Part shown: positions 1 through 43,300 of the stretch, in pieces
Position numbering within the stretch: position 1 is the stretch's first letter
Layout of the letters: each line of letters begins with the position of its first letter
Assembly (NCBI GenBank): GCA_004296925.1
Contig: SCVI01000039.1
Coordinates: 1 to 43,300, forward strand
Direction: 5' to 3'
DNA from: Patescibacteria group bacterium
GTDB taxonomy: Bacteria > Patescibacteriota > Minisyncoccia > Phycocordibacterales > Phycocordibacteraceae
DNA: 43,300 bases
Notes under the pieces: model-generated
The model's database searches: none
Told to the model about the DNA's origin: nothing
Seen by the model: the letters and a program-made list of their open reading frames with translations, nothing else
Translations under genes and position numbers: made by a program

Positions 1-600
1 TTTGAAACGAACATCGTTATGGAAGGTGGCTCTATTGAGCTAAATGGTGCGGGGACATTAATGACTACCGAGCAATGCCTTCTAAACAAAAATAGAAACC
101 CCGAACTCTCACGTGAACAGATTGAGAAGTATTTAAGTGACTATCTGAACGTGCGTCATTTTATATGGCTTAAGGAAGGCATTGAGGGCGATGATACTGA
201 CGGACACATCGACGACATTGCGCGGTTTGTAAATGAAACAACAGTGCTTTGTGCATATGAAGATGATGAGTCGAGCAAGAATCACGCAATCCTCAAAGAA
301 AACTTTGAAATACTACAAAACGCCACTGATCAGGATGGCAACAAACTTAACGTAGTAAAACTCCCTATGCCAGGGGTTGTGCCAGCGCACGACCGCGTAC
401 TCCCTGCCAGCTACGCAAACTTCTATATTGGAAATACTAAAGTAGTTGTTCCAACATTTGGAACCGAGAACGATGCAAAAGCATTAGAAATTATCCAATC
501 AGTATTTCAGAAAAGAAAAGTGGTTGGCGTAGATGCAACATATCTTGTATATGGACTTGGTACTTTCCACTGCATGAGTCAACAACAGCCAGCGATCTAG
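1..600 (+). CDS. aguA: Agmatine deiminase (PAD_porph family), 5'-truncated by window edge
   Basis: Motifs MEGGSIE, DDTDGHIDD, ASYANFYI and terminal G-T-F-H-C-x-x-QQQP with catalytic Cys; frame is open back to base 1. Confidence 0.93.
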   Translation, partial: FETNIVMEGGSIELNGAGTLMTTEQCLLNKNRNPELSREQIEKYLSDYLNVRHFIWLKEGIEGDDTDGHIDDIARFVNETTVLCAYEDDESSKNHAILKENFEILQNATDQDGNKLNVVKLPMPGVVPAHDRVLPASYANFYIGNTKVVVPTFGTENDAKALEIIQSVFQKRKVVGVDATYLVYGLGTFHCMSQQQPAI

Positions 601-899
601 CGCAAGAACACGAGGATAGAAACAAGATAGAGAATAACAAGAACGGCAAAAGTGCCGAGGGTTTTAAAGAAAAACGTAACAGCTTCTTTTTTCTTGTTAT
701 CAAAATAGAGACGAAGTGGTTCAAAGATAAAAAGAAAACCCATAGTTAGAGCTGAAAGAACGAAGAGTCCGAGTACCCCTATAGGTATGAGGAGAGTATT
801 CTCGAGAGACTTAACTGACGTGAAAGCTCCCATAGTAAAGGCAATACCAACAATATAGAGAGCCGCGAGCGAAGCGTTTACAAATGGACTTAAGCGCAT
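597..899 (-). CDS. Small 3-TM membrane protein, hypothetical
   Basis: Three hydrophobic segments; TATAGT -10 box 6 nt before the ATG. Confidence 0.75.
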   Translation of the reverse strand: MRLSPFVNASLAALYIVGIAFTMGAFTSVKSLENTLLIPIGVLGLFVLSALTMGFLFIFEPLRLYFDNKKKEAVTFFFKTLGTFAVLVILYLVSILVFLR

Positions 900-956
900 G
901 TGTTCACTATACTCTTCTCTTTAAGATATAAGTTACGGCGACCTTAAAGAACTTCA

Positions 957-984
957 TTGACACTCGGTGTCGGTGAGCTACCAT
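957..984 (+). promoter_or_regulatory. Sigma70 promoter of the DHS-like gene
   Basis: TTGACA-16 nt-TACCAT. Confidence 0.65.
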
Positions 985-1000
985 TCACTATAAGATTTAT

Positions 1001-2116
1001 ATGAATACAAACAATTCAGAAGATAAAAAGATAGACAATCTTTCGCCTGAACTCAAAAAGTTCATCGAGCCAGATAACAATCAAGTTGTTTCAGGAACTG
1101 TTTCTGACTACGTAAAAGCAAGCTCTTCCCCAGTAAGTGCCTATGCTGAACGCACCTTAAACCACACCAACGGTGGTGCGACGCTTCAAGCGGCACTCTG
1201 GCTAAAGGAGCATATCAAAAATGGCGGTAAGGTAGTGGTAACGCTCGCTGGTGCGCTCTCCTCTTTCCAGATTGGAATAATGCTCGCAGAATTAATTCGT
1301 CAAAACAAAGTGCATTTGGTTTCTGCAACGGGAGCAAACCACGAAGAATCGTACTACCGCTACGTTGCTCACTCCCATTACGCATACATCCCTCGCTACA
1401 CCGAACTAACTCCTGAACAAGAAGCAGAACTAAGAGACGCAGGACTACGCAGAATTACCGACACATTCCTTCCAGAAGATGAAAGTGTTCGAATTATGGA
1501 ACCGCACCTTTTGAAGATGTGGCATGAAGCGGAAGAAAAAGGAGAAAGTCACTACCCACACGAATATTTCCGTAGACTCTTCGCGGAAAAACTTATTACA
1601 CCTGACTCAAAAGCTAACCCGGACGATTGCTGGACATACGCGGCATATGAAAAAAATATTCCTATCGTGATCCCTGGATTTGAAGACTCAACGATGGGCA
1701 ATATTTTTGCAAGCTACACCTACAAAGGTCCTCACAAAAAAGCAGGCGACCCTTCTGTTGATCCAAAGGTTATGAAGTCAGGCTTAGAGTACTTCCACCT
1801 TATGTACGACTGGTATATGAAGGAATCTAAAGACGCTCCCATTGCCTTCTTGCAGCTCGGTGGCGGTATTGCGGCTGACTTCCCTATTTGCGTCGTTCCT
1901 TCCATTAAGCACGACCTTGGCAACCACAACGTACGCGACTGGGCAGGCTTTATTGAAATAGGCTCATCCCCAATGTCTTACGGCTCATACTCAGGTGCCG
2001 GCGGAAAAGAAAAAATTACGTGGGACAAACTTTCAACCGACTCCTACTACAACATTATCCAAAGCGACGTGAACGTCGCCTTCCCTTGGATCGCTGCCAT
2101 CCTTTTGGATCTTTAA
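1001..2116 (+). CDS. Deoxyhypusine synthase-like protein (bacterial DHS/SpeY type, probably homospermidine or aminobutyl-agmatine synthesis)
   Basis: TLAGALS, ATGANHEE, PGFEDSTMGN, LGGGIAADFPICVVP and GSYSGA..EKITWDK (catalytic Lys position) motifs. Confidence 0.88.
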   Translation: MNTNNSEDKKIDNLSPELKKFIEPDNNQVVSGTVSDYVKASSSPVSAYAERTLNHTNGGATLQAALWLKEHIKNGGKVVVTLAGALSSFQIGIMLAELIRQNKVHLVSATGANHEESYYRYVAHSHYAYIPRYTELTPEQEAELRDAGLRRITDTFLPEDESVRIMEPHLLKMWHEAEEKGESHYPHEYFRRLFAEKLITPDSKANPDDCWTYAAYEKNIPIVIPGFEDSTMGNIFASYTYKGPHKKAGDPSVDPKVMKSGLEYFHLMYDWYMKESKDAPIAFLQLGGGIAADFPICVVPSIKHDLGNHNVRDWAGFIEIGSSPMSYGSYSGAGGKEKITWDKLSTDSYYNIIQSDVNVAFPWIAAILLDL

Positions 2117-2610
2117 TCTGAAATAGCTTCCAGAATCGCCAGATCTCTTGGAACAATGTATATCTTGCCTTCAATGCTCGTTGCCTGATTTTCAGCTAGT
2201 ATTTGTTTGGCTTTCTCGAGCGACATCCACACCAATACAAAACCTCTGTCTTTCTCATGTTGAGTAAAGTCAGGAATACCCTTCACGCCTTTTACCTTTG
2301 CGAGATAACAGTATGAAATTTGTCGGATAGTGAAAATCTTTCTGTACTCAAGAACCGAACCTATTTCCCTCTCTACTTCAATCTCGCATCCTATTTCCTC
2401 TACGCTCTCTCTCTGTAAAGCAGATAATTTATCTTCAGAACCTTCAAGACCACCGCCCGGTAACTTGTAGTAGTTTTCCTTGGAAACATGAAGTAACGCA
2501 ATCATTCCATCTTCGTCAAAAACAACCGCCCTCGCAGCTTCTCGCAAAGGGTAACCTTGAGCCTCGTCTTCAGAAACGTTTTCAGGATTGAGAAATAAAA
2601 TTTGCTTCAT
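2113..2610 (-). CDS. NUDIX hydrolase
   Basis: Nudix box LPGGGLEGSEDKLSALQRESVEEIG; start moved to ATG 2610, which has TATAAT 6 nt upstream. Confidence 0.88.
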   Translation of the reverse strand: MKQILFLNPENVSEDEAQGYPLREAARAVVFDEDGMIALLHVSKENYYKLPGGGLEGSEDKLSALQRESVEEIGCEIEVEREIGSVLEYRKIFTIRQISYCYLAKVKGVKGIPDFTQHEKDRGFVLVWMSLEKAKQILAENQATSIEGKIYIVPRDLAILEAISD

Positions 2611-2732
2611 TGTGTCATTATAATCACCTTCCCCCAATTCGCGACCTCGAGTTAGAACCGCATTCGGTTAAGCCCTGCAAAGCGGATTAACTACATTTAA
2701 CATCCTCAGAACAACGCGTCTCGAGCATATGA

Positions 2733-4268
2733 CTACTTTCCTCCAGTTATAAATTTCAGGAATTTATAACTGCTTTTATACCTCCATCTTGAATAAAGCT
2801 CTTTTAAAAATGACCTCTTTTCAGGATTCGGTTCATGGACGATTTGTAAACTTAGGTTTGGATATTGCGACTCTATGAGCTGCAAGACTAAGTTAGTTAT
2901 TTTTACAATATCCTCTAAGACGCCTGGCAAGGTGTATACGCTTACCGACGGAATCGGATGAAGTCTGTGTAGTGGGTTCGCGCAAATTGCAAAACTTGAT
3001 TCACGGATGGCACCCCAGCTTCCGTGCGAAAAAGTAGATGTCCAATCGTAATACGCGTCGTATATATCTTTGCACCCAGCTTCTTCGCTCAACTTTCTTA
3101 AAGTAGAGCTGGTCCAATGACCCAGTTCTATGTCCGAAAATTCTTCCCAACGGTCTTCGTTCGCGATTTGCTTTAAAAACTTCTCGTCTATGAATGCTGG
3201 CTTATCATTCGAATCTCTCGCTTTTAAATAGCTGAGTTTCATTTGACCAATCCCATAATTTCTAAATTCATTCCAGATATTTGAATCATCCTTCTTTATT
3301 AAGTATGCGAGCGTTATAAAAGATTCAACACATGACCGGAGAGTCAATCTGCCGACAGCACCTCGAGAAAGGTTTGTCACAACCATCTCATCTAAAAGTC
3401 GTAAAACGTAGAATCCAGTACCAAAAATGGTGTCGTGTTTAGCATCAATAGCACTCGAATTATCTGTTTTTAGAAAGTGCAGTAAAAGAAGATGTCTTGC
3501 CCGATTCACTTGAGTGTTGGTTATCTTAATCTTATCTCTCCTTTGTTCTTCTCTAGGCATAGGAGCACATAGCGTTGTTTGCAGACATGCTTTCCAAAAA
3601 TCTTCCGGCCATTCGCTTGCTTCAGCGGGGAAAGATATTTCGCTTGCTCGTATCGAAGGACGCACTTCGCGCATATCGCCCTCGTTAGGGTAGTTCACTA
3701 TCGGAGAACCCATTGATCGGGGCATAGAGAATTTTCCGGTAAGGATTAAACAAAAAACCTTTACCCAGCGACAATCCGTAGCTTCTTGAGATTGGTGGTC
3801 AAGAGTAACCAGAACACCCTTCGTTAGAAAGTCAGCTACTTGTGCCTCAGTCCCAGCCATAACATTCCCAAATACTTCTTCCCAATCCTTGTATGCGGGA
3901 AGTCGAGGAAAGAGAACCAACGTCTGGAGGATTGATTTGGCATGAGGGTGTGAATCATGAAGTAAATTTAAGAGTGCAACTCTATCTGCTTTTGGCCAAG
4001 AGGCGATGCCTGATATCGTAACGTCCGAAAGTGCTTCGTGACCCATGACGAAGGCGCCAACTTTACGGAAAATATCTAAAGCCTCCTCTCTTGTTAAGTT
4101 TGCGATGAGAAGCACCGCCCAAAGCATTTGAGGCATTCTGTCATCCTTCCACGAAGAAGGAGTCATGGGCATTTGACGGATAGGCGGTTTTAAAACAGAA
4201 CCCTCTCTTTTATGCTTTGATATATTACTCGATCTGTTTTCTTCTTTATCTTTTTTAGATTCTGACAT
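2733..4268 (-). CDS. Large hypothetical protein, C-terminal DUF5677/HEPN-like region
   Basis: 511-aa ORF from ATG 4268; R-S-x-x-E helix and Y-x-x-x-S-x-x-x-H motif (YDWTSTFSHG) resemble DUF5677; family call is tentative. Confidence 0.6.
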   Translation of the reverse strand: MSESKKDKEENRSSNISKHKREGSVLKPPIRQMPMTPSSWKDDRMPQMLWAVLLIANLTREEALDIFRKVGAFVMGHEALSDVTISGIASWPKADRVALLNLLHDSHPHAKSILQTLVLFPRLPAYKDWEEVFGNVMAGTEAQVADFLTKGVLVTLDHQSQEATDCRWVKVFCLILTGKFSMPRSMGSPIVNYPNEGDMREVRPSIRASEISFPAEASEWPEDFWKACLQTTLCAPMPREEQRRDKIKITNTQVNRARHLLLLHFLKTDNSSAIDAKHDTIFGTGFYVLRLLDEMVVTNLSRGAVGRLTLRSCVESFITLAYLIKKDDSNIWNEFRNYGIGQMKLSYLKARDSNDKPAFIDEKFLKQIANEDRWEEFSDIELGHWTSSTLRKLSEEAGCKDIYDAYYDWTSTFSHGSWGAIRESSFAICANPLHRLHPIPSVSVYTLPGVLEDIVKITNLVLQLIESQYPNLSLQIVHEPNPEKRSFLKELYSRWRYKSSYKFLKFITGGK

Positions 4269-4332
4269 CAACTGAATTATAAACCTCTCAGAGTAAAAAT
4301 ACGTGTCTCGAGCACGATAACCTATCACGACT

Positions 4333-4434
4333 TGGCTGCAGGGGAAGGAATCGAACCCTCATTGGCCCTTTTCAGAAGACTCTTAAATTAAAGTCCTCTG
4401 AGAAGGGGCTGTTCTGCCATTAAACTAACCCGCA
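4333..4434 (-). tRNA. tRNA-Gln-like gene with a ~27-28 nt insertion in the anticodon arm (probable anticodon CTG)
   Basis: U1-A72, G73, encoded CCA, D arm GTTT/AATGGCA/GAAC, T arm GAGGG-TTCGATT-CCTTC; 102 nt long; TTCTGAA in the 3' part of the arm. Confidence 0.75.
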
Positions 4435-4443
4435 ATAGCATAC

Positions 4444-4472
4444 ATTATAGCATACTTTGAATCAAAAATCAA
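4444..4472 (-). promoter_or_regulatory. Sigma70 promoter of the tRNA
   Basis: TTGATT-17 nt-TATAAT, 9 nt upstream of the tRNA 5' end. Confidence 0.7.
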
Positions 4473-4634
4473 TCACTTTATGCACAATAAGCACAGAGGT
4501 CACAACATTTGCCACTAAATCTATACTGTCACCATCTTAAGAGCGAGTACTTACTTTCTGGAACATTGGTATAACAAAATTAAACCATCCATGCTAGTCG
4601 CGCAAATTAGAGAAGAAACCACCACATATATCGA

Positions 4635-5396
4635 CTATTCTTTATTCAATAGAGTTTCAGCGACCCGAACCGAGTGTCCAAAAATAACAGCACCGATAAC
4701 GCGATCATCAATTTCAGTTGACGTTGAGGACTGAATTGAGAATCCGCCTTTTATTAATAAGTTTGATAAGTCAGCAACTATTGTTGAAAATCTCTCTTCC
4801 ACTTTCCCTTTTGGTAAAAGCAAGAACTTATCGAGATCGCCCTCTGCAATCCCTGTGGTGAGATAGAGAATATTTTCCGCATAAACCTTTAGATGTTTAG
4901 GATCTTTTAATGGATACAGATCCCAAGCCGAAGTAAATAAGTTTTTGTTTTTACTCTCTATTGACTCCTTACCTTTTTTCTTCAAAGGCATGACCTCTTT
5001 CTTTAAGGCTGGGTCGAGCGCCTTTTTTGTCGACTTTTCTTCTGTTATACGAAAGACGTAACCCGCTCGGACAAAAGATTTATAAAACACCAGTAGCGTG
5101 TCTAACTTTTCCGTATCTCTGCGCATCATCCTCCCTATATTTGTGATACCCCATCGCCAATTACAATAACGATTGATTGAATATTGCGTCTCGTTAGAAA
5201 ACAACTCTGGGTAATTGTAGAACGAATTGTACGCAGCAATCCAGTTCGCGTCATTTACACTCCCAGTAACATCAAGTTCAATTATTGGAACAAAAAGAGC
5301 CGTGCCACATTTTCTGCAGTAACGATCTATGTCACCCACTTTAAGGGTCACCTCCACTCCGCAGTTTTTACATTGAACAGTTCCCTCCACAAACAT
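4635..5396 (-). CDS. Hypothetical protein with N-terminal zinc ribbon
   Basis: CKNC...CRKC pair; 253-aa ORF. Confidence 0.7.
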   Translation of the reverse strand: MFVEGTVQCKNCGVEVTLKVGDIDRYCRKCGTALFVPIIELDVTGSVNDANWIAAYNSFYNYPELFSNETQYSINRYCNWRWGITNIGRMMRRDTEKLDTLLVFYKSFVRAGYVFRITEEKSTKKALDPALKKEVMPLKKKGKESIESKNKNLFTSAWDLYPLKDPKHLKVYAENILYLTTGIAEGDLDKFLLLPKGKVEERFSTIVADLSNLLIKGGFSIQSSTSTEIDDRVIGAVIFGHSVRVAETLLNKE

Positions 5397-5526
5397 ATCT
5401 TAACTCGGAACAAAATAGATACAGAACTTAATAACAAAGAGCGTCTCAGTACATCTCCGATGCTAAGAGCTTTGGATGAAGGCGGAAAAATTGAACCATG
5501 CCCTACCATACCCCCACCTAAACGAA

Positions 5527-5596
5527 TAAAACGCGCAAAAAAGAGAGTAAGGCTTGGCCTAGCGGCCTTGAGCGCTCTCTTTTTTGTGCGTTTTAT
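5527..5596. terminator. Long hairpin downstream of speA (terminator-like)
   Basis: ATAAAACGCGCAAAAAAGAGAG...CTCTCTTTTTTGTGCGTTTTAT inverted repeat. Confidence 0.5.
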
Positions 5597-5607
5597 GAAG
5601 TGACCTT

Positions 5608-6978
5608 TTACCACCCAAACTGCTTCCCAACATCTTCACTCGTCTCACGTCGTCGTATCAATTTTATCTCACCGTTTTGGCAGATTATCTTTGCAGGAGA
5701 TGAGAGGAGGCAGTGGTGTGAGGCAAGGGCGTCTTGGTATGCTCCTGTGTCATAGAAGGCAACGTACTGGCTCTCACTGTCATCCAAATCCTCAAGGCGA
5801 GGCATACTAATATTTCCACCTCCTGCGGTGTATTTATCGTCTGAGTCGCACGAAGAGCCAGCAAACCACACACGCTGGAGTTTGCGGTTCTTCATGTTGT
5901 TTACTGGTGTCACGTGCCACTTTTGCTTCAATGCCCACGTGTCCAAAAGGTCGTTCATAAAACTTCCGTCAATGACGTACCACTTGCGAGTTCCCTCTTC
6001 ACTCACCGACTTCTCGGTCAAAATTTTGTAGATAGTAAGTTGCGCTGGTGCGGCAACGTAGCGTCCCCACTCAACAATTAAGTTTGGGTGTTTCACTCCT
6101 GTTTTGTCGCAGTAGTTTTTTGCAGTCTTAACGATTCGGTTAATAGCAGACTTTCCGTTATAAAACTTCCCTTTCTTTTCATAAGGAACTCCAGCACCTC
6201 CTCCCATATCAATAGTGTCGAGTCCTGGGTTTTTCTCACGAAGTTTTTCGTATATCTCAAGCGCACGCTTTAGTGGCTCAATGAGTCCATCTACTTTCTC
6301 AATTTGCGATGAGATGTGGTAGTGAAGCACACTTAAGTTTCTTATTTTGCCGAGCTTTAATATTTCATCTTCACGAAAACCATAACGGTTGAAGCGCTTA
6401 TCCCAGTGCGACTGCACACGGACGCTCATGTTAAGGCGAATGCCTGTCTCGCCCTTGAACTTCTTAAAGCGTTCTAACTCGTTGTAGTCTTCGATGATTG
6501 GAATAACGGTAAGACCTTTTTCTTTGAGCTCCTCAATGAGTGCAATGTACTTTTCAGTTTTGGGACCATTACAAATAACCCGAATCTTCGGGTTGAATCT
6601 CTGCTCCATTAACATTTTCTTCACGAGCCATAGCTCGTTTACGCTCGCAACATCAAAGTGTCCTCCTTCTGACACAACCGGCAACACAAACTCTTTGTTC
6701 TGATTTACCTTCATTGCGTAGTGATAGTAGAACTTTCCTTTGTAGTTGTTGAGCTTTATGTACGCATCAAAAATATCAATCAAGCTTCGTACCCGATTTT
6801 CAAGAATAAACGGAAATACAATTTCGAGAGGTGTTCCGTATTTTTTTATTAAGTCAGCAACGTTGTACTGATAGTTCCCTTCCTTTACCAAAAGACTCCC
6901 ATCGGGAGTGATGTCGAAAAACTGCGTGTTGTACTCCTCGTGACCGAGTTTCCAAAATTGTTTGTAGTTCTTTTTCAA
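5608..6978 (-). CDS. speA: Arginine decarboxylase (PLP fold-type III, short form)
   Basis: YAMKVNQ (PLP Lys), CNGPK, HYHISSQI, DMGGG, VEWGRY, SCDSDD, GAYQDAL and HHCLLSSP motifs; TTG start; next to agmatine deiminase. Confidence 0.85.
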   Translation of the reverse strand: MKKNYKQFWKLGHEEYNTQFFDITPDGSLLVKEGNYQYNVADLIKKYGTPLEIVFPFILENRVRSLIDIFDAYIKLNNYKGKFYYHYAMKVNQNKEFVLPVVSEGGHFDVASVNELWLVKKMLMEQRFNPKIRVICNGPKTEKYIALIEELKEKGLTVIPIIEDYNELERFKKFKGETGIRLNMSVRVQSHWDKRFNRYGFREDEILKLGKIRNLSVLHYHISSQIEKVDGLIEPLKRALEIYEKLREKNPGLDTIDMGGGAGVPYEKKGKFYNGKSAINRIVKTAKNYCDKTGVKHPNLIVEWGRYVAAPAQLTIYKILTEKSVSEEGTRKWYVIDGSFMNDLLDTWALKQKWHVTPVNNMKNRKLQRVWFAGSSCDSDDKYTAGGGNISMPRLEDLDDSESQYVAFYDTGAYQDALASHHCLLSSPAKIICQNGEIKLIRRRETSEDVGKQFGW

Positions 6979-7073
6979 TTCAACGTTATTAGGAAATATA
7001 GGTTACGCACGTAATCGTAAGAAAAATGACAGATATGTCAAGGTTTTTCAGAAATTACCAGTGCGCGGAGTTT

Positions 7074-7238
7074 TCAAGATCGCTCTGCCAAGAAAGCGCT
7101 GAAATAGTAGTATGCCCCTGAGTCAACTTGAATATTCTCACGAATGGGACCGGTGCCACCACCTCTTCGTACCTCATCACGAAGCTTTTGACGTTCTGGA
7201 TCGCGTTTTGAGCTAGGTTTTAATCTTTCTCGTGCCAT
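7074..7238 (-). CDS. Small basic protein, 54 aa (MARERLKPSSKRDPERQKLRDEV...), below the ORF-track cutoff
   Basis: ATG preceded by TTGACA-16-TAGTAT (7274-7247) ending 8 nt upstream; could also be a leader ORF of speA. Confidence 0.5.
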   Translation of the reverse strand: MARERLKPSSKRDPERQKLRDEVRRGGGTGPIRENIQVDSGAYYYFSAFLAERS

Positions 7239-7474
7239 GTAATTTCATACTACACTTCTCAACTCGCATGTCAAAAAACCTCTTTTTTGAAGAGTATTTT
7301 CACAAAAACCAAAGTCATTAAGTAGCTCCTTTTCTTCTGTCCCGTTTACCCCGTTTACGACTTCGCTTTTGTAGCGAACGGCTGCCGTGCGTTATTTTGG
7401 GACTATACGCAATGGTCCGTTCTCACTTGAACATCGACCGGATAAGTTTCGATACGAGATCGAAACGGTTTCCG

Positions 7475-8935
7475 CATGGAATTGTTCCACGACCAGCTTC
7501 CGCTAGCCGTGCCTTGTTACAACTTACTCCCTGTCACCGAACTTGCCGTGGGTCGCGATAAACGCGAACGTCGGGCATTCCCGGCTCCCTTGAGTTGATG
7601 GGCGGTGAGTACAAAACTCGAGAACGTATTCACCGTAGTATGGCTGACCTACGATTACTAGCGATTCCAGCTTCAAGAGGTCGAGTTGCAGACCTCTATC
7701 CGTACTGAGGACGCGTTTTGGGATTTGCTCCACCTTACGGTATTGCTTCCTTTTGTCGCGCCCATTGTATCACGTGTGCAGCCCAAGACATCAGAGGGAC
7801 ATGCTGATCTGGCGTCATCCCCACCTTCCTCTCCCGTGAGGGAGCAGTCTCGCCTGACATTTAAAACAGACAACGGGGGTTGCGTTCGTTTACCCACTTA
7901 AGGGAACAGCTCAAGCCACGAACTGACGACGACCATGCATCACCTGCTATACACCCTCGAAGGCTGACTTCCTTTCGGAAGCCGTGCAGTATAGTTTCTA
8001 GTCTTGGTAAGGTTCTTCGCTTACCTACGAATTAAGCCACATGATCCACCGCTTGTGCGAGTTCCCGTCTATTCCTTTGAGTTTTAGTCTTGCGACCGTA
8101 CTACCCAGGCGGTTCCCTTAACGCGTTAGCTTCGCCACGAAGAGGGTCGATACTCCTCATAGCCAGGGAACATAGTTTAGGGCGTGGACTACAAGGGTAT
8201 CTAATCCTTTTCGCTACCCACGCTTTCGTGCCTCAGTGTCAGGAATGTCCCAGTACGCTGCCTTCGCATTCGGTGTTCCCCATGATATCAACGGATTTCA
8301 CCCCTACACCATGAGTTCCACGTACCTCTTACATCCTCTAGCGTTACCGTTTCCCCTCGAGCCTTCGGGTTGAGCCCGAAGGATTTAAAAGAGGACTAAT
8401 AACACCACCTACGCACCCTTTACGCCCAGTAATTCCGGATAATGCTTGGGGCCTCTGTATTACCGCTCCTGCTGGCACAGAGTTAGGAGCCCCTTATTCA
8501 TGAGGTACTGTCAAAACTTCATCCCTCATAAAAGATGTTTACGCCCCGAAGGACTTCATCCACCACGCGGCGTCGCTCCGTCAGACTTTCGTCCATTGCG
8601 GAAGATTCTCGACTGCGGCCTCCCGTAGGAGTAAGGACCGTATCTCAGTTCCATCGGTGGGGGTCAGCCTCTCAGCTCCCCTAAACGTCATAGCCTTGGT
8701 GAGCCATTACCTCACCAACTAGCTGATATTACGCAGGCTCCTCCTAGAGCGGATTGCTCCTTTACACCTTAGTGACCATCGGGAATTGCGCCATCTTTCG
8801 ATGGAATATGCCCGACTCTAGGGTAGATTCCTACGCGTTACTACCTCGTCTGCCGTGGGTCTAAACCCACTCGACTTGCATGCCTTATCCACGCCGCCAG
8901 CATTCATCCTGAGCTAGGATCAAACTCTAAGTAAG
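7475..8935 (-). rRNA. rrs: 16S rRNA, unlinked from 23S; no intron; non-canonical 3' tail
   Basis: AGAGTTTGATCCTAGCTCAG, GTGCCAGCAGGAGCGGTAA and AAGTTGTAACAAGG conserved sites; flanking processing stem 7327-7348/8972-8993; ends approximate. Confidence 0.98.
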
Positions 8936-9065
8936 AACCTCATGCCTCCAATTGAAGGGCACGAGATTCGATAAACGGAACAGAAGAAAAGGAAGAAATT
9001 CCTATTTCCTCTTTGTGCTCTTAATAACTTTCTTTACTGGTTTTTTGTGATTGCACTTACTATTG

Positions 9066-9079
9066 AATTTTCAAAGATC
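9066..9079 (-). promoter_or_regulatory. boxA-like antitermination site in 16S leader
   Basis: GATCTTTGAAAATT, similar to Firmicutes-type rRNA boxA. Confidence 0.6.
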
Positions 9080-9215
9080 GTTTGGGGCAAAAAAAAGCCG
9101 AAGCTTTCCCCGCTTCGGCACTACACATAATGGTTACTAATCGCTAGATTCTAGTGAGTAGATTCCATAGTGAGTGACAAAGGTACGCTCATCGCTTATG
9201 ACGAGCGTGACAGTT

Positions 9216-9244
9216 ATACTACCTCGCGGTTTATAACGAGTCAA
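9216..9244 (-). promoter_or_regulatory. 16S rRNA promoter
   Basis: TTGACT-17 nt-TAGTAT. Confidence 0.7.
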
Positions 9245-9313
9245 CCCTGCTGTGCATAGAGCTGTTTTCACTGTATAGTGTCCAAAAAGTCCTTTATATA
9301 CAGCATTATTTGT

Positions 9314-10039
9314 ATGCCATCACAATCAAAAAAACCAACGAAATCCGCATCTAAAAAAGCTCCAGTTACCGTCATCTCCCTTGGGGGTTCGATGATAGTC
9401 CCCAATCTCCCTGACCCAAAATTTGTGAAGGAATTCGTAGAGGTCATCAAAGCAAGAGTAAAGAAAGGACGTCGTTTCATCATTGTGGCAGGAGGTGGGA
9501 AAGTATGCCGAAACTATCAGGACGCACTCACTGAAATTCGAAAAATCTCAAGCGACGAGAATGATTGGATGGGTATTTATTCAACCCATTTCAACGCACA
9601 GTTTATGCGCCTCGCTTTTGGCACACTAGCGGAGAAAGAAATCGCTATCCGATTTGGAAAGAAAATTAATTTTAAGAAATCGGTCCTCGTTGCAGCGGGC
9701 GAACTCCCTGGACACTCAACTGACTTTGATGCCGTACTTCTTGCGAAGATGTTTGGAGGCAATCACGTCGTAAACATTTCAAATATTGATTTTGTGTACA
9801 CTGCAGACCCAAGAAAAGATAAAAACGCAAAAGCAATTCCAAAACTTAACTGGAAAGAGTATCTAGCGCTCCTTCCTAAAAAGTGGACCCCTGGATTCTC
9901 ATCCCCTTTTGACATGAAGGCGGCGGAGATTGCGAGAAAAGCAGGACTTACTGTTTCAATCGTGAACGGTCGCTCCTTTGACGATATCAAAAATGCACTC
10001 GACCAAAAGGAGTTCCGTGGAAGCACTATTGCTGGCTAG
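9314..10039 (+). CDS. pyrH: UMP kinase, archaeal type
   Basis: ISLGGS, GGGKVCRNYQ, PGHSTD, VYTADP and PFD motifs; ATG at 9314 preferred. Confidence 0.9.
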   Translation: MPSQSKKPTKSASKKAPVTVISLGGSMIVPNLPDPKFVKEFVEVIKARVKKGRRFIIVAGGGKVCRNYQDALTEIRKISSDENDWMGIYSTHFNAQFMRLAFGTLAEKEIAIRFGKKINFKKSVLVAAGELPGHSTDFDAVLLAKMFGGNHVVNISNIDFVYTADPRKDKNAKAIPKLNWKEYLALLPKKWTPGFSSPFDMKAAEIARKAGLTVSIVNGRSFDDIKNALDQKEFRGSTIAG

Positions 10040-10229
10040 TTAAATTACCGTTATCCGAAGCAAGAAACAATCTACGCAAAATACTTTTGCGTATCACTCG
10101 ACCACTGACACTGATTCCGACTTCAGCAAAAATTCCTGAGCTGGTTTTTATTACACTTCTGACCTCGCCTGGAGGTTTCTTCCTTAATACGGGAGTTGGA
10201 TTCGATATGATTTCAGGATTCCAAAACAT
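10026..10229 (-). CDS. Possible small hypothetical protein
   Basis: ATG ORF filling the gap after the preceding minus-strand gene; no motif recognised. Confidence 0.35.
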   Translation of the reverse strand: MFWNPEIISNPTPVLRKKPPGEVRSVIKTSSGIFAEVGISVSGRVIRKSILRRLFLASDNGNLTSQQ

Positions 10230-10252
10230 GAGGATTGAAAAAAGTAATATCT

Positions 10253-10693
10253 CTACGACTTTTTAGGAATCACAGGTACTGCGGGTGCGAGCGTATTTTG
10301 TATCTCTTTAAGGGTTGTGTCATTAACGATTCTCGCCAGTTCCTCAGGGGGCATAACTATCATGGCCATCCCTCCGAAGTTAAAAAGGTCGTTGCATTCC
10401 TTTACGTTTTTTAATGTATTGATTGCAAACGAACCTTCAACCATAAACTCGTCCACGTTACGCCCCGCGTTACCCATTCCGCGAATTGCGCCACTCTCTA
10501 TAGAGCCCCAAAGTGCGGTAAATTTTCTCTGGTACTCCTCTGCATCTTCTGGTCTCGTTAAACGGAGCGCATTTCGAAAATGTCCAATTGCCATTCCATA
10601 CTCGCCCATTTGGACTGCCTTCTCTGCCTTTAGAAGCAATGCATCGGGAGATTCCTTACTCTCTTTCCCTTTTCCAAAAAAATTGAACTTCAT
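10253..10693 (-). CDS. Hypothetical protein with a TPR-like helix pair
   Basis: ATG 10693 just after the secF stop; AEKAVQMGEYGMAIGHFRNAL is TPR-like. Confidence 0.6.
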   Translation of the reverse strand: MKFNFFGKGKESKESPDALLLKAEKAVQMGEYGMAIGHFRNALRLTRPEDAEEYQRKFTALWGSIESGAIRGMGNAGRNVDEFMVEGSFAINTLKNVKECNDLFNFGGMAMIVMPPEELARIVNDTTLKEIQNTLAPAVPVIPKKS

Positions 10694-10700
10694 GCAGAAA

Positions 10701-11627
10701 CTAACGTTTCTTCTTCGGCTCCACTTGTGGTTTTTGCATTTTTTCAATCGTAACAAGGAGTGGTGATCCAATGAATACTGACGAGTATGTTCCGACTATA
10801 ACTCCAATAAGAAGTGCAGTCACAAAGAAGTGCGTCACAGCAGGACCCAAGATAAGCAATGTTGCGAGGACAAAAACAACGGTGAGAGATGTATTAATTG
10901 AGCGATTCAAAGTTTGTGAAATAGATTTACCGACCGTCTCCTCAAACGGCTCAGCAATCTTTTTATCATGATTCATTTTAAGATTTTCTCTCACGCGGTC
11001 AAACACCACGATAGTATCGTGCACCGAGAAACCTAAGACCACCAAGACGGCGGTAACAAAGAGCGTATCCACTTCCGCACCCATGAAATGTCCGAGAATG
11101 GAGAATGCGCCAACAGGGATGATGACGTCGTGCGCAAGAGATACCAGTGCTATAAGTCCATATTTCCATGATGAGACTGGTTTAGAAACGTGCCTGAACG
11201 CGAGCATGATGAAGAGGGCAATCGCGACTAACACGAGAACAATCGCCCATACTGACTTCGTCTGAAGTTCCGTACCGATAGTGGGACCAATGGAGTCATA
11301 GCGCTTTTGTTCAAAAGTATGAGTACCCGAAGTAAGCGCAAGATTCATGGCAGAAAATTGTTCAGGCGAAAGAAATGGTGTACGGATAATGTATCCCGTC
11401 TCCCCTGTTGGTCGCACCGATGAACCTTCAATGCCGACACTCTTGAGCGCCTCCGAGACCTCCTCGTTCGTTGGTGCCGGTGACTCGTTGTATGCAATTT
11501 CCAGAAGCGAACCACCATTAAAGTCGATACCAACCTTTAGTCCCCACGTAAGAAGCGCGACAACTGAAATCGCAACCAAAACTGCCGAGACTCCGTAAAA
11601 AATATTTCTGTGTTTAACAATCCACAT
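10701..11627 (-). CDS. secF: Protein translocase subunit SecF
   Basis: GIDFNGGS, IGPTIG, HDVII, GFSVHDTIVVFDRVREN and RSINTS motifs. Confidence 0.97.
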   Translation of the reverse strand: MWIVKHRNIFYGVSAVLVAISVVALLTWGLKVGIDFNGGSLLEIAYNESPAPTNEEVSEALKSVGIEGSSVRPTGETGYIIRTPFLSPEQFSAMNLALTSGTHTFEQKRYDSIGPTIGTELQTKSVWAIVLVLVAIALFIMLAFRHVSKPVSSWKYGLIALVSLAHDVIIPVGAFSILGHFMGAEVDTLFVTAVLVVLGFSVHDTIVVFDRVRENLKMNHDKKIAEPFEETVGKSISQTLNRSINTSLTVVFVLATLLILGPAVTHFFVTALLIGVIVGTYSSVFIGSPLLVTIEKMQKPQVEPKKKR

Positions 11628-11630
11628 ACG

Positions 11631-12935
11631 CTATTTATTTAATTCATTACCGAATAGAAAATGAGATGCCTTCGAAGTTAATGAACCGAACCCAAGCGCT
11701 AGAAGAAGTGTTCTCGTTAGCGTGATTGCGGTAAACATAGAGACGATGACACCGATTACGAATATAAGCGCAAATCCTTTAATAACAGCTGTCCCTCCAA
11801 GCCAAAACAAAATCACTCCCGTAATAATTGATGAGAGGTTGGAATCGCGAATTGAGCTCCACGCACGTTTGAATCCTTCGCGGATTGCTTCACCTAGCAC
11901 TTTACCTTTCGCTAACTCTTCTTTTGTTCTTTCAAAAATAAGAATGTTCGCATCAACCGCCATACCTATAGAGAGGATGAACGCAGCCAAACCAGCTGTG
12001 GTGAGCGTGACAGGAATTAATTTGAATATTGCGAGGTTAAGCGCAACGTAGAACGTAAGTGCGAAAACAGAGATCAGGCCTGGCAAGCGATACCAAACAA
12101 TGAGAAACAATGCGACGAGCACAAAGCCCCAAATGCCTGCATCAACGCTTTGTGTAAGCGCCTTTTCACCAAGCGATGCTCCAACTGTTTGAGAAGATAC
12201 GAGTTCAATAGGAACAGGAAGTGCGCCAAAGTTAAGATTACGTACTAATTCGCGGGCTTCGTCCGGTGTAAATGTTCCTGTAATAGTAGCCTCACCATTT
12301 GGTATAACTTCTTGAATAACTGGAGTTGAAATTGGTGTTCCGTCTAGGAAAATCCCTAATACTTTGCCAGTATTTTTCTCTGTAATATTTTTAAATCGCG
12401 TAGCACCCTCAGTATTAAACTTAATAGCAATTATAGGTTGATTCGAAAGCGTGCCTCCGCGGCCAGATGAAAATTCAAGCGTTGCGTGATCTAAGTACTG
12501 TCCTGTGAGCCCTGTTTCTGTATACACTAATGCTCCCGTACTATCGGTACTTTGCAAAAGAAATTCTAACGTAGGGGTTTTCCCAATGGCTGATACTGCT
12601 TGTGATAAATCAGTAACCCCAGGAAGTTCAACAATAAGACGGTCTTCTCCTCCACCAACGACACCGCCTCGTTCAATTTGTACTAACGGTTCTGAAACAC
12701 CAAACGCGTTTACTCGTCGCTCCACCACATCACGAAGTGATGCCATGGCGGATGGTATATCTCCCGAAGAAACTTTTGATGTGTCCGCACGATACAAAAG
12801 ATGTGAACCGCCTGCCAAATCTAATCCGAAATGAAAAGGAAATTTAGAGGTTGGCTTTTCTGAGTCGAAAACAAACCATCCGATTCCTACACCTACCAAA
12901 AGGAGTATTACCGCAAAAATCCGTACTTTCCACAT
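11631..12935 (-). CDS. secD: Protein translocase subunit SecD
   Basis: GLDLAGG, RRVNAFGVSEP, GALPVP and GMAVDANILIFER motifs. Confidence 0.97.
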   Translation of the reverse strand: MWKVRIFAVILLLVGVGIGWFVFDSEKPTSKFPFHFGLDLAGGSHLLYRADTSKVSSGDIPSAMASLRDVVERRVNAFGVSEPLVQIERGGVVGGGEDRLIVELPGVTDLSQAVSAIGKTPTLEFLLQSTDSTGALVYTETGLTGQYLDHATLEFSSGRGGTLSNQPIIAIKFNTEGATRFKNITEKNTGKVLGIFLDGTPISTPVIQEVIPNGEATITGTFTPDEARELVRNLNFGALPVPIELVSSQTVGASLGEKALTQSVDAGIWGFVLVALFLIVWYRLPGLISVFALTFYVALNLAIFKLIPVTLTTAGLAAFILSIGMAVDANILIFERTKEELAKGKVLGEAIREGFKRAWSSIRDSNLSSIITGVILFWLGGTAVIKGFALIFVIGVIVSMFTAITLTRTLLLALGFGSLTSKASHFLFGNELNK

Positions 12936-12975
12936 ATTGCTTTAGAGTATGCCATAGCTCACCCTTCGGGGCTAG

Positions 12976-13947
12976 CTATAGGTATTTTGCTTTAAGTGCC
13001 ACTAAGTTTGCAAAAATTTCAGTAACCGCGATAGGTCCAACCCCTCCTGGAACCGGAGTGAAAACGCTGGCTTTCTCAGCACACAGCGGATCCGCATCCC
13101 CAACCACTATCCCACCAGACTCGCTCGTACCACCATCAATGATAACTACTCCCTCTTTGACCATATCGGGCTTAATAAGCGCAGGAGCCCCTGCTCCAGA
13201 AATAATAATGTCGGCATTTTTTGTGGCCTCAGCTACATTGTCTCCCTTTACTAATACGGTAACGTTCGCGCCGAGTCTTTTAAACAAAATATTTGCAGGC
13301 CTCCCTACTAACCTACCTCCTCCAATAAGAACTACGTTTGCGCCTTCTACAGTTACATTATTTCGTTTAAGTATGTACCACATTGCGGCAGGTACTGGAG
13401 GGATTGCGGGAAATTCATTAGAGCTCGTCTGAAAATCCCGTCCTGTCTGTGATGCTAATTCCTGGGCTACGGGACGCTCGTCTCGTCCTCGCTGTACTTC
13501 CAGTACACCTCGAACTCCGACTCGATCCCTCGCCTCAGGAGATTCGCCTCTCGGCTCGGACACCCCGTTTTTCAGACGAGCTCCCACAAAAAGTTTGAAC
13601 GCCTCGTCGCTCAATACATCAACATCAAGGTGTGCGGGAATGGCGTTCTTTGCAACATCAACATCAATACCCGGAGGGAGCGGTAACTGCAAAATCACTC
13701 CATCATGAACAGATGCTTTTTTTACTGCATCAACAACATCGTCAAGAGTTGCATCGTCTGATACGTGGTATTCAACAACATCAATATCGAGAGCTCGTGC
13801 AGCGCGCTTCTTTATACCAACGTATGATTGCGTCACAGGACTCGTGGTTGCAATAACTACACCAAGCGAAAGTGCGCCGAAGCGCACACGACTCTCCCGA
13901 ATTTCTTCTGTTCGCTCAGAAGCGAGTCTCCTTCCATCTACTATCAT
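12976..13947 (-). CDS. folD: Bifunctional methylene-THF dehydrogenase/cyclohydrolase with ~54-aa in-frame insertion
   Basis: YVGIK, ILQLPLP, LVGRP, ADIIISGAG and TPVPGGVGP motifs; extra segment corresponds to the MITE at 13421-13583. Confidence 0.92.
   Translation of the reverse strand: MIVDGRRLASERTEEIRESRVRFGALSLGVVIATTSPVTQSYVGIKKRAARALDIDVVEYHVSDDATLDDVVDAVKKASVHDGVILQLPLPPGIDVDVAKNAIPAHLDVDVLSDEAFKLFVGARLKNGVSEPRGESPEARDRVGVRGVLEVQRGRDERPVAQELASQTGRDFQTSSNEFPAIPPVPAAMWYILKRNNVTVEGANVVLIGGGRLVGRPANILFKRLGANVTVLVKGDNVAEATKNADIIISGAGAPALIKPDMVKEGVVIIDGGTSESGGIVVGDADPLCAEKASVFTPVPGGVGPIAVTEIFANLVALKAKYL
13421..13583. mobile_element. MITE with perfect 15-bp terminal inverted repeats inside folD
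   Basis: GAGCTCGTCTGAAAA (13421-13435) and TTTTCAGACGAGCTC (13569-13583); GC-rich interior with hairpins. Confidence 0.8.
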
Positions 13948-14004
13948 GTCTAGAACATATCATAGACTTGAAGCAATCGCATAGTCACTCACCCTCTGGA
14001 TCTG

Positions 14005-14961
14005 TCACTTATTTTTATTGTGGTACATTCGGTACCAATCCACAAACTTTTGTACTCCTTCTTCAATAGATATATTCGCTTTAAAGCCTAACTCCTCTTC
14101 CGCTTTTTTTGTACTTGCGTATGTCTCTCTCATATCGCCCGGTTGCATAGGTTTATTTACAATGTTTGCCTTTACGCCGAGCGCTTGTTCAAGCACCGAA
14201 ACGAAACTCATCAACGCTACAGGGGCTCCACGACCAAGATTGTAAATATTGAACCCTGACTTAAGTTTAAGTGCAACCAATCTAAGTCCGTCAACGATAT
14301 CGTCGATATAGGTAAAATCGCGCTTCATGTCGCCATTATTGTAAATTTCTATTGTTTCGCCATTCAATATTTTCTCTGTAAAAGAAAAGAGTGCCATGTC
14401 TGGTCTACCCCATGGCCCATACACAGTAAAAAATCGTACCGCGGTAATATTCATATCAAACGAGTCTGCATACTCTCGACACAGATTCTCCCCAACTTGT
14501 TTTGTTTTTGCATACACCGATAACGCTTTACCCAAGTCTTGATTCTCTAGAAATGGAGTGTCCGTGAGGTCGCCATACACAGAGGACGATGACGCAAATA
14601 TAACAGGAGGTGCACCGTGCACGCGCGCTAATTCCAAAACATTCTTTGTGCCGATTTCGTTAGAGCGAATGTAGACCTCTGGATGCGAGATTGAGTATCG
14701 AACGCCAGCTTGAGCAGCAATGTGATAAATCAAATCAAACGAGTGAGTATCAAAAACCTTTGAGAGTTCATCGAGATTCGCAATATCAATTTCATACAAT
14801 GCGACTGATTCTGAAAAATGCTGAATCCTGTCACGCTTCAATTGCGGGTCATAGTACTCATTAATATTATCGACGCTGACCACTTCGTGTCCTTCTGAAA
14901 GAAGTCTGCCAATAAGATGACTTCCTATAAAACCAGCCCCGCCTGTTACGAGCACTTTCAT
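14005..14961 (-). CDS. NAD-dependent epimerase, UDP-glucuronate 4-epimerase type
   Basis: TGGAGFIG, AAQAGVRYS, ASSSSVYG, YAKTK, RFFTVYGPWGRPDMA and RDFTYIDD motifs. Confidence 0.92.
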   Translation of the reverse strand: MKVLVTGGAGFIGSHLIGRLLSEGHEVVSVDNINEYYDPQLKRDRIQHFSESVALYEIDIANLDELSKVFDTHSFDLIYHIAAQAGVRYSISHPEVYIRSNEIGTKNVLELARVHGAPPVIFASSSSVYGDLTDTPFLENQDLGKALSVYAKTKQVGENLCREYADSFDMNITAVRFFTVYGPWGRPDMALFSFTEKILNGETIEIYNNGDMKRDFTYIDDIVDGLRLVALKLKSGFNIYNLGRGAPVALMSFVSVLEQALGVKANIVNKPMQPGDMRETYASTKKAEEELGFKANISIEEGVQKFVDWYRMYHNKNK

Positions 14962-16016
14962 TTTCTCAATTCTTCAGGAACAAATGATTCGTAGCGACCC
15001 TTCGTTGAAACAAATGCATCAAGGGAATCCATAACGTATGTGTGACCGAGTTGGTTCGTAATTTTCGTACCATCCATAAGAATTGGGTACGAATAAAATC
15101 TCCACGAACCAGGGGCGGTTGGAATTTTCCCACGTGTAAGATGCCAGAAAAAGAAATAAACAAAACGAATGAATATAGGTGGCACAGGGATGGTTTTCTT
15201 CCCTACCGCACGCGCCATATCCTTAACAAATACTGGTTTACCGGGAGGAGTGAGATTATAAATTTCGTGCGCTCCACCTTTTACAGCGTCAAACGAAAGC
15301 TTCTCCACAATGTCGTTTACATCATCCTCGTGGACAAACTGTCGTACCCATCCTTTAGTAGCAGGTACCCATGCAACAAGAGCCGATACTAGCCCATACA
15401 CTCCCCCCTTTAATTGCCCTGATAGTGCAGATTGCAATCCGAAACGGATACGCATAAACCTTCCTCGTGGCCCCGTAATAGCTGCGGGACGAACAACTGA
15501 AACAATTGGAGAGCGGACGGATTCTGCAATCATTTTATTGAGGATTTCTTCAGCTCGTCTTTTTTCAACGCCGTAAATATACTCACTCTCGAGCATCTCT
15601 TCGCTCTCTTTGAAATAATGCTCGAACGTATTCGTGTGATACGCACCATAAATAGATGCGGTAGAAAAGTGAACTAGGCGCTTCACAAAATCATTTTGAA
15701 ATGCAAAATCAAAAACAGCGCGCGATCCTTCTACGTTCCATTTCCAAGTTGTTTCGGGATGTCCGTAGAGTGCTCTAATTTGCCATGCAGTATGTATGAC
15801 TATGTCTGGCGATAGACGAGCAACTTCCTCCTCCCATGTACCATCAGAAGTATTTGCTGTAATCCAATGAATTTTATTGTTACCAGAAAGCGATTCAGGC
15901 ATCGGCTCTTTATCAAGCGCAATGATTCTTTCAACGTCATCGCGTTTTGCAAACTGCTCGCACAACATAGTGCCAACGTAACCTGCTCCTCCTGTGATAA
16001 ATAATGTGTGCTTCAT
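14958..16016 (-). CDS. NAD-dependent epimerase/dehydratase (extended SDR)
   Basis: ITGGAGYVG, HFSTASIYG, YGVEK and QFVHEDDV motifs; ATGA overlaps with neighbours. Confidence 0.88.
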   Translation of the reverse strand: MKHTLFITGGAGYVGTMLCEQFAKRDDVERIIALDKEPMPESLSGNNKIHWITANTSDGTWEEEVARLSPDIVIHTAWQIRALYGHPETTWKWNVEGSRAVFDFAFQNDFVKRLVHFSTASIYGAYHTNTFEHYFKESEEMLESEYIYGVEKRRAEEILNKMIAESVRSPIVSVVRPAAITGPRGRFMRIRFGLQSALSGQLKGGVYGLVSALVAWVPATKGWVRQFVHEDDVNDIVEKLSFDAVKGGAHEIYNLTPPGKPVFVKDMARAVGKKTIPVPPIFIRFVYFFFWHLTRGKIPTAPGSWRFYSYPILMDGTKITNQLGHTYVMDSLDAFVSTKGRYESFVPEELRK

Positions 16017-17353
16017 ACAATCCAACGAGAAATCAATGTTTTAAGTGTTCGGAGCGTTATGGATAAATCGAGTAACGGTGATCGATGACGGACGTAATAT
16101 AAATCATACGCTAGTCGGAGGCGTGATTCTTCAATAGATTGCGGACTAATATTTCCTGGACTATATCGTTGATTAACCTGTGCCCACCCAGTAATACCAG
16201 GCGTAACCGTGTAACGTGACGTATAAAACGGTATTGAATCGGCAAGTCTCTCAGCAAGAGCCACAATATCGCTTCGTGGACCTATGAGCGATAAGTCACC
16301 TCGTAAGACAGTGAGCACCTGCGGTAACTCATCGAGAGATGTTTTTCTAAGAAACGAACCAACTTTGGTTACCTTATTCTCACTCTCACCAAGCCAGACT
16401 CCCTGCTCGTCATTTGTCATCGTTCTGAATTTAAGTACTGAAATTTTCTTACCACCCTTCCCCATACGCTCCTGCGTAATAAAAAGCTTCCCAGAACCTT
16501 CTATAAATAGAGCTGCCCATACGAAAGGAAGAATAACTAGAAAAACGACGAACAATATAACCCCGCACAGTAAATCAAAAAACCGTTTCGCGATTGCGTA
16601 AAAAAATTGCTCGGGTTTACCATTTGAAATCAACCACCTATAGGACAGTGCGCGCGGAGTAATTCTACGAAAAAGATCTTCATACACTTTGGCAAAATTC
16701 AAAAAACGACCTTCGAAGTGCACTCTGTTCGATAGTCTTGCGAACATAGACTGAGTCTCTTCACTACCAATATCCATAATTATAAAATCTGGTTGTGTAG
16801 CGAGAGCTTCTTCTACCTCGTCCGTAATAGTGTCTATATTTTTCCCAGACACCGATATAGTCCTTTCAATAAAAAATGAACACGTCCCATTTTTTGCTTC
16901 GTGCGCCACCTCATCAAAATCGGTTCCATCTCCAATAAGCATAGCGCGTGCTTTACTCCTTCCAAATATCAAAGGCGCCCAAAAATGCCACGCCGACACA
17001 AAAGCTACTGACACAAGAAGATAAATAAAGAGTGTCGTTTTTGGAGTGATGCCAAACAATGGCACAAAAAAGAAGAACACCGTCGCGAGGAGCATATTAA
17101 CGATTTGTGCAACGAAAATCGTTCCCGGCACTTCACGTCTTGAAATCGCCGTTTCAGAGTCATAGAGACCTGCGCTAAAGAAGACGAGTATGAAAAGAAT
17201 GGTGAGTATAGAAAACGGCACAAGGTGGAGGACAACGTCAGCTGAACTCGGTACACCCAAAATGCGGATTGAGAGTGCTATAGGCACTGCTAAAAGAAGG
17301 AGTATGATGTCTCCCCCAACAAGTAGGAATCTCATTAAAACGCGTGCTGGCAT
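16013..17353 (-). CDS. Polyprenyl-phosphate phosphoglycosyl transferase (WcaJ/WbaP-like priming sugar transferase)
   Basis: Four N-terminal TM segments; KFRTM, LRKTSLDELPQ, SLIGPR, PGITGWAQV and DLYY motifs. Confidence 0.92.
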   Translation of the reverse strand: MPARVLMRFLLVGGDIILLLLAVPIALSIRILGVPSSADVVLHLVPFSILTILFILVFFSAGLYDSETAISRREVPGTIFVAQIVNMLLATVFFFFVPLFGITPKTTLFIYLLVSVAFVSAWHFWAPLIFGRSKARAMLIGDGTDFDEVAHEAKNGTCSFFIERTISVSGKNIDTITDEVEEALATQPDFIIMDIGSEETQSMFARLSNRVHFEGRFLNFAKVYEDLFRRITPRALSYRWLISNGKPEQFFYAIAKRFFDLLCGVILFVVFLVILPFVWAALFIEGSGKLFITQERMGKGGKKISVLKFRTMTNDEQGVWLGESENKVTKVGSFLRKTSLDELPQVLTVLRGDLSLIGPRSDIVALAERLADSIPFYTSRYTVTPGITGWAQVNQRYSPGNISPQSIEESRLRLAYDLYYVRHRSPLLDLSITLRTLKTLISRWIV

Positions 17354-17389
17354 GAACGTCTACAGGTACAATACGGAATAAAGAGATAT

Positions 17390-18523
17390 ATGGCAACTCA
17401 TACGAAAGTACTTTTCGCTATCACTAAGTCCAATTTCGGAGGAGCACAACGATATGTCTATGACATTGCTCGATCTCTCCCAGAACAATTTGACCCAGTT
17501 GTTATGTTGGGTGGAGATGGGTGGCTCCTTTCTACCCTTACTCAGAAAGGTATTAAGGTGGTTACTGTTCCCGCACTTCAAAGAAACGTAAGACTGTTTT
17601 CTGATCTACGTGCTTTTTTTGAGATTGTAAAAATAATTAAACTAGAAAAACCAGATATTGTGCATCTCAATAGCTCAAAAATGGGCATATTGGGTGGTGC
17701 GGCGGCGCGCCTTATTGGGGTAAAAAGGATAATTTTTACATCTCACGGTTGGAGCTTCAATGAAAAAAGACCCGGATACCAAAAAAAGATTCTCTGGATA
17801 CTTCAGGCAATTACTATTCTTCTCGCACATTCCACCATTGCGGTCTCAAAAGATATTCGTAACCATGCTCCAATCAAAAAAAATGTTGTGCTTATTTATA
17901 ACGGTATAGAGACTCCACGCTTTATCAATAAAGATGCGGCGCGCGCCACGCTCACGCACCTCAGCAGAATTACATCATCAACCAAAATCATTGGCACTAT
18001 TGGCGAGCTCCATAAAAATAAAGGCCACGACATACTCTTACACGCTATTTCAATTTTAAAAAAACGAGATGTCGACACGTTCTTAGTAATTATTGGTGAA
18101 GGCGAAGAAAGGCGACGTTTGCAAACAGTAATAGAAAGAGAGAACCTCTCAGATTCAGCAATACTTTTAGGACACATAGATGACGCCGCAACACTGCTGA
18201 AAGGTATGGATATATTTGTATTTCCATCGAGAACCGAAGCTCTTGGATATGCGCTCCTCGAAGCGGGTTTAGCGGGGGCCTCTGTTATCGCATCTAATGT
18301 TGGAGGTATTCCTGAAATTGTAGAAAACCAAGTCTCAGGCATCTTAGTGCAGAGCGAAGATCCTGAATCGCTTGCTGACGCAATAGAACTACTTCTGAAA
18401 AACGAATCACATCGTGCGAGTTTGGGTGCTTCATTATTTAAAAACACACTCGAGCAATTTTCTCAAAAGTCCATGATTCGAAATACTGTCGCACTCTACG
18501 AACCAACGCCAACCATTTCGTAG
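17390..18523 (+). CDS. GT4 family glycosyltransferase
   Basis: GGAQRYV, HLNSSK, IYNGI, KGH and EALGYALLEA...VGGIPE motifs. Confidence 0.92.
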   Translation: MATHTKVLFAITKSNFGGAQRYVYDIARSLPEQFDPVVMLGGDGWLLSTLTQKGIKVVTVPALQRNVRLFSDLRAFFEIVKIIKLEKPDIVHLNSSKMGILGGAAARLIGVKRIIFTSHGWSFNEKRPGYQKKILWILQAITILLAHSTIAVSKDIRNHAPIKKNVVLIYNGIETPRFINKDAARATLTHLSRITSSTKIIGTIGELHKNKGHDILLHAISILKKRDVDTFLVIIGEGEERRRLQTVIERENLSDSAILLGHIDDAATLLKGMDIFVFPSRTEALGYALLEAGLAGASVIASNVGGIPEIVENQVSGILVQSEDPESLADAIELLLKNESHRASLGASLFKNTLEQFSQKSMIRNTVALYEPTPTIS

Positions 18524-19614
18524 CGGGTATCTTCGTGCACTACACGACCATACATACGCATAGCATTTACTATCCCGAGAAGCGCATATCCTGTAACAAC
18601 ATGCGAACCGCCGTAGCTCATAAACGGAAGCGGAACACCGGTTACCGGTAATAGCCCTATATTCATTCCTATATGAATAATTGAGTGGATTCCGAAAAGT
18701 GCTACAACTCCCAGCACAAAAAAGGTTTCAAAGTTGGTAGCGCCTGACTTTGCATTTTCAATCAATCTAAAAAATAAAAGACCGAAGAGCCCGAGTAGTA
18801 TAAGTGTACCTATTAGCCCCCACTCTTCCGCAAACGCCGCAAAAATAAAATCGGTTTGATTTTCTGGAAGAAATTGCAGACGAGATTGTGTGCCGTACCC
18901 AATACCCTTTCCTAAAATTCCACCTGAACCCACCGCAACGGTGGATTGAAATGCGTTGTATCCAGCACCTGAAATGTCAGCGAGCGGGTGAACGAAAGTT
19001 ATGATTCGAGCTTTTTGGTACGGCGCAAATGCAAATACCCAAAGCAACGAAACAGCAACAACGCCGGTGAGAGCAATAAGTAGTAAATGTCTAAATGGGA
19101 TTCCTGCAAGCAAAACCATCGCCATCCAAAGCGCTCCAACAATAACTGCCGACCCAAAATCCGGTTGTAGAAACAGCAAAATGAACATAAGAAACATGTA
19201 CGCTCCAGAAACAAGGATGTGACGAATACGTGCAATTTCGATATGTCGGCGAGAAAAATACTTTGCCAAAAGCACAATGAGGGCAAACTTGGCTGGGTCC
19301 ACTGGTTGCACCGCGAATGCTCCGAGATTAAACCAACTTTGTGCTCCTTGAAAGACAGAGCCCACAGCAAAAAGAAGTGCGAGGAAAAAAAGTGCAAGGA
19401 TATATAAAATGGTGACTACGCTCGTTCTGCGAAGAAAATGAAAATCGATGGAGCTCATAATAAAAAAAACAGAGAGCCCAACAACTATCCAAATTATTTG
19501 ATGCGAAGCGTATTGGTTGTCGCCGCTAAAACCGAACATACTCGCAAGCCCTGCAAAAGAAATGAGAAGCGCGCTCCCCACCATGAACCAATCAGTACTC
19601 TTTAATACATTCAT
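18496..19614 (-). CDS. rodA: Rod shape-determining protein RodA (SEDS family)
   Basis: GAQSW, QPDFGS, GSGG..GKG, LPENQTDFIF, EEWG and PVTGVPLPFMSYGGS motifs. Confidence 0.93.
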   Translation of the reverse strand: MNVLKSTDWFMVGSALLISFAGLASMFGFSGDNQYASHQIIWIVVGLSVFFIMSSIDFHFLRRTSVVTILYILALFFLALLFAVGSVFQGAQSWFNLGAFAVQPVDPAKFALIVLLAKYFSRRHIEIARIRHILVSGAYMFLMFILLFLQPDFGSAVIVGALWMAMVLLAGIPFRHLLLIALTGVVAVSLLWVFAFAPYQKARIITFVHPLADISGAGYNAFQSTVAVGSGGILGKGIGYGTQSRLQFLPENQTDFIFAAFAEEWGLIGTLILLGLFGLLFFRLIENAKSGATNFETFFVLGVVALFGIHSIIHIGMNIGLLPVTGVPLPFMSYGGSHVVTGYALLGIVNAMRMYGRVVHEDTRYEMVGVGS

Positions 19615-19629
19615 ATCGTACGCGTATCG

Positions 19630-20370
19630 CTACTCTTGTATGCGTGCAACAATTTCCGTGCGTACCACTGGACGACTAAAAACATCTTGCCAAGTAAATA
19701 CCACCGTTTCTTTTACGCGCCCCTGCATCCTCTCTATCTTTGTCTGCGACGCAGTAATTAAAATATCGTTCACATCATAAAGAAGCGATGTTAAAACCAC
19801 TGGACCCACAGGTGACGCGAGCGTATTTTCAATATCAGCTTTAAGTATTAATGCCTGCTGATCTAACTCCCTCGATACGATAGCTACAGGAGTTGAAACT
19901 CTATCCATCGTCGTCCACGTTGCTTGACCAAACACTATGAATGTCCGAGTAGGATTACGCTCCCCAGTAACAATATTTGGTTCAAACACAGGCACTGTTT
20001 CCCCTGGCTTTAAAAATGTAACTCCACGCCTTTCTGCGATTAAAATATTCTTTTCATCGAACAATTGGAATGTGTACGGAAGAGCTTGTGTACCTGCTCC
20101 ACTTTCTGGATTTCTTATCATCGCAACCGCGTGATACACACCTGGTGCAACTTGCACGGAGCGTGCCCATTGTGCCGAGATTCGCGGTGCCTCGCACACA
20201 AGGTTACACGACCCATCGCAATCAATACCTTGCTCATCTTGGTTTTTAATACCGTCAAAACATGTTGGTGGATGATAAAAAAAGAAATACCATACTCCTC
20301 CTAACACCAAAAGGACTATCAATAAAAAAGAGAGCGCAAAGAAAAGTTGGCGTTTGAATGACCACTGCAT
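19630..20370 (-). CDS. Membrane-anchored protein with Cys-rich motif
   Basis: N-terminal TM, then PTCFDGIKNQDEQGIDCDGSC; TATACT 6 nt before the ATG. Confidence 0.8.
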   Translation of the reverse strand: MQWSFKRQLFFALSFLLIVLLVLGGVWYFFFYHPPTCFDGIKNQDEQGIDCDGSCNLVCEAPRISAQWARSVQVAPGVYHAVAMIRNPESGAGTQALPYTFQLFDEKNILIAERRGVTFLKPGETVPVFEPNIVTGERNPTRTFIVFGQATWTTMDRVSTPVAIVSRELDQQALILKADIENTLASPVGPVVLTSLLYDVNDILITASQTKIERMQGRVKETVVFTWQDVFSRPVVRTEIVARIQE

Positions 20371-20422
20371 ATGACAAGTATAACAAAATAATACCCTCGA
20401 CTGGCGTGGTTAATATTCTTTA

Positions 20423-20459
20423 TTTTTATATCAAATTCTCTGTTCTGGCGACTAGCTAC
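20423..20459 (-). repeat. 37-bp duplicate of the 5S rRNA 3' end and trailer
   Basis: Matches 20621-20657 with one mismatch. Confidence 0.85.
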
Positions 20460-20593
20460 CGGCAAGTGAGTGAGTGTAATGGAAAGCTTACTTACCAATT
20501 ACCGAACGAGCGACGCCGGAAAGAATTTCGGCTCTGAGAAATTCTTACTCTCCCAAACACATAGATGGTAGTCGCCGGTTGTCGGCATTATAT

Positions 20594-20625
20594 AAAAACA
20601 CCGACTGTTTAGAGTCGGTGTTTTT
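20594..20625 (-). terminator. Intrinsic terminator after 5S
   Basis: AAAACACCGACT-loop-AGTCGGTGTTTTT. Confidence 0.8.
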
Positions 20626-20638
20626 ATATCAAATCCTC

Positions 20639-20749
20639 TGTTCTGGCGACTAGCTACTCTCCCCTTTCGAGTACCATCGCCACAATTGCGCTTAACTTCC
20701 GAGTTCGGAATGGGATCGGGTGTGACCACAACGTCAAGTCACCAGAACA
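20639..20749 (-). rRNA. rrf: 5S rRNA
   Basis: CACCCGATCCCATTCCGAACTCGGAAGTTAAG and GATGGTAC motifs; helix I TTCTGGTGAC/GTCGCCAGAA. Confidence 0.96.
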
Positions 20750-20961
20750 CAAAATTCGATACACACTACACAATGTTGTGTAGTACTACCTATCATCATA
20801 AAGAGAACACCGAGCACAAATAGAGCTTGTTATGGATTTCCACGCTTCCCCGCAGAATGGACGAATTAGTACTTCTCAGCTCAATGCATTGCTGCATGTA
20901 CACTTAAAGCCTATCAACGTGATCATCTCTCACGAGTCTCAACGATACCTAATCTTGGAGG

Positions 20962-21000
<39 letters not shown>

Positions 21001-21137
21001 CGACATAGCTACTCTGCAATGCTCCTGGCGGAACAACAGATAGACCAGAGGTCAGTTCATCCCGGTCCTCTCGTACTAAGGACGACTCTCCTCAAGTATC
21101 AACGCTCATAGTAGATAGGAGACCAACCTGTCTCACG

Positions 21138-21632
21138 CACTTCGTTTCGTGTGTGTTAGAAACACACACGAGCGTTCCTTACGGAACCCCAAATTACTTT
21201 GGGAGTCGGACTGTAACTTCATCCTTCAATTTTTTTACAAAAATTGTGTTGGATGATCAACATTCAGTCTCTCGAGGCTAAGCAGCTCTGAGTACTGAGT
21301 TCCAAGTCTAGAGTTAAAAACTCTGGACTCAAAACTAGAAACTCTGAACTAACTCATTCCTTCGATATTGTCCTACCAAAGTAGGATTTCATCGATATTA
21401 GTTGATTTCTTCACCCACATTCCTATAGGTGACCGCCGTGATTATGATTGACTCTTCTCACCCGACCAGTAATCGGGCTTCGATTTAAAAATCGAATATT
21501 ATATTTCTAAGACGAAAAAACTTTCAATAACTCTCTCTATGGGGTTCAGACTGTGAAATTGTCCAGAGTATTGAGTTCAGAGTCTAGAGTTTTAAAACTC
21601 AGAACTAGGAACTCGCAACTATGAACTGCTTC
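21138..21632 (-). ncRNA. Group I intron at 23S position 2593 (E. coli numbering), 495 nt, no homing endonuclease ORF
   Basis: 5' exon ends ...AGACCGU, intron ends in G, 3' exon CGUGAGACAG; IGS CACGGCGGUC (21431-21440); P3 AUCAAC/GUUGAU; R GAGACUGAA; S AAGUUACAGUCC. Confidence 0.93.
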
Positions 21633-21664
<32 letters not shown>

Positions 21665-24006
21665 ATGGCGAACAGCCATACCCTTGGAACCTTCTCCAGC
21701 TCCGGGATGTGGTGAGCCGACATCGAGGTGCCGAACTGCGCCGTCGCTATGGACGCTTAGGCGCAACTAGCCTGTTATCCCCAGAGTAACTTTTATCCGT
21801 TGGGCTTCCCCTGCATCTAATGCATAAGGTCGGATCACTATGCTCCACTTTCGTGTCTGCTCGATATGTACATCTCACAGTTAAGCCAGCTTGTGCCATT
21901 ACACGACCGGCACGGTTTCCATTCGCGCCTAGCTGACCTTTGTAGGCTCCTCCGTTACTTTTTGGGAGGAGAGCGCCCCACTCAAACTGCCTGCCACGCA
22001 CTGTCTCCCAGGTGTTTATCCTGAGGTTAGAAATTGCAACACATAAGAACGGTATTTCACTGGCGAGTCCACAACAACCGAAACCGTTGCTTCAACCTCT
22101 CCCGTCTATGCTACGCATATGCGTCACAATCCCAATACGAAGCTACAGTAAAGCTTCTGGGGTCTTTTCGTCTAACTATGAGTAACCGGCATCTTCACCG
22201 GTACTGTATTTTCACCGAGCAAGTCCTCGAGACAGTTTCCAACTCGTTACACCATTCGTGCACGTCTGAACTTACCAGACAAGGAATTACGCTACCTTAG
22301 GACGATTATAGTTATCGCCGACATTGACCAGGGCTTATAAAGACCAGCACATAGTATTGCTACCATGCACCATCCTTAGTTGACCTTCTGGCATTGGTCA
22401 GGTGTCACCCCCTATACATCCTCTTGCGAGTTCGCAGGGAGCTGTGTTTTTGGTAAACAGTCGATTGGAAATCTTTCGCTGCGGCCCCCTAAATTAATAG
22501 GAGGCAGGCCTTATCCCGAAGTTACGGCCGCTGTTTTGCCGAGTTCCTTGAGGACCTCTCACTCGTTCGCCTTAGTCTACTCGACCAGACCACCTGTGTC
22601 GGTTTGCGGTACGGGCTCACACCAACTGAAGCTTAGAAGATTTTCTTGGAAGCGCGCTCCATGCCATTTACGCTGACGAATCAGCGCATTTCCGCTCCGC
22701 TTGGATAGCCTACATCAAAGTAGTTTCTTCCGGATTTTCCTAGAAGATATCCTCACGGCACGAACACACATCCAGTTGTGTGCGGCATGTACAGCCCTCC
22801 GTCTCTCCATCGCATTGGTGCGAGGCCAGGGAATATTAACCCTGTGTCCATCGCGTTCGGCTTTCGCCATTTGCTTAGGCCCGGCTAACCCTTGGTTGAT
22901 TATCAGTGCCAAGGAAACCTCGGTCTTTCGGCGTACGGGGTTCTCACCCGTATTGTGGTTACTTGTGCCGGCATTCTCACTTCCAAACGCTCCAGAATGG
23001 GTCACCCCTTATCCTTCATCGCGGTTTGGAACGCTCTCCTACCGATCATTTTTGTCGAAACAAAAATAATCCCTCAGTTTCGGTACCGTGCTTAGCCCCG
23101 ATTATCTTCGGCGCAGAAATTCTCGGTGAGTGAGCTGTTACGCTTTCTTTAAATGGTGGCTGCTTCTAAGCCAACATCCTCACTGTTTCAGAATTTCCAC
23201 TTCCTTATGATGCACTCAGCGCGGATTTAGGGACCTTAACTTGAGATCTAGGCTCTTCCCTTCTCGACGTATGGAGCTTAGCCCCCATCGTCTAACTGCC
23301 TGATTCTAGCTCTCTGGTATTCGGAGTTTGATAGGGTTAACGAGATTGCTCCCTGTTTAACCCTTCCAGTGCTCTACCCCCAGGAGGAACATCAGACGCC
23401 AGCCCAAAAGCTGTTTCGGAGAGAACCAGCTATTACCAGGTTCGATAAGCTTTTCACTCCTTACCACAAGTCATCCCAAGACGTTGTACGATCTACGGGT
23501 TCGGGCCTCCCCTTTTCTTTCGAAAAGGTTCACCCTGCTCATGGCAAGCTCACCTGGCTTCGGGTCTTACGTACGCGACTAAACGCGCTATTCACACTCG
23601 GTTTCCCTTCGGCTCCAACCTTACGGTCTTAGCCATGCCGTGTACGTAAACTCGCCGGCTCATTCTTCAATAGGCACGCCGTCGAGGTGCAAGCACCTCT
23701 TCGACTCCTTGTAGATGTGTGGTTTCAGAACTATTTCACTGTCCTTACCGGACTACTTTTCACCTTTCCCTCACGGTACTGGTTCACTATCGATCTCTGT
23801 AGATATTTAGCCTTGCCGGTTAGTGCCGGCAGATTCATCCAAGCTATTCATGTCTCGGATTACTCAAGAACGACAACAAGAAAGTGATTGGTCGTTTCGC
23901 ATACGGGACCGTTACCCTCTAGGGTTCTGCTTCCCAGCAGATTCTGCTACGACAATCATTGTTAACTTTCCTTCCATAAATGGAACGTCATCGCCTTACA
24001 ACCCCC

Positions 24007-24128
24007 ACGCATCACATGATGCACGATGCATCAGTTCTGAGTTCCTAGTTCTGAGTTGAGAGTTTTAAACTTCTCTGGACTCGGAACTCTGTACTCTGAA
24101 CTTCAGCATCACATTCCATGTGATGCGT
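24007..24128 (-). repeat. ~120-nt hairpin insertion (IVS-like) near 23S helix 15 with heptamer repeats
   Basis: ACGCATCACATG...CATGTGATGCGT arms enclose GAGTTCT/AGAACTC-type 7-mers. Confidence 0.8.
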
Positions 24129-24173
24129 AGGTTTGGGCTTATCCCGTTTCGCTCGCCGCTACTCGGGGAATTC

Positions 24174-24225
24174 CAGAATCCCGGTCTCTATGCAAATAAA
24201 TTCGCACAGAGACCGGGATATCCTG
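24174..24225 (-). other. ~50-nt hairpin insertion near 23S helix 12
   Basis: ATCCCGGTCTCT...AGAGACCGGGAT inserted between the conserved GGAAAAGA..CAA and ATTCC..AGTAGCGGCGAGCG segments. Confidence 0.7.
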
Positions 24226-24655
24226 TTGGTCTCTTTTCCTCTAGGTACTGAGATGTTTCACTTCCCTAGGTGCACTTCTCGAACACGCGTTCGAGATATC
24301 TGTCGAAGACAGATAGGTTTCCCCATTCGGACATTTTCGGATCAAAGCTTGCTCGTCAGCTCCCCGAAACATTTCGTCGACTGCTACGTCCTTCATCGCT
24401 CTACAGAGTCAAGGCATCCACCACACACCCTTCAAACTTCCACGAGGAAGCTTGAAAACCACATAACGTTACGCTCATTTAATTTAACGAACGTCTCTAA
24501 ATTATGCTCGGTGTTCTCTTTATGATGTGTTGTCAACGAACAGGTTTCTAAGGGAATAAAAAAGGCCGCATTTCGCGGACCGCATACGGGAGCAGAAACT
24601 GCTACCTTTAGCGCCGCATTTCGCCTTTAGTATTAGTACTCATAAACCTTTGTGT

Positions 24656-24684
24656 AGAATACGCTCCGAGATGGATTATGTCAA
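24656..24684 (-). promoter_or_regulatory. 23S-5S promoter
   Basis: TTGACA-17 nt-TATTCT; boxA-like TGTTCGTTGACAAC near 24529-24542. Confidence 0.75.
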
Positions 24685-24847
24685 GAAATATAAGGGTTCT
24701 GGGGCGATTGAGGGAGACCAAAAAGCGAAACGGCTTAAATAAAGGCGATTCTAGAAAGCATGTAAAATAACGCACCTTCTATCCCCAGCTTTTCCCCTCT
24801 TAGTCAGGGGTCAGATTTCAAATTTCAGGTACCGCATTTTGACACGT

Positions 24848-24878
24848 AAATACCCTAAGGTTTCGCCTTAGGGTATTT
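24848..24878. terminator. Terminator hairpin
   Basis: AAATACCCTAAGG-loop-CCTTAGGGTATTT. Confidence 0.65.
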
Positions 24879-24884
24879 GGAGAT

Positions 24885-25094
24885 TTAATCTCTCGATCTA
24901 TTTCTTGGTTTTTTTGAATTCCACCAACGCAAGGAATTCAAGAGACTGGACTCGGCTGGTGTTAAGCGTCTACTTCCAGCTCTAGTGCGATCTGTTTGCT
25001 TCACCACAATATTCATATCTCGTTCACGTAAATCCAAAAGCGACGGATGTTGTGGTCGCCACATTCCTTCAATCTTAATCGGTTGATGTTCCAT
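24885..25094 (-). CDS. Small basic hypothetical protein, 69 aa, leaderless
   Basis: TTGACA-16-TACCAT-6 nt-ATG. Confidence 0.6.
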   Translation of the reverse strand: MEHQPIKIEGMWRPQHPSLLDLRERDMNIVVKQTDRTRAGSRRLTPAESSLLNSLRWWNSKKPRNRSRD

Positions 25095-25135
25095 TTGCCG
25101 ATGGTATACCTGTGAATATAGTTTGTCAAAAAACA

Positions 25136-25168
25136 AAAACACCCACGACGTACGTCGTGGGTGTTTTT
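25136..25168 (-). terminator. Terminator palindrome
   Basis: AAAACACCCACGACGTACGTCGTGGGTGTTTT. Confidence 0.75.
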
Positions 25169-25188
25169 AAAAACAACTAAAAAATTAT

Positions 25189-25881
25189 TTAGTGTTTGTG
25201 ATTTCCGATTTCAGAACGAACCTTCTCGATTGCGCGAGCGGCTGCGTCTTGACCTCCGAGACCAAACGCGAGTCCAACAGCAAGTGAGACTGCGATGACC
25301 ACACCCGTGACGAGTGTTTGTACAAAGACAGTTGCAACTTGGAGTTGTGCAAGTACGGCAAGGATTGTGAAAATCCAGATTGCCCACTTTGCAATTGATC
25401 CTGCGAGACCTGCTGACATAATGCCGGCAGCTTTTGCAGCACCACCAACCATAGTCTTAGCAAGTTCTGCCAAGAGCGCACCAACCAACACCATGATTAC
25501 CGCAACGATAACCTGTGGGAGGTATGACAACACCACCATTTGAAGGAACATGTTGACCTGTGTAAGGCCGAGCACTTCCAATGATGCCATTAAGAAGACG
25601 ATGATAAAGAACCACTTCACTAATGCGCCAAGGAAGGCACCTGAGTCAAGTGTGAAACCTGCGCGTTCAACAACATCGTTGAGGCCGGTTTGCTTCAAAG
25701 CAGCATCAAGTTTCACAGTCTTTAGAACTTGCGAAACGATACTACCAAGTGCAGCACCAACGAGCCATCCGAAGATGAAGATGATGATTGCAACAAGAAT
25801 GTTTGGCACAAATGCTATGAGACCAATCCAGAGATTCTGGAATGATTGCGTAAGCACATCTGCCCATGTTTGAATAATCAT
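25189..25881 (-). CDS. TM-helix-repeat protein (CmpX/MscS transmembrane-like)
   Basis: FVPNILVA and YLPQVIVA repeats; GLAFGLGGQD motif. Confidence 0.85.
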   Translation of the reverse strand: MIIQTWADVLTQSFQNLWIGLIAFVPNILVAIIIFIFGWLVGAALGSIVSQVLKTVKLDAALKQTGLNDVVERAGFTLDSGAFLGALVKWFFIIVFLMASLEVLGLTQVNMFLQMVVLSYLPQVIVAVIMVLVGALLAELAKTMVGGAAKAAGIMSAGLAGSIAKWAIWIFTILAVLAQLQVATVFVQTLVTGVVIAVSLAVGLAFGLGGQDAAARAIEKVRSEIGNHKH

Positions 25882-26003
25882 AGAGGTACGTCTATACAAT
25901 AAATAAAATAATAATGATGGGTTTATTCCCTACTAAAATGGTAGCACACCTGAACTCGCTAAAAGCGATGGTGTGGATAGCACAAAAAGGCTCTGCTAAG
26001 GAG

Positions 26004-26570
26004 TTACTTTCGCCCAATAATAATTCTATGTGAGAACTCAAGAATGTCTCGGAGTAACCGATCTCTTGCTTCGAGTCTTTCTCGAAAGGCCTTTGTTTCT
26101 AAGACCGCGTAGCGAAGCGGTATCGCTGAAACGTGTTCAGCTTTTCTAATTGCCTGCGCAATACGAGGGTCGTGAGGACGACGCGCAACGATTAATAAGT
26201 CCACACTGCTTTGCGACTCATTTGCTAAAATTCCTGTAGCAATTACAAGAGTAAGTGCGGGTACACCAGTGAATGCTCGCGCGAGTGTTCTATCGTCAGG
26301 GAGTGTTGCTTCTCCTAAAAACCTTTTCAAAGAATCAGCAAGTGGGTGAGATTTGTTAAATGCATACGTCGTTGTCTTCCCACTTTTTCGGGCGTTTAAA
26401 ATACCAAGTCTTGCGAGTGTTGATGTCTCACGAGAAATCGTTACTTTCGATCCTCCGATAGTACTCGCAACGGTGGATGCCGGGGCGCGTTCATCAGTAT
26501 TGAAAGCAAAAAATTTCAGAACCTTGAGACGTGTGGAAGAAGAACAAAATCGGACGACGTCTGGAAACAT
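26004..26570 (-). CDS. Winged-helix protein with nucleotidyltransferase-like C-terminal domain
   Basis: STRLKVLKFF..HTH..LARLGIL; SSVDLLIV motif; TACAAT 6 nt before the ATG. Confidence 0.75.
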   Translation of the reverse strand: MFPDVVRFCSSSTRLKVLKFFAFNTDERAPASTVASTIGGSKVTISRETSTLARLGILNARKSGKTTTYAFNKSHPLADSLKRFLGEATLPDDRTLARAFTGVPALTLVIATGILANESQSSVDLLIVARRPHDPRIAQAIRKAEHVSAIPLRYAVLETKAFRERLEARDRLLRDILEFSHRIIIGRK

Positions 26571-26697
26571 TGGAGTATTGTACCTAGCTAAATGTTAAAA
26601 GTAAAAAAACTGATTCTTTGTGCTTTTTCGATGACTTTTCACGTAACTTTGCTTTTGACTTTATTCGTGATTCTGTTCGTAATTCTGTGAAATGTCT

Positions 26698-26737
26698 GGT
26701 CTAGTATAATTATGCTATAGCATAATTATACTAGACC
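26698..26737. repeat. Perfect 40-bp palindrome with no loop
   Basis: GGTCTAGTATAATTATGCTA|TAGCATAATTATACTAGACC. Confidence 0.95.
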
Positions 26738-27121
26738 GTTAGATATTTGTGTAATTGACAGAGTCGGTGGCAGCGGACACGATCGCTGTGAGATTTTTTG
26801 AATAATAAATAGATGTGGTGAAAATAGATACACCACGAGGTGTCTGTCTAATCAATTGATTGGTCCCGCGATAAAATACATATCGTGGAATGTGTGTGGC
26901 ATTAATACGTTTAGTGATGCCGAATACATAATAAAGATTTGGGATGTGAACTGAGAAATGTATTGATGCACGAATGAGTGAAGTACGTTTAAAAAATAAA
27001 TAAAAACGCAGAACAGGTACATGAATAATAAATGCTTGTAAAAAACTCTTCGTAGTTTTTTTGAAAATTAGTACCTGATCTTCAACTTCCCCACTTTCAG
27101 CGTTTGTAATTTTTTATCATA

Positions 27122-27152
27122 AAAAATACCCAGACATATGTCTGGGTATTTT
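27122..27152. terminator. Bidirectional terminator (rplJL)
   Basis: AAAAATACCCAGACATATGTCTGGGTATTTTT. Confidence 0.8.
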
Positions 27153-27206
27153 TGATTTCGAGAATTACCGCCTTGGTCGACATGTTCTCGTTTCGAAACC
27201 TCCTCG

Positions 27207-27357
27207 GTCCGTGTTCCTAACACGGACACCTACGGAAAAGTTGAGTAATCGTCTTAGACGAGTTCAACTTTTCCTCCACTGGCCCGCATGTTCTCATGAC
27301 GGGCACGGCTGGCAATGTGGAGTGCTCGCGTTACGCGAGCTCCACCTTGCCACCCGC
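27207..27357 (-). repeat. Two tandem ~76-nt units: rplL 3' end + antisense hairpin + small hairpin
   Basis: Second unit encodes GGKVELV* (27254-27277); see findings. Confidence 0.8.
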
Positions 27358-27732
27358 CTCCTCAATTTTCTTCTTGAGGGCTTCTGCGTCTTCTTTCTTC
27401 ACACCTTCTTTCAATACTGAAGGAGCTGCATCAACGAGATCTTTTGCTTCCTTAAGACCAAGCGCAAGAGCTTCCTTAACTACCTTGATGACTGCAATTT
27501 TTTGCGCACCAAAATCAGTAAGCTTCACGGTGAAAGTTGACTTCTCTTCTGCTGCCTCTCCTGCTATTGCGGGACCTGCAACTGCAACTGCTGCTGCAGA
27601 GACACCAAACTTTTCTTCAAATACTTTCACGAGCTCATGGAGTTCCATAACGCTCATTGTTTCAATTTTCTCAACGATGTCCTTGAACTTTGCAGGGACT
27701 TCACTTAGGGTTGCTTGTGTTTCGTCTGACAT
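27331..27732 (-). CDS. rplL: 50S ribosomal protein L7/L12
   Basis: [27 protein letters not shown] and GGKVEL motifs. Confidence 0.98.
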
Positions 27733-27757
27733 GATTATAATTTTATTTTTTAATTAA

Positions 27758-28264
27758 CTATGCTTTTTTCTCAGCAATTTGATTGAGCGCAATCACCATA
27801 CGCTGAATTGGCGAATTGATGATGTTTACAAACATACCTCGCAACATTGGTGTTGCGGGAATTTCTGCAACTTGCACCGCATCTTTCAGAGATAAGTAAC
27901 GTCCTTCTAATGCTCCTCCTAAAAAGCCAAGCTTGCCTTTAAACTTCTTTACGAAGCTTCCAAGGCTTCTTGCTGGAAGCGTTACATCGGTATCTTCAGA
28001 AGAAGTTGAGATGTAGGCCATAGCTACCTCACCTGGCATCTCAGGCATTTCGCCCTCATATCCTTTATCGGTAAGCGCTTTTTTAAGAAGTGTTTTTTTC
28101 ACGACAGTGTATTTCACACCATTCGTTCGAAGTGCGTCACGAAGCTCATTTGCTTCTTTCACATTCATCCCCTTAAACGCAACAAAAATAACCGACACCG
28201 CATTTGAAAGCGACTCAGTCACTTCTTTGAGTAGAGACTCCTTTTTTGCTCGAGTAATTGCCAT
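27758..28264 (-). CDS. rplJ: 50S ribosomal protein L10
   Basis: ELRDALR and YTVVKKTLLK motifs; adjacent to rplL. Confidence 0.95.
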   Translation of the reverse strand: MAITRAKKESLLKEVTESLSNAVSVIFVAFKGMNVKEANELRDALRTNGVKYTVVKKTLLKKALTDKGYEGEMPEMPGEVAMAYISTSSEDTDVTLPARSLGSFVKKFKGKLGFLGGALEGRYLSLKDAVQVAEIPATPMLRGMFVNIINSPIQRMVIALNQIAEKKA

Positions 28265-28389
28265 AATAACTAGGTATTAGGTTCTAGGTTTTAGGTTTTA
28301 GTCTCGGAAAATCCGGAAAAAAACTAAAAACAACAACCGGATTAATTACACACGTTCTATAGGAGTTCGAGGCGGATCGACCGCGCCCT

Positions 28390-28452
28390 CGACTTAGGCT
28401 GGCAAACTTTCGTTTATTATCCTCTTTGAGAGGGCCAAGCTGTCTCCAGTCG
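28390..28452 (-). promoter_or_regulatory. L10 leader (autoregulatory RNA)
   Basis: GACTGGAGACAGC..GGC..ATAATAA..GCCAGCCTAAGTC resembles the L10-leader pattern; promoter TTGAAT-17-TACTCT at 28492-28464. Confidence 0.7.
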
Positions 28453-28503
28453 TGCTAAAAGAGAGAGTATCACGCTCATCCCTCTCATTCAAGCTGGGAG
28501 GTG

Positions 28504-28611
28504 TTACGTTACCAGTGCGCCAAAAACAGATATAACAACAACACTAATCAGGATAATTACAGAAAATCCTAGTAGAAATCTAAAAAACGCCGGTGTAAAA
28601 AGTCCTTTCAT
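28504..28611 (-). CDS. 35-aa single-TM small protein (MKGLFTPAFFRFLLGFSVIILISVVVISVFGALVT)
   Basis: ATG 8 nt after the upstream stop; clean hydrophobic helix; missed by the ORF track. Confidence 0.6.
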   Translation of the reverse strand: MKGLFTPAFFRFLLGFSVIILISVVVISVFGALVT

Positions 28612-28619
28612 GGTACTTG

Positions 28620-29429
28620 TTAGTTAGAGAGCTTCTCTATTTCAGCTCCGAAGCCGTCGATCTGAGTTACATTCCCTGCTTTTCGCGCTCTCTCTAATGC
28701 GGTTGTGTATACCTCGAGTGCTTTTACCTTGTCACCTCTGTCTCGGTAATACGCACCAAGGAGTCCATATGGGTCAGGATTCTCTGGGAACTTTGCACCT
28801 GCAGAAATAAGAGTGTCGACAGCAAGAGTTGATTCGGTCTTATAAAGATAACGATAAAGCTCGTGGAGTTCGAAGTATGGTGAAATCATTTTTGGATCTG
28901 CGGTCATTGCTTTCTTCAAATACATTTCTGACTTCGGAAAATCTTTGAGATTGTACTTATAGAGCTTCCCGAGATTCTCATACACAGTCGCTACCCCTGG
29001 CGCAGGCACTACTTCTGCCAAGAAATTCCACACATCTCTCGCTCCTTCATAGTCACTCGCTGAGTGATACAAAACGCCGAGCGTGAACCAATCATCAGCT
29101 CGATTCATGTCTTTCTTTAGCCTTATAGCCACATCTCCAATCTGCTTCTTCATTATTGCTTGTGCTTCCAGCGGAGTATTTGCTGGAAACTGCACCTCCC
29201 TATCCAAATTCGGAGCAAGTGATCTGAGATCTACTCCACCTACCTCCTCTATTGTGTAGTTGTCATTTCCTGAACCACTACTCTCTACAACCTCATTGTT
29301 CTTTAAAGAGTTTGACTGAAGAATGAAGACAAGTAATCCTCCTAATATAAGAGCCGACAGAGAAACGCCGATAACGAGCGGTAGCTTTGATTTTTTTTCT
29401 GGTGTAGTTGTTTCGTTCATATTGTTCAT
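28620..29429 (-). CDS. Membrane-anchored TPR protein
   Basis: N-terminal TM; repeats WFTLGVLY, YENLGKLY and YGLLGAYY. Confidence 0.85.
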   Translation of the reverse strand: MNNMNETTTPEKKSKLPLVIGVSLSALILGGLLVFILQSNSLKNNEVVESSGSGNDNYTIEEVGGVDLRSLAPNLDREVQFPANTPLEAQAIMKKQIGDVAIRLKKDMNRADDWFTLGVLYHSASDYEGARDVWNFLAEVVPAPGVATVYENLGKLYKYNLKDFPKSEMYLKKAMTADPKMISPYFELHELYRYLYKTESTLAVDTLISAGAKFPENPDPYGLLGAYYRDRGDKVKALEVYTTALERARKAGNVTQIDGFGAEIEKLSN

Positions 29430-29479
29430 ACATTGTAGGCTTAAACTCTTTCATCGGCAACGCACGCAACCGCAAACAT

Positions 29480-29525
29480 AACAGAGGTCCGACCTCTGTT
29501 TAAATTACAAAGGCCGGACCTCTGT
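29480..29525. repeat. Two REP palindromes downstream of RAYT
   Basis: ACAGAGGTCCGACCTCTGT and ACAAAGGCCGGACCTCTGT. Confidence 0.85.
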
Positions 29526-29543
29526 TTTTGATTCTAGTGCAAT

Positions 29544-30221
29544 TCACTCATCCGTTGCATTTCGTAAAAAATTGAGGAGTTCCTCTAGGTCATTTTGTTC
29601 TTTCATAAAATCTGGGGCTTGATTATAGGCAATCAACTGACGCCATTGGCGCTCACCGACCGAATAATCATAAAAACTTGAATACGGGTAGGTCGCTAAA
29701 AATTTGCGCACCGCGTCGGGATCCTCAATCCCTTTTTCTTCCCAAAGTGGTTCAATAAGAGAGACAGGATTTAAATGTACATATGAAAATATGTATCGAA
29801 AATAAGGGTTCGTACCAACATGACGACTCTTAAAACGTCCCTGAAACAAAACACCGCTATGGGCGTGCTTGGCATTGAAATACATAGTATAGGCAGTTAC
29901 GACCTTTCTCATGAAGCGCGTAATCCCTTGATCTTCTTCTTGCCTCAACACAAAGTGAAAATGGTTAGGCATAAGAGTCCACGCCATAATACTGACGAGT
30001 GGTTTGCCGCGTACTTCTAAATCCATAATATCTGCAAAGGTCCGACCTTTGTATCTGCTAAGTAGTGCGCGAGTATCTACCGGAGCAATACTGTTTGCGA
30101 GAAAAAGGATAAGAAGTAATCGTTCGTAATCTTTATTTGAACGAAAGATTAAGTTCTTGTGAGCGCCTCGATTGTAAACATGGTATGTTTCCCCGATTTC
30201 GAGAGGTTTATCTCGTATCAT
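29544..30221 (-). mobile_element. REP-associated tyrosine transposase (RAYT/TnpA-REP, IS200-like HUH Y1)
   Basis: YHVYNRG, MPNHFHF (HUH), LFQGRFKS and YVHLNPV (catalytic Tyr) motifs; flanked by REPs. Confidence 0.92.
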
Positions 30222-30237
30222 CCAATAAGAATATCAC

Positions 30238-30278
30238 CCACCTCCCCTACAAAGGTCGGACCTTTGTAGGGGAGGTGG
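30238..30278. repeat. Extended REP palindrome upstream of RAYT
   Basis: CCACCTCCCCTACAAAGGTC-G-GACCTTTGTAGGGGAGGTGG. Confidence 0.85.
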
Positions 30279-30292
30279 AGATTTTTGGACAC

Positions 30293-30327
30293 GCAAAAAC
30301 CCGCCCCTTGTGAGGGCGGGTTTTTGC
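30293..30327 (-). terminator. Terminator of the surface-protein gene
   Basis: GCAAAAACCCGCCC-loop-GGGCGGGTTTTTGC. Confidence 0.85.
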
Positions 30328-30380
30328 TGCTAACCCAAATTGTTAGCTGGAGTTTCCGTGAGGAAACTAAAGGTCAAGCC

Positions 30381-33300
30381 TTAGTGAGAGCGGGTTGCGT
30401 ACAAACCACCTGCAGAAAGACCTGGGACACCGTATCCGTTTGTCCAATCCTGATCTGCACGAGCTGCTGTAGTCGTGGAGTTAGGAGACCAAGCGAATGC
30501 AGTTGCTGAGATACTACCCGCTGCAAGCAATGGGTTAGCAGTAGCACCAGCTGCAGTTGATGGGAACGTTGAAGATCCGAGGATCTTAGTCGTTACCGCT
30601 GCGCCAGTTGCAGATCCAGAAATCGAGCCGCGAACCTCGAAGTATCGAGTTTGGCCAGCTGGAACTTGGATTGCAGTTGCTGTATTACCTGCTGTTGTGA
30701 CACCGATAGTGACGTTGCCGTCTGCTGGTACCGTTGCATCAACATTTGCCTGGAGGTCTCCGCTTGAGGAAACACCCGAGATAGCCTGTGAGTAACCAGA
30801 GTCAGTAAATCCGTAGATTGTTACGTTAGTGACCGAAGCAGTCGTAGTCGCAAGGTTAATTGCAAACTGCGTAATACCTACTGGCCCCTTAGCGTCAGCC
30901 GTTACCTTAAATCGCATCAAGCGACCATCGGTTAGACCCGTTGTTCCGTTGACTGTTGAGTCAAGCGCAAACGTTGGGAACGACTTAAATACACGAACTC
31001 CTGAAGTTGCAGATGATCCTGATGGGTAGATGGTCGTACCAGATGATACGCCCGAACCTTCCGCATTCAAGAAGTCAACAGCGACCAAGTGACCTGAGAA
31101 GGTTACTGGCTCACCTGTTCCTACATTCTGGAAGTTAGCTTTGATGGTAAGAGTCTTATCAGTGTTCTTTACGAGAGTCACAACACTTGAAAGTGTTGAT
31201 GTTGCTGTCGTGTTAGAACCTGTGAAGTACGCCTCACCTACCTGTGTTGCGCCATCCCAAATCGTAACCTTTACGAGGTCAGATGATGATGATGATGCAG
31301 TGTTGGTAAGAGTAAGTCCAACTTTTCTGAGGTTTAAGTCCTCATTAGCTGAACGGAACTTAAGCGCACCTACAGTGACGTCAGTAGCACCTGCAGCGGC
31401 AAGCGTGAAGCTTGGGCTTGAGGCATCAAGAGCAACCGTAGCAGAACCAGAAGCAACAGTCATAGTGATTGTTGCGCTTGTAGTATCTGTACCTGTGATT
31501 GTTGTTCCTGAAGTTGCACCTGTGAATGTGTAGGTAGAAGCTAGACCTGGTGCAAATGACCATGTACCTGCATTCGTTGCCGAACCAGAAACATTACATT
31601 TGATACCGATAGTCTTTACCGTACCCTTTGCAACCGTTACAGGATTATCAAGCGTGAATGTAACAGTTGCAATTGATGAACCTGAAGGATTTACAACGTT
31701 CGAACCAGTCGAAAGTTGTGTTGCTCCATCGAACGCTGCACATGAAGTGAGTTCTGTAACTACACCTGTTGCGTACGTCAATTTTGCTGGGATAGAAGCG
31801 AGGCGAACATCTTCACCTGATTGCGTTGCATCATACTGGAAGTTCGCGAAGAGAACTTGCGATCCACCAGGAGTGATGTTTTGCGAAGCAGGAGAGTTTG
31901 CTGTACCAACTGCGACAGCACCCGCTTTCACAGTCATGGTGTTCATAGAGAACACACCATTTGCTGAGAGAGAGATTGTGTTGCCAGTTGTTTCACCCTT
32001 AACGTTTGTCCATCCAGAAGATGGTGTTGAAGAGACGATGTACGTGGATCCGTTTGTTGAACTAGAATCTACTTTACCGCGAAGTGTATACACTTGGCGG
32101 CCGGTCTTGTAGGTAACTGAGTCAGTAAATGTAATCGTCGAAGCGTTTGCACTTACGTACACAGAGTCAACTGGACCTGCAACAACTGAACCGTTTGCAT
32201 CAACAAGAGTGACATTGGTCAATTTTTGAGCACCAGTTGTAGTTGCTACGTTAAATACGTGCGACTGGATTGTCATGCCTTCACCTCTCAAGTCAACTGC
32301 GTAACCACCGAGAGGCTGGTTAGAAAGGTTGATTGCGATGTTCTGAGCTGCAACTTCGTTTGCTTTACCAATTGAAGTTACTGAAGCACCAGAGATCGTT
32401 ACTTGAGTTGAGTAAACGAATGGAGTTCCGTTTGTGATTGTGAGAGTTCCACGAGATGAAGGAACTGCAGTTGAGCTAGCTGCTGGAGAGACACCATAGT
32501 TGTATGTCTGACCAACTCCGAAGATGTCAGTAGTTCGGTCGATATCGAAGACTACAGTGCGGTTTGCAGCACCTGATCCTACGATGTCGTATTGAACGTA
32601 TACATCTACTTGGTTACCCTTTGCAATTACTACACCTGAACCGAGATTCGTTTCGTAGTACTTACCATCTGAAGAAACAGTGGTTGGGTATGCAGTGCCA
32701 CCTACAACCGTTTGCACGTTTGCGATGTCAGTTGCTGATACTGAACCTGTCTGATTCCATCGGATGTTCTTAAGGCGAACGTCTTCAGAAGATCCTGCTG
32801 TAAGGCGAAGACCTGTTGTCTTGTATGCGGTTGTGCCGATTTCCTTCGTTTGGTTCGTATTTGCTGCGAACGCATTTGAAGTAGCAATCGTCATAGTACC
32901 GACAGTCAAGGAATTGTTGTTCACGTTGTGAGCACCAACGATAGGAAGTGATCCAGAAACGGTTGCTGAAGTGTTAACTGCAACAAGCGCGAGTCCTGGA
33001 GCTTCACCAGCGTACGAAGAAAGAGAAGATGCCATGTTTCCTGCGAGCAAGAAAGTCTTGGTTGTTCCCTTTGCAATCGTAAATGGTACGCCAACAGTTG
33101 CCTGGTGGTTTGAGTTGAAAGTCTTGGCAACACCAACTTGCATTCCTGTTGATTCGTCAACGAGGACGATACCAGCAAATGCAGCGTCTTGTCCGAGACC
33201 ATCTTTCTGTACCGTTACTGAGTTCACTGTTACGTCACCATCGTTACCGGCAGTGAGTGTGAATCGAGTAAACGGAACGCGCGTAGCACCTGCTGGTGAT

Positions 33301-33863
33301 AGCGAGTTTTGTGGTTGTGAACCAGCAGCAACGGTCAATCCTGTTCCCGTTGGAGTCGTTCCACCTCCTGTTGATCCACCTGTTGATGAACCACCGAGTT
33401 TGAACGCTGCTTGCGAGATAGGTCCGAAGTAGCCGACTGCAGGAGAAACTCCTGCTGCCTTCTGCCATGCGGATACCGCAGCTACAGTTTGTGAACCGAA
33501 GTAGCCGGTCGCACCTGCTGGGATCGAGTATCCAGCTGCGATAAGCGCAGTTTGAAGACAAGTTACCTCAGCACCTTTCGAGCCAGTCGTAAGACTGCCT
33601 GTGAAAGTACATGAGCCAGATACTGAGCCGCCTGAGCCGCCTGTTGGGGCTGTTCCGCGAAGCGATGCGTCAACGTTCGAGATTGTCGAAGCGTCAGCAC
33701 CGAACGACTGCAAGAGAGAGATGATTGCAGAAATTTGAGTATCCGTTAGCGCCGCTGCTTCTGCACGCGATGCTGTAAACGTAAACGCAAATCCTGCCAC
33801 CATTGAGACTGCAACGACGAGCGCTGCAACCTTTGTGAGTGAATTGTTTACAATTGAAGTCAT
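30381..33863 (-). CDS. Large secreted Ser/Thr/Gly-rich surface protein (S-layer-like) with peptidoglycan-binding domain and tandem beta-sandwich repeats
   Basis: Signal peptide ending AEA; PG-binding motif L..GS.G.EV..LQ..L...GYFG..T..AV..WQ; repeated 'EDVRL' beta-rich modules. Confidence 0.85.
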   Translation of the reverse strand: MTSIVNNSLTKVAALVVAVSMVAGFAFTFTASRAEAAALTDTQISAIISLLQSFGADASTISNVDASLRGTAPTGGSGGSVSGSCTFTGSLTTGSKGAEVTCLQTALIAAGYSIPAGATGYFGSQTVAAVSAWQKAAGVSPAVGYFGPISQAAFKLGGSSTGGSTGGGTTPTGTGLTVAAGSQPQNSLSPAGATRVPFTRFTLTAGNDGDVTVNSVTVQKDGLGQDAAFAGIVLVDESTGMQVGVAKTFNSNHQATVGVPFTIAKGTTKTFLLAGNMASSLSSYAGEAPGLALVAVNTSATVSGSLPIVGAHNVNNNSLTVGTMTIATSNAFAANTNQTKEIGTTAYKTTGLRLTAGSSEDVRLKNIRWNQTGSVSATDIANVQTVVGGTAYPTTVSSDGKYYETNLGSGVVIAKGNQVDVYVQYDIVGSGAANRTVVFDIDRTTDIFGVGQTYNYGVSPAASSTAVPSSRGTLTITNGTPFVYSTQVTISGASVTSIGKANEVAAQNIAINLSNQPLGGYAVDLRGEGMTIQSHVFNVATTTGAQKLTNVTLVDANGSVVAGPVDSVYVSANASTITFTDSVTYKTGRQVYTLRGKVDSSSTNGSTYIVSSTPSSGWTNVKGETTGNTISLSANGVFSMNTMTVKAGAVAVGTANSPASQNITPGGSQVLFANFQYDATQSGEDVRLASIPAKLTYATGVVTELTSCAAFDGATQLSTGSNVVNPSGSSIATVTFTLDNPVTVAKGTVKTIGIKCNVSGSATNAGTWSFAPGLASTYTFTGATSGTTITGTDTTSATITMTVASGSATVALDASSPSFTLAAAGATDVTVGALKFRSANEDLNLRKVGLTLTNTASSSSSDLVKVTIWDGATQVGEAYFTGSNTTATSTLSSVVTLVKNTDKTLTIKANFQNVGTGEPVTFSGHLVAVDFLNAEGSGVSSGTTIYPSGSSATSGVRVFKSFPTFALDSTVNGTTGLTDGRLMRFKVTADAKGPVGITQFAINLATTTASVTNVTIYGFTDSGYSQAISGVSSSGDLQANVDATVPADGNVTIGVTTAGNTATAIQVPAGQTRYFEVRGSISGSATGAAVTTKILGSSTFPSTAAGATANPLLAAGSISATAFAWSPNSTTTAARADQDWTNGYGVPGLSAGGLYATRSH

Positions 33864-34423
33864 GAGTAAGGAAGTAATTTCTAATGTTCTAACGCAGTTT
33901 GAGTTCGCGCGTAATTAAATAAATGCGCTCGCCTTCACTGCGGGTGCGAGGACACGAAACATTCCAAATAAATTTGAAACATTCGCGAGCCCGCCGCATA
34001 CCTGTTAATAAGCACAACTAAGGAGTTGAACTTTCCGTTATCGTTTGCTCGAAAGAAAAATGAATTTCTTCTTCGCTCGTAGAACGGTTAGCACAACTTG
34101 TAAGTCGAACCTTCTGTTATCACGAGCGCGTAAAAAAATAAATTTATTTACGCACCCGAACAACAGTTAGCACAACTTCATTTCCATCACTCAACAACTT
34201 TTACATTGTTGAGAGAATGGCAAAAATAATTTTTCGTTCGGTCGTCCATCCATCTGCGGGAAAGTGCTTCCGTGTCAGTAAAAATTTGTGAAATAGATTT
34301 GAGATCTATTTCAATCCTGATGTATTCCGGATATTTAATTTTCAAAGTTCAGGATGGGCAGAACCGGGCGCGTCTAAAACATACACGCAACCGAACACCA
34401 AGTACGGGAGTTCACCTATTATA
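33864..34423 (-). promoter_or_regulatory. Putative ~550-nt structured 5' leader with -10 box, boxA-like site and tandem 79-nt motif
   Basis: TATAAT at 34423-34418; boxA-like 34337-34350; AGCACAACT at 34011, 34090 and 34169. Confidence 0.6.
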
Positions 34424-34685
34424 CGTTCCAATATCAACTTCGAGAGATGACACCGAAGACGCATATGTGGACAACATAGACACGAAAAGTCCCCTGTTAA
34501 GAGCTCTTAACGCCTATGTAGGCTTATTGCATTCCACCCATTAATAATACCAGCGAAACCCTTATAAATCAATACATACCCCCTACTTTGCGACACCACA
34601 CAAAAACATATAAAAGGTGTGTTTAGAGTTAAAAATACTGAAGTCAAAACGGACACAAATACGCGAAAATAATGACCTTGAAAAC

Positions 34686-35429
34686 TTAGGCTTTCTTATA
34701 GGTACTCCATCGTCTCTCGCCTTCCTTTATAAGTAGCCCATCACGGACCATTGAGAGTAATTCTCTTTGAATTGTCTTTTCGCTGTACTCAGGCATAGCG
34801 ACAGAAACGTCTTTAATTGAAATAGGTCTTTCTGACATAAGGTTAAGGACAGATTGTTTCCTATCAGATTTGATTCCTGATGAGTCTGCACCAATTCTAA
34901 TTTTTCTTACAGATACATTATCTGTCCTTTTGAATGTCCTTGATGGTTGTCCTATAGAACTTCCCTCTTGATTTGGCTGCTCATCTCCTATGGTGTCTTT
35001 AATACTTGCACTCTTCGTGACAATACTTTCCTGTCTCTCTCCAACAAATGTTGCCAAGGATGCATACTCATCACAGATGAGTTTTGCATTCATAGGAGAT
35101 ATAAGTCCGCCCGATTGAGCCGTCTCAAGGATGCTGGAAATTTCAACGCACTTTGCACTAAAAAAATCGACGCCGGGTCCATTCAATTTATCTTTGTCGG
35201 TCGAACAATTTATAAGGTCAAGTGCGCACGCTCTAAGACGTGTCCTTATAGGTTCTTCGGGAGACAAAAAGCCAGTTATGACATAAAGGGCAGAAGCAAG
35301 TCTCTCGGACTTACGGACAACAAATTCTTGGTTTTCATTCTTAAGGAGAGATTTAATACCTGAACTGGAGTAGACTTGCGATGTCTTAGAAGTAAGTCCT
35401 TTTGAGTTGTCTTTAAAGCTATTGGACAT
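34686..35429 (-). CDS. Hypothetical protein, N-terminal helical bundle and C-terminal winged helix-turn-helix
   Basis: ISIKDVS...YSEKTIQRELLSMVRDGLLIKEGERRWSTY is wHTH-like. Confidence 0.8.
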   Translation of the reverse strand: MSNSFKDNSKGLTSKTSQVYSSSGIKSLLKNENQEFVVRKSERLASALYVITGFLSPEEPIRTRLRACALDLINCSTDKDKLNGPGVDFFSAKCVEISSILETAQSGGLISPMNAKLICDEYASLATFVGERQESIVTKSASIKDTIGDEQPNQEGSSIGQPSRTFKRTDNVSVRKIRIGADSSGIKSDRKQSVLNLMSERPISIKDVSVAMPEYSEKTIQRELLSMVRDGLLIKEGERRWSTYKKA

Positions 35430-35673
35430 ATTTTATGGACGCCATGTCTCTAATTAAAGGTCATTGTATCTCTAAGACAAGCCCTATTGCAAGGAACATT
35501 CTTTAGGGTCTCTTGTAGCAGTTCTCTCCCAATAACCTGCACCACAGTAAATATGTGATGTTTTGAAAAGATGGATATGGCGGAACTTACACAATCAGAG
35601 AGTCTTTATTTTTTGATTTCAATTTCGCCTTTTGCACCAACATAGTTTTCTGCAAGCGTGTTAAAATCCACGA

Positions 35674-37842
35674 ATGGCAAGGAAAAAATCATCGAAAAAA
35701 AAGTCGGAGAAATCTGGCTTTACACTTCCTTCTCTCTCACTCAATTTACGACCCGAAACAGCAAATAGTATCCGTGCAATTTTAACCCTTTTTATCGGTG
35801 TGATTTTCTTGTTTGCACCACTTGGAAAAGGCGGCGCTGTCGGTCGTTTTTTATATGATTCGCTCAGCACATTTTTAGGTGTTGGATATTTTCTCGTTCC
35901 TATATCTTTATTTTTTCTTGGCGCAGGACTCTTCCGTGATCGAGAACACAGAGGTTTCGTTGGAGTTCGAGTCTTTGGAACCAGCATTCTTTTTCTTGCA
36001 GGAATCGGACTTCTTTCTCTCGTAGGAAATCTTGGAGGCATTCTTGGTGGATGGGTGTCTGGTCCTTTTGTGTCACTCTTTGATTTTACGCTCGCTCTAA
36101 TTCTATTAAGCGGTATTGCGCTTGTTGGCGGACTCCTTACACTCGACACACCGCTTTCTGTACCAAAATTCGCAGCACCTTCATTCCTCTCTTTCATGCG
36201 AAAGAAAAAAGATGACACTGAAGACGACTTTGAAATCACAGGAGTTCCAGAAGAAGAACCAAGCCAGACTCCAGAGAAGATAGAAAGAAAACCTGAGAAA
36301 AAACAGAAACCAGAAAAGATCGAGGAGGTTGAAGCAGGATTTGTATTTTCACCTACGGGCGACACCTATAATCCCCCACCAGTTTCATTATTAGATAGAG
36401 ATAAAGGAAAGCCAGACAGTGGCGACATTAAAGCGAATGCTAACCTCATTAAACGAACATTACAAAACTTCGGCATTACCGTTGAGATGGACGAAGTATC
36501 TGTGGGGCCAACTGTTACTCGTTACGCCTTAAAACCTGCAGAAGGAGTGCGACTTCAGAAGATTCTTTCTCTCCAAAATAACTTGGAGCTTGCTCTCGGT
36601 GCCACCCACCCTATTCGTATTGAGGCACCTATCCCAGGTAAATCGCTTGTAGGTATTGAGGTGTCTAACATGAAAAAAGCGACCGTGGGATTAGGCTCGC
36701 TTATTTCGGAAGAGAAGTTCCAAAACAACCAGCGCCCTCTCACTATTGCACTTGGACGTGACATCGTAGGCACTTCTCACTTTGCGAACATTGCAAAAAT
36801 GCCACACCTTCTTATTGCAGGCGCAACCGGTGCTGGTAAGTCTGTATCCATCCACGCGCTTATTACTTCACTTCTCTATCGAAATGGCCCTGCAGCGCTT
36901 CGCTTCATCATGATTGACCCAAAGCGAGTAGAACTAACTGCATACAACCCTATTCCTCATTTGCTTACTCCAGTAATTACTGACCCAAAAAAGGCCATCC
37001 TCGCATTAAAGTGGGCAGGCAAAGAAATGGAGCGCCGATATAATTTGCTAGAGAAGCACGCTGTGCGAGACATTCAGTCGTACCACGAAAATATTGTTGC
37101 AAAATCTCAGAAATCAAAGAGTAAAGATGACGAGGAGCAGGTAGATCAAATGCCCTACATCGTTATTGTGCTCGACGAGCTCGCCGACATTATGCAGACA
37201 TACCCGCGCGAACTTGAATCAGCAGTTGTACGGCTTGCGCAAATGAGTAGAGCGGTTGGTATCCACCTCATACTTTCAACACAACGCCCTTCGGTGAATG
37301 TTATTACCGGACTCATTAAAGCGAACGTGCCCGCACGCATCGCGCTTCAAGTGGCATCTCAAATTGATTCACGAACCATTCTGGATTCTGCTGGTGCAGA
37401 AAAACTCCTTGGCGCTGGCGACATGCTCTACCAATCAGCTGATATGCCAAAACCACACCGTATCCAAACTGCATTCATTTCAGAAAATGAAGTAAAAGAG
37501 ATCGTAGAATACATCCGCAAGCACAACGAACCAACGCTCGACGGCATTGCCCTCTCAGGCCCTGCTACAGAAACTCCGAACGCAATATTCTCAGCATCCC
37601 TTGAAGAAGATGATAACGACGACGAACTCTTCCAAGAAGCAAAACAGATTGTTGAAGAAGCAGGCAAGGCATCAACCTCATACCTTCAAAGAAAACTCCG
37701 CATCGGATACGCGAGAGCCGCTCGCCTCATGGACGTCTTAGAAGAGAAAGGGGTCATAGGCCCAGCAGACGGTGCCCGCCCTCGCGATGTACTCACAAAC
37801 GCAGGTACGACCCCAGAAGAGGAAGATAATGACACCGTATAA
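35674..37842 (+). CDS. ftsK: DNA translocase FtsK/SpoIIIE
   Basis: Four TM segments; PHLLIAGATGAGKS, IDPKRVEL, DELAD, STQRPSV and gamma-domain LQRKLRIGYARAAR motifs. Confidence 0.97.
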   Translation: MARKKSSKKKSEKSGFTLPSLSLNLRPETANSIRAILTLFIGVIFLFAPLGKGGAVGRFLYDSLSTFLGVGYFLVPISLFFLGAGLFRDREHRGFVGVRVFGTSILFLAGIGLLSLVGNLGGILGGWVSGPFVSLFDFTLALILLSGIALVGGLLTLDTPLSVPKFAAPSFLSFMRKKKDDTEDDFEITGVPEEEPSQTPEKIERKPEKKQKPEKIEEVEAGFVFSPTGDTYNPPPVSLLDRDKGKPDSGDIKANANLIKRTLQNFGITVEMDEVSVGPTVTRYALKPAEGVRLQKILSLQNNLELALGATHPIRIEAPIPGKSLVGIEVSNMKKATVGLGSLISEEKFQNNQRPLTIALGRDIVGTSHFANIAKMPHLLIAGATGAGKSVSIHALITSLLYRNGPAALRFIMIDPKRVELTAYNPIPHLLTPVITDPKKAILALKWAGKEMERRYNLLEKHAVRDIQSYHENIVAKSQKSKSKDDEEQVDQMPYIVIVLDELADIMQTYPRELESAVVRLAQMSRAVGIHLILSTQRPSVNVITGLIKANVPARIALQVASQIDSRTILDSAGAEKLLGAGDMLYQSADMPKPHRIQTAFISENEVKEIVEYIRKHNEPTLDGIALSGPATETPNAIFSASLEEDDNDDELFQEAKQIVEEAGKASTSYLQRKLRIGYARAARLMDVLEEKGVIGPADGARPRDVLTNAGTTPEEEDNDTV

Positions 37843-38230
37843 ACCAATTAGTGCTCGACCTCCAAAAGTAGTACTGATACTCATCAGCACCACACTCGCC
37901 ATCATTATTGGATACAGCGTCTATGCCGCATTCCCCTTTCTTGAGGGTCCTTCATTGAAAGTAAAGGCGGTGGCGTCAGACAATAACTCAACCCTCATTC
38001 AAGGTGTTACAAAAAGAGTCTCCTACCTCGATATCAACGGCAAGGCCATCTCTATTGGGGAAGACGGTTTATTCTCAGCTGAACGCACGTACCCCACAGG
38101 GTATAATGGGATAACCGTAACGGCACGAGACAGATTTGGAAGAAGTATCACCAAAGAACTCTCAATTTTAGTAACAAATAATCAGCACACCGAGGCGACA
38201 ACCACATATGCAAAAAAAGAAAACATCTAA
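37829..38230 (+). CDS. Membrane-anchored Ig-like hypothetical protein
   Basis: TM, then GP.L...G.N.I.V.A.DRFG; ATG 37829 overlaps the ftsK end. Confidence 0.75.
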
Positions 38231-39230
38231 AACTGAAAAACCAAAAATCGATACATCGAATACAATTGATGAGACGATCAACAGCATCAAAACGAAGTTT
38301 GGTGATGAAGCAATCACCACGCTCGGCATGCGACCAAAAACAGGCATTGACGCAATTCCTACTGGCTCTATTGGACTCGACTGGGCGCTCGGCATTGGTG
38401 GAGTACCGCGAGGACGTATTATTGAAATTTTTGGCCCTGAATCGTCAGGTAAAACTACTCTCTCCTTACACATTGTCGCTGAAGCTCAAAAGAAAGGTGG
38501 TGTATGCGCATTCATCGACGCAGAGCATGCGCTCGACCCTGAATATGCGAAAAGACTCGGAGTAAAAATCGACGATTTGATAGTTTCACAACCAGACACT
38601 GGTGAACAAGCGCTCGATATTACCGAATCTCTCATTCGTTCTGGAAAAATTGATGTAATAGTAATCGACTCAGTCGCTGCGCTCACTCCAAAAGCAGAAA
38701 TTGAAGGCGACATGGAAACACAGCACGTGGGACGACAAGCGCGCCTTATGTCTCAAGCGCTTCGCAAAATGACAGCTATCGTCGCTCGTTCAAAAACTAT
38801 TGTTATCTTCATCAACCAAATCCGCATGCAGATAGGTGTGATGTTTGGTAATCCTGAAACTACTCCAGGAGGAAAAGCGTTGAAGTTCTACACTTCAGTT
38901 CGCCTAGATATTCGACGTATTGCTCAAATTAAAAAAGGCGAAGAGGTGGTGGGAGGAAGAGTGCGTGTAAAAGTAGTGAAGAACAAAGTGGCAGCGCCAT
39001 TCCGTGCCACAGAATTTGACCTCATGTACAACGAAGGTATTTCAAGAGAAGGAGAAATTATTGCACTTGGCGAAAAATACGGAATTCTTACAAAATCCGG
39101 CACTTCTTATAAGTACGGCGATGAGTCGCTTGGTCGCGGATATGACGCCACCCGTACCTTCCTAAAAGAAAATCCAAAAGTTTCAAATGACCTATTGAAA
39201 CAAATCCGCGTCAAATTTACAGAGCTCTAG
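38208..39230 (+). CDS. recA: Recombinase RecA
   Basis: [24 protein letters not shown] and GGKALKFY motifs. Confidence 0.99.
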
Positions 39231-39259
39231 ACCGCAGAGACGCTACGTACTTCTAAGTA

Positions 39260-39583
39260 TTACTGTACTGAAAGTTGTGCGTTTTTGTGACGAAGTCCAT
39301 CCACCATACTCCAACCCACAATAAAGGTTGAGGCGATTGCGGTAAGTTGCACAGTCACTGTAGTGCTCAAAAATGCCACGACGCTGAAACGTACGAGCCC
39401 AAGAAGACCGTTTACTTGTAAAGCATTCTCGATAACGTTTGGGAGTGACACCGAGGAGATGAGTGCAAAAAGGAACACTAGAACAGCCGCAATACGTACA
39501 GGCATACTTGTGAGCTGTCTCGCTACATACATAACGTAGACCGAGCGCATGATTCTTTTTCGTAATTCTTGTTCTGATGCCAT
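39260..39583 (-). CDS. Small membrane protein, putative anti-sigma factor
   Basis: Directly downstream of the ECF sigma gene; 2-3 TM segments. Confidence 0.65.
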   Translation of the reverse strand: MASEQELRKRIMRSVYVMYVARQLTSMPVRIAAVLVFLFALISSVSLPNVIENALQVNGLLGLVRFSVVAFLSTTVTVQLTAIASTFIVGWSMVDGLRHKNAQLSVQ

Positions 39584-39600
39584 ATAAAAATACTATCCTA

Positions 39601-40227
39601 CTAATTATCTACTGAACCTATAATAGTGCGCAACACTGCCTTTGCTCGATGGACCCGTGTTTTTACAGCCGGCACACTGATATTAAGTCTTTCTGCAATC
39701 TCCGCGTATGGTAGATCTTCAATGAAAGCGAGCGTGAGTATTTCTGCTACATCCTTCGGTGCTTTCTCTAACCCTTTTTCTATTACTTCTCGAGCGTACG
39801 CTTGGTGACCCTCTTTGTGAGGTTCAGAAGTATCGGCGAGTGATTCATAGTGCTCTGTCGTAAGTTCAGCTACCCTACCGCGCGTTCGTGCCATTTTACT
39901 GTAGTGAGTACGCGCCACGTTCATAAGAATAGTGAGCGACCATGCGCGAAATGAACCATTTTCTCCTTTAAAACGTGGTGCGAAGCGGTAAATACGAATG
40001 AAAGTTTCCTGCACTACATCCTCGGCTTTATCAGTATCCCCCACCACAGCGCGAGCGCGATTAAGAAATTGTGATTGATACCGCGCCACCAACATCTCGA
40101 AGGAGCTTGGTCGTGACAGTGATGCCAAAAGTAATTCCTCATCCGAAAGCGTCAGTTCGTTCTGTACGTCCATATCGAAGTATTCCCTCGATAGTACCGC
40201 CGACTTAGTGATTTGAACAGCTTTCAT
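39601..40227 (-). CDS. ECF RNA polymerase sigma factor (start may be the internal Met, MDVQNE)
   Basis: AEDVVQETF, SFRAW and YAEIAERL..SVPAVKTRVHRA motifs. Confidence 0.92.
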   Translation of the reverse strand: MKAVQITKSAVLSREYFDMDVQNELTLSDEELLLASLSRPSSFEMLVARYQSQFLNRARAVVGDTDKAEDVVQETFIRIYRFAPRFKGENGSFRAWSLTILMNVARTHYSKMARTRGRVAELTTEHYESLADTSEPHKEGHQAYAREVIEKGLEKAPKDVAEILTLAFIEDLPYAEIAERLNISVPAVKTRVHRAKAVLRTIIGSVDN

Positions 40228-40334
40228 GTATCAGTTATAGTTAGCTCTCGGCGCACCTTGCGCCTTTATATATACTAATTAAAGGAGTTCGTGGTTTCAT
40301 AACCCTCCTCCCTATCAGCTATAACCTAATTCCA

Positions 40335-40910
40335 ATGTCAGTACTTTCATACAACGAAATAGTTCCTAAAAAAGTAATTGTCTACGAAGGACAACCATGC
40401 GAAGTACTTTCTTCGCATGTGTTTCGTAAACAACAACGAAAGCCAGTCAACCAAACAAAACTCCGTGGTCTTAAAACAGGTAAAGTGCTTGAAATATCTT
40501 TTCACCAAAACGAAACGGTACTCGAAGCCGATACGGAAAAACGACCTGCCAAATTTATCTACAAAAATAAAGGGGAAATTTGGTTCACTGACCCTGATGA
40601 TCCAAAAAATCGATTCCAGGTTGCAGAGGCGCTATTGAACGAAAAGGCAAAATATCTGAAACCAGACCTAGTTATTGATCTCTTATTTTGGAACGAAGAA
40701 ATTATTGACGCAGACTTCCCCATCAAAATGGAGTTTAAGGTAACGGAAGCTCCCCCATCAGTGAAAGGGGCAACTGCACAAGGTGGTAACAAGGTAGTAA
40801 CGATAGAGGGTGGCGCGACAATAAACGTACCTATGTTTATTAATGAGGGAGATATTGTTCGTATCAATACTGATACTGGAGAGTATACTGAGCGCGTAAG
40901 TAAATCATAA
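40335..40910 (+). CDS. efp: Elongation factor P
   Basis: PSVKGATA, VPMFINEGD and INTDTGEY.ER motifs; tip loop RKQQRKP. Confidence 0.95.
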   Translation: MSVLSYNEIVPKKVIVYEGQPCEVLSSHVFRKQQRKPVNQTKLRGLKTGKVLEISFHQNETVLEADTEKRPAKFIYKNKGEIWFTDPDDPKNRFQVAEALLNEKAKYLKPDLVIDLLFWNEEIIDADFPIKMEFKVTEAPPSVKGATAQGGNKVVTIEGGATINVPMFINEGDIVRINTDTGEYTERVSKS

Positions 40911-40928
40911 GGGGGCCTTTCTGCTCTG

Positions 40929-41074
40929 CTCAGTTCAGAAATGAAAGTGTGCTTTCATTTCGCTCGCTCTACGTCGGCAGTAATAACAACGCATGGGAAG
41001 GCGTTTTTGTTTCAGCCATCCTCGGCTCGGAAATGAAAACTAAGAAGCTTTCATTTCCCTCGCTCTACGTCGGC
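40929..41074 (+). repeat. Two tandem REP-like elements
   Basis: CTCRGYTCRGAAATGAAA..CTTTCATTTCSCTCGCTCTACGTCGGC at 40929-40978 and 41021-41074. Confidence 0.75.
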
Positions 41075-41089
41075 TGTAAAAGCATAATA

Positions 41090-41115
41090 AAAAATCCCCC
41101 AATGGGGGATTTTTT
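41090..41115. terminator. Bidirectional terminator between efp and rpsR
   Basis: AAAAATCCCCC-AAT-GGGGGATTTTT. Confidence 0.8.
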
Positions 41116-41117
41116 AA

Positions 41118-41309
41118 TTATCGAGCTATGTACGGGAGAAGTCCCATGAAGCGAGCTCTCTTGATAGCTTCTTCAATCTTGCGTTGATGGCTCGCAGGGA
41201 CGTTCGTGCGGCGCGATCCTTGGATACGTGCGTGAGGTGTCATAAAAGTACGCAAATACGCTACATTTTTGTAGTCTACGAACTTTGGAAGGCTTGGCAT
41301 TGTTGTCAT
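41118..41309 (-). CDS. rpsR: 30S ribosomal protein S18 (no Zn-binding Cys)
   Basis: VDYKN, HQRKI..AIKRAR.MGLLPY motifs. Confidence 0.95.
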   Translation of the reverse strand: MTTMPSLPKFVDYKNVAYLRTFMTPHARIQGSRRTNVPASHQRKIEEAIKRARFMGLLPYIAR

Positions 41310-41329
41310 AAATGTATATTTGAAATTAA

Positions 41330-41782
41330 TTAAAACGGAATATCGTCTGGGCTAATTTCTTCGCTAGGATACTCGATATCTGCTCCTTTGGCTACCCCAC
41401 CAGAATTTGGTGAAACAGGAGCTCCTTGACCGCGTACTTCGTCAGAAGAACCTCCGCCGGTCTTTGAACCAAACTGTACGCGATCAGCAACAATCTCGGT
41501 GCGATATTGTTTCGTGCCGTCCTTCTCCCACGAACGTGTTTGAAGACGTCCCTCAACAAGAACCTGCTGACCTTTCTTAAGGTATTGCGCACATGTTTCT
41601 GCTTGGCGACCAAACACAACAATGTTGTGGAATTCTGTTGCCTCTTTCTTCTCACCGTTTTGGTCTTTCCAAACACGATTCGTTGCAACTCCAAAAGAAG
41701 TAACACTTGCTCCTGAAGGAAGCGCTTTCAGTTCAGGGTCTCGTGTGAGATTACCTGCAACGAAAACTTTGTTTAAATACAT
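41330..41782 (-). CDS. ssb: Single-stranded DNA-binding protein
   Basis: GNLTRDPE and EGRLQTRSW motifs; DDIPF tail. Confidence 0.97.
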   Translation of the reverse strand: MYLNKVFVAGNLTRDPELKALPSGASVTSFGVATNRVWKDQNGEKKEATEFHNIVVFGRQAETCAQYLKKGQQVLVEGRLQTRSWEKDGTKQYRTEIVADRVQFGSKTGGGSSDEVRGQGAPVSPNSGGVAKGADIEYPSEEISPDDIPF

Positions 41783-41800
41783 AGTTAAATGCTTGAAAAA

Positions 41801-42334
41801 TTACTCAGCAACCTTAGAGTCTTCAGTTTCAATGGTTTCAAGGGCTTCATCGAGAGCAACATCTGAAACCTCTCCTTCTCCGTCTGCTTCACGTTTTGGT
41901 TTATCAATAGAACCTGTTGGTCCAAGCGGAGTTTCAACAGCGCTCAAAGCTGAGGCAACTGCATCTTTATCAGTGATAACAATCAAAGAGCGTAATACTG
42001 AAGGATGTTCATCTAGCATTATTTTAAGCTTTGCAATTCCTTTACGTGGTGCCTCAAAAGCAACCCAACCAAAGTATGCTCGGTCAAAGTTCGTCAATTT
42101 TCCTGACACTCGTTTTGAGATAGAGTATGCAAGCTCAAGACTTGATGGAAATCTATCTCCAACAAATTCTCCGCCTTCTTTCTTAATAGCTTCCATTATT
42201 CCTGACACGGTACTTGTAACCTCCTCTTCTGAAAGAGTAGGGAGAAGATGGTAGCCAACTTCATATACGTTAGTTCTAACGTCGTTCACGTCGCTCTCCA
42301 TGCCGATTTCGAGTTCATTTACCTCTGTTTCCAT
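41801..42334 (-). CDS. rpsF: 30S ribosomal protein S6 with acidic extensions
   Basis: YEVGY, LAYSI and AYF motifs; rpsF-ssb-rpsR synteny. Confidence 0.92.
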   Translation of the reverse strand: METEVNELEIGMESDVNDVRTNVYEVGYHLLPTLSEEEVTSTVSGIMEAIKKEGGEFVGDRFPSSLELAYSISKRVSGKLTNFDRAYFGWVAFEAPRKGIAKLKIMLDEHPSVLRSLIVITDKDAVASALSAVETPLGPTGSIDKPKREADGEGEVSDVALDEALETIETEDSKVAE

Positions 42335-42383
42335 TGTTTGAGGAGGTTACCATATCTGTTTTTAAGAAGCAATTGCTCGTCTT

Positions 42384-43193
42384 TCAGACATTTGATGGCG
42401 TAAAGACTCTGAGGGCATTTTGAAGCACTTTCTCTCTTGTTTCCTCAACATCAACTCCCTTAATACCCGCTATCGCTTCCACAACATATTTCACATAATG
42501 AGGCTCATTTCTACTCCCTCTAAAAGGTACCGGTGTTGCAAAAGGAGCGTCTGTCTCGGTAAGTAGCATAGAAAGAGGTGCAAATCGGACAACGTCATCA
42601 TAATCATGTGTAAACGTAAGCACTCCTGTAAACGACGTAGTGAAGCCGATTTCATAAAACCTCCGTGCTACTTCTACATTTCCTACAAAAAAATGCACGT
42701 TCCCTCGAAGCTTCTCCCCCACTTCCCGCACACGTGCTTCTAGTACGTTCAGAATGTCTTCATATGCATCAACAGTACCTTTTGTTGGTCTGCAGTGAAT
42801 CATGAGTGGTTTATTGTATGTAATGGCACACTCCATTTGTTTCTCAAACTCAGCCTGCTGTCGTTTTTTCTCAGTATCCAAGTCCCCTACTAATCGATAG
42901 TAGTCATACCCACATTCGCCTATACCAATAACTTTTGGGTTTACCAAAAGTTCCCGATACTCACTTTCCACAAACTGTTCTTTAGGTGCGTCCGTTGGAT
43001 GCAACCCTACAATCGAATAGAAATTATCTTTGCCTTCCCCAAAACGTACCGCTTCTTTAGAGGTCGCGAGATTTACTCCAACGGTTGCTGTTAAGACACC
43101 GTTCTCATACATGCGCATTAGTACGGCATCAATATCGCTTTCGTAATCTTTAAACGTTACGTGCGAATGAACATCAAAATACTTTGGAATCAT
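42384..43193 (-). CDS. tatD: TatD family deoxyribonuclease
   Basis: DVHSH, GLHP, IGECGYDY, IHCR and ETDAPF motifs. Confidence 0.95.
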   Translation of the reverse strand: MIPKYFDVHSHVTFKDYESDIDAVLMRMYENGVLTATVGVNLATSKEAVRFGEGKDNFYSIVGLHPTDAPKEQFVESEYRELLVNPKVIGIGECGYDYYRLVGDLDTEKKRQQAEFEKQMECAITYNKPLMIHCRPTKGTVDAYEDILNVLEARVREVGEKLRGNVHFFVGNVEVARRFYEIGFTTSFTGVLTFTHDYDDVVRFAPLSMLLTETDAPFATPVPFRGSRNEPHYVKYVVEAIAGIKGVDVEETREKVLQNALRVFTPSNV

Positions 43194-43300
43194 ATGAGTC
43201 GCGGACTGCCTTCGCGAGACGCTTCGACAAGCCGAGGAAAGAGATTTTCTGGTTTTTTGTTTTCACGTACTGCCTTAAGAATATTTTCACTGGTCTCCGG
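43190..43300 (-). CDS. metG: 3' end of probable methionyl-tRNA synthetase (PETSENILKAVRENKKPENLFPRL...)
   Basis: PET...LFPRL anticodon-domain tail; ATGA overlap with tatD; common metG-tatD synteny. Confidence 0.7.
   Translation of the reverse strand, partial: PETSENILKAVRENKKPENLFPRLVEASREGSPRLI

Follow-up and report, generated by a model that had tools for sequence, protein, structure and literature searches.

Stacked copies of the rplL 3′ end in a CPR bacterium suggest a family of small gene-end cassettes

Why is the 3′ end of a ribosomal protein gene followed by a recoded version of itself, and why does each version run directly into a sequence able to pair with it? The question is raised by the minus-strand gene rplL, which rplJ (27758-28264) precedes in a 43,300-nt stretch of DNA (the window) from a Patescibacteria group bacterium. 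The genome to which the window belongs (G000) is a metagenome bin of 787 kb, 44% GC and 129 contigs; relatives of rplL are present in 369 of 401 genomes of its order. The features of the region are collected in Table 1.

Table 1. Features of the rplL 3′ region in the window, in the order of transcription
Feature	Position	Strand	Description	Basis
rplL (ribosomal protein bL12)	27331..27732	-	133 aa, ends GGKVELA*	ORF list and translation
T1	27331..27354	-	Working last seven rplL codons and stop; 5′ arm of hairpin 1	Pairs with 27307-27330 in the fold
T1′	27307..27330	-	Inverted 24-nt arm complementary to T1; AC bulge, G bulge, one G.A mismatch	Covariation in alignment
m1	27281..27306	-	Small GC hairpin, 26 nt, core of unit 1, subtype a	
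T2	27254..27277	-	Displaced recoded rplL-end copy, GGKVELV*	0 mismatches to degenerate terminus pattern; 6/7 residues
T2′	27229..27253	-	Inverted 25-nt arm matching T2	AC bulge as in T1′
m2	27206..27228	-	Small GC hairpin, subtype b	
At least one older unit, decayed	27157..27205	-	Partial small-hairpin copy and terminus-like stretch	Repeat; rest read by eye
Intrinsic terminator of the rplJ-rplL transcript	27119..27156	-	19-bp stem, then T run	

The end of rplL folds into a hairpin (hairpin 1) with a 21-bp stem that holds the stop codon within a 3-nt loop. T2 begins 3 nt past m1. It carries five synonymous third-position changes relative to T1, and a different last sense codon (Ala in T1, Val in T2). 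A 2-nt AC bulge occupies the matching place in both arms. An earlier reading made from the letters of the window (the sequence-only reading) had described the terminus, its recoded copy, their 77-nt offset, the arms, the looped stop and the bulge, and all of them lie where it put them. The small hairpins that it saw after each arm are present too, but extend slightly wider (27306-27281 and 27228-27206, as opposed to 27282-27304 and 27207-27227). Because the start-to-start offset is 77 nt, T2 is out of frame with rplL, which rules out read-through into an extended L12. A third, decayed small-hairpin copy of 16 nt follows unit 2 (27174-27189 compared with 27280-27295, 81% identity). No T run comes after any of the stop-centred or small hairpins; the true terminator lies beyond them all, and in unit-free relatives it stands directly after the rplL stop.

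The two units of the window resemble units of different relatives. By eye, m1 is identical at 25 of 26 positions to the small hairpin of genome G014; the entire unit 2 is 83% identical to the first unit of G023, and no matching stretch was found between the adjoining rplL 3′ parts of G023 and the window. As the sequence-only reading had claimed, the current end of rplL is richer in GC than the rest of the gene: the last 30 nt have a GC fraction of 0.67 vs 0.46 gene-wide, and GC3 is 6/7 in the last codons vs 0.39 for the gene. A sliding comparison of identity along rplJ-rplL showed nothing to suggest an imported tract. Further along, a long perfect palindrome (26700-26740) lies upstream of the 188-aa gene (26004-26570) that comes after rplL; a similar palindrome precedes the homologous gene in four other loci (L004-L007) and is probably an operator.

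The array is real, and neither chance nor an assembly artefact. A 256-nt stretch folds at -119.5 kcal/mol, compared with -70.5 +/- 4.7 kcal/mol for shuffled sequences (z = -10.5; 0 of 200 shuffles reach it). Among 1,397 open frames of at least 100 codons in the whole genome, rplL alone has a downstream copy matching 6/7 residues of its own C-terminus, the next best being 12 frames at 4/7. Of 1,388 stop-centred hairpins scored genome-wide, that of rplL (-31.4 kcal/mol) ranks first in stability. The scan of the genome for stop-centred hairpins with recoded duplicates that the sequence-only reading had proposed thus puts rplL at the top, and rplK too has a recoded terminus copy and an antisense arm (see below). 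Tandem Repeats Finder reports nothing at rplL because the copies are too diverged. When the regions behind all G000 open frames were searched at nucleotide level for near-identical repeats of the frame's final 17 nt, there was no excess over a reversed-sequence control. Rfam returned no match at gathering score for the window stretch and eight related loci, and we take the low-scoring miRNA and sRNA hits for chance.

A recoded duplicate could also come from an assembly that fuses two strains, and the sequence-only reading had named such a chimera as the finding that would undo it. The genome is a bin of 129 metagenome contigs, and strain variants of the rplL locus co-occur in at least one sample, both of which speak for this explanation. 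However, when contigs from public runs were aligned to 26950-27650, a 24,796-nt contig built by a different assembler covered 27124-27650, and with it the array, with 0 differences, and a 162-nt contig of another study bridged both units (27214-27345) with 1 difference. The layout also recurs in closed single-contig genomes, such as G014. A chimera has next to no chance of being the explanation. Separately, five short contigs of the G000 bin (C99, C25, C60, C5 and C1) are GC-rich, carry strong hairpins at open-frame ends, differ from the 44% GC genome and may be contamination of the bin.

In the rplL 3′ flanks of relatives, both the number and the type of units vary, which the sequence-only reading had put up for checking. 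The duplicated terminus is present in 6 of 30 informative flanks in the genus (33 genomes), and most flanks consist of the stop, a short spacer and the terminator. Units of the window's kind (type 1) occur in G000, G002, G014 and G023. The rplL gene of G004 carries a type-2 unit with a 64-nt three-way-junction core, and that of G030 a type-3 unit with a 95-nt core; in G011 a perfect 36-nt palindrome is centred on the rplL stop and there is no duplicate. The same succession of gene end, inverted copy, structured core and direct gene-end copy follows rplL at 13 or more further loci of the candidate phyla radiation (CPR), whose cores fall into at least three types. A peptide-level scan of loci from the genus, from other families and from 80 metagenome contigs, in which background best matches mostly reached 1-2 of 7 residues, detected a downstream terminus copy at 12 of 117 loci; for species-representative genomes the count was 1 of 80 loci. 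No flagged locus belongs to a record whose title names an organism outside the CPR. Two further rplL cases (L008 and L129) are decayed.

Arrays of relatives also preserve different ends. At least three units are stacked in G014, one of them with the top of its hairpin deleted; by eye, the arm of this unit fits the G002 arm and not the codons of G014 itself. In G002 an older end, GGKVELS*, is kept beside the terminator. The ELS* ending is also found in three of four unit-free relatives of G002 (G032, G017 and G006), the fourth, G029, having ELA*. G023 retains an older end whose stop codon is lost. At another locus (L148), 300 nt past the rplL stop, two diverged super-units have a gene-end copy and arm that are identical at 31 of 31 positions (by eye) and cores that differ with compensatory changes, a sign of gene conversion within the array.

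The inverted arm always fits the local terminus variant, be it VEL, VTL, VEF, IEL or AEL. Six type-1 units were aligned, and of the 21 stem pairs 9 have changed on both sides, a number reached by 0 of 500 shuffles, so the covariation of antisense arms with codons that the earlier reading had asked about is borne out. Of the cells of this alignment, 85.6% are paired, vs ~40% with the partner slid. The stems covary, and the AC and G bulges stay in place in G000 unit 1, G014 and G002, and partly so in G023 and in unit 2 of G000. The alignment thus shows that compensatory change keeps the pairing of arm and gene end. This pairing is either under selection or re-templated; quasi-palindrome correction is a known process able to re-template arms. 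The type-2 and type-3 cores keep 81-91% identity across hosts in which only 29-41% of the rplL third positions agree.

Is the unit confined to rplL? Type 1 is: blastn of the array against its own genome found no second copy of the unit, and none was found at non-rplL loci in 60 relatives. Type 2 is dispersed. A covariance model of its core, built without the arms, matched 91 of 151 genomes sampled from the order (E <= 0.01; as many as 13 hits in one genome when whole genomes were searched) and 5 of 151 genomes of a phylum-wide sample (E <= 1e-4), two of which belong to the window's own genus; the order-wide counts are from genome samples. Among the 20 best loci, five are at rplL ends and one at an rplK end, two (L339 and L351) adjoin recognisable tRNA 3′ ends, and most of the others have closing stems like a tRNA T-arm. 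G000 itself has one type-2 copy at its rplK end and five behind tRNA genes. The rplK copy (contig C41, ~4100-4240) follows a gene end ...TARSMGIDVK* and consists of a 7-nt antisense arm, the type-2 core and a recoded D-I-K-* copy; rplK of G045 (L353) has a like layout. G070 holds 32 type-2 matches in 70 kb, located 30-100 nt behind successive tRNAs and the tmRNA.

Gene-end copies were also sought in G000 without any core model. A direct copy of the last 16 nt (<=2 mismatches, <=450 nt downstream) follows 20 of 45 tRNA/tmRNA genes, and an inverted copy lies downstream of 13 of the 45; upstream, both counts are 0/45. The direct copy starts in the T-loop and stops at the last base of the tRNA, and it is exactly 19 nt long in 13 of the 20 cases. 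Several distinct, unrelated cores lie behind the tRNA genes. Because no type-1 copy occurs elsewhere and the type-2 model does not match the window's type-1 unit, the link between this unit and the dispersed family is one of layout, not of sequence, and rests on analogy.

Some single loci add detail. The G000 tRNA-end copies lie within 100-200 nt downstream (for example at C95:11780-12070 and on C128, C115 and C30), and the space between a tRNA and its copy usually holds a terminator-like hairpin, the inverted arm and one of several structured cores. Behind the tmRNA of G070 (L380, contig C7; tmRNA at 3236-3632 of the locus) a type-2 cassette has an arm and a copy that fit the tmRNA 3′ end. 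Beside a type-2 core in another locus on this contig (L377, G070:C7:170000-176100), ARAGORN calls a tRNA with anticodon TTA, which reads UAA (2902-2975, minus strand); it could be a suppressor-like tRNA or a miscall.

Covariation marks the type-2 core as a real structure: in an alignment that, being model-fitted, favours structure, 99.5% of cells are paired and both sides have changed in 18 of 23 pairs (0 of 500 shuffles reach this). Such a core behind genes of one functional class makes host RNA function a serious rival, and one compatible with insertion. The units would be cis-acting 3′ trailers or 3′-UTR devices of tRNA, tmRNA, rplK and rplL, their copy number changing by ordinary duplication and loss, and the arm would pair with either the real end or the decoy copy, a proposed two-state switch of 3′ processing, of stability or of translation termination at the stop in the loop. 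In the three-way junction, a G.U pair that hardly varies (25 of 26 sequences) points to one acting strand, the sense of the upstream gene, as expected of an RNA. RNAalifold predicts a closing stem, with compensatory changes, between the inverted arm and the downstream copy, the cores are more conserved than the first and second codon positions of rplL, and no mobility enzyme was found in the searches described below. On the other side, units are unevenly spread: they occur in 6 of the genus's 30 informative rplL flanks and, for type 2, in 91 of 151 order genomes, and most relatives have a bare stop and terminator. Decayed and tandem copies exist, and one tRNA-Gln site is empty in one species and occupied by differing variants in others. 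By eye, pairing between the window's first arm and its second copy is poor. Moreover, because a terminator-like hairpin usually separates tRNA from arm, the arm of a cassette would be made only by read-through. We judge it unlikely that the units are such host devices.

Comparison of species and strains shows that cassettes are gained, lost and swapped. At the tRNA-Gln site, the tRNA of G032 is followed directly by flank, and in G000 and G017 this flank stands after the second copy; one cassette variant occupies the site in G017, G002, G006 and G003, another in G000 and G014, and a third in G027. A second study contains two forms of the window's rplL locus, one of which is the window's array with 1 difference. 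The other comes from a strain ~97% identical in rplL (9 differences in 326 nt); it departs from the window right past the palindromic hairpin tip, continues with a G002-type arm and another small-hairpin subtype (loose ends, by eye) and rejoins the window inside the second copy. In a third study, 135 letters replace the window's 61 between 27269 and 27331. No excised or free form of a cassette and no transcript was seen, and no RNA run was listed as containing the stretch. The proposal of the sequence-only reading that an element inserts at the 3′ end of the gene is still the best reading, given the relatives, rplK and the 20 of 45 tRNA/tmRNA genes; however, since the type-1 unit occurs only at rplL, the case that this unit is itself mobile is made by polymorphism between strains and between species and by its analogous layout.

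Could the same arrangement arise without an element? Replication template switching at a strongly transcribed gene end would create an inverted triplication, which tandem duplication and in-place divergence would then elaborate. The direct-inverted-direct order is the product of two such switches (PMC13334657, in part), the stop-centred perfect 36-nt palindrome of G011, with no duplicate, could be of this origin, and so could copies homogenised within an array, as in L148 (31/31, by eye). Yet the process leaves unexplained the conserved cores common to distant hosts and loci, the differing cassette variants at one orthologous site and the constant 19-nt copy at 13 of 20 tRNA sites. One core has already been seen flanked by copies of unrelated gene ends, and the mostly synonymous differences of displaced copies need separate coding histories. 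We regard this origin as quite improbable; in-place duplication, like assembly error, explains little.

The sequence-only reading had proposed an association with HUH/RAYT or IS110-type enzymes, and neither association was found. Y1_Tnp genes are present in 33 of 33 genomes of the genus, but across the order Y1_Tnp and the type-2 core are not associated (57/34/34/26, odds ratio 1.28, p = 0.5, assuming that both 151-genome samples are one and the same). The IS110 DEDD recombinase (PF01548) exceeds the cut-off in 0 of 33 genus genomes. Cas1, reverse transcriptase (PF00078, RVT_1) and the TnpB nuclease domain (PF07282) were each found in 0 of 5 copy-rich genomes. The lack of reverse transcriptase in those five genomes speaks against retroelements (DGR, retron or group II intron); for a diversity-generating retroelement (DGR), the repeat of just 24 nt is a further reason for rejection. 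The window has a Y1_Tnp (IS200/RAYT-like) gene of 225 aa (29544-30221, minus strand) with a weak RAYT match, flanked by two related palindromes at 29480-29500 and 30246-30270, a third copy of whose core lies inside the gene; in G017 a Y1 match lies ~2.8 kb from rplL, and the position may be conserved.

Tyrosine recombinases deserve separate treatment. Direct repeats that hold the exact target 3′ end are the signature of integrase elements at tRNA genes and rplL (PMC4701971, in part). The cassettes could therefore be miniature non-autonomous elements moved by the single Xer-type enzyme or by a helper integrase absent from the assemblies; the direct repeats would be attL and attR, and the arm, by analogy with CTX phage and integron attC, would let the single-stranded element fold so that it mimics the target site as a duplex. 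At tRNAs the repeat begins within the T-loop, the hairpins have conserved extrahelical bases, the variant strain joins two unit types at a palindromic hairpin tip, and four of five genomes checked have Xer-type PF00589 genes (one each in G000, where it is on contig C111, G123 and G140, three in G070). The fifth, G064, has 8 type-2 copies and no PF00589 match, which argues against such a mover, as does the lack of an integrase gene in or beside the examined cassettes, whose inserts of 77-220 nt hold no ORF. At the tRNA-Gly(ccc) of G070, the inverted arm is mismatched to the tRNA and both direct copies match it (by eye), which fits target duplication better than an att site borne by the element. 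To our knowledge, Xer enzymes act at dif and not at tRNA ends. In two limited scans, no attP-like copy was seen among the viral-contig matches listed: none of at least 80 loci found with a loose type-2 pattern was a true module (blastn), and the terminus pattern gave 11 loci, six of them phage-borne L12 homologues and the rest chance matches inside other ORFs (in L325, antisense in a 354-aa ORF). On balance, movement by a tyrosine recombinase seems to us an improbable though reasoned account. The six phage-borne homologues (L323, L324, L326, L327, L331 and L332) encode a protein ~38% identical to L12 that ends SAGGKVELK*.

What do the copies themselves record? In the last five codons of 13 flagged loci, copies differ from gene ends at 55 positions (13, 6 and 36 at the first, second and third codon position), a distribution biased toward third positions by the choice of loci through peptide identity. 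Of the differing codons, 29 are synonymous, including two-step leucine changes, and 11 are not. The set found through cores (rplL of G047 and G123, rplK of G045 and G000) has five synonymous changes and one conservative codon change (by eye). The freshest type-2 copies at rplL, in two cases, have identical gene ends (18/18 and 17/17). Some copies thus look like fresh duplicates, and others have diverged as if both had once been coding. The earlier view that synonymous divergence implies two ends that each once encoded L12 is accordingly upheld in part: the differences are mostly synonymous, but the test is biased and the fresh type-2 copies are identical. The companion idea that the element supplies a replacement terminus from outside is not general, because those fresh copies are identical and look like target duplication. 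The target-complementary arm that completed this picture is present, following the local gene end and covarying with its codons.

Taken together, the shared layout, exact borders, empty and variously filled sites, strain variants, tandem and decayed copies and patchy conserved cores make insertion cassettes the best fit. We therefore think that the region behind rplL probably consists of stacked "gene-end cassettes", two intact and one or more decayed, which belong to a wider class of insertions at tRNA, tmRNA, rplK and rplL ends in this CPR order. A unit would comprise the last rplL codons with the stop, the inverted arm that pairs with them and a short structured core, here a GC hairpin of 23-26 nt; in the class at large the order would be gene end, optional spacer hairpin, inverted copy, structured core and direct copy of the last 17-24 nt. 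A cassette would insert at the gene end and duplicate the last ~19 nt of its target, leaving the gene intact. The gene-proximal copy would be the working rplL end and the next copy an earlier end displaced downstream, with new units entering next to the gene and older ones decaying toward the original terminator. The inverted arm and the gene-end copy may pair when a single strand, either RNA or ssDNA, folds up, a pairing presumably needed for spread or maintenance, and units or arms may be exchanged between related genomes by crossovers at the hairpin tip. Against this preferred reading, the searches tied no recombinase, transposase or reverse transcriptase to the cassettes. Cassettes are also dense behind tRNAs, at about half of these genes in G000 and at most of them in the parts of G070 examined, and such density would fit host function too.

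A bolder form of the insertion reading, which we offer tentatively and think rather doubtful, is a gene-less mobile element that mimics its target. The arm would be its guide to tRNA, tmRNA and ribosomal-protein 3′ ends, in a natural kind of "home-and-rescue"; it would spread via host replication and repair or the lone Xer enzyme, copy the target end on insertion so that no gene is broken, have its arm re-templated at each target and leave a fossil record of ends behind rplL.

If the units are insertion cassettes, tiny gene-less DNA colonises the safest sites of a very small genome by copying the end of its target. This would bear on how CPR genomes of 0.6-1 Mb tolerate repeats, on target-site choice by DNA that has no known recombinase, and on the evolution of gene 3′ ends and their hairpins, where synonymous recoding driven by the arm would be a new force in codon choice. 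If they are host RNA devices, they would be a widespread, undescribed 3′-end control module of the translation apparatus in a major uncultured lineage. On either reading the conserved type-2 core, along with two other kinds of core, adds new candidate structured RNAs that have no Rfam match, and stacked displaced gene ends are a rare internal record of past alleles.

How do the cassettes compare with known systems? Tandem stacking at one site is known for integrase elements, and in CRISPR arrays new units join at one end and old ones decay. Tyrosine-integrase elements, for example Streptococcus ICEs, insert in the 3′ ends of tRNA genes or rplL and leave the gene intact between direct repeats of the exact target 3′ end (PMC4701971, in part). 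The same repeats occur here at rplL, at tRNA genes (20/45 vs 0/45) and at the tRNA-Gln site, where the flank of the empty G032 site follows the second copy. Those elements are kilobases long and encode an integrase, whereas the cassettes are gene-less, measure 77-220 nt and set an inverted target copy beside one of several unrelated structured cores. Casposons insert preferentially at a tRNA 3′ end and duplicate a long target segment (PMC6614799, in part), a likeness that extends to CRISPR integration. Here, no Cas1 was found in five copy-rich genomes, and there are no terminal inverted repeats whose sequence is constant, because the inverted arm copies the target.

REP/BIME-RAYT and IS200/IS605 systems likewise place imperfect palindromes past stop codons in transcribed 3′ regions and form mosaic arrays that vary between strains, and Y1 HUH genes exist in the genus. 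Unlike BIMEs, the type-1 unit is confined to one locus, its stem is the coding end of the gene and the statistical link to Y1_Tnp is missing; we know of no long target duplication in Y1 transposition. Integron attC and CTX attP sites share with the cassettes two imperfect arms, conserved extrahelical bases and a folded arm pair that copies the target site. They differ in that the target here is a gene end and not dif or attI, and no integron integrase, attI or single-stranded form was seen. As for the many dispersed copies typical of MITEs, the type-2 core is dispersed (up to 13 per genome, 91 of 151 genomes) and the window's type-1 unit is unique in its genome; unlike in MITEs, the inverted arm and direct copy vary by site, being copies of the local gene end, and the duplication spans 17-24 nt as against 2-10 bp.

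Home-and-rescue gene drives, engineered with Cas9 in insects, combine a guide with a recoded rescue end of an essential gene (PMC7968924, in part). This is the logic that the sequence-only reading had proposed for rplL, namely gene-end insertion, a recoded rescue copy and a target-complementary guide; the drives, however, are designed, and fresh cassettes have gene ends that are identical, not recoded. Quasi-palindrome correction, template-switch mutation and small inverted triplications can make or repair an inverted copy of an adjacent sequence in one step (PMC13334657 and PMC8604942, both in part) and could explain arms that match the local gene end, but they are a process and not an element, and they do not account for the shared cores. 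A full-text search, with subscription journals and supplements outside its scope, found no description of recoded rplL-end duplicates or of CPR tRNA-end cassettes. Each known system thus shares single features with the cassettes and none shares the whole. The units behind rplL, with similar ones behind about half of the tRNA genes of G000, suggest an undescribed family of tiny gene-end insertion cassettes that leave genes unbroken.

Follow-up and report, generated by a model that had tools for sequence, protein, structure and literature searches.

Does a tandem, folded 79-nt motif in the leader of a putative surface-protein gene of an ultra-small bacterium belong to that gene as a regulatory RNA, or did it arrive there from elsewhere? 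The motif lies 146-314 nt upstream of the ATG (33863) of a 1160-aa minus-strand ORF, within a 43,300-nt stretch of a Patescibacteria contig that is called the window here. An earlier note had proposed a functional RNA element controlling the gene. The element is indeed structured, strand-specific and covarying; control of this particular gene, in contrast, does not stand, given the dispersal of the element and the existence of empty sites. The two units are very probably head-to-tail copies of a small dispersed family of structured repeats. The coordinates are collected in Table 1.

Table 1. Features of the surface-protein leader and of further repeat copies in the window; R1 is the covariance model of the family.
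Feature	Position	Strand	Basis or remark
Putative surface-protein gene, 1160 aa	30381..33863	-	ORF, Pfam; homologue in 29/33 genus genomes
Leader block TATTAACAGGTATGCGGCGGG	33990..34010	-	BLAST 90-100% identity in relatives
Module 2 (downstream unit)	34009..34089	-	R1 match 76.5 bits, E 1.3e-13
Module 1 (upstream unit)	34089..34168	-	R1 match 48.8 bits, E 1.7e-7; local fold
Native 9-mer AGTTGTGCT (plus strand AGCACAACT), first copy	34169..34177	-	Kept at empty sites
Leader hairpin GCCATT...TGATGG	34184..34221	-	Just upstream of array; conserved genus-wide with or without modules
TATAAT	34418..34423	-	Kept in 9/11 aligned leaders; putative -10 box
Module copy	20457..20547	+	R1 44.7 bits; behind rRNA-operon terminator, antisense to 5S
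Two head-to-tail module copies	40897..41078	-	R1 32.1 and 25.1 bits; Pfam for neighbours

Within 33860-34700 the plus-strand 9-mer has exactly three copies, at 34011, 34090 and 34169, with spacings of 79 and 79 nt. Compared without gaps, the two full 79-nt units (34177-34099 and 34098-34020 on the minus strand) agree at 51/79 positions, which bears out the description of a diverged interior between conserved ends; Tandem Repeats Finder reports nothing at the units, even with its score threshold lowered to 30, because only the ends are conserved. The finer anatomy described for the units is likewise found in the sequence: one compensatory pair between them (CTGTT/AACAG versus CCGTT/AACGG), GATAAC adjoining the basal stem, an AT-rich apex of the long hairpin, ARGTTC and TGCT, and the small hairpins CGACT-TACA-AGTTG and CAACT-CCTT-AGTTG. 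Each unit comprises, on the minus strand, a 53-nt long hairpin and a 22-nt small hairpin, located at about 34166-34114 and 34111-34090 in module 1 and at about 34087-34035 and 34033-34010 in module 2. Copies 2 and 3 of the 9-mer (34098-34090 and 34019-34011) are the 3' arms of the small hairpins. The fold energy of 34005-34185 is -56.3 kcal/mol on the minus strand (z = -4.37, equalled by 0/200 shuffles) and -34.9 kcal/mol on the plus strand (z = -1.58, equalled by 12/200). Module 2 contains a CGAGCG/CGAGC tandem G.A core in its long hairpin; module 1 has nearly the same ends and an interior without the GAGCGAG motifs of the family. DNA runs X2 and X5 bridge both units within one contig, and run X4 spans 33741-34387. 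Population variants from other metagenomes change a small-hairpin A-U pair to G.U at 34027 and a loop position at 34062.

The gene downstream encodes an N-terminal hydrophobic stretch, a PG_binding_1 domain that is its only Pfam match, and then a Thr/Ser/Gly/Ala-rich body. The window's 247-aa ORF has no Pfam match. About 230-400 nt upstream of the array lies the conserved TATAAT, which is absent from one leader (L016), reads ATATAAT in another (L013), and would be the -10 box of the leader promoter. The array would probably be transcribed within the 5' UTR of the surface-protein gene. RNA library X20 yields a single 164-nt contig (33756-33919) that ends short of the repeats. The block TATTAACAGGTATGCGGCGGG directly downstream of the array forms the right side of the insertion site described below.

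Scanning against Rfam 15 gives nothing at gathering score. At E <= 10 there are only four chance-level matches, to mir-231, rteR, mir-672 and speF (mir-231 22 bits against a gathering score of 50, rteR 22 against 72, speF 12 against 37), and no T-box model matches even at this level, in agreement with the view that the motif is not a T-box. Both homologues and covariation, the lack of which would have told against the earlier note, do exist. The covariance model R1 was constructed from 14 leader units. For 14 leader modules of 9 species RNAalifold predicts 24 pairs, and compensatory changes are present in 17 of these. In a larger alignment of 40 copies from 39 sources, itself fitted to the R1 model, 94.3% of cells are paired, compared with 71.0% in shuffles (0/500 shuffles reach this) and 39-52% in slid controls, and double changes occur at 23/24 pairs.

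From 5' to 3' the element opens with TAC and a freely covarying 5-bp basal stem, followed by a purine-rich helix and an apical stem-loop rich in A/U. After the second strand of the basal stem come (A/C)AAG, a small hairpin of unconstrained sequence and, last, YTTA, the whole being non-coding and about 70-95 nt long. The purine-rich helix sets GAGCGAGYGAG opposite CGARCGAGCG and may be read as up to three tandem G.A/A.G mismatches with G-C pairs between. Different families of the order have the internal-loop motifs in conserved form, combined with covarying stems. The boundaries are sharp: among 50 copies there is T at -1 in 39, a TA start in 44 followed by C in 43, T, T and A as the last three bases in 46, 49 and 44, and C at +1 in 23. 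Terminal inverted repeats were not found in these 50 copies, the 5' end (TAYTG) and the reverse-complemented 3' end (TAAR) having just TA in common. The fold is strand-asymmetric, with 32 G.U as against 14 A.C pairs, and the given strand is the more stable in 34/40 copies with RNA parameters and in 39/40 with DNA parameters.

If the array were a fixed part of the leader, the same leader in related species should tell. Modules scored by R1 are present in the leaders of 10/33 genus genomes; those 10 species carry 1 to 3 modules per leader, always in sense orientation, and module 2 is the probable orthologue of the single leader module (L013) of G008. Of 17 further congeners read, 14 have the orthologous leader with no module of this family. 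The leader is uninterrupted in nine of the 17 (G026, G005, G022, G020, G016, G007, G015, G028 and G021) and is also module-free in G009 and G025; G019, G027 and G023 have other inserts in place of modules, and G004 and G030 have a module-like hairpin that does not score with R1. The array spanning TGATGGA to CAGGTATG has a length of 61, 97, 119, 169-178 or 250-252 nt among 11 species. Empty sites read ...TTAGTTGTGCTTATTAG... and contain the 9-mer once; the insertion site reads ...AGTTGTGCT/TA/TTA...

The earlier note had also suggested a search for constant position upstream of homologous genes; the search instead finds copies at unrelated loci. The organism's own 787-kb genome has R1 matches at 10 places with E <= 1, 8 of them with E < 0.03, and the module is found at about eight places other than the leader. 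Exact 11-mer and 19-mer motif searches of this genome had suggested that the leader element was unique, giving only this locus, a chance match in an ORF (C115) and a match with 3 mismatches, a picture overturned by the covariance model. Two other word searches were discarded: the TTAHCAGGTATGCG pattern (1 mismatch, 401 genomes of the order) occurs by chance, at the same frequency as its reversed control, and the 14-base pattern TTANCAGGTATGCGG, a word too short for 596 Gb, returns 120 rows from unrelated phyla. Across the genus 28/33 genomes have R1 matches at E <= 0.01, up to 23 per genome. In other genera of the order there are matches at E <= 1e-5 in 9/139 sampled genomes, the remaining 130 serving as the specificity control for R1, and the other-genus matches whose alignments were inspected, at 4 of the 8 re-scanned loci, carry the family motifs. 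The family occurs in this genus of ultra-small bacteria and, patchily, elsewhere in the order.

That the scattered matches are unrelated hairpins is unlikely. GAGYGAG, CCGARCGAGCG, GAAAG and CTTA motifs recur at 20457-20547, at 40897-41078 and on contigs C95, C57 and C37. The copy at 20457-20547 sits within a duplicated ~43-nt fragment of the 5S 3' end, directly after GCTA(C). The pair at 40897-41078 lies between the terminator of rpsR (S18) and the stop of the convergent efp, the last 4 codons of which fall within a module, and the same rpsR-efp spacer is an 8-nt gap, an empty site, in G028. In 7 other genomes, copies with 79-90% identity to module 41078-40984 are found at different places. 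Further copies are found beside tRNA-Val and between pyrimidine genes. Modules stand in either orientation to the neighbour genes, often just behind terminators, and the sequence directly before an element is YTTA-like, very often a terminator T-run or a stop codon. The copies inside duplicated 5S and tRNA-Val fragments lie exactly at a native (C)TA/C; TA(C) flanks both sides of these two insertions, a pattern that suits a target-site duplication and, equally well, insertion behind YTTA of an element whose own end is YTTA. Recent movement is apparent in G066, where two copies in unrelated flanks agree at 98.9% over 93 nt. A third reaches 96.6% identity over 88 nt, and two more have the 3' flank in common and stand behind different terminators. 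Presence and absence at orthologous sites together with near-identical copies in unrelated flanks, both seen here, are features of a MITE, as are terminal inverted repeats, of which there is here only the shared TA. An equal-scoring pair of copies in G025 was rejected as a case of transposition, being a 198-nt segmental duplication.

A transposase or other partner gene tied to the family was sought and none was found. Y1-transposase-like genes are present in 33/33 genus genomes; their number does not follow that of the modules (G018 has 8 Y1 genes and 0 module matches), and R1 matches are not adjacent to Y1 genes in the three genomes compared (G008, G027 and G014). The window's Y1 gene (29544-30221) reaches 40 bits with the NCBIfam model REP_Tyr_transpos, whose cut-off is 80, and is flanked by ACAAAGGTCGGACCTTTGT palindromes, of which the genome has 3, all at the Y1 gene, and which differ from the module family. 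Small GIY-YIG genes are not flanked by module halves (best R1 score 10.7 bits, E 0.58, filters off), no DUF559 gene was found, and an own-genome motif scan reveals no long form of the element with 5' and 3' halves <=3 kb apart. RNase III and RNase Y genes are present in the genome.

The reading from which the question arose, a gene-specific cis-regulatory RNA such as a tandem riboswitch, an antitermination RNA or an attenuator, has in its favor that the motif follows a conserved TATAAT and precedes the start codon of a gene whose expression is probably high, that it folds strongly and covaries, and that no known Rfam family matches it. It is nevertheless largely refuted and now very improbable, as is a protein-binding array dedicated to this gene, because the same module occurs at unrelated loci (5S terminator, rpsR-efp, tRNA-Val, pyrimidine genes) while most of the checked leaders of congeners are module-free and others have 1 to 3 copies. 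In addition the two units differ most in their interior, the expected place of any ligand pocket, neither strand of 33700-34800 has a terminator-like site, and with 146 nt between the array and the ATG direct masking of the start is impossible. Even less can be said for a repeated operator, in which the 9-mer at 79-bp spacing would bind a DNA-binding protein in the promoter region. Three exact 9-mers would suit it, as would the helix-turn-helix-like product of the upstream gene in several congeners, whose conserved C-terminal sequence resembles such a protein as judged by eye only; yet the 9-mer covaries as a hairpin arm in relatives (AGTCGT/ACGACT, GTTAT/ATAAC, ACGC/GCGT), occurs only once in empty-site species, and lies >230 nt downstream of the conserved -10 box, so that this reading is exceedingly improbable. 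A guide-RNA array of the TIGR-Tas or CRISPR kind, processed into guides and with box C/D-like G.A motifs, has the smallest probability of all, close to nil. TIGR arrays, according to PMC12045711, consist of hairpin units in tandem, carry conserved box C/D motifs and occur in CPR bacteria, and are defined by an adjacent Nop-domain Tas gene and free dual spacers between the box C/D motifs. The modules share with them tandem G.A motifs and a head-to-tail order. However, the 97.7%-complete genome has 0 matches to the Nop domain (PF01798), control domains being found, and thus the array is not a TIGR array; moreover the variable parts pair with each other as stems, leaving no free 8-12-nt spacers, most copies are single and scattered, and the period and repeat sizes are unsuited.

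A more serious contender, though an unlikely one, is that the host makes use of the family as an RNA or single-strand DNA module whose GA-rich helix would dock a conserved protein at many loci, for example for stabilizing or processing transcripts, with 1 to 3 leader sites tuning a very abundant mRNA. The loop motifs kept across the families of the order while stems covary, the strand-specific structure, the keeping of modules in genomes of 0.5-1 Mb and the constant sense orientation of leader modules in 10 species all point this way, and the variants at 34027 and 34062 preserve the fold. A generic protein-binding hairpin is possible as a property of the repeat family rather than of this leader. 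Against a host module stands the orientation of the copies: the reliable co-directional contexts are few, about 4 sense and 3 antisense with leader orthologues counted once, and crude ORF calls for 45 matches give 7 sense to both neighbours and 11 antisense to both, a noisy count in that 7/45 matches fall inside spurious ORFs and only the few co-directional contexts are informative. Many copies also lie behind terminators, where little RNA is made; the 14 congeners whose leader has no module do without it; recent identical copies have unrelated flanks; and the genome has, besides the missing Nop protein, no L7Ae over cut-off, only one 16-bit sub-threshold match.

The best reading is therefore a MITE- or REP-like structured repeat, bounded by TAC...CTTA and inserted behind YTTA. 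On this reading the leader units are inserted repeats, not a sensor of the gene, because copies are scattered through the genome and its relatives, and arrays are head-to-tail because each element itself ends in YTTA. At the leader, one element would have entered a pre-existing conserved sequence at ...AGTTGTGCT/TA/TTAACAGG..., followed by in-place duplication in this lineage. The two units have lineage-specific ends in common, the 3' side of the small hairpin being formed in each by a copy of the native 9-mer, and the period is exactly 79 nt because both share this 9-mer. The native 9-mer that ends each leader module is not explained by simple insertion and speaks against the best reading; a comparably long duplication is not seen at the other module copies (50 copies). 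Also against it, the copies of the organism's own genome are old and diverged with compensatory changes. Compensatory changes and kept loop motifs fit selection by the host on each copy as well as selection for mobility, and the leader modules that persist, in sense, in 10 species could reflect co-option.

Full-text literature searches on repeats of CPR/Patescibacteria brought up no description of this family, and its relation to known repeats is one of partial likeness. In REP and REPIN elements a palindrome of 20-40 nt bears a conserved tag, GTAG or CGTC, at its foot, and the RAYT gene is flanked by the repeats. REP/BIME and REPIN elements are known from Gammaproteobacteria, with RAYT Y1 transposases. 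PMC3337134 and PMC3733652 concern such elements. The modules resemble them as short extragenic multi-copy hairpins, often behind genes or terminators and sometimes clustered, that are maintained by compensatory change, as is found here, and that can enter transcripts. They differ in having no GTAG/CGTC tag (the ends are TAC...YTTA in 43-49/50 copies), in their greater length (70-95 nt) with two unlike hairpins, and in forming no inverted doublet, GAGCGAG being same-sense in both arms; the palindromes beside the window's Y1 gene are particular to that gene and unlike the modules, and in the genomes compared Y1 genes and modules do not share a contig region. In Streptococcus pneumoniae the BOX elements (boxA-boxB(n)-boxC) are likewise modular non-coding repeats of variable tandem number in intergenic and leader positions with a stable predicted mRNA fold; compared by description, the inner module repeats in BOX, whereas here the whole element repeats head-to-tail. 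Correia (CREE/NEMIS, Neisseria) and ERIC/IRU (enterobacteria) elements are co-transcribed hairpins cleavable by RNase III, and are small, non-autonomous and dispersed like the modules, which however have no long terminal inverted repeats and fold strand-asymmetrically. Correia elements duplicate a TA target, and TA(C) at both ends of the two clearest insertions would fit such a duplication, as it would insertion behind YTTA. IS608, of the IS200/IS605 type, inserts 3' of TTAC; the modules share with this type the lack of inverted ends, hairpins on one strand, insertion behind YTTA(C) and no clear target duplication, a mechanistic analogy only, as they have no linked transposase and their two hairpins are unlike. 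Finally, the 5' UTRs of S-layer genes (Lactobacillus, Thermus, Aeromonas) are long, structured and mRNA-stabilizing. The long folded leader here, about 550 nt before a major surface-protein gene, is similar, a likeness that concerns the whole conserved leader, the modules being an add-on in part of the genus.

Lying in the 5' UTR, the array would give the surface-protein mRNA two extra stable stem-loops. REP, ERIC and Correia stem-loops affect mRNA stability or are cut by RNase III, and those added here could similarly alter mRNA stability or undergo RNase III cutting, so that an effect of the leader array on the stability of this mRNA may be inferred. A bolder proposal, to which we give a rather low probability, is that the family transposes as IS200/IS605 elements do, in the form of a folded single strand, or else that its helix is bound by a conserved CPR protein. 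With single-strand movement, a host-encoded HUH/Y1 enzyme such as every genus genome possesses would take hold of the GA-zippered long hairpin, and integration behind YTTA would account for the head-to-tail arrays and for terminator T-runs and stop codons as landing sites. With a bound protein, the modules would let the cell control how long its most abundant mRNA lasts. Either would make the family a new strand-asymmetric class of bacterial repeat with the tandem-G.A helix as its signature.

A tandem, covarying, Rfam-negative leader structure resembles a new riboswitch and is here an inserted repeat. Covariation alone cannot separate the two, and RNA discovery in CPR bacteria consequently needs checks of dispersal and of empty sites. 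The family itself is well defined by its covariance model, sharp ends and target word, and hence is usable for genome masking and annotation. Small repeats are active even in genomes of 0.6-0.9 Mb, where they rebuild leaders, gene ends such as the last efp codons, and the surroundings of rRNA and tRNA genes. Close species naturally carry 0, 1, 2 or 3 modules, a series that would be a ready test if the modules do alter how stable the surface-protein mRNA is.

Two tandem modules of about 79 nt, each a long hairpin followed by a small one, lie on the minus strand 146-314 nt 5' of the ATG (33863) of a gene for an 1160-aa protein. The product has a peptidoglycan-binding domain as its sole Pfam match and a hydrophobic N-terminus followed by Thr/Ser/Gly/Ala-rich sequence, and is plausibly S-layer-like. 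The exact 79-nt period of the plus-strand 9-mer AGCACAACT, reported in an earlier note, is borne out, and each sequence detail listed there is found in the sequence or fold. The two full units agree at 51 of 79 positions; their ends are near-identical and their interiors differ, which is why they escape Tandem Repeats Finder. The minus strand folds at -56.3 kcal/mol (z -4.37; matched by 0/200 shuffles), unlike the plus strand, which is not far better than its shuffles (z -1.58). When pairing is confined to spans of <=66 nt, the array folds as long, small, long, small hairpin. No known Rfam family is matched: the leader units give nothing at gathering score and only chance-level matches at E <= 10.

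The structure and covariation of the leader modules, also claimed earlier, are real, since alignment of 14 such modules yields a 24-pair consensus with 17 compensatory pairs and the small hairpins covary (CGACT/AGTTG, ACGACT/AGTCGT, ATAAC/GTTAT, GCGT/ACGC, CACGAC/GTTGTG). Over the family, scattered copies included, the consensus is TAC, a 5-bp stem, (G/A)AGCGAGYGAGG and an A/U-rich apical stem-loop, followed by CCGARCGAGCG(A/C)U, the strand that closes the basal stem, (A/C)AAG, a free small hairpin and YTTA. On the alignment and the familiar sheared G.A pairs, we suggest that the two purine strands oppose each other through tandem G.A/A.G pairs with G-C pairs between them. Over 40 copies 94.3% of cells pair vs 71.0% in shuffles (0/500 as high) and 39-52% in slid controls, with double changes at 23/24 pairs, in an alignment that was fitted to the model and is biased in its favor.

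A covariance model of the 14 leader modules (R1) was used to look beyond this leader. In the same genome (787 kb, 97.7% complete, probably of CPR/Patescibacteria type; 0.4-1.4 Mb across genus and order) it matches the loci in the table and one further, weak site, and the scattered copies align with common sequence motifs, beyond mere hairpins. Matches at E <= 0.01 occur in 28/33 genomes of the genus (maximum 23 per genome), and at E <= 1e-5 in 9/139 sampled genomes of other genera of the order, where the aligned matches have the family motifs; R1 is specific, because 130 sampled genomes of other genera are without any match. The module is thus not specific to the surface-protein leader.

Features of the window and R1 matches in the same genome (C95, C57 and C37 are other contigs of that genome)
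Feature	Position	Strand
Module 1 (upstream unit)	34089-34168	-
Module 2 (downstream unit)	34009-34089	-
AGCACAACT starts	34011, 34090, 34169	+
Surface-protein gene	30381-33863	-
Its leader	33864-34480	-
Conserved TATAAT	34423-34418	-
Module 1 apex	34126-34143	-
TTTATTTAATT hairpin	33907-33924	-
RNA-library contig	33756-33919	
R1 match	20457-20547	+
R1 match, tandem pair	40984-41078 and 40897-40982	-
R1 match	C95:12183-12257	-
R1 match	C95:4159-4247	+
R1 match	C57:7110-7187	+
R1 match	C37:5376-5452	+
5S rRNA end duplication	20424-20663	
tRNA-Val partial copy	C57:7100-7207	
Y1 transposase gene	29544-30221	-
ACAAAGGTCGGACCTTTGT palindromes, flanking	29480-29526, 30238-30278	
ACAAAGGTCGGACCTTTGT palindrome, inside	30032-30053	
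16S, 23S rRNA	7475-8935, 20641-24444	
tRNA match	4336-4434	

BLAST finds the homologous intergenic region before the same gene in 10 congeners, conserved over its entire length of ~650 nt. The upstream terminator comes first, then a TCCACA box and TATAAT; several conserved blocks and a GCCATT...TGATGG hairpin precede a variable stretch, and directly 3' of that stretch stands the very conserved block TTAACAGGTATGCGG, with further hairpins between it and the ATG. The variable stretch measures 61, 97, 119, 169-178 or 250-252 nt in 11 species, and in 9 of these contains one to three long hairpin + small hairpin units. The leader (with its relatives L273-L286) is conserved across the genus in its own right, its parts being the TCCACA box, a TATAAT/TATACT box, CTGAAGCAC(T)TTCCC, ACGGTTGGACGA, a GCCAT...ATGG hairpin and TTAGTTGTGCTTATTAG, and clades differ by extra hairpin blocks.

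At the leader site of 17 further congeners (14 fetched, with G021, G030 and G001), the native sequence is unbroken in nine, as ...GGAA(A)TTAGTTGTGCTTATTAG... in G026, G005, G022 and G020 and as close variants in G016, G007, G015, G028 and G021. The site is also without a module in G009 and G025, other inserts occupy it in G019, G027 and G023, G004 and G030 have one module-like hairpin each with no R1 score, and in G001 an R1 module lies 140 nt 5' of the gene. R1 leader modules are present in 10/33 genomes of the genus, and the gene itself in 29/33. The leader appears to serve as a landing pad for inserts of different kinds (G019/G027, G023). The homologues and covariation that the earlier note asked for exist, but the homologues are not restricted to this gene's leader; a gene-specific riboswitch or antitermination RNA, as earlier proposed, is not supported, given R1 modules at unrelated loci and empty leader sites in congeners.

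Insertion is seen elsewhere. The spacer between rpsR and efp (both Pfam-confirmed) holds two modules here (188 nt) vs none in G028 (8-nt gap), and the last four codons and stop of efp lie inside a module. Five other congeners have other sequence in this spacer, a short repeat of AGCTAG/AGCTGG/ACCTAG words, e.g. CTAGAAGCTAGCACCTAGAACC (G014, G017, G029, G006 and G032; L236, L238-L241). Genome G066 has a pair of copies with 98.9% identity over 93 nt and unrelated flanks, a third copy with 96.6% identity over 88 nt, and two others that have only the 3' flank in common, each behind a different terminator. Among 50 copies, T immediately precedes the element in 39, the element starts with TA in 44 with C next in 43, its final three bases are T, T and A in 46, 49 and 44, and C follows directly in 23; both junctions are therefore YTTA(C). 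Two copies interrupt short duplications of parts of stable-RNA genes, in each case precisely at native (C)TA|C: ~43 nt of the 5S rRNA 3' end with downstream flank, duplicated 200 nt away, and nt 1-28 of tRNA-Val, with the module in the D-loop ~50 nt upstream of the intact gene. By crude ORF calls, 10/45 copies overlap through their YTTA terminus with the last bases of a convergent ORF, and in 5 of those 10 the element's TTA is the TAA stop of that ORF. Among stable-RNA genes of the window, 16S and 23S share a strand and are separated by ~12 kb, an unusual arrangement, and the 23S match spans 3596 nt on a 2925-nt model, so carries ~670 nt of insertions. A 99-nt Rfam tRNA match (32.7 bits) possibly represents a tRNA gene interrupted by an insertion or intron; ARAGORN reports no tRNA anywhere in the window.

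In 34/40 copies under RNA parameters and 39/40 under DNA parameters, the strand on which the element is defined folds more stably than its complement, and G.U pairs are commoner than A.C pairs (32 vs 14), so constraint falls on a single strand, either as RNA or as single-stranded DNA. Many copies stand behind terminators, which argues against an obligatory RNA role. Orientation to neighboring genes is mixed, 7 sense to both and 11 antisense to both among 45 matches by crude ORF calls that place 7/45 within spurious ORFs; with flanking ORFs of at least 150 aa and leader orthologues counted once, ~4 sense vs 3 antisense are too few to decide.

The placement of the module, directly after a short T-rich word and with no inverted ends, resembles IS200/IS605 insertion; none of the enzymes checked could be linked to it. 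Y1-transposase-like genes occur in 33/33 genomes of the genus (1 to 8 homologues each), but could not be tied to the family: their number does not track module number, and in the three genomes compared (G008, G027, G014) they are not near any module. A 225-aa Y1 (IS200-like) gene adjoins the surface-protein gene, with an 80%-identical orthologue in the same place in G017; its top NCBIfam match, under cut-off, is REP-associated tyrosine transposase. GTAG-type palindromes flank it and one lies inside, these three being the only ACAAAGGTCGGACCTTTGT palindromes in the genome; its flanking palindromes differ from the modules. Small GIY-YIG genes have no flanking module halves, and no DUF559 gene was found. 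TIGR-Tas stem-loop arrays occur in CPR and have box C/D-like motifs (PMC12045711), but were rejected, as no Nop gene is present in the genome and the parts that vary here are paired stems rather than spacers. Nearest in kind are REP/BIME/REPIN, BOX, ERIC and Correia elements, likewise small, dispersed, hairpin-forming and entering transcripts, but the module is a member of none: it lacks a GTAG tag or terminal inverted repeats and combines two unlike hairpins with a strand-asymmetric G.A-rich helix. Full-text searches of main texts turned up no account of the family. The structure and covariation are accounted for if the module belongs to a hairpin-repeat family that is, or once was, mobile.

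Module 2 is probably the older copy of the pair, because it closely resembles the lone module of G008. Both modules have lineage-specific ends (AAC instead of TAC, GATAAC, GTTCRACT), and the module 1 interior differs, without GAGCGAG motifs; duplication in place, then interior divergence or partial replacement, would have produced the pair. The native 9-mer AGTTGTGCT already stands at empty leader sites, and a copy of it, serving as the small hairpin's 3' arm, closes each leader module, whence AGCACAACT every 79 nt; comparison of 50 copies found no such long flank duplication at copies elsewhere. At 16/18 positions the module 1 apex matches a conserved hairpin with an AT-rich loop, TTTATTTAATT, near the 3' side of the leader; the match may be fortuitous, given the AT-richness, or reflect past copying between the two. 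Variants in other metagenomes preserve the fold (34027, A-U to G.U; 34062, a loop change). The element inserted here is shown to be a structurally constrained member of a dispersed family.

The array lies ~230-400 nt 3' of the conserved TATAAT, probably within a ~550-nt leader transcript, to which it would add two stable stem-loops; the lone RNA-library contig at the locus covers only sequence outside the array. RNase III and RNase Y are encoded in the genome, so mRNA cutting or protection, known for REP, ERIC and Correia elements, may result.
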